64,000 nt of DNA from Octopus vulgaris (taxonomy: Eukaryota), in assembly GCA_951406725.2 (NCBI GenBank), contig OX597816.1:69936001-70000000 (forward strand). Reading direction: 5' to 3'. The notes under the pieces are model-generated. The model was not told the DNA's origin, did no database searches, and was given only the letters and a program-made list of their open reading frames with translations. Within the stretch, counting starts at the first letter, position 1. Every line of letters begins with the position of its first letter. The translations under genes and the position numbers were made by a program. Shown in pieces: positions 1 through 64,000 of the stretch.

Positions 1-14
1 TTTTTATTTTCTAT

Positions 15-111
<97 letters not shown>

Positions 112-1591
112 CATTTATTCGTTATTTTTTTTAATTTTCAAACGGAGTTTACTATGTATTAACCCTTATCTCACCTTAACCAACGACTTATATACACCTC
201 CAATTATAAAGGTTTATAAACATGCTTCATGAAAACTATTTATTATTTTTTATTTTTTATTTTCACTAATTCGAGTCCCGTAATCTAAATTTCATTTTTT
301 TTATTTTGTAAATCCTTTGAAACTGAATATATTGTATATTCACCCTTATCATATTCCCCCTAAATCTCCCTCATTGTACTTATTGATGTATCACTATGTA
401 TTAATTATCCATCTATGCCCTTTATTCCTTTAGCAAAACCTGTTATATTATAATTCTCCTGACCACTCTTTAATTAAATCTAAATTAATAATTTCTGCAT
501 TAACTACGCCTATTAGATTTTCTCTTCTTTTCCTTTTTCTGTTTCTTTTCTTTTTACTGTTTATATTATATATAAACTATGATGGATATTGATATAAATA
601 TTAAATTCAGAGTTATTTATGGCTATGATATTAAGACTATATTAAGTCTATGTAATGAAAAAAATTGAAAGAATAATTAAAATGTGATTCATAATAAAAA
701 ATGAAATATACGTGGTCTTATATTTAAACTTGTTTTCTGCAAATAAAGTTCTGTTTCGATGTGTATGTGTCTCTTCAGCCGATTAGAAAGGTCGAATCAC
801 GCTATGACCTCTAGTCAGGTAAGATAATTATAAATCAAACTAGAATAAACAAATGTGGCAAAAAACTTGAATAAACTGTCTTATGGCTTTACATCCGCTT
901 GTGCATGTGTTTGTGTGTGAGTATGTATGAGCGCTTGTGTGTGTGTATATGACTGTGCATGTGTGCCTCAGTTTCCTTAGAATACCCATGGGATTTACCC
1001 TCTTAATCGGGTTTTAGCGCTGCCTACAAATGGACACTGTACCATTTTCTTTCATACTCTCATAGATGTCTTCTGGTTGACCCTCGAAAACTTACATCAC
1101 TGCTTAAAAGTGAAAAACCACAAAATATGACTATGATTTTCAAGTGGCAAGCATATATCACGTTTTCGTCTGTATCAAAATAAGTTTCATTCCCCTTTTT
1201 CCCCAGTTACGAAATGTCCTACAGATATATTCCTTATATATACATACATACACATGCACACACACATATATATATATACATACAGATATATATGTATGTG
1301 TATGTATATATGTATATATATGTGTATGCGTGTGTGTGTCCGTGTGTGCGCGTCTATACACACACATGTATATATACATATACTTCAATATATATATATA
1401 CTTTAACATTTATAAATATATATATTAACGAATGCATATTCCTGTAAAACTAAAATAAGTATTCATATATGCATATTCCTATTTCATAAAAAAGTGTACA
1501 GAACATTTTCTCTTAGATTCATGAGTTTACATTCAAATATATGTGTGAATATACGAATATATCTGTGTATATATATATTAATATATATATG

Positions 1592-1623
<32 letters not shown>

Positions 1624-2349
1624 CATACATACATACATATATATATATATGTATGCATTCATATAGGCATATATATATATATATGCATTATATATGTATA
1701 TATATATATACATATATACGTACATATATGTATACATATATACATATATATGTACATACGACAATTTTTGTGTTTTTGTGTATGAACCTAATTTATAGCG
1801 CCTGTCTGTGCATTTATCTATATGACTCTATTTACATTACATACTTATTTATATATGCGCTCGTATTGAAAAAACTAAACTGGTTTCCATTGTTAGACGT
1901 CTTTATAGCTATTGCTAAGTATATTCCATTTTCTAGTCAGCTATATACACACATAAAACAGACACGCATAAATTGTCTGTATCCATATTTCTGCAGACAT
2001 CTATAATCTAATGTAAGTAGGCTGCTAACGTTATACTGATATTCACAACTTGATGTGTTTTTTTTTCCTCTCTACATATAATGTAACGAATTATGAGAGC
2101 AAACTATAATCTCTAGTAGCGCCGAATCTGCTCCTAGATTTCGATTCTGTATTGAAGGAAATCGTTTTAATCACAACTTTAATATCCCTGAGAAATGTAT
2201 GAAAATCGTATAATCATATTATCTGACTCTATATTCATGTGATCGGACTACTAAGTTTATATGTATGAGTTTGTATTATTGCGTATGCAACCATACGTAT
2301 ATATGTACATAGATTGCGTATATATATACATGCACAAATATATGCAAAT

Positions 2350-2730
2350 AGGCACAGGCATGGCTGTGTGGCTCAGAAACTTGCTTTGCAACGACGTGGT
2401 TACAGGTTCAGCCCTACTGTAGAGCACCTTTGTCAAGTGTTTTCTATTGTAAACCCAAGCCAATGAATCACTTGTGAGTGAATAATTCAAATAGAATCCA
2501 TGTGAAGTGTGTCAAAGATATATGAGTGTGTATGTATGTGTGTGTGTGCATGTGTGTCTTTGTCTGTCTGTCTGTGTATCTGTGTGCATGTGTGTATGTG
2601 TGTGTGATTCCGTGTGCTTCTGTTTTTACCCATCGCCACTTGAAAACAGAGGGGTTATTCTGCCGTCTAAAATCTGCAAAGCAGTGTTTCGGCATGGGTG
2701 CAGTCCAATGACTGTCACAAGTAAAACGGA
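2350..2730 (+). mobile_element. Diverged SINE family A copy (tRNA-like head, internal microsatellite)
   Basis: GGCACAGGCATGGCTGTGTGG head aligns with the copies at 36361, 38815 and 40488. Confidence 0.65.
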
Positions 2731-3884
2731 AAAGATTCTGATTTGTAATTTCAATCAGGCGAAGATAATATTATTAAATAATCTTCATGCTTTCTCAACC
2801 ATATTTGATGTTGCCATTGAATTGGTTCCCGAAATCTAAATCAAAATCTGACACGACATGCGGAGCAATGAGAGACTATTTTTGCTTCCTCATTTTACAT
2901 TAATCAGAAGTAATTTTTCCTCACACTATTCCTGTTACCTTTTAACGGACTTAGAATTCCAAATGATTCATATTTTCTAACTTCGTTTTTTTGTGTTATA
3001 TTGCTATGATTCATTATTATGGATGGCCAGCACTAACTCTTGTTGTACTTTGACGAATGTGTATTTATAATACACGCTATTTGTGCGTGGAGACTTTGAG
3101 ACACCCGATGTTTCGACATCGGTGTGTCTTCTCAGTCAAAGCTTCTCCAGCCTAATGAATTTAACAAGAAATTGTCCTTTGTTCATAAATTCAGCGATCG
3201 AAACATCGGCTAATGAGTGTTGATAACCTGTCAATCGATAATAAATTCTGATGTGTATGGTGGATCACCGTGCACCTGAAAATTTCCATCCAGAAATTTC
3301 TTTACCGAAATTTCCATCGAGAAAACAACTCCGTAGTAACATTACCTACGCGCTGGCTAACTAACTCCTCTGCACCTCTGAGACTTTCACGTGCATTTAC
3401 GTCAGGTCCATCACGTTAAACATGGCATGTATTACATGGTTAACATTATTCAGCCAATATACACTCGTGCGAAGACACTTCCTGGGATAGGTATATCGTC
3501 TTTATAAATACACGGTGAAAATGCGGGAATATGATTAATGATATCGGAGACATCTTCAAAATTAGTTACTGGAATATAATTTAGTTGCTTGAAATTAACG
3601 TTACTCTGCCCATTGAATCCAACCACATATTGTTAACTGCTTTTCTTCATTTTCTTCTGTGTATATACGTAACAACACTTATCAAGTTTTCATTATTTTG
3701 AACAGCTCTCGTTTAAAATATTGATATTATTAGGCGTCACCTTCATATATTTTTGTTTGTAAGCGTGTACATACAATACACGCACACACACAAACACACA
3801 CACACACACACAAACACACATACGCACACACATATATATATATTTATATATAACATATATATATATATATATATTATAGTGTAT

Positions 3885-4003
3885 ATCACGTGATCACGTG
3901 ACCGACCAGTCCATCAGATGTAGTTACACATCGCTGATCACAATGCGTTCGCATTGTTTTAGCCTTCGAATGACGCCACCCCGCTGGCTAAGCGAGCAGG
4001 CCA
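3885..4003 (-). mobile_element. 3' tail fragment of SINE family C
   Basis: Reverse complement of the tail at 17617-17735. Confidence 0.75.
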
Positions 4004-4753
4004 ATTATAATATTATTATAATGTATATATATATATATATAATGTATAGAAAGATAGAGAGAAAGATAGGGAAAAAGAAAGAGAGAGAAATACACACACA
4101 TATGTATATATACGTATACATATATTTATACGTTTACCCTCCCTCATCGTTTGTCATTCACTGATAGACGTTCGGTGGAACGTTGAAAATTTCATATAAA
4201 AAGTTTATTTTTTTCTATTTTTATCATGTTAAATTTTTTTTTTTAGTTTTCTTTTCTAAATTAAATTTTATATTGCTAACATCAAAATAAATGTTTTAAC
4301 ATATATATATATATATATTCAGTAGAAATACGCCATTCAATCTTAAATCAATATCTTACAGATTTTCCATTGTAGGTGTATACATTACAGTGCAGAAAAC
4401 GAAATTTCTAGAAGAAATCCAGTTGAAAAATCAGTAGTTTTCCTACATCAAAGAAAGTTTAAAATGAATATTGAATCCAAACAGTCTAAAATGAAATACG
4501 CTCGGACTTTGCACAACAGAAGATACACTTATAGAATATGATTTAATTTGAATAAATTATATTAGATGGATATGATTGGGAAAGATTTCGTCTGAGCTAC
4601 ACTTTTGACAACTAATTTAACAATTTCGATATTTTATGTTATTTTAATTGGAAAGCTGGAACACGAAAGAGAATTTAAATAGTTACATTATTAATTAAAT
4701 ATATATTTTATATTTCACACAGTCTTACTCCTTCATATTTCCCTATCCCTCTC

Positions 4754-4791
<38 letters not shown>

Positions 4792-4838
4792 CAGTCACAG
4801 AAATACAAAAATATATATTTACACACATAAATGAATAC

Positions 4839-4874
<36 letters not shown>

Positions 4875-5283
4875 GTGTGTGTGTGTGTGTGTGTGTTATT
4901 ATTATTATTTTTTTTTTGAGGGAATAAAATCCAAACTTACAAGGAAAAAGAATTCAATTTAGAAATACCAAATCAAATTCCACACAATATAATATATATA
5001 AAATATTAGAAAAAAGCCACCTTTTATGAATTCAAAATGAATAATTAAATTACACCATCTAGAAAATTACATATAATAGAAAAGTTGAAATTAAAATAAC
5101 AATAAAAAGTAAAGATTAAGTAAATTACAAAAATAATATAATGTATATAATATATATACATGTGTGAGTGTCTGTGTGCACTTTATGCTCTTACACAAAA
5201 GCTCATACACATGTATGTATGTATATATATATAAATTTATATACATGTATATATATATATATGTATATATGTATATATATGTA

Positions 5284-5346
<63 letters not shown>

Positions 5347-6189
5347 GAAAAAAGGTTTGAAAATGCAATTTAAACGATGTTTATTTACTTAACCGGTTTC
5401 ACTCTTTGGTAAAAGATTGTCAAAAGTAACATTGAATATTATGGGTTCAAAAAAAGTTTTTTACATAATTGTCACATTGAATATTATGAATTCAAAAATG
5501 TTTTTTTATACATAATTGTCACATTACATGTATAAATATAGTATAAAAAAGTTCAATAGTGTGATGAGAATATTTGGAAAAATTGGCAGAAAAGAATAAA
5601 ACAAATATATTATTGGAAATTTGGTTGCGTTAATTATTGGTTGTCGCAAATTGTCACATTACATGTATATATATACAGTCTTTGGTAGAAAGGACATGTT
5701 AAAGACATAAGGAAGTGTAATAGTTTGGTGAGAAAGCTTGTAATATTGACAGAGAAAATTAAAATGGATATTTTAGACATCTCAGAATATTTTGAATCGA
5801 AGGCGAGAATTTGTTTTTTACTGACCTGTTTGTTTTAGCAGAAAAGTTGAATTGAGAGAAAAAAAGATATGTACCCAGTTTGGTTTATACTTCCCCTTCA
5901 AGCATCAGTGATTTTGGGGTTATTGGGAGGTGAGTATGCGGGTGTGAATAGATGTGTCCGTGTGCCTGCTGGTCAGACAGCGTCTGTTTGTCACACACAT
6001 ATATACACACACACACAACAACAATACACACACACACATAGTATACAAACACACACCACATACACACAACACACACACACAGAACACACACACACACAAC
6101 GCACCCACATATATAATATATACACACAGCACACAAATATAACATGTATTTATATATAATATACACACATATATAACACATACTCACAC

Positions 6190-6220
<31 letters not shown>

Positions 6221-7424
6221 CACACGCACACATATATACATAATATAAATATCACATACAATACACATACACAGCATGTATATAATACACATACACAATA
6301 TATGCATGCAATATACATACGCAATACATACATATAATATATATATATATAGACAATGCATATACATATATACATATATACATATAAATAGTGTTTACAT
6401 ACACATACATAGATATACCACATATACACACAATATACATACATACAATGCATACACATACACGTACGCATACATATAATATATATAGACACACACACAC
6501 ATAACATACATACACAATGCATATATATATATACACGCAACGTATATACATGTATTCATGTATATATAGCACACCTACAATATACATATATACAATGCAC
6601 ACATACACACATATATACACTTAATTGTACACATACATATACAATACACATACATACAATATACATATACACAATGCGCATGCAAATAATGCACATGTTT
6701 ATACACACATATACATGAAAATATATATACACACACACATATATATATATACACATATATATATATATATACATATACATACATACATACATGCACATAC
6801 ATATATTTTTTCACACACATACACACACATATATATATAAAATTCACACACACACCCACACACACAAAATACAAACCTATTGCGTACACACTCAAATATA
6901 TCTCTACATACCGCACACACACACAAACAATGTACTCACATATACACACATACCATGCATATACACACACAACACACACACATATATATATATATAAAAA
7001 CAAATACACATGTAAATACATACACACGTACACAATGCTGACACACACACACACACATACACACACACACGCACACAGTGCACACACACACACACATATA
7101 TACACACGTGCACACACACACACAACGCGCGCACACACACACACATACACACACGCACACAGTGCACACACACACACACATACATATACACACGCGCACA
7201 CACACACACAACGTGCACACTCACACACACACACACAACACTCACACACATACATAACCTACATATATATAATGCATGCGTGTGCGTGCCACGTATGTGT
7301 GCGGTCAGTGCCCGCTAGTGTGTCCTATGCGTGCCGATGCGCGCATGTGCCCGCCCGCACGATATGCTGTGAGTGTGCGCGTGCCCCTGTGTGCCTTGCT
7401 CTGGATGTGTGCCCAGGGGGTATG

Positions 7425-8150
7425 TTAGAGTATGTTTAGTTGTGGTCTGTATTTTTGAATAAGATTACTTTCCTTATTTATTCGTGTTTGGTCTGTGGTG
7501 TTGTCCGAGCATTGGTATAGTGGGAAGACTAAGAATTTGGGGGACTTATTGTGTGCACAAAGGTCTAAGTGTCCACTTAGTGGTATCTGTCTTGTGGAGG
7601 GGTCCCTCAGTTGTTGTCGGTGAACTGTCATTCTTTCTCTGAGGGTAAGGCTCGTTTGCCCTATGTAGTCTTCGTGGCATCCTTCACACCTTATGACGTA
7701 GAGTAAATTTTTTGATGCGCACGTGAAATTATTTTTTATGATGAATGTGTGTCCCGAGTGGAACTTGTACGACGATCCCTCAATGAGGTGGATGCAGGTC
7801 TTGCAATTGGGGCGACCACATTTTTTGATGGTGGGCGGTGGGTTTGTGTTGTGTAATTTTGCGTTGGTGAGGAGGTTTTTTAGGGATTTAGGTTGTCTCT
7901 TACTTTTTATTATTTTATGAGCTGCCAGTATTTTTTTCAGGCGTGGGTCTTGATTTAGTTGTGGAATGTTGTTGTATATAATAGTGTAAGCTTCTGCATT
8001 CCTTGGGTTGTGTGTTGAGAGATAGGGGAGGCTATTTACTGTACTGTGGATGTGTTTGGGTTTTCGTAGGTCTTGAATGTTGATTGATTTGGCCCGTTCT
8101 ATTCCGTTGTCTACTAGTGATGCCGGGTAATGTCTTTCGAGAAGAATTTT
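7425..8150 (-). CDS. 5'-truncated PLE ORF: RT thumb/linker, Cys-rich linker and GIY-YIG endonuclease (~240 codons, no start codon)
   Basis: Manual in-frame extension of ORF 7425-7631 has no stop: ...LLERHYPASLVDNGIERAK...LPYLSTHNP...KRQPKSLKNLLTNAKL...KCGRPNCKTC...FTCASKNLLYVIRCEGCHEDYIGQTSLTLRERMTVHR...KESNLIQKYRPQLNIL*. Contains LLY-YIG motifs, catalytic R, E and terminal LN. Confidence 0.92.
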   Translation of the reverse strand, partial: KILLERHYPASLVDNGIERAKSINIQDLRKPKHIHSTVNSLPYLSTHNPRNAEAYTIIYNNIPQLNQDPRLKKILAAHKIIKSKRQPKSLKNLLTNAKLHNTNPPPTIKKCGRPNCKTCIHLIEGSSYKFHSGHTFIIKNNFTCASKNLLYVIRCEGCHEDYIGQTSLTLRERMTVHRQQLRDPSTRQIPLSGHLDLCAHNKSPKFLVFPLYQCSDNTTDQTRINKESNLIQKYRPQLNIL

Positions 8151-8805
8151 TGTGTGTGTGGGTGTGTGTGTGAATTTTATATATATATGTGTGTGTATGT
8201 GTGTGAAAAAATATATGTATGTGCATGTATGTATGTATATGTATATATATATATATATGTGTATATATATATATGTGTGTGTGTATATATATTTTCATGT
8301 ATATGTGTGTATAGACATGTGCATTATTTGCATGCGCATTGTGTATATGTATATTGTATGTATGTGTATTGTATATGTATGTGTACAATTAAGTGTATAT
8401 ATGTGTGTATGTGTGCATTGTATATATGTATATTGTAGGTGTGCTATATATACATGAATACATGTATATACGTTGCGTGTATATATATATATGCATTGTG
8501 TATGTATGTTATGTGTGTGTGTGTCTATATATATTATATGTATGCGTACGTGTATGTGTATGCATTGTATGTATGTATATTGTGTGTATATGTGGTATAT
8601 CTATGTATGTGTATGTAAACACTATTTATATGTATATATGTATATATGTATATGCATTGTCTATATATATATATATTATATGTATGTATTGCGTATGTAT
8701 ATTGCATGCATATATTGTGTATGTGTATTATATACATGCTGTGTATGTGTATTGTATGTAGGTGTATTTGTTGATATTTATATTATGTATATATGTGTGC
8801 GTGTG

Positions 8806-8842
<37 letters not shown>

Positions 8843-9590
8843 TATGTGTTATATATGTGTGTATATTATATATAAATACATGTTATATTTGTGTGCTGTG
8901 TGTATATATTATATATGTGGGTGCGTTGTGTGTGTGTGTGTTCTGTGTGTGTGTGTTGTGTGTATGTGGTGTGTGTTTGTATACTATGTGTGTGTGTATT
9001 GTGTGTGTGTGTGTGTATATATGTGTGTGACAAACAGACGCTGTCTGACTAGCAGGCACACGGACACATCTATTCACACCCGCATACTCACCTCCCAATA
9101 ACCCCAAAATCACTGATGCTTGAAGGGGAAGTATAAACCAAACTGGGTACATATCTTTTTTTCTCTCAATTCAACTTTTCTGCTAAAACAAACAGGTCAG
9201 TAAAAAACAAATTCTCGCCTTCGATTCAAAATATTCTGAGATGTCTAAAATATCCATTTTAATTTTCTCTGTCAATATTACAAGCTTTCTCACCAAACTA
9301 TTACACTTCCTTATGTCTTTAACATGTCCTTTCTACCAAAGACTGTATATATATACATGTAATGTGACAATTTGCGACAACCAATAATTAACGCAACCAA
9401 ATTTCCAATAATATATTTGTTTTATTCTTTTCTGCCAATTTTTCCAAATATTCTCATCACACTATTGAACTTTTTTATACTATATTTATACATGTAATGT
9501 GACAATTATGTATAAAAAAACATTTTTGAATTCATAATATTCAATGTGACAATTATGTAAAAAACTTTTTTGAACCCATAATATTCAATG

Positions 9591-9635
9591 TTACTTTTGA
9601 CAATCTTTTACCAAAGAGTGAAACCGGTTAAGTAA
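9591..9635 (+). ncRNA. Minimal type I hammerhead-like motif, U3-A8 core variant (mirror copy 5385-5429, minus)
   Basis: TTACTT-TTGACAA-TCTTT(TACC)AAAGA-GT-GAAA-CCGG-T-T-AAGTAA: 6-bp stem I, 5-bp stem II, palindromic stem III, followed by AATAAA. Confidence 0.65.
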
Positions 9636-9752
9636 ATAAACATCGTTTAAATTGCATTTTCAAACCTTTTTTCATATATAATCCCACTTGTGCGATACCC
9701 CACAACTCAACTTTTTTTTATATATATATATGTATATATGTATATATATGTA

Positions 9753-9802
<50 letters not shown>

Positions 9803-10190
9803 TTAGTGAATTGAAGAAATGGAGTTGAACGAAGATTGAACAGAAATCGTTTTATTGCATTCTACACGTGTTTCGAAAGCCACAATTTACCAAATTCCGA
9901 TTGAATAAGGAGACCATATTGTGTCTTTCTCTTCAGGAAGAAATAGGAATTCCGTTGGCAAAAACAAAAACAGAACAGAGGCGCAGCAAAACAAATCGAA
10001 CGAGGCTCCTAAGAGCCCATGGCCAAACTGTTTATCAATGTATGTTGAAATCGGGTGGTGGGTGCGTTGAAGATTTTAACAGGTCAGGCAGCGGTCATTC
10101 CGGTGGGTGAGAGCACGGGGTGCGTAGATGTTCTTTGTGACCGAGACTAAAGTTCTGACTATTTAAAGAATATTAGGTGTATTATATGGG

Positions 10191-10388
10191 ACTTTTTCAA
10201 GCTACAGGCTGGAATGGTCAATTTTGTCGGTGGCCCTCCCATTTGATAGGGGCAGAAGGAAGTGCAACCTTTGTGTCTCCGAGCTCTTCCATATATTGTT
10301 CGCCAGAGACCGGATGGTAAACGGACTTTTACAGTCGGCTTTTCGATGCCCCCATTGGCGGCGTTATACTTATTTTGCTTATAAATAA
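10191..10388 (+). pseudogene. C-terminal fragment of a PLE GIY-YIG endonuclease
   Basis: Manual translation TFSSYRLEWSILSVALPFDRGRRKCNLCVSELFHILFARDRMVNGLLQSAFRCPHWRRYTYFAYK*; W-x-I...CxxCxxE...N...CxH pattern seen in invertebrate PLE endonuclease tails. Confidence 0.75.
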
Positions 10389-11063
10389 CGCTTATAAATA
10401 ATACCTGCACCCGGTTACACTACTTATATGAAAATAGCCCTTGGAAATAAATTTTGAAAAAGCTTTTAAGAGAAATATGATTAACCATTGCAAGGGGAAT
10501 TACTTCCAGGAGACGAATGGTGTTTTGTTTTGACGACGGGGGTTTTTTTTTGACAAAGCATGATTAGACGAACACACGCACACATAAAATATTTTTCTGC
10601 CGCCTGACGGATTTTTCAGCAGTGACCATTGTGTAGGGCTGTTTACCAACTGACGGCCGCGCGATTAAACGCACATACGAACACATAAAATATTTTCTAC
10701 CCCCTGACGGATATCTCAGCAGTGACCAGTGTGTAGCGCTTCTTACCAACTTGCGGCCGCGCACATATAGAACAGTACACACACACATGTTTCTAAGTAG
10801 ATTTTTGCTCGCCCCATATAATACACCTAATATTCTTTAAATAGTCAGAACTTTAGTCTCGGTCACAAAGAACATCTACGCACCCCGTGCTCTCACCCAC
10901 CGGAATGACCGCTGCCTGACCTGTTAAAATCTTCAACGCACCCACCACCCGATTTCAACATACATTGATAAACAGTTTGGCCATGGGCTCTTAGGAGCCT
11001 CGTTCGATTTGTTTTGCTCCGCCTCTGTTCTGTTTTTGTTTTTTCCAACGGATTTCCTATTTC

Positions 11064-11143
11064 TTCCTGAAGAGAAAGACACAATATGGTCTCCTTATTC
11101 AATCGGAATTTGGTAAATTGTGGCTTTCGAAACACGTGTAGAA
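11064..11143 (+). ncRNA. Type I hammerhead ribozyme motif, canonical core, long stem II (mirror copy 9860-9939, minus)
   Basis: TTC-CTGAAGA-GAAAGACACAAT...ATTGTGGCTTTC-GAAA-CACGTG-TA-GAA; predicted cleavage after GUA (11140); AATAAA at 11147. Confidence 0.8.
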
Positions 11144-11354
11144 TGCAATAAAACGATTTCTGTTCAATCTTCGTTCAACTCCATTTCTTCAATTCACTAA
11201 TAATATTAAAATTCAATTATCCGCACCAACGCATGGTTGCAACATCATATGGTTGTACCTCCAACCGTGCTGTCTTCTGCTGTGATTTTTGCTACCAAGG
11301 TATCGGTTAAACTTTTGATTAATCTGCAACAAGATTATTCATCTTTCTATTTCA

Positions 11355-11654
<300 letters not shown>

Positions 11655-13019
11655 GTGTGTGTGTATCATTTGCAATATCGTTATATTTATATTCCTTTTT
11701 AACAAAGCACAATCTTAGAAATACATGGGAAAGCAGGTAATCATTGTAATCGACTCACTACTTGACTGTAACTACTATTACAGGATTTTACCATGAAATG
11801 GAAAGTGGACATAGACATTATTTGAAAGTGTATACTTAGAAGAAATAGCGCAATGTTCGTTATCCAACGCCCTGACAATTCTACCAATCTTAAGTGTTTA
11901 TGTAGGCGCAACACCTGAAAATTCATGAGGAAGGGTTTGCCAATAAATTCAATTCCAATTCTAGTTGGGGACCTTCTTTTATTGATCACACCAAGTGAAA
12001 AGTAAGTTTGATTTCGCAGGAATTCTAAACAAGAATTGCACGGCATTTTGAGTGAAGTTCTACCGATTTCACGGCAATAATTCTTTCTAATTTTAGCCTA
12101 TGACCAATAGTTTTGTGAGAGCCAGTCGACTATATCGGCCCCAGCAAATCTCTAGTACTTTATTTTATCGTTCCATACAAGACGAAAGGCAAAGTCGATC
12201 ACGGTTTTATGATAATAATAATTTCTACTAAAGGCACAACGCATGATATTTTTATGGGAGTGGGCGGAGGCAAGTCGATTACGTCGGTTGATTCTTCAAT
12301 TTTCGACCCCGTACAACAGAAAGTTAAAAGTGGCCCCTGCAGAGATTGAAGAACGTAAAGAGTCGCAACAAAGCTGCCAGACATTTTGTCCAACGCAGTA
12401 TCGATGCTAGAAGACGAAGAAGAAGAAGAAGAAGAAGAAGAAGAAGAAGAAGAAGAAGAAGAAGAAGAAGAAGAAGAAGAAGAAGGAGAAGGAGGAGGAG
12501 GAGGAAAAGGAGAAGAAGAAGAAAAGAAGAAGAACAACAACAACAAGAAAAAGAAGAAGATTGGAAGACTCATAAAAATAAAAGATTAAAAAAATACAAA
12601 AATGTTTCTTTTCGCAAGTGATAAATTTCAAAGTAGAAACAGACTACGATGAAATAATAAACTAAGATAACAGGACAGAAATGGCTGAAAAAAAAACTGG
12701 AAATAAAACTATAACACGTTTCAAGAAAAAATGAAAAGAAATACAACTCCACGGAAAATACTCTGCATAGTGCGATAGAGAGGATGTAAACCAAAGCTGT
12801 CAGGAATGGCTTAAATGCAGGAAAAGAGAGAGATATCCTCGCTGCATACAACAATAAGAAAATAATAAAAACGGATCCTAACACCATATGTAAAATACGA
12901 AACCAATATGATGAGACAACTGACCACATCATTTCGGTTTACTTAGACCTCAAATCTGAATATACACAACGGTATGATCGCGTTGGTAGCAACACTTACT
13001 GGGCAATATACAAATGTAT

Positions 13020-13397
13020 GGTAGCGAGCTGGTAGAAACGTTAGCACGCCGGGTGAAATGCGTAGCCGTATTTCGTCTGCAGTTACGTTCTGAGTTCAAA
13101 TTCCGCCGAGGTTGACTTTGCCTTTCATCCTATCGGGGTCGATTAAATAGGTACTAGTTATGCACTGGGGTCAATATAATCGACTTAATCCGTTTGTCTG
13201 TCCTTGTTTGTCCCCTCTATGTGTAGCCCCTTGTGGGCAGTAAAGAAATAGGTATTTCGTCTGCCGTGACGTTCTGAGTTCAAATTCCACCGAGGTCGTC
13301 TTTACCTTTCATCCGTTCGGGGTAGATTAAATAAGTACTCAATCCCTTTGTTCGTCCCCTCTATATTTTGACTCCTGTGGGCAAAAAAGAAATAAAT
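13020..13397 (+). mobile_element. SINE family B (tRNA-like head, Deu/Nin-like core), dimeric
   Basis: B-box-like GAGTTCAAATTCC, core GCCTTTCATCCT.TCGGGGTCGAT.AAAT..GTAC; second unit restarts at ~13251. Confidence 0.85.
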
Positions 13398-13607
13398 ATA
13401 CATATATACAGTTGTTAAAGCAAAGAACAAAAAATGGTACAAGCATAAGCCGAACACAGTACTTTACAACTACCAAGCTAAGCTGGGGTAAGGCGCTTTA
13501 CATTCCGAAAGACATCAAGGCGAACATTGAAGTCATAATAAGAGAAAAAAGACAAGAAAATAAACACATACAAACTGATGAACGTCGCAATCATTTCTGA
13601 TGAAAAT

Positions 13608-13859
13608 ATTACCCGAAAGGTAGGGGAAATACAGCTTTATATTTAAGAGATGAGGGATTATGTACATTATTAACATTTAACGGGTATTTGTCCTCATCTT
13701 GTTTGTTGTTGCCATATCTTTTCGGCTGATATAACCTCCAGCCTTCATCAAGGCTGGAGGGTATATCAGCCAGCCTGGAGGTTATATCAGCCGGAACGTT
13801 GTGGTAACAACAAACAAGATGAGGACAAATATCCGTCAAATGTAAATAATGTAAATAAT
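13608..13859 (-). mobile_element. Short PLE-type palindrome with truncated hammerhead
   Basis: Arms ~13657-13746 and ~13752-13859. Minus strand reads TGATGA-A-GGCTG...CAGCC-GAAA; the plus arm has a duplicated stem II. Confidence 0.7.
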
Positions 13860-14607
13860 ATAGGTAGTGGAAAGTCTAACAAAATACAAGGACATTGAAT
13901 ATGAAATTTTCAAGTTGTGGGGCATGGTGGGTAAAATAACACCAGTTGTAATTGAGCAATAGGAAGGATTTTAAAAATTATGAAAAGAATCATGAACGGC
14001 AAAACAGGGCCCACAACACTGCGCACTGCCCTCCAAGATAACTCTACCTGGAACAGTTCATATCTTACAAAAACTTTATGAATTCACTGAAACTAAGAGA
14101 CTATTCAATAAAAATTGTTCCAATTGTAATTCGCACGCTGCAATCTCTCTTTACAATATGCACCTAATAACAAGACAACTCGCGCAACATAGACTGTACA
14201 AGATTGAGGCAACGTTACATACACACCACGCTCAACAGAGAAAACAGTAGTATAACATGACTCAATAAACAAAATATAGCGATGCAGTACGCCAACAGAA
14301 GGAATCTATATTTCCCGTCTTCATAAAAATAAGAATACGAACGTGGCCCGAGTGATGCATCAGAAATTCGCATAAAAGTAACAGAAGAAAAGCGAAATTA
14401 TAACAGTTATAATTTGGAAACTTCTTATTAGAAATAATTGACAAGATAATTGAAGAAAACCTGATGAAAATTATTTTAATTTATATTTCAATATTTGATT
14501 TTGTCGAATCCATTTATTACTTTCAGCATCCTTACTTATTCAAATTCTATTATATATGAATAATTTATTTGGAATAATCGATATTTCTGGCGCTTCTTAA
14601 GATTCTC

Positions 14608-14646
<39 letters not shown>

Positions 14647-14892
14647 TTCATTTATTCATTCATTTATTATTTATTTGTTTGTTTATTGTGCGTTTCTGTG
14701 TTGATGTTGTCCTGGTGGTTTTTGATATTGCTCAAGCTGTTGTTTTTCAAAATGGATCTCGAAAATGTATCAATTCGTCCAACAAGTCTGAGGCGGGCGC
14801 GTGCACGTATGTGTGTATGGATGTGTATGTATGTACGAACGTATGTATATGTAGATAAGTAGATAGGTGTATGTATATATGTATATGTATAC

Positions 14893-14929
<37 letters not shown>

Positions 14930-15027
14930 TGTATGAATGTATGTATATACGTACGTATGTTTATGTATATATGCATATATGTGTATGTATATTTATTAAT
15001 ATATGTATGCAAGTATATATATATATT

Positions 15028-15284
15028 TATTCTTTTATTCTTGTATTGTTTTAGTCATTTGACTGCGGCCATACTGGGGCACCGCCTTTACTCGTGCAAA
15101 TCAACCAAACATCTTATATTTTGTAAGCCTAGTACTTCTATCGGTCTCTTTTGCCGAACCGCTAAGTTACGGGGACGTAAACACACCAGCATCGGTTGTC
15201 AAACGATGTTGCAGAGACAAAAACAGACTCACAAACATATACACACATACATACATATATATATATTTATCTATATGTATATAC

Positions 15285-15345
<61 letters not shown>

Positions 15346-15690
15346 TGTGTGTGCGTATATGTTTGTGTGTGTATATAAGCTCTGGGGCCGATTTCCTCGA
15401 CTAAAGACGGTGCTGAAAGATGCAAAAGAATAAAAGAATATATATATATACATAAAAGAGCATATATATATTAATAAATATACATACTCAAAAATACACA
15501 TATACATAAACATACGTTCGTACATACATACACATCCATCGGGCTTCTTCCAGTTTAAGTCTACCAAGTCCTCTCACAAAGCTTTGGTCAGCCCGACCGA
15601 GGCTATAGTAGAAGCTCCAAGGAGCCATGCCGTGGGACTGAACCCGGGGCCATGTGGCTGGTAACCAAGCTACTTACCACTCAGTCACTC
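15028..15690 (-). mobile_element. SINE family A with expanded internal microsatellite and an inserted fragment
   Basis: Head at ~15540-15690 and tail at ~15028-15230 are reverse complements of family A. Confidence 0.8.
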
Positions 15691-16095
15691 AGTTTTGTCT
15701 GTTACAGAAGTTTAGAAAATTGATAATATGTACGATTTTCTAGGAAAATATAAACTACGCATTAAAAACAAGTAACCAGAATCATGACGTCATAGCAATA
15801 AATTTATGCTTCAACTTTGACGAACCAATATGGGAAGTAATGTGGTGAAAACCCGTAGCGAGAGCTCCTGGCGAGCACATATTGTTACCTGTGTTCGATT
15901 CCTGATTGCAAATGTTTCCTTACATTCCTACATCTAATGGTATTGGCAAACAAATGAATAACAAATTATTCTATTTCTCGATCGCACATCATATTCACTT
16001 AAAACTGAAATCAATACGTTAGCTATGGATGGCGCTGTATTTTTATTTATTCATTTATATATTTACTATATTATCGTTTAAGATCATCATCATCA

Positions 16096-16210
<115 letters not shown>

Positions 16211-16809
16211 TATACTTTTTGCTCGTAAGGAACTATAGCGAATCCTTCATGAAAACATTATTTTTGATAATGATGAAAGCGTCAACGTTTTTTTTTCTTC
16301 TTTGCTCTGTTTTATAGCTTAATTTTAATTTTAAGCTTTTTTCAAACGAGTGTACACAACATGTAGGGTTGAGATGATATTTTAATTCAGATATAATTTA
16401 CATTCCATTTCTTTGAAGATTCTGTTAGAAAAATATGCATTACTAAAAAAAAAACACATTCGTTTCTGCTTACTTCCATTTCGCATTTGTCTAGGCAAAT
16501 TGTCATTAATGTTTTCTGATCATATTCAGTTAAAATTCCTTACTATGCACTTTATACCAAACGCTGCTACTGATGCAAAAACGAAAACCTCAAAACAACT
16601 ATATATTTCAAAATATACATATATAAACAGCTGCACCTGTGTATAGACGCAGGCGTGGATGAGTGGTTAGAACCTTGTTTCCCAATGATATTGTCCCAGG
16701 CTCACTCCCACTGCATTGTAGGCAATTGTCTTTTACTATAGTCTGAAGTTAACCAAAGCCTTCTGAGCGGATTTACTTGACAGAAATAAGCTCGTTGTAT
16801 GTGTGCATG

Positions 16810-16903
<94 letters not shown>

Positions 16904-17069
16904 TATTTATTTATTTATTTATTTATGTATTTATATTAAGGGCATTACTATACATAAATGCCTCACGCTAGGAGGGACTCCTAAAATCAGAACTACCATA
17001 ATAAACACATTGTACGGAACGCGAGGGAGTGCAACACTCGAAGCGACCCTTTTAAAAACAGATTCAGCC

Positions 17070-17126
17070 GCAGATCATGTGATTTCATAATTAGTGCAAA
17101 AAAAGGCACTTTTTAATCGTCAGTGC
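17070..17126 (-). ncRNA. Type I hammerhead ribozyme motif, canonical core, in a ~400-bp (TA)n-flanked insert (16935-17340)
   Basis: Minus strand: GCA-CTGACGA-TTAAAAAGTGCC...GCACTAATTAT-GAAA-TCACATGA-TC-TGC; stem III ATCA/TGAT, predicted cleavage after AUC. Confidence 0.75.
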
Positions 17127-17343
17127 AAGCTTAGTCAAGACACATGAAAATGAACAAAAATCAACATACAAGACAAACACTAAATGTATCCAACATAGTA
17201 CATAGATATGTTCACACATATATCGATGTAAGAGGCGGGCTTTTCGAATTTTTCTGAAACTTCAGATTTTTCAATATGCTAGACCACTGGTTTTAAATTG
17301 ATAATAATCAAATTAATATTCAATTTCTTTTATTTTATTTTAA

Positions 17344-17412
<69 letters not shown>

Positions 17413-17427
17413 TATGTGTGTGTGTAT

Positions 17428-17735
17428 GGAGGCGCAAATACCCAGTGGTTAGGGTAACGGACTCGCAGCTGTAGGAACCCGGTTTCGATTCCCAGATCAA
17501 GCGTTGTGAGTGTTTATCGAGCGAAAACACCTAAAGCACCACGAGGCTCCGACAGGGGGTGGTGGCGATCTCTGCTGTACTCTTTTAGCCACAACTTTCT
17601 CTCACTCTTTCTTCTCTTGGCTTGCTCGCTTAGCCAGCGGGGTGGCGTCATTTGAAGGCTAAAACAGTGTGAAGAACATTGTGACCAGCGATGTGTAGCA
17701 ACATCTGATAGCCTGGTCGGTCACGTTGATCACGG
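17428..17735 (+). mobile_element. SINE family C, tail type 1
   Basis: GGAGGCGCAA..CCCAGTGGTTAGGG (A box) and GGTTTCGATTCC (B box) head. Confidence 0.85.
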
Positions 17736-17765
17736 TAATATATATATGTTAGTGTGTGTATATGT

Positions 17766-18039
17766 GGAGGCGCAATGGCCCAGTGGTTAGGGCAGCGGAC
17801 TCGCGGTCGTAGGATTGCGGTTTCGATTCCCAGACCAGGCGTTGTGAGTGTTTATTAAGCGAAAACACCTAAAGCCCCACGAGGCTCCGGCAGGGGATGC
17901 TGGCGATCCCTGCTGTACTCTTTCGCTACAACTTTCTCTCGCATTTTCTTCTGTTGGCCTGCTTGAAGGCTAAAACAATGCGAAGCGCATTCTGACCAGC
18001 GATGTGTAGCAACATCTGATAGCCTGGTCGATCACGGTG

Positions 18040-18040
<1 letters not shown>
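17766..18040 (+). mobile_element. SINE family C, tail type 1 (adjacent second copy with internal deletion)
   Basis: Same head and tail as 17428-17735. Confidence 0.85.
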
Positions 18041-18087
<47 letters not shown>

Positions 18088-18094
18088 TATATCA

Positions 18095-18257
18095 TTTGTT
18101 TCTCTTCTTGTTCCTCTCCTTGTTTTTTCTGTGTCCCTTTCTGTAGAAGAGCGTAGGCTCGAAACGTAAAATACTTTTCTATTCCTGAGCGTTATACTAA
18201 TACATGTGTTGGATTTGTACACCACCTGTTTTCGTTTTTTGCTTTTTCGTAAAATCC

Positions 18258-18262
<5 letters not shown>
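18095..18262 (+). mobile_element. Short PLE-like terminal fragment with hammerhead-like motif (CUGUAGA core); relatives at ~24065-24205 (minus) and ~44375-44500 (plus)
   Basis: TTT-CTGTAGA-A-GAGC(GTAG)GCTC-GAAA-CG-TA-AAA at 18138-18171; flanked by (TA)n. Confidence 0.65.
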
Positions 18263-18320
<58 letters not shown>

Positions 18321-18857
18321 TATGAGTGGGTATCTGCATTTATTTCCCGCCTCCGATTGTCGGTGTATTTACGACTCTGAAATTTACCTTCAGATTGATA
18401 TAAGCATTTGCGTTGGTATTTTTTCGACTAACATCCCTCAAGGCGTTTCCATAGTACCTATCTATTTATATCCCTCTCTCGGTCCTTCTTTGTGTATATG
18501 TGAGGGATGTACGTTCGTGTGTGTGTTTCTAACTATGACGGGTTTTATCATGAGGAATTCCACATGCACAGAAAAACCTGGTTCATCATCGGATTACCAG
18601 AAAAATTAACCCCAAACAATAGATTAAATATTTCAAACATTTTGGATACATCTCGTGGTTCTTGGTGCGAAGAGGTTAAGAAAATGAAACTTTCGTTAGC
18701 ATTTCATTAACCTGCGCCTTGAAGTTGTGATTTGAACACTAATACTAAACAAATGCAACGAGTCGTTTAGTTCTTTCTAGCAGCATCAATGTTCTTTATC
18801 TCTTAATATTTTCTTTCGTCACTCTCTGAATATATTTACCTATTCACATATATATGT

Positions 18858-19140
18858 GGAGGCACATGGACTAGTGTTTAGAGCAGCGGATTCGGGATCG
18901 AGGGATTGCAGGTTCGAATCTCAGACCGGGCGATGTGTGTGTTTATGAGTGAAGCACCTAAGCTCAACGCGGCTCCGGAAGAAGGTAATGGCGAACTTTT
19001 GCGGACTCTTTCGCCACAACTTTCACTCACTCTTTCCTCCTGCGACTGACCGGCGTCCCGTCCAGGTGGGAAACCTATACGCCAAGGTAACCGGGAAACC
19101 GGCCCTTATGAGCCAATCATGACTGCAGAAGGAACAAACA
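18858..19140 (+). mobile_element. SINE related to family C, with a V-domain-like tail
   Basis: tRNA-like head; CCTGCGACTGACCGGCGTCCCGTCCAGG resembles the V-SINE core (recalled, not aligned). Confidence 0.65.
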
Positions 19141-19234
19141 TTCATATATATATATATATATTTCGAAAAAAAATTTATCAATGGCCAGCATATTAAAAAA
19201 TACCTTTAAAGGTTAAATTATAAACAACTTATAA

Positions 19235-19288
<54 letters not shown>

Positions 19289-19739
19289 TCCACCCACTCG
19301 TCTCTCTCTTTCTGTGTCTCTGAGTCTCTGAGTCTCTCTCTCTCTCTCTCTCACTCTTTCTCTCCCTGTGCTTATCTGTTTAGCTACCGAGTTATCTCTC
19401 TAACTTTAACCTGTTTTTAAATCGTCCTACCTCTCGCTCTTGAGAATAACTCTTAACTATCATTATTTTTCTTTCTTCTGTTTCACCTTCCGCTTCTTAT
19501 AACTCAAGTAGAATTTAATGATATTCTTGAAATATTTTATCAAGTATAACGAAGACATAGAACTTTCCCTCGTTAAACAAGATCCTTAATTGATATTCTA
19601 ACAGACAATCCATTAAAAAAAAAGAATGAATTTTGGTCTATGGCCCAATACTCGAACTTAACGTGCGTCTCCCTCCTTTAGTAATAACTATCGACATTAT
19701 GGCGATAGGATTAATGCTGGTAGCAAATATTTCCACACA

Positions 19740-19915
19740 CACAACCTATGATTTTTAGCAATCATATTACACATAGTGATTGTGTTAGTAGCGGTGGTAA
19801 TAAAAATGGTGATGTTAGTATTACTAACGCTAGCAGTAATGATAGTGACTTTGGTAGCGGTAGAGGTTATAACTGAGGTGATGGTAACGATAGTGGAGGC
19901 AATAATGGTAGTATC

Positions 19916-19954
<39 letters not shown>

Positions 19955-21640
19955 CTGGGGTTTGCTAATCTAGTAGAAATAGTGATTATAAAGGTGTTTG
20001 AAGTTATTGGATTCTGGGAATAGGTGTTGGTGATCAGGATTAAAGCGGGGTGATGGGATTGGTTATCGTGGTTATGGTTGTCGTGGTTGTAGTAGTGGTG
20101 GTGGTGATGGTAGTAGCCATGGCGGTGGTGGTGATGGTGGTAGTAGTCATGGCGGTGGTGGCGATGGTGGTAGTAATCATGGTTGTGGTGGTGGTGTTTC
20201 TGATGGTCATGGTCGTAGTGGTGGTGGTGGTGGTGGAGATAGTAGCCATGGTGGTGGTGGTGATGATGGTAGTAATCGTGGCGGTGGTGGTGATGGTGGT
20301 AGTAATCATGGTGGTGGTGGTGTTTCTGATGGTCATGGTTGTAGTGGTGGTGCAGGTAGTGGTAGTGGTGGTTGTGATAGTAGTCATGGCGGTGGTAGTG
20401 ATGCTGGTAGTAATCATGGTGGTGGTCGTCGTCGTGGTGTTTATAGTGATCGTAGTGGTAGTCGTAGTGGTGGTACTAATCATGGTGGTGGTGGTTGTTG
20501 ATGGTCGTGGTCGTAGTGGTGGTGGTGGTAGTAGTCATTGTGGTGGTGGTGATGGTGGTAGTTTTATTGGTAGTGCTGGTGATAGTGGTAGTAATCATGG
20601 TGGTGGATGTCGTGGTGTTTATGGTGATCGTAGTGGTAGTGGTGGTGGGGGTGAGGGTGATGGTGGTTATGGTGGTCGTGGTAGTCGTGGGGGTGATGGT
20701 GGCAGTAGCATTCAGGGAGGTGGTGCTTGTAATAACGGTTGTAGGAATGGCAATAATAGTACTTGTGACAATGCTATTGACTGTTGCAGTATTCATAACG
20801 ATGAGGAGGAGTGAGTGGCACGGAGAGAACGGCAGAAATATGGACGGTGATGTGTTTTTTTTTTTCACTGGGTTTGGCAGGTGGGATTATTTGCTTGTCA
20901 TCTTAATAATCTTGCGGCTGTTCTTAGTCTTTCAACAGCTGCTGCTGCTGATGATTAACATGATAAAAATGATCATGACGATCGTTTTCAACAGAAGCAG
21001 CGTCGGCGGCAGCAGCAGCAGCAGCTGTAGGATCATCGGCATGAACCTCAGTATGTTGGCGATGATGACAAAGCTGATGATGACGGTGATGATGATGATG
21101 ATGATGATGATGAAGACGACGACGACGACGATGACGACAACGATGATGATGATGATGCTGACGACGACGACGACGACGACAAAGATGATGATGGTGGTGG
21201 TGGTGGTGGTGGTGATGGCGATGATGATGATGATAGTGTTGCTGGTGATGGTTGTGGTGGTGTGCTGAGACGATGACAGTGATGATGATGATGATGATGA
21301 TGATGACGACGACAACGATGATGATAGTGGTGGTGGTGGTGATAGTAATGATGATGATGATGATAGTGTTGCTGGTGATGGTTGTGGTGGTGCTGCTGAG
21401 AGGATGATAGTGATAATGATGATGATGACGGCGGCAACGATGACCCTAGCCACGATAACAATGTCGAGAATGTTGATGTCGGCAACGTCGATTACGATGA
21501 TGATGACGATGGTGAGGAAGAGGAAGGGCGGGAGGAAAATACAGAGGATAACAAGGATGATGGTGACGATGATGACAAGGAGGGAAGAAGAAGAGAAGGA
21601 CGTGGAAAGGAGGGAATGGGGCGGAGTATAGGGGGAAGGG
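19740..21640. repeat. Compound trinucleotide low-complexity tract (GTG/GTA/GAT/GAC)n with internal higher-order duplications
   Basis: Direct reading; recurring unit GGTAGTAATCATGGT(G/T)GTGG...GTGTTT; duplicated block at ~21230 and ~21358. Confidence 0.9.
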
Positions 21641-21780
21641 GGAAGGATGGGAGGTGTAGAGCGGGATCAGAGATCGTATGCAGTAAAAATTGTTGCCGCA
21701 TTGATTCCATACATAGATATAGCATAAACCTTTTGAATTAAAATGGAAGCGTGATCGGCAAACTAATATCCAATAGATAC

Positions 21781-21847
<67 letters not shown>

Positions 21848-22125
21848 CCAAAGTTCCGTCTACACTCCCAGACGAAAATTGATCTATTAGGCTCTATTCT
21901 ATTTCAGTGCAAGAAAATTTCATTCGATGTCACTCATAAACAACACCGACTCAGCTTTTATCTCACTGTTAAAAACAACTGAAGTTCGTCGGTGTTCTAC
22001 AGTATTGCTGTATGAAAGAAACACGTTCTCTTATTTCTCTGTGGAGTCATTGTAGATATGAAAGAAATGTGAAATTACCCTGACAGCTATATATTTGTAT
22101 GTATATGTATATGTATTTATGTTTG

Positions 22126-22206
<81 letters not shown>

Positions 22207-22479
22207 TATTTATACTTATATATATATACATACATACATATGCGTATGTATACATCAATATACAAATATATATCGGTATATTACATATACATATCTATGT
22301 TTTTACACACACATATGTCCATATGTGAGTGTGCGTGAGTGTGTATGTATGTGTGTGTGTATGTGTGAGTACACATACATATTCGTGTATAGTATATATG
22401 GCTGTGTCTCGCAATAAATTTCCCCCAGAGAAATTTCCTGCATACATATGTTTGTTTGCGTACGTGTGTTTGTACTAGT

Positions 22480-22537
<58 letters not shown>

Positions 22538-23083
22538 GTGTGCGCGCGCGTGTTTGTGAGTGTACATACATATCCTTGGGAGAGATTAGCGAAGCCTAAG
22601 GTTAATTGGCTGAAAGTAATAGCGTAGAAAATGGCGAATGATAGAACTTTTTTGAATTATTGTGGAGGGTAGATTCTTTTTCTTTTTTTATTCCTTATAC
22701 TTCTAGCGCCATCTTATTTCTTTTGAAAACAACACCCAAAATGTGAATAAAGAATAATAATTTACTTACAAAGAATTTCTTTTCCACCCATACCCTATAT
22801 AGCTTATTCGACTGAGTTGCCTTGAAAGAAATACGATGCTAGCATGACATATTTCGTGGACTAAAAATTAAAAGATATTTACTGGGAGCGATTTCACTAT
22901 AGAAGCAATACATTGGTTATATATAAAACAGAACACAACACATATTAAAAACCTACACACATGCACTTAAGGGATTCGGATATTATTATTATTATTGTTA
23001 TTTACTTTTAATCTGCATGTTTGTTGCAATCATTATTTATTATTATTATCTTTATTATCATTATTATTATTATTATTATTATT

Positions 23084-23191
<108 letters not shown>

Positions 23192-23859
23192 GCTATTTTG
23201 TGTGTGTGTGAATATCGATAGATCAAGGAAACTTGGATCTAATATCGTGTCAAAGACATTCTCAATAGACTAATCATGAAAACCCCTCTTTAGAAGAATA
23301 TTTATGAACATAGAACATTCTGTCAAATGCTATACAGCTCTCTGATCTTTATATTCTCAATCCATTCACTTCACAGGCAATATTAAAGAGGAACTGAAAT
23401 AATTGCTTAAGAGTGCATTGCAATTTTTTTTTATTTAGCTCACTAACCTCAATGAATCAAAGTAAAACTGACCTAATATGATTTCTTAGATATTTATGGG
23501 ATTTTTCTTAATTTTTGTTTTTGCTTGTCATTTTTAGTTTATATTAGATGCAGGCGTAGCTGTATGGTAAGAAGCTTTCTTCCCAACCACATGATTCCTG
23601 ATTCAGTCCCACTGCGGGGCACCTTGTGCAAGTGTCTCCTGCTATGGCCTCAGGCTGACTCAATCTTTGAGAGTGAATTTGTTAGAGGGAAACGAATATA
23701 CAGCCAACCCACGAACTAACAACATACACACTTTCTGTATGTATGTTCGATTTTGTTTATATATCTTGAGCTGCTTTTAATTTCTATTAGAATTTTTCCG
23801 TGGCATGAAACTTTGGGATATGCTAGCAGATAGTTGTTAAACCATTTAGCATATAGTCA

Positions 23860-23968
<109 letters not shown>

Positions 23969-24229
23969 TATAATAATAATAATTATTATTATTATTATAA
24001 TAATTATAATAATTATAATAATTATTATTATTATATACATATATATATATATGTGTGTGTGTATAGGGAGAGTTACGAAGACAGTTGGTGTACAAAACAA
24101 ACAGATGTATTAGTATAACGCTCAGGAATAAATAAGGTCTTTTACGTTTCGAGCCTATGCTCTTCTATTGAAAGGGACACAGAAAAAACAAGGAGAGAAA
24201 CAAGGATATATATATATATAGAAGAGATA

Positions 24230-25470
24230 GTCTATTACTGAATACTGAAAACAGAGCTCAATGCGAAAAACGAGATAATAGGCTTTAACACTTTAGCCGT
24301 CCCAGTTATAAGTTACAGCTACAATACTCTTGATTGGACACTGAACTAACCAAAATAGATAGGAAAACAAGAAAAATAATGACAGGATCTAGGACGCACC
24401 ACCTAAAATCTGACATAAAAAGGTTACATATACAACGTATAGAAGGTAGTAGATCCTTATACAGCTAGAAAACTATTACAAAATAACCACCATAGGACTG
24501 CAAAAGTAACTCCTTCAGAAGCAAGGAAAACTAATACAAATAGCCACAAAACACAAACAAAACAAAAAACTTTTTTCGGTCTTTAAGGAAGCTGACAAAT
24601 ATAAATAGAAAGCCATACTACCAAAGAACTATGAAGCAGAAGAAAAACAAACAACAAAAGCTGTAAAACAAATGATATCCAAACTAACACTAGAACAGCA
24701 ACGGACCATGATAAAATGATGGCAAGAAAAGCCCCTTCATGGTAAATACTGGGCAAAACTAAACACAAAAGGAATTAACAAAGAAAAATCTCAGCAATGG
24801 CTGAGAAGCTCAGGACTCAAAGCAGAGACTGAAGGATTTTTTAATTGCAGCACAAGACGAAAGCCTCCCCACCAGAAATTAAGTTCGCCTACTGGAGGTT
24901 ATGTAAAATGAACCGCCTGGACAGAGCACGGAAGTGGTACGAACATTATACCAGAAGTCACCGACAAAAAGGGATATAAGATATTGGGGAATTATACCAT
25001 AAAATATGACTCGCTAATCGATGCTCGGACACCAGTTAGTGCAATAACTGGGGATGCACGCTTAAGTGAAAAAGAGCTAGAAAAGACTGAAAAGTACAGA
25101 CTACTAAAAGAAGAAATTGCATGGATGTGAACTGTTAGGAGTGTGTGTGTCATTCCAGTAGTTATAGGGGCACTCGGAGCTCTAAGAACCAAGTTGGACA
25201 AAACAAGTCAGAGAAGCCAGAAGAGGCAAGTCAGAGAAATAAACATGAGAGCAGAGCAAACCCGAAAACCTCCCCTGTTAGGGACAGCTAGGATTTTGAA
25301 ATTAGTGCTTGGATGCTAAATGTCCCCCACGATGATTAACAGCCAAGTATCAAAGCTTACAATGTGCAGAGAGAGACCCTGTGAGACCTCTGGTAGCAGG
25401 CTGTTGTCCGCTCTCAGAGATTATACCAAAGCAGACAAGACCGAGCGCTCTGAGAAGTAAAAGAGTAATG
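24230..25470 (+). pseudogene. R4/Dong-like LINE 3' remnant(s)
   Basis: IDRKTRKIMT...HHLKSDIKRL, WQEKPLHGKY, WLRSSGLKAETEGF/IAAQDESLPTRN, EKELEKTEKY..LKEEIA, VIPVVIGALG, LLGTARIL; ends in an AAT-like tail. Confidence 0.85.
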
Positions 25471-26068
25471 ATAATAATACTAGTACTACTATAATACTAG
25501 TACTACTAATGGTAATAATACTAGTACTACTATACAAGAGGAGGAGAGACTAATTAAATAACAACCGTTTCGTTTTTAATGTAATAAGAATTAAATACAC
25601 AGTGAAGATTTCAGAGAGAAGCTAAACATAAATTGGGTAGAGGGCCTAAGAAATAAAGGAGAGAGAGAGAAAATAATGTAATTGACGTAGAGAGAAGGAG
25701 AATAAAACATAAATAAAGTGAGAAGCAGAAATGCAGACAAGCATAAAAATAGACATAAAGAAAATTAGAGAGATATATAATGAGGTAGATAGAGACATAA
25801 TGGAAAATATGAAAGATATAGAGCCAAGTGAGAAAAATAAACGCGTTAGTTACAGACCGTTAGAATCAGAGAGTAAGATATATACAACCATAAATAAAGT
25901 AGTGTCGCAAACGATAGACAGGTAGACGCACAAAAACAAGGGATAAAAGAAAGAATCGAAGAAAGACACGGGAAATTTCTAGGAAGTGAAACCATATAAG
26001 ATAACATTCGATTAGTTTAAACTTAACAAAATCAGGATTCTCTCGCTCTGTTTTTTTTCTATCTTTCT

Positions 26069-26110
<42 letters not shown>

Positions 26111-26204
26111 ACACATCATTGCTTTTACTTTGCATATGCACGTGCACAAGTCTACATACGTATATGCGAAGGCGTGCAGCCTAGTGGTTAGGGTGTACAG
26201 CTCA

Positions 26205-26790
26205 TGATTAGGAAAATTGAAAAGTCGTTATGCCAGTCAAAGAGCCTCCTTCTAACATAAGGACAAAACAAAGAGAAGATGGCGAGCCACATAAAGTGTT
26301 TGGAATCTAACGCAACACCACACGTGATTAAGTGGGAAATAATTTAAAATCTACACCTTTTGTTAAAGGATCAAATAAATGTAAGATATATTTAGCTGAA
26401 AGAGCTCAGATCCTTTTCAGATCTTAGTTCCCTAACTTACTATTGAACTCTAGGTATGATATCTTCAATGGTTATCAGCAAATGTTTAAATGTATTTTTA
26501 AAAAAAACTGGAAAATTCTGCCAATACCTGATCAACTTATCTTTCTAGCCTTATAAATTAAGCTCTAAGGAGGATAACACATTTAATTTTTACTCTTTTG
26601 TTTTCCGTTTTTTTTAACCTTCCACATTTTCTATATGCTTCCTTTTCAACTGTTCATATTTCTTCTCTAATTCAGTTCTAATTCCTTATAGTATGTGGTT
26701 TGTGCCTGATGTATCTATGTTTGAGGTATTTCTCAACATATGAAACTATTAATAGTATATAATAACATGCATCGTGTCTATTAAGTATTA
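26205..26790 (+). pseudogene. Decayed PLE endonuclease C-terminus, 3'UTR and degenerate hammerhead (26706-26757)
   Basis: KLKSRYASQRASF*H, IKWEII, PFVKGSNKCKIYLAERAQIL...LLNSR (same type as 10191); CTGATGT...ATGTTTGAG/CTCAACAT...GAAACTATTAATAGTA. Confidence 0.65.
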
Positions 26791-26862
26791 TTTATCTCTC
26801 ACCAGATGGAGTACATTTTTTGTTGATCTTACCATCAAGGGAGAGTACTTGACATATAATAT

Positions 26863-26959
<97 letters not shown>

Positions 26960-26961
<2 letters not shown>

Positions 26962-27261
26962 CGTTTTGGGATTTGGTTTGCAAGATTCTTTATGTGAGTT
27001 CGTGGGTTGAAGCATATTCTGTTGTTTCTAGGGAGAGTCATTTTCTTTTTTGCCTTATAATGTAACACACTCACCGGTAAAATTTTCACTTATTTCTTAA
27101 TTTTATTTTCCTAAAATTTTCGTTGCGTCTTGCAGCCTTTTCAATAGTCTTCACTTTTGAAAAGTTTGACTATTGAAAAGGTTGCAACACGCAACGAAAG
27201 TTTTAGGAAAATAAAAGTAAGAAATAAGTGGAAATTTTACCGGTGAGTGTGTTACATTATA
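26960..27261 (-). mobile_element. Short PLE-type palindrome (arms 27056-27149 and 27168-27261) with ~95-bp tail; U3-A8 hammerhead in both arms
   Basis: Plus arm 27170-27206: CTA-TTGAAAA-G-GTTGC(AACAC)GCAAC-GAAA-GT-TT-TAG; mirror at 27111-27147; (TA)n flanks. Confidence 0.75.
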
Positions 27262-27286
27262 TATATAATATTATATGTACATATAT

Positions 27287-27329
<43 letters not shown>

Positions 27330-27374
27330 TGGAGAGAGAGAGAGAGAGAGTAGAGTATATAAATATATATATAT

Positions 27375-27570
27375 ATGGAGTGATTGTCCTCTTCAGTCAG
27401 GAATGACCATGGGTCTGCATCTAGAAAGTAACCCTTCGAGGCACAAGTCCATCAAAGACCTTTTTATGGAAGACCAGCAGTTTCCCCTCTCCCCACGCAA
27501 CTCATGTTATCGAAGGAAAAGACAAAGGCTGATGCATTTTGACAACACCAGCTCATATCAACTTCAAGGT
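27375..27570. repeat. Interspersed repeat (relatives at ~51965-52115 and ~57345-57410)
   Basis: Shared GAATGACCATG...CTAGA..GT..CC.TC(C)GAGGCA.A.GTCC block. Confidence 0.7.
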
Positions 27571-27585
27571 TCCCCAGTTCGCACA

Positions 27586-27635
<50 letters not shown>

Positions 27636-28094
27636 TGTGTGTGTGTGTGTTTAATGACTGAACCAGGCTCGTATATACTCCACTGGATACACCATAGTTA
27701 AATTCATCCAGCTATTTAAAAATTTTCATAAATGTTGGGAATTATCTGGGGCTACATCTTCAAGTTGACATAAACGAGAATAGGTAACATCCGATATGCG
27801 ATAAATAAAGTAAATATACGTGAAATGAAGTACGTTCACCGCTGCAAGACTTTCTATTTCGAAAACCGTATTTCTCATCGGACCGTTTCAATACGCAACT
27901 GCGACCTACACATTACACCACTTTCGCCGCAGAATAGCACACTCACAAAAGTTGTAAAGAATCGTTAATTATTTCGAAATACATTACGTAAGACATCTAA
28001 TTTCAAGGCCCAGAAACAAGTGCAAATTTTAACAACTCTTCCAACTGAAATGCTGATATATCCACATTAAGTATTTCTTTTTTCTTTTTTTGGA

Positions 28095-28290
28095 AATTAC
28101 ATATCGCGATTCACCTATCGCGGTTTATTATTTAACACTCTGTGGTGTTGTTTTGCTTTATAATAAAATAATTATATAAAATTATAAAAATATTTTTCAA
28201 AATATGCAGTACTGTTTATATTTCGCGGATTTTCACCTGTCGCGGTGGGTTTTGGAACGTAACCTCCGCGAAAGTCGAGTGTTTACGTTA
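28095..28290. mobile_element. Tigger/pogo-like MITE remnant
   Basis: Repeated TCACCT(A/G)TCGCGG motif and GGAACGTAACCTCCGCGA terminus resemble this MITE class. Confidence 0.45.
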
Positions 28291-28679
28291 TACACACTTC
28301 ATAAATTTTCGTGTTTACAGTCATTGTTCCATGCATTATAATGCATTTTGTGTCATTCAAGATCGTTGAGAACAGGCCATCAAATCAGAAAGGAAGGCAG
28401 CGAAGTTAAAATGGGATTACGCCCTCTTTTAAATGTAGAAGATAAACGTAATCAACCAGACGACAAAAGAATTAAAGTTTGCATGACAATAAAGAAAAGA
28501 TTAGGCCAGGAGCTTAAATATCCTACATCAATAACACTTTTGGCGCATCCACAATTTTCAAATCTCTCTGGAAATGGAGAGTTCAACAGAGTGTTAAAAC
28601 GTTGATGAAATCCTAACATAGGACAGGGCAGCTGATCCTATATTTTCTGTCGTCCTCTGTATGTGTGGGTATATAAATA

Positions 28680-28719
<40 letters not shown>

Positions 28720-28906
28720 TATATAGACAAATAGATATAGATAGATAGATATGTATATATATGTGAATGGCTAGATACATACATAGACACAGAGATAGAT
28801 AGATAGATAGATACATACATACATACATACATACATACATACAACGACAGGCAAACAGGTAGATAGATTTAGATATAGTTTCAGATTTAGATAATATATG
28901 CTTATG

Positions 28907-28958
<52 letters not shown>

Positions 28959-29349
28959 AATATATTTACAAGTATATATATATATATATATATATATACA
29001 GACATATATTATATAGATATATATAATATACACATATATGTGCGTGAGTAAATACATATATATTTACATATATACATATAGATATATATGTGGTGTATGA
29101 GTGCGTATATTTTCGTATAGAATAATTTTGTATCAAGTTAGCGACAAATAATACTCATACATTTTTATACACGCTCTCATAATTCGTATATGAAACATAA
29201 TCATAAACATATGCACTTTGAATATTGCACAGCACCACTTATACACAGTTACCCACATACGCACATCTTACGCACATACGTGACACCTCTACATATGCCC
29301 CTAACAACACATTCAGTATAACACACTCACACACATTCACACACACATA

Positions 29350-29396
<47 letters not shown>

Positions 29397-30329
29397 ATGT
29401 ATATCCTTGCACACTTACAGGCAGACATACTTTTACTGTCAGACATCAATAATCGTATTATTTTCGATAAGAAGAACTTCAGCTTTAAAGCAATCGCCTT
29501 CTATTCTGACTTAAAGGTCAGATAGAAAAAGTCATGTGAACACACAGAGAAAAGACTAGAGTAGGAATTCTTTGGAGCTTTTAAGGAAATAATGAAACAG
29601 CGAAATCCAAACCGTATTTACAGTAGTTTTCTATAGAAATTACTTGGGTAATTTTCGACCGGAATTTGGTAATTTTTCTCAATTTTAGATTCATTTGGCC
29701 GGTTGTATATTTTCACAAAATAATAGAGTCTTTGTATGCCACCTGATTGTTGTCTATTCATTCGATTTCTGCAGTGTTTTAACCCTAATGGCTAGACATT
29801 CAATGCTGAGTGACTATGTCATTTATTTGCATTTGTTTGTGGACGATGGAGGGTGGAGTGTGGTTGACTGGGAATGTGAGCGTGTGTGGTTGAAGTGGTT
29901 GGGGGGTGTGAGTGTGTGTCGATGTCAAACTTTTTAGCCTGCTTTCTTTTCTTTGTTATTTCTGTATTTCTGTATTTTTGTTTGTTATTCCTGTGTTTTT
30001 TTTCTTACAATTCTTCTAGTTACCAGACTGTGGCCATACGGGGGCACCGCCTTGAAATGTTTAGCAGACTACGCCAACTCCAGTGTTTATATTTAAGTCT
30101 GGGTCTTATTTTATCGATCTCGTTTGTAGGACCGCTAAGTAGAGGGACGTAAGCAAATCAACACTTATTACCAAGCGATGAATTTGGACACAAATTCTAA
30201 GACACAGCCATTCATATGCACAAATGCACATTCACATACATATGTATATGTGTATGTATGCATGTATGTATGTACGTACGTATGTATGCATGCATGTGTG
30301 TGTGTGTGTGTTATGTGAGGTCCCTTTCG

Positions 30330-30800
30330 AGTGCTACTGGTAACATGTAACCCAGTACAACCTGTTGCATGGTCGGGCCGTCGGCGACCCCATCAAGCTT
30401 GCTTGGTGAGGAGAGTGTTTATTGTACACCCTGCGGGATGAAAAACAAAACCCATCAAAGGGCGGAGGAACGCTTGAGAGTCAACGGCCATCCAATAAAT
30501 GTCTGAAGGCTGTATCATGCGCGGGGACATAGAAATAATCGGACTGAATACCCGATCGCGCGGTTAAACCATTAGGAGTGAAGGACTCCTAGCCTTTGTT
30601 AGGGCATCCTTCTAGGAGAAGGTAACTCAGGTAACTGGGATAACTCCGACATAAAATCTGCGGCTCAGTGGATACTGATGATGTCGACTTGTTCTTCTTT
30701 TCGGATTATGGCTGCTGTTGCTTAGTGAGTGGGATTGACTCAGTGCACAGTCTTTCCTCACTTTAAAAAAAAACTCTTGCACAGGCATGGCACGATAATA
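30330..30800 (+). mobile_element. RTE-5'UTR-like non-autonomous element
   Basis: GC-richer island between (TG)n and (TATG)n with GGCATCCTTCTAGGAGAAGGTAACTC, resembling the RTE 5'UTR motif. Confidence 0.45.
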
Positions 30801-30867
30801 ACATTGATTAAGCTTCGTGCAATGGCCATACTCGATAACGAGTGTGCAGCCACCATGTATGTATGTT

Positions 30868-31165
30868 GAAGGAGCATAGCTTATTGGTTAAGGTGTAACA
30901 CTCACGATTGCGAGATCGTGGGTCGATTCCCAGACAAGGCTTTGCATTTTGTTCTTGAGCAAAGCACTTCATTTCACGTTGCTCTGTGATCATTTCATCA
31001 TCTCACATGTGGCACCCGTTGCACCTGTGCAGGTAATGTTGATTTAATGGAGAGAGTGAGCTTATGTCTAAACAAATATTTGATTACTATAAACAAATCA
31101 TCTGTGTGGTTGATCGGTAAGAAATTGTCGAAACCTCATACGTCGTCTAACGACGGGAGAGCCCG
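30868..31165 (+). mobile_element. SINE family D (relatives at ~39715-39975; head only at ~26169-26210)
   Basis: tRNA-like head with GGGTCGATTCC, then GTTCTTGAGCAAAGCACTTCATTTCACGTTGCTC shared with the 39715 copy. Confidence 0.7.
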
Positions 31166-31344
31166 TTGTGTATGAATGCATGTATATATATATATATGTA
31201 TGTATGTATGCATGTATGAATGTATGAATGTATGTATGTATATATGTATGTATATATGTATGTATCAATGTATGTATATATGTATGTATGTATTATGTAT
31301 GTATGTATGAGTGTGTATGCGTGAGTGTGTTTATGTATGTATGA

Positions 31345-31990
31345 ATGTCGTTATTCTGTTTATTTCAAGATTTCTTGCCAATAGAGAAAGAACCGGTTTC
31401 TAACCTAGATCCAAGACTCCTTCATTGGAATTTCAACATCAACAACATGGTAGTTTTGTATATATGTATGCATGTATGTATGTATGTATGTATGTATGTA
31501 TGTATGTATGTATGTATGTATGTATGCATGCATGTATGCATGTATGTATGTATGTATGTATGTATGTATGTATGTATGTATGTATGTATGTATGTATGTA
31601 TGTACAGATTTATGTAGGCATTTTCATGCATAGTGTTACATATCTAGACATGCTCATATATATTTAAATGATAAACTTCTGGAAAGTTTTACAGATTTTT
31701 ACAGTTCCACTGATGGCTTGGATCTGTAGTCTTCGAATTTGCTTTCTTCTTTCTGGTTTTGATAAGCCTAATTTCTACATATTGGTATTCAAGCAGTGTG
31801 TTAAATACCCCAGGGCACCAATAATTACAGGTATAAACCTGAACTTGCAATCTGGGTAGAGTAACTACAGATTTCTCAATAGTTCAGCCTGGGGGTTCTG
31901 TTTTTCATTGATCTTTAGCTTTATGTTAATATCCGCTGGGCAGCTAGTTTCTACAACTGAGCATAGTTTCTGTCTCCTCTATCTCAAATC
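31345..31990 (-). pseudogene. R4/Dong-like LINE 3' remnant split by (TATG)n
   Basis: Minus strand reads KFRFIPVIIGALGYL. Confidence 0.65.
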
Positions 31991-32244
31991 ATTGTATCAG
32001 GTCTCTTGTGCTTATATTTTATTCGGGTCTTCACTACTAAATTCCACCAGTTTTTCTTTTTATTATGAGTGGCTATGGCTTCTACTATATTGTGAGTTCT
32101 TATGCATGCATGCATGTATGTATGTTTGGGTGTATGTATGTATGTATGTATGTATGTATGAATGAATGAATGAATGAATGAATGAATGAATGTGACGGAT
32201 TTCCCCACAGTTTCCGTCTGCAAAAGTTCAGTTTCAAAATATCG

Positions 32245-32601
32245 GGGCCAGTCGATTAGATCGACCCCAGTACGCAACTGGTACTTAATTTATCGACCCC
32301 AAAAGAATGAGAAGCAAAGTCGACCTTGGCGGAACTTGAACTCAGAACGTAACGGCAGACGAAATACATATTTATTTACTACCCACAAGGGGCTAAACAC
32401 AGAGAGGACAAACAAGGACGGACAAACGGATTAAGTTGATTATATCGACCCCAGTGCGTAACTGGTACTTATTTAATCGACCCCGAAAGGATGAAAGGCA
32501 AAGTCGATCTTGGCGGAATTTGAATTCAGAACGTAGCAGCAGACGAAATACCGATAAGCATTTCTCCCGGCGTGCTAAGGTTTCTGGCAGCTCACCGCCT
32601 T
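32245..32601 (-). mobile_element. SINE family B, dimeric
   Basis: Reverse complement of the 13020 copy; two core units. Confidence 0.85.
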
Positions 32602-33374
32602 AGATACGTAGATATTATTATATCAATGACAGGCTTATTGCTTCTGACATTGGAAACTTTAGTGGAAAGACAATCCAGCGAATGGTCTATTTTCATCAAA
32701 CTCAGACCACCTCCAAGAGCTAAGCATCGACATTTATTTGCCCTAACTCTAATTTTGTTGCTGTCATCGTATCTACAGTTCAATAACGGTAGTCAATAAT
32801 TCATACAACCAAAGCCCCAGAATGCTAAAATACGAGTTATATTTACTAAGAACCAAATTACTATTTGGACATCGTATAAAAATAAGAGTAATAGCTAAGC
32901 ATAAAACGAAAGACAAGTAACAAGCTGTGCAACACCAAAATTTACGATACTCATCATATGTTACAAACTTATCTACAATAAATCTAAATAGAGGCAAGAG
33001 GTCGATTAAATCGGCCGCAGAATATTGATACTTGAGGACTGAATGGAGAAGATGGCTACGCGAGATAGGCATATACATCCTTAATACCTCAAAATAATAA
33101 TAATAAGCGCCAAACATTTGTGACCAGAAACTTTAAGGGCCCCGACAATGCACTGTTTTTGAGTATTGCATATAGTCAGACTATTGTATGTATACATATA
33201 TATATATGTGCGTGTCTGTATGGGTGGGTGTGTATTTTTGAGTGTGTGTACGTATCTGTATATATGTGTGTGCGTCTATAACTGTATATATGACATGTAT
33301 GTATATATATATATATATGTAGATAGATAGATTGGTTAGCGCGCACACACACACATATACATATATATATATGC

Positions 33375-33420
<46 letters not shown>

Positions 33421-33984
33421 CTCCGTGGCATACGGCTTTCAAATATGAACTTCTAGTTGAGCATGCGTGCAGTGGTCTTAATATTTTGTTTCTGTTTGAT
33501 AAATAAGTCGTTAGCTTGAATATTTAATTTTGTCAATTTTGAATTATCAGTGTGTAAATTTTAAACAGAATGTGTTTTATTAAATTTTATATGGGTGTGT
33601 GTGTGCCTATTTCCAAAATGTCGCTATTAATCAACTTCTTGAGACGACGCATGAGTGGGAAATGTTTATTAATTAAGATGAAGTTAAATTAAAATATCAC
33701 AGTTTCAATCACACCTGTTTTTTATTCAAAGAGACAAAAATTATCACCAAATTGTCAAACTAAATTTGAAAATCGAAAGATTACAGTACCAAAGTCGAGA
33801 CTCCATAAAAAATACTTAACGCTATAAAATGCACTTCTATGGAACAAGAATTTGGAAGTTTCTGTAATCAGGATAAGAAATTCATTCTAGTAAATCACAA
33901 AATCTTGCGACAACTTAAACTGGTTCATTACTTTCAAAGTGTACTTTATGAATAATTGAATTTTTTTTTTTTGTAATATTATGA

Positions 33985-34500
33985 GATGGTTTGTGCTGCT
34001 TTCATGTCGTCAACGTAGACATTGGGAGTGACTGTGGCTATCAATAAGACAGTGTTACCACAAGTAGCAATAGTCTTAGTAGTGTTCTTGAGTGACTCCT
34101 CTCAAAACTAAAGTCACTTCTGAGAAAATGCTGTTGGCTGCAACCGAAGAACGTCTGTATTTTAAATCGATGTACAGCCAGTCTCTTAATTTTTCTATCA
34201 TACTAAGATCGCGCAGTTTGTAACATGCTTAACTTTATCGAACTCTTTCGTAAAAACGTGGTATATCACATTCACGGTTGTATGACTGAATCGTTGTTTC
34301 AATATCCAGTTATAAGGATATTGTTGTGTAAGGTTGAAACTTCCTGGACAGAAGCCATCCCGCTTGTCTCAGTGAAGGAACTGTCTTCTTTGAGCTCAAT
34401 CAGCTTTCATCTAGCAATTAGCTCTACTTCTTCATTTACGGAATGCATATATTCTGCCTTCATTTATCTTTTGGCTAAGTTCACCATATTCAATGAAGGT
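33985..34500 (-). pseudogene. Highly decayed CR1/L2-like reverse transcriptase fragment
   Basis: Minus strand KEFDKVKH, DWLYIDLKYRRSSVAANSIFSEVTLVLRGVTQ and YVDDMK correspond to KAFDKV, SGVPQG and YADD. Confidence 0.6.
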
Positions 34501-34519
34501 TTAAAAATGAATCACTGAA

Positions 34520-34935
34520 AAGATTCCCTAAACTCGAGCTCTTCAAAAAGAAGATTATGGTGATTGTCCGATGATGCACTGCTGGGCTCATTCACCATAA
34601 CTTCTTAAAACCCAGAGAAACCAACACTGCAGAAACATATCGGTATTAAATTACCAAAATGAACGGAAAACTGGTCAACAGAATAGGGTCGCCAATCATG
34701 ACAAAGCACGAACACACCTTTCACTAACTACGCTCTAGAAGTTGTGGGAACTTGGCTACGAAGTTCTTCCCCACCCAGCTTATTCCTCCTACCGACCACC
34801 AAGCACCTTGATGCTAAAAGTGAATTCAAAGAGTTCATCAGCTCCAGAACACCAGATTTTGTATGTTACCGGGATAAACAAACTTGTAACTACTTCGAAA
34901 AAATGTGTTGATTGTAATAGTATTTACTTTGAGGA
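34520..34935 (+). pseudogene. Mariner transposase C-terminal remnant
   Basis: KKIMVIV..GLIHHNFLKP.ET..AE.Y, HDKARTH, ELGYEVLPHPAYS, GINKLV...KKCVDCNSIYFE. Confidence 0.85.
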
Positions 34936-34990
34936 ATACAATTTCCGCATTGTTGAAACTTGTGGAGGTACAAACAACACAAAAGTGCTG

Positions 34991-35039
<49 letters not shown>

Positions 35040-35071
35040 TTGATTTGCATAAATCTCTAATCTTTTTCAGG

Positions 35072-35108
<37 letters not shown>

Positions 35109-35469
35109 AGCTGTTGGACTCGGCGTTGCTCGTGTTTTTCATGTTGAAGTTAATCCCACCTCTGACCTTATATTGAATAAGCATTCCCTTAGAGACTATT
35201 CTATCGATTTTGTTGACATCTTACACGTGAAAAAGTGCAAAAGCTGCTGGAAAAAAAAATATCGGTATGGGCATTTTCATTCAAACGCCCTATGGAGCTC
35301 ACAAAAATAGATGCCAACTGAGCACTATTGAGGTTTCGAAAAATTCGGGCGTTGTTTGAACTTCAGGGCATGTCATCTACATATGTCCCAAACATCATTA
35401 AAAGCGGTTGGACGGTGTGGAAGGACAGACACCATTACCCATTTATGCATGTTTATATATATATATATA

Positions 35470-35718
35470 ATAATAAATATTAGGGAATAAATCCAAATTT
35501 ACAGGGAAAAATCAGATTTAGGATTGAATCCAATTTTATAGTAAAATATTATATAATATTATTAGAGACAAAACCACTATTTTGCAAATCAAACAAGGAA
35601 AGACTTAATCAATACATAAGAAATTTTAATATAAAGTAAATAAATAAATAAATAAATAAATAAAGTCTTTCCTTGTTTGATTTGCAAAATAGTGGTTTTG
35701 TCTGTAATAATATTATAT
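35470..35718 (-). mobile_element. Short palindrome (arms ~35551-35606 and ~35663-35718) with tail; probable PLE terminus
   Basis: GACAAAACCACTATTTTGCAAATCAAACAAGGAAAGACTT and its reverse complement; tail resembles 4917-4960. Confidence 0.6.
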
Positions 35719-35814
35719 ATATATCAGACGGAGGTAGAAACAACACAGAAGTGTTGTTTTATATGTATAAGAATTTGATTTGTATAGATCTCTAGACTTT
35801 TTCAAACTATATAT

Positions 35815-36220
35815 ATATAGTTAAAAAAGTAAATCAAGTTGGAAAAAAAACAGAAGTATATTTTAGAGAATGTTTAATATTTTTGTTATTGTGGGTGATT
35901 TAAAAAATAAGTAGTTTCGATGTATCTACCTTATCAAATATTATAAAGAATGTTTTGTGAAGTCAAAAAAAAGGAAAATTTTGGTGGGACTTTACAGTTT
36001 GTACTTATATATGAGTTCGACTGAAATATGGATGCAAACTGTTAAACTCCAAAATATTTGTTAGTGTCTATTTCCTCAAATAATTCTTTGTAATATTTGA
36101 TACGAAGGATACATCGAAAGCGGTAATATATTTGAAATCACTCGCTGTAACAGAAATGTTAAACACTCTCTGAAATATAATTATCTGCTGTTTCCAAATT
36201 TATTTTCTTTTTAAGTATAT
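35815..36220. mobile_element. Old diverged ~400-bp palindrome with degenerate U3-A8 hammerhead
   Basis: TTTCGATGTATCTACCTTATCAAATATTATAAAGAAT versus ATTCTTTGTAATATTTGATACGAAGGATACATCGAAA; centre near 36020. Confidence 0.6.
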
Positions 36221-36261
36221 TTTTGATTTGTATGAACTCTTAAACTCTTTTCAAGTATATC

Positions 36262-36351
<90 letters not shown>

Positions 36352-36360
36352 CACACATAT

Positions 36361-36771
36361 AGGCACAAGAGTGGCTGTGTGGTAAGTAGCTTGCTAACCA
36401 ACCACACGGTTTCGGGTTCAGTCCAACTGCGTGGCAACTTGGGCAAGTGTATTCTGCTATAGCCCCGGGCCGACCTATGCCTTGTGAGTGGATTTGGTAG
36501 ACGGAAACTGAAAGAAGCCTGTCGTATATATATATATATTTATATATATGTATGTGTGTGTGTGTCTGTGTCTGTGTTTGTCCCCCTAGCATTGCTTGAC
36601 AGCTGATGCTGGTGTGTTTACGTCCCCGTCACTTAGCGGTTCGGCAAAAGGGGTCGATAGGATAAGTACTGGGCTTACAAAGAATAAGTCCCGGGGTCGA
36701 TTTGCTCGACTAAAGGCGGTGCCCCAGCATGGCCGCAGTCAAATGGCTGAAAGAAGAAAAAAAGAGTAAAG
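36361..36771 (+). mobile_element. SINE family A, full length
   Basis: TGGCTGTGTGG A box, GGGTTCAGTCC B-box-like, internal (TA)n(TG)n, AAAAGAGT-type tail. Confidence 0.9.
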
Positions 36772-36825
36772 ATTAATATATATATATAAAACATTTAAAT
36801 ATATATATATATATATATAAGTTAC

Positions 36826-36958
<133 letters not shown>

Positions 36959-38814
36959 AGTAACATAAAGAGCGACCCTTCATCAGTCTTCCGCTGTCCA
37001 ACTACTCCTCATTTCGGGCAGCGGTTATAGTTACCGACTAAGGGATAAAATATCCGTATATACTATCGGTATCTCTTATCTTTATTACCCCCGGGCATTG
37101 GTGTGCAGGCACAGCAAACACGTAGAGTACAGATAACAACAGATAACAAGTGTTTATCAGGAACCAATGCAAATTTAGAAAATCGAGAAAGCCACAGATT
37201 ACCCAGCACATCGATTGGACCATATTTATAGTTTATTTTTAGCAAAACATACTAAGCAACGCTAATATTAAATTAAAAAAAAAAAACATAAAAATAAGCT
37301 TTTGACAGTTTTATACATATTTCAAATTTATGATGCCATGATGCTGTGTGTTTCCATTATTTTGTCCAACCCTTTATATGTACATATATATATATATACA
37401 ACAGGCTTCTTTCAGTTTCCATCTGCCAAATCCACTGCGAAGGCTTTGGTCGGCCGGAGGCTATAGTAGAAGACACACATCGAAGGTTTGAACACAGTCT
37501 ATTAGAACTCGAAACTATGTGGTTAGGAAACAACCTTCTTACCGTACAGCCATACATATGTAGGTACATATATTTCTTTTTTTGTTTCTCGGTGGATTGC
37601 GTGTTGGTTTCTCTTTTTGTCATGTGTGGTTTTATTTTTGATCTTCCATATAGATGAAGATATTTCCTCCGTCTGGTTGCATTTCTTTATAACCAAATGA
37701 AGAGGTACATTGCGGAACAGTTATTTTAACGAGTTTTATTTAATTATCACCCGACGAGATACATATGCACCACCGGATGCCCCTGAGCCAGTTGTTGAGT
37801 ATCCCACCCAAAAAGAATCGATGCTAGATGTTTAGAAACAATTGTGATTGATAATAAATTCTTGTACATTCCATCTTCTCTCTTTCATTTGCTATATATA
37901 TATGTGTGTGTATGTGTGTATGTATGTATATATATGTAAGTACATATGCATGTATATACATGTATGCACATATATGTGTATGTATGTGTGTGCATTTCTA
38001 TATATATGAATAATCATATGTTCCAGGGACATAGTACATTTACGTAATCATCTGTATACTTTTGTAAGTTTGTTGTGCACTTATGTGATTATGTAAATGT
38101 GTGTATGACGTACATAAGTACATTTATCAATGAATAATGCATACATGCACATGTGGTTACTTTTATACGTACATACATATGCTTCTCTGTGTACTGTGCG
38201 GTATGTTTGCTTGCTTATGTTTTTGTGAGTGTGAGTGTGTTTTCTCTGTGTTATCTATTGTGCATATAAAGATTATCGTCTGCTTTACGGAATCTTATTC
38301 TAATTCCATATAGCGATTTTAGAGATAAAAGACATCTCAACGAGTAACAGAAAACTCCATGTACGTATGTATTTATGGATGGATGTATGTATGTATGTAT
38401 GGATGGATGGATGGATGGATGGATGGATGGATGGATGGATGGATGGATTGATTGATTGATGGATGGACGGATGCATACACATTCTTCATCATTTTCTTAA
38501 TTCTCATCCCACTGTTCTTTCCTCCCTCATCTCCTGGCATTTATGCTCCTTTCCTTTTAAGTTTTTCCACCAGGGCAGAAATTTTAAAACTATCTTTTAA
38601 AAAACATTCTTTTTTCACCCTTCTGTAACAAGCAGTTCTACTCTTAGTTGATGCCCACATCGTCTAAGGCTATTAGGTCTTCACCACAGTACGGCCTTCC
38701 CTTTCTCCTTAGACATTGAACCATTTCTATAACCTCCATGGACTTTTCATCGCTCTTTTATTCTTTTGTCTTCAAAATTTTCTATTCTCTCAAAATGGTA
38801 AAATATGTTGTTAT

Positions 38815-38973
38815 AGGCGTAGGAGTGGCTGTGTGGTAAATAGCTTGCTTACGAACCACATGATTCCGGATTCAGTCCCACTGTATGACACCTTCTACTA
38901 TAGCCTCGGGTCGACCAAAACCTTGTGAGTGGATTTGGTAGATGGAAACCGAAAGAAACCCGTCGTATATATG

Positions 38974-39037
<64 letters not shown>

Positions 39038-39254
39038 CGTGTGTGTGTTTCTGTGTCTGTGTTTTTCCCCCAATATCGCTTGACAAGCGATGCTGGTGTG
39101 TTTACGTCCCCATAACTTAGCGGTTCGGCAAAAGAGGCCGATAGAATAAGTACTAGGCCTACAAAGAATAAGTCCTGGGGTCGATTTGCTCGACTAAAGG
39201 CGGTACTCCAGTATGGTCACAGTCAAATAACCGAAACAAGTAAAAGAGTAAAAG
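38815..39254 (+). mobile_element. SINE family A, full length
   Basis: Collinear with the 36361 copy. Confidence 0.9.
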
Positions 39255-39489
39255 ATTATCTGTGTTGCTTTCAATTAATTTTTCTCCAGTTCTATTACTA
39301 TTATTTTCTATCATTGTTATTATTTTCTTCGTACCTCTCCCTGAGCTTACATTTTTCCTCTTTCTACTTTTCTTGTTTATTTTCTTTGTTTGTTCTTTTT
39401 ATCTATATTTCAGCCCCGTTTATGCTTTTGATATCTCTCCACGTGCCTCACGATTTATCTTCTCTTACAGAACTAAAAATCATTTTTGT

Positions 39490-39555
<66 letters not shown>

Positions 39556-39999
39556 TATATACACATACAAATAAGAAAGATACACACACACACACGTATA
39601 TATATATATATATATAAAAACATATATATATGGATATTTATATATGTATGTGTGTGTGATATACATATATGTATGGTTAATATAGGTAAATATATTTCCT
39701 ATATACAAATGTAAGTGAGGGTGCATAGCCTAATGTTTAGGGTGTTTGTACTCTTAATTGCGATATTGTGGTTTCAATTCCGAGACCGGGTGGGGCATTG
39801 CGTTCTTGAGCATCACACCTCATCTCACTTTGCCCTGCGATCACTTCGACCACCGAAGCGTGCTACTCAGAGCGCCTGTTCCGACAAGGTTGATTTGATG
39901 GAGAATATGAGCTAATGCGCGGCATGAACAAATCAGTTTGTGCAAGTCGTTCGGCAAAAGCAGAATGCTTATAGACTTTAGCGGAAGAGTCGATCACAC

Positions 40000-40260
40000 A
40001 TTAAGTGCAGAAACAGGTCGGAGTGAACGATGTAGTATCAGAGGACCGAAACTGAAGCTCCGCTGGCTAGACGGGTCGCAAGATTCACAGACAACAGGTG
40101 GTCCCGTGCAATTGCCGAGTGGTATGCAAAAGAATGGGAAAGGACACGTGGATGGTTTCAATGACAATGGGGAGACCATTTAGTCAAGCAATTTGTCAAG
40201 ATGGAGAAGAATAGCAAAATCTAGACAAAATCGAAAAGCATTATGTGGTGTGTAACGCCA
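40000..40260 (+). pseudogene. RTE-clade LINE C-terminal remnant
   Basis: KLRW, RVARFTDNRWSRAIAEWYAKEWERTRG, WGDHL, WRRIAKSR match the RTE C-terminal pattern. Confidence 0.7.
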
Positions 40261-40487
40261 TCTGGTGTCCTACAAAATGTGCTGCATACTATTTTCTTTT
40301 TTTGTCGACTAACTCGGGTATGTGTGTGACTGTGAGTAATATTTCTGCGTGACTGTGTGTCTGTGTGTCTGCGTGACTCTGTACCTGTGTGTGTTTACGC
40401 GTGCTTTTGTCTGTGTATTTATATATAAATATATAAAAATATATAAATGCTTATATAAATCACAGATGCACACACAAACATTTATAT

Positions 40488-40644
40488 GTGTGGCTGTGTG
40501 GTAAGTAGCTTGCTAACCAACCACATGGCTCCGGGTTCAGTCCCACTGCGTGGCATCTTGGGCAAGTGTCTTCTGCTATAGCCCCGGGCCGACCAATGCC
40601 TTGCGAGTGGATTTGGTAGACGGAAACTGAAAGAAACCTGTCGT

Positions 40645-40724
<80 letters not shown>

Positions 40725-40937
40725 TTGTGTGTCTGTGTTTGTCCCCCTAGCATTGCTTGACAACCGATGCTGGTGTGTTTACGTCCCCGTAACTTAGCGG
40801 TTCGGCATAAGAGACCGATAGGATAAGTACTGGGCTTACAAAGAATAAGTCCCGGGGTCGATTTGCTCGACTAAAGGCGGTGCTCCAGCATGGCCGCAGT
40901 CAAATGACTGAAACAAGTAAAAGAGAAAAAGAGAAAA

Positions 40938-40940
<3 letters not shown>
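40488..40940 (+). mobile_element. SINE family A
   Basis: Near-identical to the 36361 copy. Confidence 0.9.
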
Positions 40941-40985
<45 letters not shown>

Positions 40986-41179
40986 GGAGGGAGGGAGAGA
41001 AGGGAGAGAAAGAGTGAAAGCAATACCACAATACAGACCTAGATCCTGAGCTGTATATGACGTCACATAGTTCCTTGCAGAATTAAATATAAGACAGTTA
41101 GGCTGGGATAATCCATTTGAGAGAATATTGTTCATATTTTTGTTATATAAAAAGCTTAAGCTACGCCGTTTACTGTAGC

Positions 41180-41357
41180 ATTGTCACCAGCAGCAGCAGC
41201 ATCAGCATCAATATCTTTCTTCCTCATCATCGTCCACATTTCTTCAGCATCAACAAGAGCAGCATTCATATTTATCATCATCACGTCGTTGCATTTATCA
41301 TCATTATTGTTATCAGCATCATATCAGCAGAAGCAACGCTCTTGTAACATTATAACA

Positions 41358-41391
<34 letters not shown>

Positions 41392-41946
41392 TATCATCAT
41401 CGTCATCGTCGTTGACGACGTCGTCGACGTCGTCGTCGTCAGCATCATCATCATCATCATCAACGTGAACGTCGTGTTCTTACCATGATGAAGCTTATTT
41501 TCACCGTACACATCTTCACGTATTCAACGTCGTCAACATCATTGCCTTCAACATCATCATCATCATCATCCTCGACAACATTAACATATTCATCATCATT
41601 AGCATCACGGTCAATGGTCATCACCGCCATTGTCGTCATCATCATCATCATCTTCATCATCATCATCATCATCATCTGCATCATTAGCTTCAAAATTATT
41701 ACCAACACCACCACCCTTTTCATCAGCATCATCATTATCATCGTCGTCACCATCATTATCTTTAAAATCTTCAGCAGCAGCTGCAGTAGTAACGTCCTCT
41801 TCGTAATCATCAAAATCATCATCATCAAAATCATCATCATCATCATCAAAATTAACATCGTTTTCTCACCACACTGAAGATTATTCTCCTCATATTCGTC
41901 TTCACGTTAGCGTCATCCACTCCCTTTAATAGTAGTGGTGGTGGTG

Positions 41947-42020
<74 letters not shown>
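41180..42020. repeat. (CAT/CAG/CGT)n low-complexity tract followed by (GTG)n(GTA)n
   Basis: Direct reading. Confidence 0.9.
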
Positions 42021-42039
42021 CAAAGCTACAATTGCAGCT

Positions 42040-42412
42040 GTTGTTGTTGTTGTTGAGCGAACGGTCTTCGTCCCAGAGCTCGCAAGATGAGGGAAGTCCG
42101 AAACGTGGTCCTTGGCTATTCGTCAGGCTCGCAGAAGAGAAAGCAGGTCAACCCCCGACACCGAGAGCATCGACGGATGGATGAATGCGAATCCAGGCTC
42201 AGCGGTTGCGTAGGATGTCGGGGACAAGAAACAGGAAGAAAGAGTGAGAGAAAGTTGGAGCGAAAAAGTACAACAGGGGTCGCCACCACCTCCTGCCGTC
42301 GTCTCGTGGAGCTTTAGGTGTTTTCGCTCAATAAACACACACAACACCCGGTGTGGGAATCGAAACCGCGATCCTCCGACCGCGAGTCCGCTGCCCTAGC
42401 CATTGCGCCTCC
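42040..42412 (-). mobile_element. SINE family C, tail type 2, ending in (CAA)n
   Basis: Family C head; tail shared with 61129-61460. Confidence 0.85.
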
Positions 42413-42509
42413 ACTACAGTTGCTGCTGCCTAAGCAATCTGTTTGACTGCGTAGTTACTGTTACTGGATTCCTCGCGTTACTGTCGGAACCAGCCCAACG
42501 CGACTGTCA

Positions 42510-43492
<983 letters not shown>

Positions 43493-43498
43493 TTTATC

Positions 43499-43812
43499 GC
43501 AGCGTGGAAAGTGTTTATAAGCCATTTAAGAAACACACAAAAACCGTTAGATTCACTTCAACATTTAAATTTAATTCGCCAAAATATTTTCGTCGTTTTG
43601 AGACCGCGACCTGCAGCACGGAATTTTGTTAGTGAACAGGTCGCGGTCCCAAAGCGACAAAAATATTTTGACAAATTAAATTTAAATGTTGAAATGAATC
43701 TAACGGTTTTTGTGTCTCTTAAATGGTTTATAAACACCTTCCACGCTGCAATTATTTTCGTTCCAGCACGCGATCTCAGATCAGGTCACTTGGTATGAAA
43801 GTATATCTCCGT
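43499..43812 (+). mobile_element. Short PLE-type palindrome, G3-C8 hammerhead family, copy 1 (decayed)
   Basis: Arms 43499-43612 and 43637-43749, tail to 43812; GTGAACA core present but G12 is mutated. Confidence 0.75.
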
Positions 43813-43985
43813 AAATACTTTATTTCCCAATCCAAAAATTCAAGAAGATAAGCCCCTCCAATATATACAAACTTCACAATCACAAAAACTGTAAACCACC
43901 GCAAAACTTTAAAACACAAAAAGAGGAAAAATTTTACAAATCGAAAAAAAAAACAATCCGAGGATTCAAAAGTTCAGCGATGTAA

Positions 43986-44043
<58 letters not shown>

Positions 44044-44045
<2 letters not shown>

Positions 44046-44371
44046 GGAGATGTACTCGCATAGCAAGTAATTTGATCTGAGATCGTATGCTGAAATGAAA
44101 ACAATTGCAGCGTGGAAGGTGTTTATAAGCCATTTAAGAAACACACAAAAGCCGTTCGATTCACTTCAACATTTAAGTTTAATTTGTCAAAATATTTTCG
44201 TCGCTAAAATCCGCGACCTGTTCACTGTCAGCACGGATTTTTGTCAGTGAACAGGTCGCGGATTTTAGCGACGAAAATATTTTGACAAATTAAACTTAAA
44301 TGTTGAAGTGAATCGAACGGCTTTTGTGTGTTTCTTAAATGGCTTATAAACACCTTCCACGCTGCAATTGT
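44044..44371. mobile_element. Short PLE-type palindrome, G3-C8 hammerhead family, copy 2 (127-bp perfect arms 44101-44227 and 44245-44371; tail 44044-44100)
   Basis: Arms read as exact reverse complements by eye; 17-nt spacer. Confidence 0.85.
44240..44289 (+). ncRNA. Minimal type I hammerhead-like motif, G3-C8 core variant
   Basis: TTTGTCA-GTGAACA-G-GTCGC(GGATTTTA)GCGAC-GAAA-ATAT-T-T-TGACAAA: 7-bp stem I, 5-bp stem II, palindromic stem III. Confidence 0.75.
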
Positions 44372-44501
44372 GTTGCATATGTTGATTCGTTAGCTACTGC
44401 ACGCATTTTTTCTCCTTCTTTCTGTTTTTCTCTCTGTGTATCTTTCTGTTGAAGAGCGTAGGCTCGAATTGTTAAAGACTTGTTTTATTTATATTTCCTG
44501 A

Positions 44502-44553
<52 letters not shown>

Positions 44554-45709
44554 ATCGCTTGTAGTACTTAACAGATTTGACCTCTGTTGACCGAAAGGGT
44601 GTGACGCTTCTTTTGTCCCTTGATCGCACTAGGAATGCAAAGTCCCATTGTTGATCTCACCATCTACCGAACCTATTTTCAGACCCGTGGAGTTTGGTTA
44701 ATTCACCAGGCTGCTTCTCTTTCTCCATCTGCTCCAACCCTCACATATTTATGATTATTTCATGTACAAGACAAAAGTTAAAACTAAACAATATTTAATA
44801 ATACCACACAGTAATTGGAGCAAACTTAGCAACTCAAGACGGTTATTATACCAGTGGTTGTAGAGGCGCTGGAAATGATCCGTAAAGTAACTGAAAAATA
44901 TTTGACTCTGGTTCTGTTCTGATGAGTATTTTTTAGCTGCTGCAAGTGTTGTTAGGATTTACGTTTATTGTTCAGGGATTCTGATGATTTGCAATAAAAC
45001 TTCGTTAATTGTCAAGAAATCTATCGTTTTTATTGAACTTTCTATATGTACTGTTCTGTATTTAAGTAGAGAAAGTTGTTGCTATTACTTTTTGTTGTAG
45101 CTCCGCATTCTGGATTAATCTTGGATTGCAAGATGTTTGGGCAGAGACATACCAATCTTTACATCTTTTTATTCGATTCATAATTAATGTAAGTCGAGTG
45201 GGAAAACATCTTCCAATATGTCCTTCATCATTTATAATAAAGTGTACCTGATATGAGGGAAATTGATTACTATTTCTTGCAGATCAGCTGATTGTCTCCA
45301 TTCAGAATCTGTTGGTCATTTACGTGTGCTAGAAATTTTGAGCAAGGGATACCTTGCATAATGATGTGGAGGAGGAGAAGAAAAAGTATGGATGTGTATG
45401 TGTACACAGCCTCTAGAGTGTGGTCATCACCTCACTTTGGATGAAATCTGCAATATATATAAGAAGTGCCACAAAAAATTATCAACGTTACAACCAAATA
45501 GAGAATGTAGCTTGGGAACCAGATATTTATCTGGTATATTTCTCAGTGTGTATGTGTGTGTGTGCGTGTATGAGTGTTTGCGTGTGTACCCGCGAAGAGA
45601 CAGAGAGAGACAGAGAGACAGAGACAGCGAGAGAGAGGAAAGGCAGTGCAGGTGGCTTGACTAAACAATAAGAAATTACTAAACTTGATATAAAATAGAT
45701 GCATGGACA

Positions 45710-46092
45710 TGGAAGCACTCCGTCGGTTACGACGACGAGAGTTCCGGTTGATCCGAATCAACGGAACAGCCTGCTTGTGAAATTAACGTGTAAGTGGTTG
45801 AGCACTCCACAGACACGTGTACCCTTAACGTAGTTCTCGGGGATATTCAGCGTGACACAGAGAGTGACAAGGCCGGCCCTTTGAAATACAGGTACAACAG
45901 AAACAGGAAGTAAGAGTGAGAGAAAGTTGTGGTGAAAGAGTACAGCAGGGATCACCATCATCCCCTGCCGGAGCTTCGTGGAGCTTTAGGTGTTTTCGCT
46001 CAATAAACACTCACAACGCCCGGTCTGGGAATCGAAACCACGATCCTATGACCGCGAGTCCGCTGCCCTAACCACTGGGCCAATGCGCCTCC
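45710..46092 (-). mobile_element. SINE family C, tail type 3, with target-site duplication
   Basis: Family C head; AATAGATGCAT repeated at 45694 and 46093. Confidence 0.85.
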
Positions 46093-46849
46093 AATAGATG
46101 CATACATGGTGAATCTAAAGCTAAACTCATTTTCGTCTCTTTGTCTATCACTTAAGTGACATTTCCTTATCACTGACGCAACTAGACGAGCAGCACCATG
46201 AAATGTAAAGCCAAAACTATGCCTGCACTCTGGGTTTCCATGGCTGATTAAAGGTTTTCCATGCTTCCTTGTTTTTCCTTATCTTTCATTGAACAATTTC
46301 AGTGATCCATTTTGAATTTTCTTTGGAAACATCATTCAGATGCATTACGTTTGATCAGTCACATAACTCAAACAACTAAAAGAATAACGTAAAAGAAAGT
46401 GGAGTGGGGTATGAGTTTTGTGTAGATATCACGTTTCCAAATTAATGATGTATTTGAATTAACAAAGAAATACATACGTCAAAATAACACAGTTAATCAG
46501 GCTAAGCAACACTTAATATATATTTTATAATTATCATTATTTGCATCAATGTTGCAAATTGATTCGATCAAGCAGATATTAGCCCTATAGCCATAAACAT
46601 CTATTGTATTACAGTGGCTCTTTAAATGTCATTTTGTTTTTCGGGATCTTTTCCCAGACGATAGATAATTGCATAAGTAGGAATATCTTGTTATTGTCTG
46701 ATTGACAAAGTAGAAGGCGTCAATCTTCAGAAATACTTCAATTACTAAGGATATATAAAAAAAATATACTGATACAAACGAAGGGACCACAATGCAAATG
46801 AGAATACATGTGAGCTACGAGACCAATATTCGTTTTTCCACTCGTACAT

Positions 46850-47490
46850 CACGAAGGAATTCCCTAGACTTAACCAAAACCACACAGATTGTGGCGACAC
46901 AGTTGGGTACCGAATGTGCTGCATTGGAAACTGTGCAAAAAATGGCGGCTAGAGAGAGACGCTGGACGTGGTGTGCGCACAAATTGCGGAAAGTGGGGGG
47001 AGTCGGGGACTAGCAAAATCTTCTGGGATTCCCAATCCAAACAGATCAGGTGTTAGAGCATAACAGACCGGACCTGGTGGTGATCGACAAGATGCACCAC
47101 ATGTGCTATATAGTTAATGTTGCGTGCCTCTTTGACCAACGGTTAGTCAAGAAGGAAGGCGAAAAAATAGATAGCTACAAAACTCATAAGTAAGAAATAG
47201 CCCGGCTATGGAAAATGAAGAAGGTGAAGATAGTGTCAATTATTGTTGGGTACTTGGGGACATTATCAGACGGCATCAAGGGGTATATTTTTAAAAAATG
47301 GTGAGTGCCCAGTAGAACTGTTTCAAAAGGTTTGCCTCCTTGTCACGGCCACAATAATTATGAAAGTATTAACTAGTTGAAAAGAATAGATAGCATGAAA
47401 CCGTAGGGTGCAAGCACCAAGCCTGGTGCGCATTCAAGGCTCCAGGAGTTCCAATGAAACTTGACGTGAGAAGAGAGAAGTAAAAATAAT
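46850..47490 (+). pseudogene. R4/Dong-like LINE 3' remnant with (AAT)n tail
   Basis: WDFPIQTDQVLEHNRPDLVVIDK...VNVACLFD...EKIDSYK...EIARLWKMKKVKIVSIIVGYLG (PD-(D/E)xK restriction-like endonuclease). Confidence 0.85.
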
Positions 47491-47506
47491 AATAATAGTA
47501 ATGATG

Positions 47507-47542
<36 letters not shown>

Positions 47543-47546
47543 TAAT

Positions 47547-48139
47547 ATGCCCTGATGCAGTACCAAGCAGTGGCTCTCATGGCTTCTGATCTTAACTGAT
47601 TGGAAGTGTTATCATGTACATTGTTTTGTCTTGGTATAAAAGATGGGCTACAGCAAATATTCTGCTCAATACCACAGATTTGCTTGTCAGTTGTTTGACC
47701 TTAACCAGTTGAGCATGTCCCTTAGTGGCTGACGATATGTGCATCTCTGATCACGAGCAGAAGTAGTGGGGGAGCATCATAGCCATGTGTTGAGAGGGAT
47801 GCTTTGGGGTTTGAATAGTTCACCTCAGGAAACATGGGTGGTTCTTTCAACATCCTTAAACAACCCTTATTCGGGGACCGTTTGAGCGGGATGGGCTACT
47901 CAACCTGAAGAAAATTCAAACTGGGCCCCACCTGCAAGGTCATGTGCTGTTTATCTTGATATGAGATCACCATGTCGCGCACATATGGTTGTGATGCATG
48001 TGCCTGGTGTACCCTTATCAGACGGGTAGTCATGATGGGTATATTGGGCTTCGTATATTTTACCCCAGTGTCACTTTGATGGCATGCACTGCTCTCTCAC
48101 TCAATAATAATAATAATAATAATAATAATGATAATAATG

Positions 48140-48224
<85 letters not shown>

Positions 48225-48819
48225 TGAAGATGATGATGATCATTATTATCATTATTATTATCACTGAGTGAGAGAGCAGTGCATGCCATCAAAGTGACAC
48301 TGGGGTAAAATATACGAAGCCCAGTATACCCATCATGACTACCCGTCTGATAAGGGTACACTAGGCACATGCATCACAACCATATGTGCGCGACATGGTG
48401 ATCTCATATCAAAATAAACAGCACATGACCTTGCAGGTGGGGCCCAGTTAGAATTTTCTTCAGGTCGAGTAACCCATCCCACTCGAAAGGTCCCTGAATA
48501 AGGGTTGTTTAAGGATGTTGAACGAAACACCCATGTTTCCAGAGGTGAATTATTGAAACCCCAAAGAATCCCTCTCAACACATGGCTATGATGCTCCCCC
48601 ACTACTTCTGCTCGTGATCAGAGATGCACATATCGTCAGCCACTAAGGGACATGCTCAACTGGTTAAAGTCAAACAACTGACAAGCAAATCTGTGGTATT
48701 GAGCAGAATATTTGCTGTAGCCCATCTTTTATACCAAGACAAAACAATGTACATGATAACACTTCCAATCAGTTAAGATCAGAAGCCATGAGAGCCACTG
48801 CCTGGTACTGCATCAGGGC

Positions 48820-48821
<2 letters not shown>
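47547..48821. mobile_element. Two ~555-bp copies of one interspersed element, tail to tail (47547-48103 plus, 48265-48821 minus), around an (AAT)n/(ATT)n core
   Basis: Arms are reverse complements with scattered substitutions; both start ATGCCCTGATGCAGTACC and end GCTCTCTCACTCA next to AAT repeats. Confidence 0.9.
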
Positions 48822-48883
<62 letters not shown>

Positions 48884-49769
48884 GTCCTTCCCTTTCTACC
48901 TCAATATTCGAAAATGTAAACAAACTTTTTATTTTAAGAACACTACAGATTTCCCTCTTCGGACATACAAACGATCTTCTTTAGAAAATTTAAAATCTTT
49001 TAATATCTACAATTTTCTGTGATAACTTTACTATTCTTTTCTTTCCTTTCACCCTGATTATTCGACAATGTAAACATAACATGCTTTTTATTGCAAGAAC
49101 ACTACAGTTTTCTCTCTGCGGGCATACAAACGATCAACTTTACAAAATTTAATATTTCAATATCTACAATTTTCATTGAACATTTTACCCTTCTTTTCTC
49201 TGTGACTACACGAAAATGTAAACATATCTTTTGTTGCAACAAATTAAGCGCACGATAAATATTAAGGAGATAAGCACCTGCCAATATATGCAAACTTCAA
49301 AGTCACGAAAGCTCTAAACCATAGCAAAGCCTCTAGAATGAAAAGGAAAATTCAAAATAACCAAAAATTCAAAAGTTCAACGATGTAAACATCAGTATAA
49401 ATATACTAATATTTTTCTATCAGTAATTAAAAACAGAACAAGGTGAATTGCTTCTTTCCAAGGCGAAGGTCAGTTCTCTCATTGATCGTTAGTAGTTGTA
49501 AACACATTTTACCTCTGCTGGCTGCAAAGGTGTGACACTTCTTTTGTCCTCTGATCGCACAGGAATGCGAAGTGCTATTTTTGATCTCCTTCCCACGATC
49601 TACCGAACCTATTTACAGACTTGTGAAAATTGGTCTATTCATCAAGCTGCTTCTCTTTCTCCTGCTATCTCCTCCAACCCTCACATATTTATGATTGTCT
49701 CAAGTACAAGACAAAAGTGGAAACTACACAGCATTTAATAATCCCACACAGTAGTAAGAGCAAAGATGG

Positions 49770-50290
49770 CATCTCAAGATGGTTACAATACCAGTGATTG
49801 TAGGTGCACTTGGAATGATAAAAAAATAGGGACTAAAAATTATTTAAGAATCATCCCTGGATTATCATCAATGCAGGAAGTACGAAAGCTTGTATTAACT
49901 GATACGTCACACGTATTGAGATGAACGTTGTCACTATGAATTTTCTTTCCTTTTTGTCCTTTCTTTTTTTTTGTTTACATTTATATTTCTTACATTTTAT
50001 TTCTATCCTTCTCCCCCTTTTTTCTATTACATGACTTTGTAAATGAAGTGGCAGATACGAAGATTGTGGTCAATGAAGGGAGTAGACGTGATACCAATAG
50101 TAATTGGTGCATATGGAAGTATCAGCACTCAACTACCAACGTGGCTGAAAAAGATCGGTGCAAGTGTGAAGGTAGAACACCTACAAAAATCAGCATTGCT
50201 TGGAACTGCAAGAATTTTTCACAGGGTTCTTGAAGCATCGCCAGTAAACAAGTAAAATAAACTGATAGTTTTCTTCACATGATAATAAGG
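49770..50290 (+). pseudogene. Two R4/Dong-like LINE C-terminal fragments
   Basis: HLKMVTIPVIVGALGMIKK and KWQIRRLWSMKGVDVIPIVIGAYG...LQKSALLGTARIFHRVLE. Confidence 0.8.
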
Positions 50291-50370
50291 ATAATAATCC
50301 ATGGATGGAATTTGTAAATATGTGAAATATTTTACTACGCATGGCATATTTTTATTGTCAATGTTATTAT

Positions 50371-50423
<53 letters not shown>

Positions 50424-50995
50424 CACACACACAGAGGTATTCAAAACCCGATTTCATTTCGCTATATCTTAATAAGGAAAAGTAATAGAAAACTCCAGCT
50501 AAGTCACAAGTATTTACTCACAATCAACGTTTATTTCCTGTCTTCAATGTAGCTACCGCCTCCAGCAAGGACAACATTAGTTCGATAAGAAAATTAGTTT
50601 ATTTTCTTTTCTCTCTTTTTTTGGAGCTGTAGTGCAGCATTTTGCTGTATTAGTGTTTGTATTGTGCGTTGTGAGTGTAATGCGTTGGGTAATCGGTTTA
50701 CTGGTGGTAGTTTATTTCATTGTATATTTGCTATACACATGTATCTTGGGTTCGTGGATTATTTTGTTTAGATTGTATCATTGAATTGATAATGTTTTGC
50801 GTAGAATGTGGGCTGTTCCTAGCATGGCTATTTTTGGATAGTGTCTGCGTCTTAAATTTTCAACCTTTCACCCTTTCACCCTTTCATCCTTTCACCCTTT
50901 AGGGGTCTATGAAATAAGTACCAATTACACATTGGGGTCGATATAATCGACTAGACCCTCTCCTAAAATTTCAGGCTTTGTATTTTTAGTAGAAT

Positions 50996-51048
<53 letters not shown>

Positions 51049-52296
51049 GATGGTGGTGCTGGTGGTGGTGATGATGAGGGTGTTTGTGGTGGTGATGGTC
51101 GAAGTGGTGGTGTTATCGTTATTGCCTCTCATCTGTAAAAACAACTATGTATGTTGTCATTTTAATGCAAGGAGCACATACGCGTGATTATAATTGAATG
51201 CGATATACTTAAAACTTTGCATTATAAAATTATAAAGCGAATTCTCGGATGGAACAAATTACACGCTCAAACACTACATTGGTTTCTCTATCTGCAATCA
51301 ATTAGATATTTACTTTTAATCTAATTACTTCCACAGCGTTATCTATAATTAATCAATTAATTAATTAGATAATTATTCTATCAGAGTTTAGGATTTTCAG
51401 AATGCTGTCGACTTCAAGCTACCAAACATTTCACAAGTATATATATACCAGTGTTTCAACACGTGACGAAAAAGCATTCAAATTATTTTAGTTATACGTA
51501 TTCGGGATTTTGAAAACAACTTGTTCTTTTCGCCATGTTTGACTTTAATTATAAATTGACAGTTGCGGTGTTCTGTTCTGATACGAGCGATTAATCCTTT
51601 ATGTTAAATGATCAAAGAGTCTGACAAAATATATTTTACTAATTTCATTCACCATCAGGATGGTCGATCGATCTAAGCTGTCAAGTACAAGGTGCAATGC
51701 ATATCTTAATCAGAATTTAGAGTTTTCTAGCTCACGAATTTTCGGTGTTAGACTGACACGTGATTTTAATAACAGTCTCGCAGCAAAGTCACAGCCTATA
51801 GATGAAACCAATGAAAAAATGACAGTAACAGAGTCAATTTGACAGAGTCGTTACTGCGTTTCTTGGAATGCATAGAGATTTTTGTTCCGACTCATACGCT
51901 CTAATTTCACGTCCAGCTCAGTCAAATTGGCCTGTAATCATTGTAGGTTCAAGAAAATATAGGAGACGCCCTTCGGTCGTGAATGACCATGGGGTTGCAC
52001 CTAGAAAGTTACCCTCCGAGGCACAAGTCCGGGCAAGGTTGTTTATGGAAGGCCAGCAGTCGCCCATGCATACCAGCCTCTCCTCTTCACACCACTCATA
52101 TTATCCAAGGGAATGACATTAATATAGGTGAACAATTTAGTGGAACTGTTTAAGGGCAAAAAGTTCCGACTCCTTGCTTTCTGGTAGCAACGCTTGTAAC
52201 AACATTGTTGCCGTGATGCATCTTTCTGTCTCTGTATCTATCTATCTATCGATGAATTTATCTACATATTTAACTCTCTATCCGTACATGATTATC

Positions 52297-52441
<145 letters not shown>

Positions 52442-52683
52442 ATGTATATAGATAGATAGATAGATAGATAGATGTGTTGGTGTGCGTGTGTGTGTGGGTG
52501 TGCGTGTGTGTGTGGGTGTGCGTGTGTGTGTGGGTGTGTGTGTGTGTGTGTCCTTTAAGTTTGTTTACGGGAAACGTTTTTGAATAATCATATAAATGCT
52601 CCTATTTTATTACGCCAGCTACAGTTTAATAATACCAACTGACAGTAACAGTCTAGGGCGGTTGCTGATATAATGTAGGATAC

Positions 52684-52741
<58 letters not shown>

Positions 52742-52744
52742 TAA

Positions 52745-52815
52745 TTGATGAAGGCTGGATGGTATATCAGTCGAAAAGTTGTGTTAACAAACAAGACCAG
52801 GACAAATATCAGCAT
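52745..52815 (+). mobile_element. Degenerate copy of the 13608 hammerhead-bearing fragment
   Basis: TGATGAAGGCTGGATGGTATATCAGTCGAAAAGTTGTG...ACAAACAAGA..AGGACAAATATC. Confidence 0.65.
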
Positions 52816-54329
52816 ACAATATTTGTTGATCGCTACCCAAGTATAATTACTCACACATGATTTAAAATAGAAATATCCATTGTTAATAAGTCGGGTTGCT
52901 CGAAGAATATTAAAAATAGGTAATGTAAGTTACCAGCATATAATATCTTTCAATCCATATCCAAAAGTAAATACTCACATCGGATTTAAATGTGAAATAT
53001 CAAGTTTTAATAATGCGAGTTGTTCCAAAAATATCAATATATGTATTGAAAGTTTATCAAAATCTAACATTTTCTAATCCTTATCCAAGTAGAAATAGTC
53101 GCATCGGATTTAAATATGAAATATCGAGTTTACGCTAACTATTTTTATTAGGTCCATTCCACGAACAATTATTTGAATAACTCATGTCGATATCTCGAAC
53201 ATATGTTGCGTGAATATTAAAAAAATTAGAATTTATAAATTATATCGTATAAATTGAAAGATATCCGTCAGGGTATATTACATAAAGGATCGAATAAATG
53301 TATGAATTATATCAATGTAGTAAGAGCTTCTGGCGGGCGGGCGTCCGTATGAAGACCTTTCGTTATATAGAGACCTTACTGTTTCTTTTTCTTCTAAAAA
53401 TTACAAAAGTTGCGTGTAACATCGAATTTTAAGTTTTACCTTATAGTAATTCCAGTTCTTCACTGCAGGGATTGCAGGGGCTTAGCGCCGACCCTGCTGT
53501 AAACAAATTTATGCTTTAGGGTTAAAATTAAGGTTAGTATTTCGTGAATATGATGTTATTGTAAATATTTACCATATTTTTATCCAGACACATTTATGTT
53601 TATCAGCAACCAATCCTTGTGTGAACGTGTTGGTGTAAAGTACTTCTTGCATAGCTTGCTGGCAATTCATTGGATTAATCCCAACAAAATACTACAAGTT
53701 TAGTCACTGGCTCAGCACCTATGTTTGTGTTCTTCATTCCAAAATAATAAAGACTTCAATATACTTACAAAATTGAACTTCGGCCATGTGTATCCGCGTG
53801 CGTATGTGCGCAAGGTGTCTATGTCTGGGGGGAGGGATAAGTGCGCAAGAGAAACATTTATGGAAATGTACTCATAAAATTCTATTAATATAAGATATCT
53901 TTCTATGCTACGTTTGCAATTCTTCATATAAATGATAGTAAAGTGTGTATCAAATGAAATTAAAAACCTGGTTCAGAAACAGATCGATCAAGTTAGTAAT
54001 GTTTTAACCTTTTTGGTAACAACATATTCTCTCCTCTAATTAAATATTGAAAAAGAGGAAAAAATGCCACCCTCTATTTTTGCAAGAGAAATTAATTTTG
54101 GCTGTAAGGATTAAACCTCTTGTTTCATCATCACAATTAAACGGTGTTTATCTTTACTTTTAAAAATAAGAGGTGGGGTCGTAGACGTATAACGAAGAAT
54201 TATTTAATATCGTGTTTGCTTCTATCAGAATCTTTTACCATTATAGCGAAAAAACAAAACCGATGTATATAACGGGTATGTAAAAGATATTTCTGTTTAC
54301 TTTGTCTGTTCATTGTAGAAATTGTTATG

Positions 54330-54870
54330 CGCGCGCGCACACAAACACGGAAATTTTCCAGATATTTAGCTGTTATTTTTAGCAGTTCATTTCCAGTTTT
54401 AGGCAACGAGATTGGGTGTCGAGGGGTTTGTGGATCAATTTTGGAGCTCTTCATAGATAATTTGAAATTATTTTTTCCCATATTCATAATCTCCGTGTTT
54501 TTCCACGTAGACTGAAAAAAAATTGAAGAAAAGTTTATAATCTAAAATTTGTGAGGTGGGGGAATTCAAAATCTTGAAACCATGTTTTTTTGCATATTCG
54601 GAATATCCGTCATCGAAAACAGAAATCAGCTGAAAAAAAGAATCGGAAAGGTCGTATGGGAGGCGCCACAGCCCCACCCCTATATGGGCAAGGCACAAAA
54701 TGTGACACACCCCCAGAACTTCTCCTCCACCCAACCCCTAATGAAAAACCTACATGCCAAATTTGATACAGATTGATCCAGCAGTTTGGCCGTGCATAGC
54801 GGAGACAGACACACGCACGGAAGGGAATTTTATAGAAACACACACACACACATTCTTAAGAGATAAGATT
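54330..54870 (+). mobile_element. Helitron/Helentron-associated non-autonomous element-like remnant
   Basis: 3' part ATGCCAAATTTGATACAGATTGATCCAGCAGTTTGGCCGTGCATAG...CAGACACAC resembles DINE-1/HINE-type ends. Confidence 0.45.
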
Positions 54871-55054
54871 GTGCAGTGTCCGTTTGATTGGAAAATTTCT
54901 ATAAGTGACTGAAGATTGCTCCAAATTTTTAAAACTGATGTAATACTTACAGTGTTTAATAAAATGAAGTAGCATGAAACAATTGTACCACTCTACCTCG
55001 GATATACTTGTTGCTTATTTTGATTATTCATATATATATATATATACACACATC

Positions 55055-55340
55055 CAGGGTTGGCAAAAAGTCATCCGACAGCAGTAAATCAAAATTCCAT
55101 AAATACTTAATATTCAATTTTGTTTATTCATTCCAATTATGAATGTTGAATAATTAAATGCTGTTCGTTAAAATCACTGTATTTTTGCTATGTCTTTTTT
55201 TTTTTTTTCAACATTTGTCTATTTATTAGCGAAGTCTCATATATAATTAGCGAAGTCTCATTCATTCAGTTGTTAATCATATATAAATCTTGGAATTAAA
55301 TGGTTTTGATCTACCGGCAATTGACTTTTGACCAACCCTG
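55055..55340. mobile_element. Tc1/mariner-type MITE
   Basis: TIRs CAGGGTTGGCAAAAAGTCA and TGACTTTTGACCAACCCTG; TA after the right end. Confidence 0.8.
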
Positions 55341-56651
55341 TATATGCATATAGTAAGAAATATATGTTACTGGATTATACTTCCAGAGAGACTGAACTCA
55401 GTAGATTTGGGTAAGAATTTTATTGAGGATATTGGTGTATTCCCTGCCGGATAGAATCAGACAGGTATTCACGGTGAGGCGTTGAGGGTTAATATATCAG
55501 TAACATATCGTGTGTGGTGTATGTGTCTGCTTATTTTTATATTCGAGTCTACACGTGTTTTATTGTGAACCTCAGTGCTTCTATTTTATGCGTTGTTCTT
55601 CGTATCAGTCTGTACGTGTCGGTTTGCCTGAATGCGTGTGCAAGTAAACTCGTTCATGGGTGTTTGAATGAAAGGGGAGAAATTATGAATCCAAAGAACT
55701 GGATATACTTGAGGGTCTTTACGGAACAAAACACAGGAATGGTGTGTGTGTGTGGATATATATGTATTTGTGTTTGTGTGTGTGTGGATATATATATGTG
55801 TGTGTGTTTGTGTGTGTGTGTATCTATATTTGCAGTTTCCTGGAGACAATCAAAACTAAAGGAAGTCAAGTAAAATAGGTTATCCTACTTGATATGGAAA
55901 AGTATTGCAGGCAAGTAGTTTTACATAAAATAGTTTGTAACGTTTATATCTAGCCTTTTGGTCCGTTTGCCAACAAGTAAGCAGAAAGCAAAGACGAAGA
56001 AACACATAGAAATTTAATACGGGGAGCGTAATGATGTGGAAGTTAATATCTCTTTACATAGGTCTACCAAGTGAAACAGAAATAAAACCCACATTTATTA
56101 TAAAAGAATGACTGAATTTTATGATAAATAGCTCAAATGAAGATTTCTCGAAAGCATGAACAAAACAAGAATAGAATATAAAGAACTTACAGTGCCTTCA
56201 AGTGTTCTTCATAACGATATATAGTTGGACGTTTTCAGCTTCAGAATTGAATCATAAATAAAAGCTGTTACCATAAATATTGGTTTTCGGATTCAAAGTT
56301 GCAATATTGGTAACTGATGGAATATCATATTTCTTACAAATGGCTTTAGAAAATAATAATAAATGGTTGATTCTTCTTTTCTTTATTGCTATTTATTTCA
56401 GTTGTATTTATTTTTATTTTTATTTATATGATCATTTATATTTCTTTAATTATTTATCAAAAATTGACTTGGAAACAAGAAAGCATTTTGTGTCAGTTCT
56501 ATACTTACTTAGAGTATTAAGAACTGAAATAACGGTTTTAATTATGAGGCGTATGCGTTGAAGTTAGTGTGGTGTTGTTGAAGGTATAGCAACTGTGCTT
56601 ATGATGCAGTCAAAACTATTTATCTGAGAATTTGTAATATAAATCATCAGG

Positions 56652-56682
<31 letters not shown>

Positions 56683-57719
56683 AGAGATAGAAAGACCAAT
56701 AAGACAAACAAACACACACAGAAGAGAAAATTAATATTGTTTTACACAATATATTGTACTTCGAAAACCTATTGTATATCATCTTAGAGAATTGATGTTA
56801 CTTCGTTTGTCACTTCTCTCTAAGCTAAAATATATTTATTTCTATTTTCCTCTATACATCTACATTAGATGCATTAATGCCTGAGTGGCTCAGAATTTTG
56901 TTTCGTAACCAGTTAGAATTTAGATCGATCCCAATGCGCAGCACCTTCCACAAGAAAGTGGGCGGATCGTTTTCAAAACAGAAAAATATTCGGCAACAGG
57001 TTTTGTGCGTGTGTTTTCTATCTAGGCATACATGTGTTCACATTTATACACAAGTCTACATTTAAACACGCACGCATATACACGCATATGGCTGTCCAAG
57101 AATTTGGACCTGGAGATCTCCATTTCCAGCGACTTCGAGGGCCACCTCCCAGTGGCGTCGGGCATCAACGAAGAGCCCTCGACTACAACAAGACGACCAA
57201 CGTTTTTTTTTTTCCAAGGTCTGGGGTCTCCCGCCCCTAAGACCTAGACCATCACCTAATCATCCTTACCTGTCTTGTTGCTTAACAACAACAACTACTA
57301 CATGCATATTTGCATACATACAAAAGGGTAAAAAAAAAACCTCCTTTGTTACGAATGACCATGAGATATCACCTAGATAGTACCACCTCCGAGGCAGATG
57401 TCCGGACAAGAAAAATGGAAAACTCAATGCAAATTTGCCTTGTTTTAGCATTTAAATGATGCTATGATGATGACTAATGTAGCATACCAACATTCCCTTT
57501 GATCGGATGACTATTCCGTCGCAGGGTTACCCATTGACAGCTAAGTGGACAGAGGCAATGTGAAATTAAATATTTTGTTGAAGAGTAAAAGGCGCAGCTG
57601 GTCTGAGAGCAGGATACACCTAATTACTATACCACACACACACACACACAAACAAATACATAGACACACAAATGAACAAACATATGCACACGTGTGTATA
57701 TGTAGATAGATAGACATAC

Positions 57720-57788
<69 letters not shown>

Positions 57789-57863
57789 TGGTAGATAGAA
57801 GAATAGATAGATAGTCAGACGGACAGAAAAACAACAGACAGACAGAAAAACAGACAGACATAC

Positions 57864-57949
<86 letters not shown>

Positions 57950-58193
57950 ATTTATTTAGTGGCCACACAGGGCTGCACACCGATGGGACAAATTACAAGG
58001 TAGAGCTTTTCTTTTGGGGAATGAAAAAACAAAAAAAACAAAAATCAAAAGAAACAAAAAAAAATGTGGCGTAGGTTTTCGATCAAAAGGGATCGTAAAA
58101 GGGAAAAAAGAAAAAGAAAAAAGGAAAAGAAAAAAAAGAAACGAAAAAGGAAAAGAGAAGAAAAAAGAGGAAAAAAAACGATCAATAGGGATC

Positions 58194-58429
58194 TATTTCT
58201 TTACTACCCACAAGGGGCTAAACACAGAGGGGACAAACAAGGACAGACAAATGGGTTAAGTCGATTATATCAGCCCCAGTGCGTAACTGGTACTTAATTT
58301 ATCGACCCCGAAAGGATGAAAAGCAAAGTCGACCTCGGCGGAATTTGAAATCAGAACGTAGCGGCAGACGAAATACCGCTAAGCATTTCGTCCGGTGTGC
58401 TAACGTCTCTGCCAGCTCGCTGCCTTCCT
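58194..58429 (-). mobile_element. SINE family B monomer inserted in the Tx1 3'UTR, 18-bp target-site duplication
   Basis: AAACGATCAATAGGGATC at 58176-58193 and 58430-58447. Confidence 0.9.
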
Positions 58430-58610
58430 AAACGATCAATAGGGATCGTGTATCACAGTGTCATGATGTACGGTGTAAAGGGGGAAGCAGATAAGGTTTA
58501 TCCGTGGGAAGAAAAGCCTACGAAAAAGACCGTGGTAACCTCGGTCAGTATTGTTATATGTTACCACATTTGTTTGCAAGTGGGTAACCCTCTGTTTTCA
58601 ATTTCTGGGT

Positions 58611-60413
58611 TCATAGGATTATGCTCAAGGTGGCTTCGTCATTCATACGTGCCATCATTGCTACATTCACCCATCCTTTTTTAAAACATTCGCAAGACAA
58701 AACCTGCCTCTCTAATCTCACTTTCCTTTTCAAGTGGTACTTGAAGAAGTTAATGAGAGATTGAGCAGAGAGGAAAGTGTTTGTCTCCAATCCTTTCAGA
58801 CGCGTCCACCAAATACATTCTTTCGCCATAGCCACAAGGATTATTAAAATAGCTCTTCCTTCCCGTTTGAAGGAAGGAGGCGAGACAATATTGACGATAG
58901 ACTCAGCTGATAAACCGACTCGTCCCACACGTGACAGCAGTTGTTCGACATAAGCCCATAGTTCGGAAATTGTTGGACACTGCACGAGTGCGTGCAGAAC
59001 GGTTTCGTCGCTCTGACCGCATCTCGGGCAGGTCGGCCCCGTGTTTCTCAAGCCGTGTTGGTAGAGCTTATCCCGAATAGGTAGCGCTTCTCGGTAGCAC
59101 TGCCAGGCCAGGGATCTCTGGAAGTTGTCCATGGGCCCCGGCCCGAAAGTCGTCCCGAACAGGCGGGTCAGGTATTCCTCCTCGACGTCCAGGTTCGCCA
59201 CGAGCTCGTCATCGTATCTCCCCTCCACTAATCCCCTATAGAATGCTTTGGTTATGATGGAGTCACTCAAGGTCGACCCAGGACCGCAGAGTTGCTTGAG
59301 AGCAACGCGACACTCGCGGTGCCATTTGCCCTTCCTCGGCCTCTTTTTGATCCACGACTGCAGTTCGGTCATAGAGACGAGCTGCGGGAAAGCGTGCCCC
59401 ACAAACGGCAACCACACCTGTTCACCGTCGTCTACGAAGAGCCTGAGATGTCGCAGTCTCAGCGCGTGTTTGCGCATCATCAACCACGGCATGCCCAGTC
59501 CTCCTTTTAACGGGTGTTGACAGCAAATGGATCGCCTGACCATCGGGACGCATCCTTTCCACAAGAAGCGAAAGAGAATGCGTTCTAGTTTGGTGATGGT
59601 AGGGTCACGACAAGGCACGACGGTCAGGCGGTAGTAGATGACGGACGCGATGTACGTGTTCGCCACCTCCGCCCGACCTTTTAGGGACAGTTTCCTCTCG
59701 GCCCATTTCCGGGCGAGAGTGACCACCCTACTCGTTATCTCGTTCCAGTTCTTCTCCACTTGGAGGTCCGGACCGAACCAGACCCCGAGCAACTCGACCG
59801 GACCGTCGGTCCAGCGTCCAACGACGGAGGCGCTGGTGGACGGCATGGGCTTGCTTCTCCAGGTGCGTAGTCGCAAGCCCACTGACTTTTCCCGGTTGGT
59901 TTTAGCTCCTATCACCGCTTCGTAGTTTTTCAGTGTCTCGCCGACCTGCTCGATGTGCTATGGCTAGACACTATGACGATGACGTCGTCTGCGTATGCAG
60001 ACACGCTCGTCCCGCATCCCAGTTCTCGCGGGATGCCCCTCATAGTTGCCAGCTTCAGCAATAATGGCTCGGGAGTCAATACGTATAGAAGCGACGAGAG
60101 GGGGCATCCCTGACAGACCAAACTAGCGATGTCGAAAGGTCTCGATAGATGTCCATTTACGCGAAATACTGAACGGATGCCTCTGTACAAAGCGGCTATC
60201 CAGCCGCGGAAGACGGGACCGAAGCTAGCCGCTCTGACGACAGCCCCCAAGTATCGATGGTCCACCCTATCGAAAGCTTTTGATTGATCCAAATTGATCC
60301 AAATTGATCAGCGCCCCACCCATGCCAGGTTCGTTAACTACCCTGTCTATGATGTAGCGCATCAGGTGGAGGTTGTCATGGATGGTCCGGCCTGGCACGG
60401 TGCACGTTTGCGC
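58611..60413 (-). pseudogene. Tx1-like ORF2 (reverse transcriptase plus C-terminal zinc finger), frameshifted
   Basis: [55 protein letters not shown]...ETVLHALVQCP; 10-bp duplication GATCCAAATT near 60290 and a frameshift near 59950. Confidence 0.92.
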
Positions 60414-60480
<67 letters not shown>

Positions 60481-60499
60481 CATATAAATGGATAGATAA

Positions 60500-60532
<33 letters not shown>

Positions 60533-60537
60533 TAGAC

Positions 60538-60616
<79 letters not shown>

Positions 60617-61128
60617 AAAATAGATAGATAGATAGATAAATGAAATTGTACGTTGACAGGTTATTTTTGTTACAAAGGCAATTATCCTAAAGGCTTTGTT
60701 CCCTTTCAAGACAAAGAATATTGACTCCCTTTTCGCGCACTCGACAATGTGCTTTTCCACGCGCTGTTATGATCAATGTGTGTGACATTTTAAATCTTGT
60801 ATAACTTTGGAGCGTTTGACTCAAACCTTCTAAACGGTTTTAAATGTTAAATAGATATTTTGAACGTGTGTAATCAATATATTCTTCGTTATAACTAAGG
60901 GTTAGTTATGATGCTATTTAAGAAATTGCTTTGTTTCACAGTAATGTTGCCAATAGTATTTATTTCTTTTTTTTTATTACACGTAAGAATACTTCGCGTG
61001 TTGGGGAAATTTGAGTGAGTGTTCAGGTGCAAGCCAGCAAAATGCCATGAAACCAAAGCAATGCATTGTCTTTTAAAAATAACTTAAGATATTCATGTTC
61101 CTCACCTAATATACTAGCAGCAGTAGCA

Positions 61129-61460
61129 GGAGGCGCAATGGCCCAGTAGTTAGGGCAGCGGACTCGCGGTCGTAAGAACGCGGTTTCGATTCCCGGTCCC
61201 GTCATTGTGTGTGTTTATTGAGCGAAAACACTTAAAGCTCCACGAGGATCCAGCAGGGGGTGTTGGCGACCCCTGTTGTACCCTTTCGCCCCAACTTTCT
61301 CTCACTCTTTCTTCCTGTTTCTTGTCCCAGAATTCCTACGCAACCGCTGAGCCTGGATGTGCAACTGCTTTCTCTTCTTCGGGTCTTACGAATAGCAAAG
61401 GACCACGTTTCGGACTTTTCCCATCTTGCGAGCTCTGGGACGAAGACCGTTCGCTCAACA
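61129..61460 (+). mobile_element. SINE family C, tail type 2
   Basis: Matches the reverse complement of 42040-42412. Confidence 0.85.
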
Positions 61461-61589
61461 GCCACAGCAGTAGCATTAACAATCGTCATCAAAATCAGTA
61501 GCAGTTATCATCATCATCATCATCATCATCAAAACGAGACCAATTGAAGCAGCTCAAATATATATATATATATATATATAATATTGACA

Positions 61590-62164
61590 CTAGGCTCAAG
61601 GCCCGAATTTTTTTAAAGAAGGGACCAGTCGATTAGATCGACACCAATACGCAGCTGGTACTTAATTTATCGACTCCGAGAGGATGAAAGGCAAAGTCGA
61701 TCTCGGTGGAACTTGAACTCAGAATGTAATGACAGACGAAATACCTATTTCTTTACTACCCACAAGGGGCTAAACACAGAAAGGAGAAACAAGGACAGAC
61801 AAACGGATTAAGTCGATTTTATCGACCCCAGTGCGTAACTGATACTTATTTAATCGATCCACAAAGGATGAAAGGCAAAGTTGACGTCGGCGGAAATTGA
61901 ACTCAGAACCTAGCGCAGACGAAATACTTATTTCTATTTTTCTACTACTCACAAGGGGCTAAACACAGAGAGGACAAACAAGGACAGACAAACGGATCAT
62001 GTCGATTATATCGACCCAGTGCACAACTGGTACTTATTTAATCGACCCCGAAAGGGATAAAAGCAAAGTCGACCTCGGCGGAATTTGAACTCAGAACGTA
62101 ACGACAGACGAAACAGCTACGCATTTCGCCCGGCGTACTAACGTTTCTGCCAGCTCACCGCCTT
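61590..62164 (-). mobile_element. SINE family B, trimeric
   Basis: One head (~62120-62164) followed by three ~180-bp units. Confidence 0.85.
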
Positions 62165-62999
62165 ACAACTCGGAATATATTGGGAAGTTTTATGTAGTGG
62201 AAACGACGCCATGCAGTCGTTGTTGCAGAATATAAAAGAATGGATAGAATTATACGTAACGAGGAAATTAGTTTTAGTTTAGTTTTGTTTAGAAAACAAA
62301 TGGGTTAAGAAAAATATATCTGGAAGACTTTGTTCTAGCATGGCCTTAGTTGAATTGGCTATAGGAAACAAAGAAACAAAAAACCACATAAAGAAACAGA
62401 TATAGTGACTGGTATAGGGCAGCATGTATTTTGGTCCTTTCTTATAAGGAAACAATAAAGCATAAACGAGACGTTCATTAGTTAAATACATTAGGCAAAG
62501 ATAAATCAATAAATGGTTAAAAGGAAATATAAAAATCACAGCGATTCTTCAAAAAATATACAAGACAAAATGGGTAAAAGAAAAAAAAAGAGCGATATAT
62601 CTATGAAGAGTATCCTACAAGAACTAACAAGAAAAGTGATACACCACGAAAGATACGAATGACGTTTAATCTATGTAATACATAGCTAGAAAGGAAAAAT
62701 CTAATTTTCGCTGTAAAATATCAATACATAAGCACCATACAGCTAACGAAATAAAACAAAGGAACAAGACGCTAATAACACCCTGTAGCGGACAGTGCAA
62801 TCAACATAACTGAATATTCAAGTATCTAATTTGTATTTGCCTAATTCTTGCACAAACAGATACAATATGTCATGTAGTTAGTTACATTTATTACAAAATA
62901 TGCAGTTACTTCAACGTAGATACTGAATATAAGTGATATATGTATGTTTCAAATTCAGCATGTTATAAGTAGGTTGCTATAGCATTCTGGAACATTTCG

Positions 63000-63535
63000 T
63001 ATTTCTTTACAACCCACAAGGTGCTAAACAGAGAGGACAAACAAGGACAGACAAACGGATTATGTCGATTATATCGACCCCATTGCGTAACTGGTACTTA
63101 ATTTATTGACCCCGAAAGGATGAACGTCAAAGTCGACCTCGGCAGAATTTGAACTCACAACGTAGCGGCAGACGAAATACCTATTTCTTTACTACCCACA
63201 AGGGACTAAACAGAGGGAGGACAAACAAGGACAGACAACCGCATTAAGTCGATTACATCGACCCCAGTGCGTAACTGGTACTTAATTTATCGACCCCGAA
63301 AGGATGAAAGGCAAAGTATACCTCGGCGGAATTTGAACTCAGAACGTAACGGCAGACGAAATACTGCTGAGCATTTCGCCCGGCGTGCTAACGATTCTGC
63401 CAACTCGCCGCCTTCCTAAGGAAGGATGAAAGGCAAAGTCGACTTGGGCAGAATTTGAACTCAGAACGAAGCGACAGGCGAAATAGCGCTACGCATATCG
63501 TCCGGTGTGCTAACGTTTCTGCCAGCTCGCCACCT
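63000..63535 (-). mobile_element. SINE family B multimer cluster
   Basis: Dimer 63000-63415 plus a further head/core fragment 63420-63535. Confidence 0.85.
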
Positions 63536-64000
63536 ACTCTGGAAGATTTCTGTCGAGAGTGCCATAGATTTCATTGTCAACTCCATCTAGTGATGGCTTG
63601 ATTATATAACAGAAAGGAAAGACTCTGTTCCATGTTACACATCGTAATCGATTCCGACCCAAGAAAGTCAAAATGTTATCAAAGTAGAACGACTTTGCAG
63701 AAAATCAGGAAGTATGTGAATGTGATCTTGAAGGGAAATAAACAAAAGCGGTGTGTAGTTCCTTATGTGGGCAGGAGAAAAGGGTAGTTGTGAGCGTGAG
63801 AATCTGCGCGTGTGAGCGTGTGCATATGCGTGTGTGGCGCGTGAGTGTAGGTCTAGTGCACGTGTCTGCACGATTGATTCAGTTCTGTGACTGAATGGAA
63901 TTGTTCGTATGCGCGTGTGAATATGTGAATGCTTGCTTATGTGAGTGTATTCCATTATTTCTGTAAGCATGTCTGTGTGTGAGTGTGTGGTATGGTGCAT

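What the first reader, a model, noticed from the sequence alone, without database searches (positions are those of the whole stretch)
44044..44371. Perfect 127-bp hairpin element with a G3-C8 (GUGAACA) hammerhead and a UUU cleavage triplet
Seen: identical arms, 7-bp stem I, 5-bp GC-rich stem II after one extra G, and palindromic AAUAUU stem III. The same GUGAACA core is in the diverged copy at 43632, so it is a family trait rather than a one-off mutation. Inference: a young non-coding retro-element with an inverted core pair; the palindromic stem III would favour dimer cleavage.
Basis: partly seen in the sequence, partly recalled or inferred. Interest (0 to 1): 0.75.

Follow-up and report, generated by a model that had tools for sequence, protein, structure and literature searches.

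The report
Penelope retroelement end with swapped-core hammerhead
This perfect DNA hairpin is made of two head-to-head copies of the end of an abundant repeat, likely a Penelope-type jumping gene of an octopus, and it carries a predicted self-cutting RNA (hammerhead) whose central C-G pair is flipped to G-C across the family, a form known from lab mutants that would be a new natural variant if it cuts.

Summary
Observation confirmed: 127/127-bp arms (44101-44227, 44245-44371) and a minimal type-I hammerhead shape with core GUGAACA, matched by 0 of 30 shuffled windows. The hairpin is not a stand-alone non-coding element. An ATG 56 nt after the predicted cut opens a peptide that begins named Octopus proteins; these link by homology to ~1000-aa reverse transcriptase + GIY-YIG proteins. 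The four arms in the window end at codon 10-11 or codon 30, the terminal-repeat-plus-tail anatomy published for Penelope-like elements (PLEs), and inverted truncated copies abut a fixed 5' end. In four sequencing runs no variant above 2% of depth touches the seven core bases, so G3-C8 is family-wide. Engineered G3-C8 partly rescues cleavage; I found no natural case in print (4 targeted searches; Lunse 2017 unreadable). Against: cleavage untested, no compensatory covariation, copies span the cut site (uncut template), the ribozyme cannot fold inside this hairpin, and no full-length copy was seen on one DNA. This scan noted a similar G3-C8 motif before in a protist PLE (e1-7369241, unchecked). 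Verdict: new variant of a known kind.

The parts
43990..44044 (.). (TA)n microsatellite into which the tailed arm runs
44044..44100 (-). Optional 'tail' on the inverted arm, codons 12-30 of the ORF
   Evidence: tblastn of P0001: residues 1-30 match 44133-44044, 83%; same end point as tail of copy 1
44101..44227 (-). Left arm: inverted, 5'-truncated copy of the terminal repeat, cut 2 nt upstream of the core so stem I is lost
44228..44244 (+). Spacer of the hairpin; holds the family's fixed 5' boundary (about 44229) and most of the 5' strand of stem I
   Evidence: about 10-fold depth step and opposite-strand joints at 44229-44231; same sequence at 43614
44240..44289 (+). Predicted minimal type-I hammerhead: stem I 7 bp, core G3-U4-G5-A6-A7-C8-A9, extra G, stem II 5 bp with G10.1-C11.1, G12-A13-A14-A15.1, palindromic AAUAUU, predicted cut after U17 (44282)
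   Evidence: activity not tested
44245..44371 (+). Right arm: direct terminal repeat, ends 89 nt after the predicted cut at codon 11
   Evidence: loose ends behind 44371 in all 4 runs
44339..44371 (+). Start of the element's ORF, 11 codons, 11 of 11 identical to the N-terminus of P0001
43496..43612 (-). Older copy, inverted arm; begins at the A9 position, ends at codon 10 beside (AAT)n 43357-43491
43613..43752 (+). Older copy, direct arm; GTGAACA at 43632, G12 replaced by A; arms 105 matches, 10 mismatches, 2 gaps
43753..43817 (+). Older copy, tail on the direct arm, ORF codons to 30 (43723-43812, 77% to P0001)

Best explanation
The hairpin is two head-to-head copies of one end sequence of a high-copy repeat that holds the first codons of a protein and is likely the terminal repeat (pLTR) of a Penelope-like retrotransposon, with a predicted hammerhead ribozyme whose 3-8 core pair is flipped family-wide and that would cut slowly, probably as a dimer or with protein help. 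Steps. Shown: the perfect arms; the fixed 5' end with inverted copies joined at variable points; the two 3' ends at codon 10-11 and codon 30; the homology chain from that peptide to RT + GIY-YIG proteins; GUGAACA as the family state. Inferred from published PLE biochemistry: the element's protein nicks AT-rich DNA, starts reverse transcription inside the ORF at one of the two sites and copies the uncut RNA back to its 5' end (about 44229); a second, shorter copy is laid down inverted. Inferred from folding: in the parent RNA the motif folds (stem probabilities 0.65-1.0), G3-C8 keeps the core Watson-Crick pair, and U17 avoids an inhibitory G3-C17 pair; at this locus a read-through transcript would be a 127-bp double helix with the ribozyme unfolded, so this copy is a silent insertion product.
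For: Arms and motif. Family and junctions: (14,252 / 13,761 / 5,389 / 1,941 contig pieces laid on 44190-44500, which include two other repeats at 44379-44500; opposite-strand joints 44229-44231 with 44269, 44285, 44335, 44336; no variant of 2% depth or more at 44239-44257 or 44274-44284; loop II variable with indels; 44285 A>G at 7-17% keeps a U-G pair). ORF link: 1 hit among 4 candidates, P0001 Octopus sinensis, E 1.6e-15; P0002 O. bimaculoides 86% and P0003/P0019 O. vulgaris 78-79% to P0001 1-222; P0019 reaches RT motif A and is 37% identical to 1047-aa P0018, E 4e-98; of 30 long homologs 30 have DK[ST], motif A and motif B, 27 motif C, 26 a C-terminal Cx2-5CxxC; atlas neighbours at 0.96-0.98 carry RVT_1, GIY-YIG and HTH_animal; the P0018 model (pLDDT 85.5) has telomerase RTs as its top 3 Foldseek matches. 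Literature: pLTR holding 12 codons, tail to 22, shorter inverted pLTR (PMC3846280); RT start 85-92 nt after the cut, C3G/G8C partial rescue, uncut RNA as template (PMC11167929); G:C swap the only rescuing double mutant of the core (PMC9901934); extra nucleotide, G10.1-C11.1 and palindrome as PLE hammerhead traits (PMC4209133).
Against: No cleavage data. No compensatory double change shown: the pair count on 4 arms did not beat shuffles (134 of 500; its one two-sided change comes from non-homologous junction bases), and one search gives no phase. Hammerhead and RT gene were never seen on one DNA molecule; P0001 is a gene model fused to a methyltransferase from residue about 225 and the full-length proteins are 23-44% relatives from unnamed records. 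Pfam support for RT and GIY-YIG is weak: 5 and 3 of 29 proteins, all below cut-off; Foldseek TM-scores are 0.26 and spliceosomal and other RT folds follow closely. All 4 arms extend 5' of the cut site, so their templates were uncut. Dimer fold is only 0.6 kcal/mol better than two monomers and is not the co-fold minimum. MFE pairs G3 with U17, a possible off-pathway pair.
Confidence: 0.72

Rival explanations
1. Same PLE origin, but the motif no longer cuts: it is kept as a folded protein-binding or start-site element, or is a relic fixed in one successful master.
For: All 4 arms span the cut site; PAc transposes in vitro without cleavage and no RNA ends map to its cut (PMC11167929); no covariation; G3-U17 wobble in the MFE; the family is young enough that sequence conservation alone says little.
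Against: Both 3 and 8 changed, to the one pair that rescues in mutagenesis, with all other core bases intact; loop II varies while stems do not; a dead motif has no reason to land on this double change.
Confidence: 0.25
2. The repeat spreads as a short non-autonomous unit (solo pLTR or retrozyme-like circle of about 145-200 nt) that borrows the PLE protein, rather than as pieces of full-length elements.
For: Fixed 5' end with mixed upstream sequence (agreement 0.48); go-back joints to 44229 and one 44371-to-44267 joint in 2 of 4 runs; CAGCACG repeated 150 nt apart in copy 1; animal retrozymes derive from pLTRs (bioRxiv 10.64898/2026.07.22.740005).
Against: No tandem array in the window; ends fall at ORF codons as in autonomous PLE insertions; several contigs run 270-890 nt upstream of 44239, two at depth 68 and 210 (sequences not shown). 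Not exclusive with the best explanation.
Confidence: 0.25
3. A MITE or foldback DNA transposon whose arms look like a hammerhead by chance.
For: Long perfect inverted repeat and high copy number.
Against: Arms are unequal at both ends, the inner junction moves from copy to copy, no target duplication of 5 bp or more, arms encode the start of an RT ORF, motif not reached by 30 shuffles.
Confidence: 0.03
4. The perfect hairpin is an assembly or fold-back read artefact.
For: 0 differences in 127 bp; no listed contig piece spans the whole stretch.
Against: A diverged hairpin of the same build lies 600 bp away; arms differ beyond 44101/44371; similar inverted joints occur in contigs of 2 of the 4 runs.
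Confidence: 0.03

Closest known systems
Minimal hammerheads of metazoan Penelope-like elements (Cervera and de la Pena 2014, PMC4209133)
   Same: Type I, no true stem III, palindromic 15.1-16.1, extra nucleotide after A9, G10.1-C11.1, U17 common, opposite-strand pairs 100-700 bp apart reported.
   Different: Core is GUGAACA; 0 of 56 representatives in Fig. S3 have G3 (53 C3, 3 U3). Extra base is G (consensus H; 1 of 56 has G). Stem I is 7 bp.
PAc, Poseidon element of Anolis (Frangieh et al. 2024, PMC11167929)
   Same: Hammerhead at the pLTR-ORF junction; insertion ends inside the ORF 85-92 nt after the cut (89 here); optional tail; AT-rich targets; C3G/G8C partly active.
   Different: PAc is naturally C3-G8 and its ATG lies 26 nt before the cut; here the ATG is 56 nt after it and the tail is about 57 nt, not 30-40.
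Adineta vaga Pen2a (Arkhipova et al. 2013, PMC3846280)
   Same: pLTR with the first 12 codons, tail to 22, adjacent shorter inverted pLTR.
   Different: Here no ORF lies between repeats, no target duplication is seen, and copy number is high.
Nematis clade PLEs (Craig et al. 2021, PMC8557442 and supplement)
   Same: C-terminal GIY-YIG with CCHH and a short Cx2-5CxxC linker in the homologous long proteins.
   Different: RT motif A-to-B spacing 126-135 aa against about 62 read off the Nematis_Cr rows; RKDHK and GGAIG motifs occur 0 times in that supplement's text. Clade not tested by a tree.
Animal non-LTR retrozymes (Cervera and de la Pena 2020, PMC7229834)
   Same: Short, AT-rich, hammerhead-bearing, high copy.
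   Different: Retrozymes are tandem arrays with canonical hammerheads; this is an inverted pair with a minimal variant and ORF codons.

Membership tests
Penelope-like element (C-terminal endonuclease type) | Terminal repeat that includes the first codons of the ORF, with optional tail at one end | tested here: met
   2 arms end at codon 10-11, 2 at codon 30; one tailed arm per hairpin
Penelope-like element (C-terminal endonuclease type) | Inverted 5'-truncated copy adjacent to the 5' end | tested here: met
   both window copies; opposite-strand joints at 44229-44231
Penelope-like element (C-terminal endonuclease type) | Single ORF with telomerase-like RT and C-terminal GIY-YIG | tested here: met
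   by homology chain only; octopus records reach RT motif A, full-length relatives are unnamed records
Penelope-like element (C-terminal endonuclease type) | Full-length copy with ORF between two such repeats on one DNA | not testable with these tools
   no genome held; contig sequences not shown
Penelope-like element (C-terminal endonuclease type) | AT-rich or microsatellite target; target duplication | tested here: inconclusive
   one end of each copy abuts (TA)n or (AAT)n; no duplication of 5 bp or more
Minimal type-I hammerhead | Stems I and II around the core, GAAA, NUH triplet | tested here: met
Minimal type-I hammerhead | Core sequence CUGANGA (or U3-A8) | tested here: not met
   GUGAACA; pair kept, identity swapped; no Rfam match
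Minimal type-I hammerhead | Extra nucleotide, G10.1-C11.1, palindromic stem III | tested here: met
   against PMC4209133; extra base is G, outside consensus H
Minimal type-I hammerhead | Compensatory covariation in stems across copies | tested here: inconclusive
   only wobble-type changes; no phase; 4 arms do not beat shuffles
Minimal type-I hammerhead | Self-cleavage after position 17 | not testable with these tools
   needs in vitro assay
Nematis clade | Short Cx2-5CxxC linker before GIY-YIG | tested here: met
   26 of 30 long homologs against Nematis rows
Nematis clade | RT phylogeny and fingers region without long insertion | tested here: inconclusive
   A-B spacing about 70 aa longer; no tree with reference elements was built
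Non-LTR retrozyme | Head-to-tail tandem units each with a hammerhead | tested here: not met
   no tandem in window; only a few go-back joints elsewhere
MITE / foldback DNA transposon | Matched terminal inverted ends and target duplication | tested here: not met
   unequal ends, variable inner junction, no duplication

The most novel reading that the evidence does not exclude
A catalytically active natural hammerhead with an inverted G3-C8 core pair, fixed across a very abundant octopus PLE family, which itself belongs to an undescribed PLE lineage (Nematis-type endonuclease linker plus a 70-residue longer RT fingers region). Because each single change kills cleavage, the double swap would show selection for ribozyme activity in the PLE cycle.
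Probability: 0.35. Interest if true: 0.7.

Novelty: new variant of a known kind. Interest (0 to 1): 0.5.

Why it matters
Whether PLE hammerheads do anything is open: in the one PLE reconstituted in vitro, cleavage was dispensable (PMC11167929). A family that changed both partners of the core pair to the only rescuing combination is a natural test of selection on the ribozyme, and it can be assayed with a 55-nt RNA. It also implies that descriptors demanding CUGANGA or UUGANAA miss whole high-copy families, and it points to a possibly uncatalogued PLE lineage. The hairpin build itself is ordinary for PLEs.

Tried and rejected
Own-genome search: no genome held, so no copy alignment or master. 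Pattern scans: metagenomes gave 3 matches, all 59-61% GC with no flanking similarity, rejected as chance; viral 0; prokaryote genomes 0. Rfam: 0 at gathering; 29 matches at E<=10, all below gathering, the best being miRNA models that score any long hairpin. Expression: no RNA holder listed; X13 is only guessed to be RNA, so one search is not used as evidence of transcription. Word search for long relatives of P0001 1-222 found 0 of 563 candidates; atlas search of that part gave nothing usable; the link came. Pfam on P0002-P0018 gave no RT or GIY-YIG hit (apart from RVT_1 E 0.014 in P0021); PDB sequence search gave only a 66-position match to a defence RT. Pair counts on four arms uninformative. 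Two joints end 1-2 nt after the predicted cut (44284, 44285) but others end at 44269, 44289, 44309, 44321, 44335, so no cut-site enrichment is claimed. The stop-to-stop frame 43313-43798 is incidental: it runs through (AAT)n and depends on a 2-nt deletion. The GIY-YIG fragment at 7425-8294 is another family (only its endonuclease aligns, 32%). Lunse et al. 2017 not held; supplement file 1 of PMC4209133 not searchable; bioRxiv supplements closed. Any of these may list a natural G3-C8 case. Earlier scan notes by sequence and place: none.

Full report
Observation. The window is AT-rich (GC 0.25-0.50 by 2-kb bin), full of microsatellites, and no genome is held for it. The longest perfect inverted repeat near the finding is 127 bp: 44101-44227 and 44245-44371, 17 nt apart. 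A strict descriptor allowing any Watson-Crick 3-8 pair found this one site in the window; 30 shuffled windows gave 0 sites with stems as long. A looser descriptor gave 4 rows: this site, two copies of a U3-A8 motif of another element, and one weak AT-rich match. The older copy at 43496-43817 has the same build, the same core and a lost G12. Rfam has no hammerhead match.

Family. 20 of 24 listed runs, from 10 studies, hold the stretch; none is on record as RNA. I laid 4 of them on 44190-44500 at 80% likeness. Thousands of contig pieces fit in each, part of them from two other repeats at 44379-44500. Summed depth rises about tenfold at 44229, and sequence before that point is mixed (agreement 0.48). 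Opposite-strand joints link 44229-44231 to 44269, 44285, 44335 and 44336, so inverted copies truncated at different points abut a fixed 5' end elsewhere too. Many pieces leave the reference at 44371 and go on with the tail. No variant of 2% depth or more is listed at 44239-44257 (stem I 5' strand, core, first three bases of stem II) or 44274-44284. Loop II carries many substitutions and indels. Changes in stem II and at G12 are CpG-type, 0.2-5.5%. The one common stem change, 44285 A>G (7-17%), keeps a U-G pair. This is conservation in a young family, not covariation; the table gives no phase and a count on the 4 window arms did not beat shuffles. Both arms of the perfect hairpin share three states that differ from about half or more of family depth (44295, 44315, 44321), so they come from one template or were homogenised.

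What it is. An ATG at 44339, 56 nt after the predicted cut, opens a frame that stays open through the tail in both tailed arms. A profile of these two peptides found 1 protein among 4 candidates, an Octopus sinensis gene model starting with the same 30 residues; its C-terminal third is an unrelated methyltransferase, so it is a chimeric model. Back in the window, the four arms end at codons 10, 11, 30 and 30. Residues 1-223 of that model found 17 relatives, among them O. bimaculoides and O. vulgaris proteins at 78-86%. The O. vulgaris protein P0019 runs on to RT motif A and aligns at 37% over 462 residues with the 1047-aa P0018. A search with P0003 gave 29 long proteins. With P0018, all 30 have the DK motif and RT motifs A and B, 27 motif C, and 26 a C-terminal cysteine linker before a GIY-YIG-type region; a strict GIY-YIG pattern matched only 6. 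Pfam hits are few and below cut-off, but atlas neighbours carry RVT_1, GIY-YIG and HTH_animal and the P0018 model's top three structural matches are telomerase RTs, at low TM-score. The host is therefore likely an octopus and the repeat likely the pLTR of a PLE. The hammerhead and the RT gene were not seen on one DNA.

How it likely works. Published PLEs have this anatomy: a pLTR holding the first 12 codons, a tail to 22 and a shorter inverted pLTR (PMC3846280, passages); complex inverted insertions with a tail at one end and microsatellite bias (PMC8557442, passages and supplement rows). In PAc, reverse transcription starts inside the ORF at two sites that define the tail, 111-118 nt into the ORF with the cut at 26, after nicking AT-rich DNA, and uses uncut RNA (PMC11167929, main text read). 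I infer the same here: priming at codon 11 or 30, copying back to the RNA 5' end near 44229, and a second shorter inverted copy. All arms extend 5' of the cut, which fits uncut templates. Alone, 44229-44371 folds both stems with probability 0.65-1.0; with the left arm present both fall to 0.0 (hairpin -225.7 kcal/mol), and the left arm's own copy lacks stem I. So this locus is an insertion product, not a working ribozyme.

The core. C3G or G8C alone abolish cleavage and the double mutant partly restores it, also in a PLE hammerhead; in pairwise mutagenesis the G:C swap was the only rescue in that motif (PMC9901934, passages). A G3-C8 variant is reported to do worse with C17 (PMC3884650, passage, data not shown there), which fits U17 here, although U17 is common in PLE hammerheads anyway. 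Natural 3-8 variation on record is U3-A8 (PMC3088659, passages; PMC4209133, main text parts 1-2 of 4); 0 of 56 representative PLE-type motifs have G3 (supplement file 2, parts 1-2 of 3). Four searches aimed at G3-C8 and two at octopus or cephalopod hammerheads showed no natural case; passages of PMC6765202, PMC10085705, PMC6155905, PMC7229834, PMC11014351 and PMC13282606 added none. Lunse et al. 2017, the largest survey of such variants, could not be read, and Martick and Scott 2006 is cited only through others. Dimer cleavage is the published mode for these motifs, with low rates; my dimer estimate was -28.8 against -28.2 kcal/mol. An unchecked scan note reports G3-C8 with an extra base in a protist PLE tail; it agrees but is not independent proof.

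Lineage. The relatives' endonuclease linker looks like Nematis, but RT motifs A and B are 126-135 residues apart against about 62 that I counted in the Nematis_Cr rows; Craig et al. describe fingers insertions of about 20-40 residues only in other clades. Two searches showed no such lineage. No tree was built, so this is a lead.

Verdict. Real, explained as a PLE terminal-repeat insertion, ordinary in build, unusual in its family-wide G3-C8 core. New variant of a known kind; interest 0.5.

Noticed in passing
window 5248-9796: Another PLE: GIY-YIG ORF end at 7425-8294 (-) (Pfam E 4e-5) inside a 1.6-kb inverted repeat, with a U3-A8 minimal hammerhead at 5423 (-) and 9597 (+) about 50 nt from (TA)n ends.
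   Followed up: partly
window 44425-44504 and 18121-18183: Second very high-copy family with a hammerhead-like end whose core reads CTGTTGA or CTGTAGA, i.e. U in place of A6; possible further core variant.
   Followed up: partly
window 9795-10190 and 10813-11208: 396-bp inverted repeat at 99% with a CUGAAGA...GAAACACGTGTA hammerhead-like motif near 11067-11140; likely a third PLE end.
   Followed up: no
window 44238-44255: C8, A9, the extra G and G10.1 read CAG|G behind a T-rich tract, like a 3' splice site; in D. virilis Penelope an intron ends at helix I. Could have favoured C8. No splice joint seen.
   Followed up: no
window 43834-44879 versus 49257-49819: The (TA)n-bounded block 43990-44551 interrupts an older repeat with an uninterrupted-looking relative at 49257-49819 (70% and 80%).
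   Followed up: partly
window 47461-48904: 1.4-kb palindrome, 92% between arms, centred on and flanked by (AAT)n; family not identified.
   Followed up: no
P0001, P0011, P0019: Octopus gene models that begin with or include pieces of this PLE ORF fused to unrelated sequence (methyltransferase in P0001); likely annotation chimeras, exonisation not excluded.
   Followed up: no
window 58611-60307 (-): Broken non-LTR RT with zf-RVT domain (Pfam E 2e-8).
   Followed up: no
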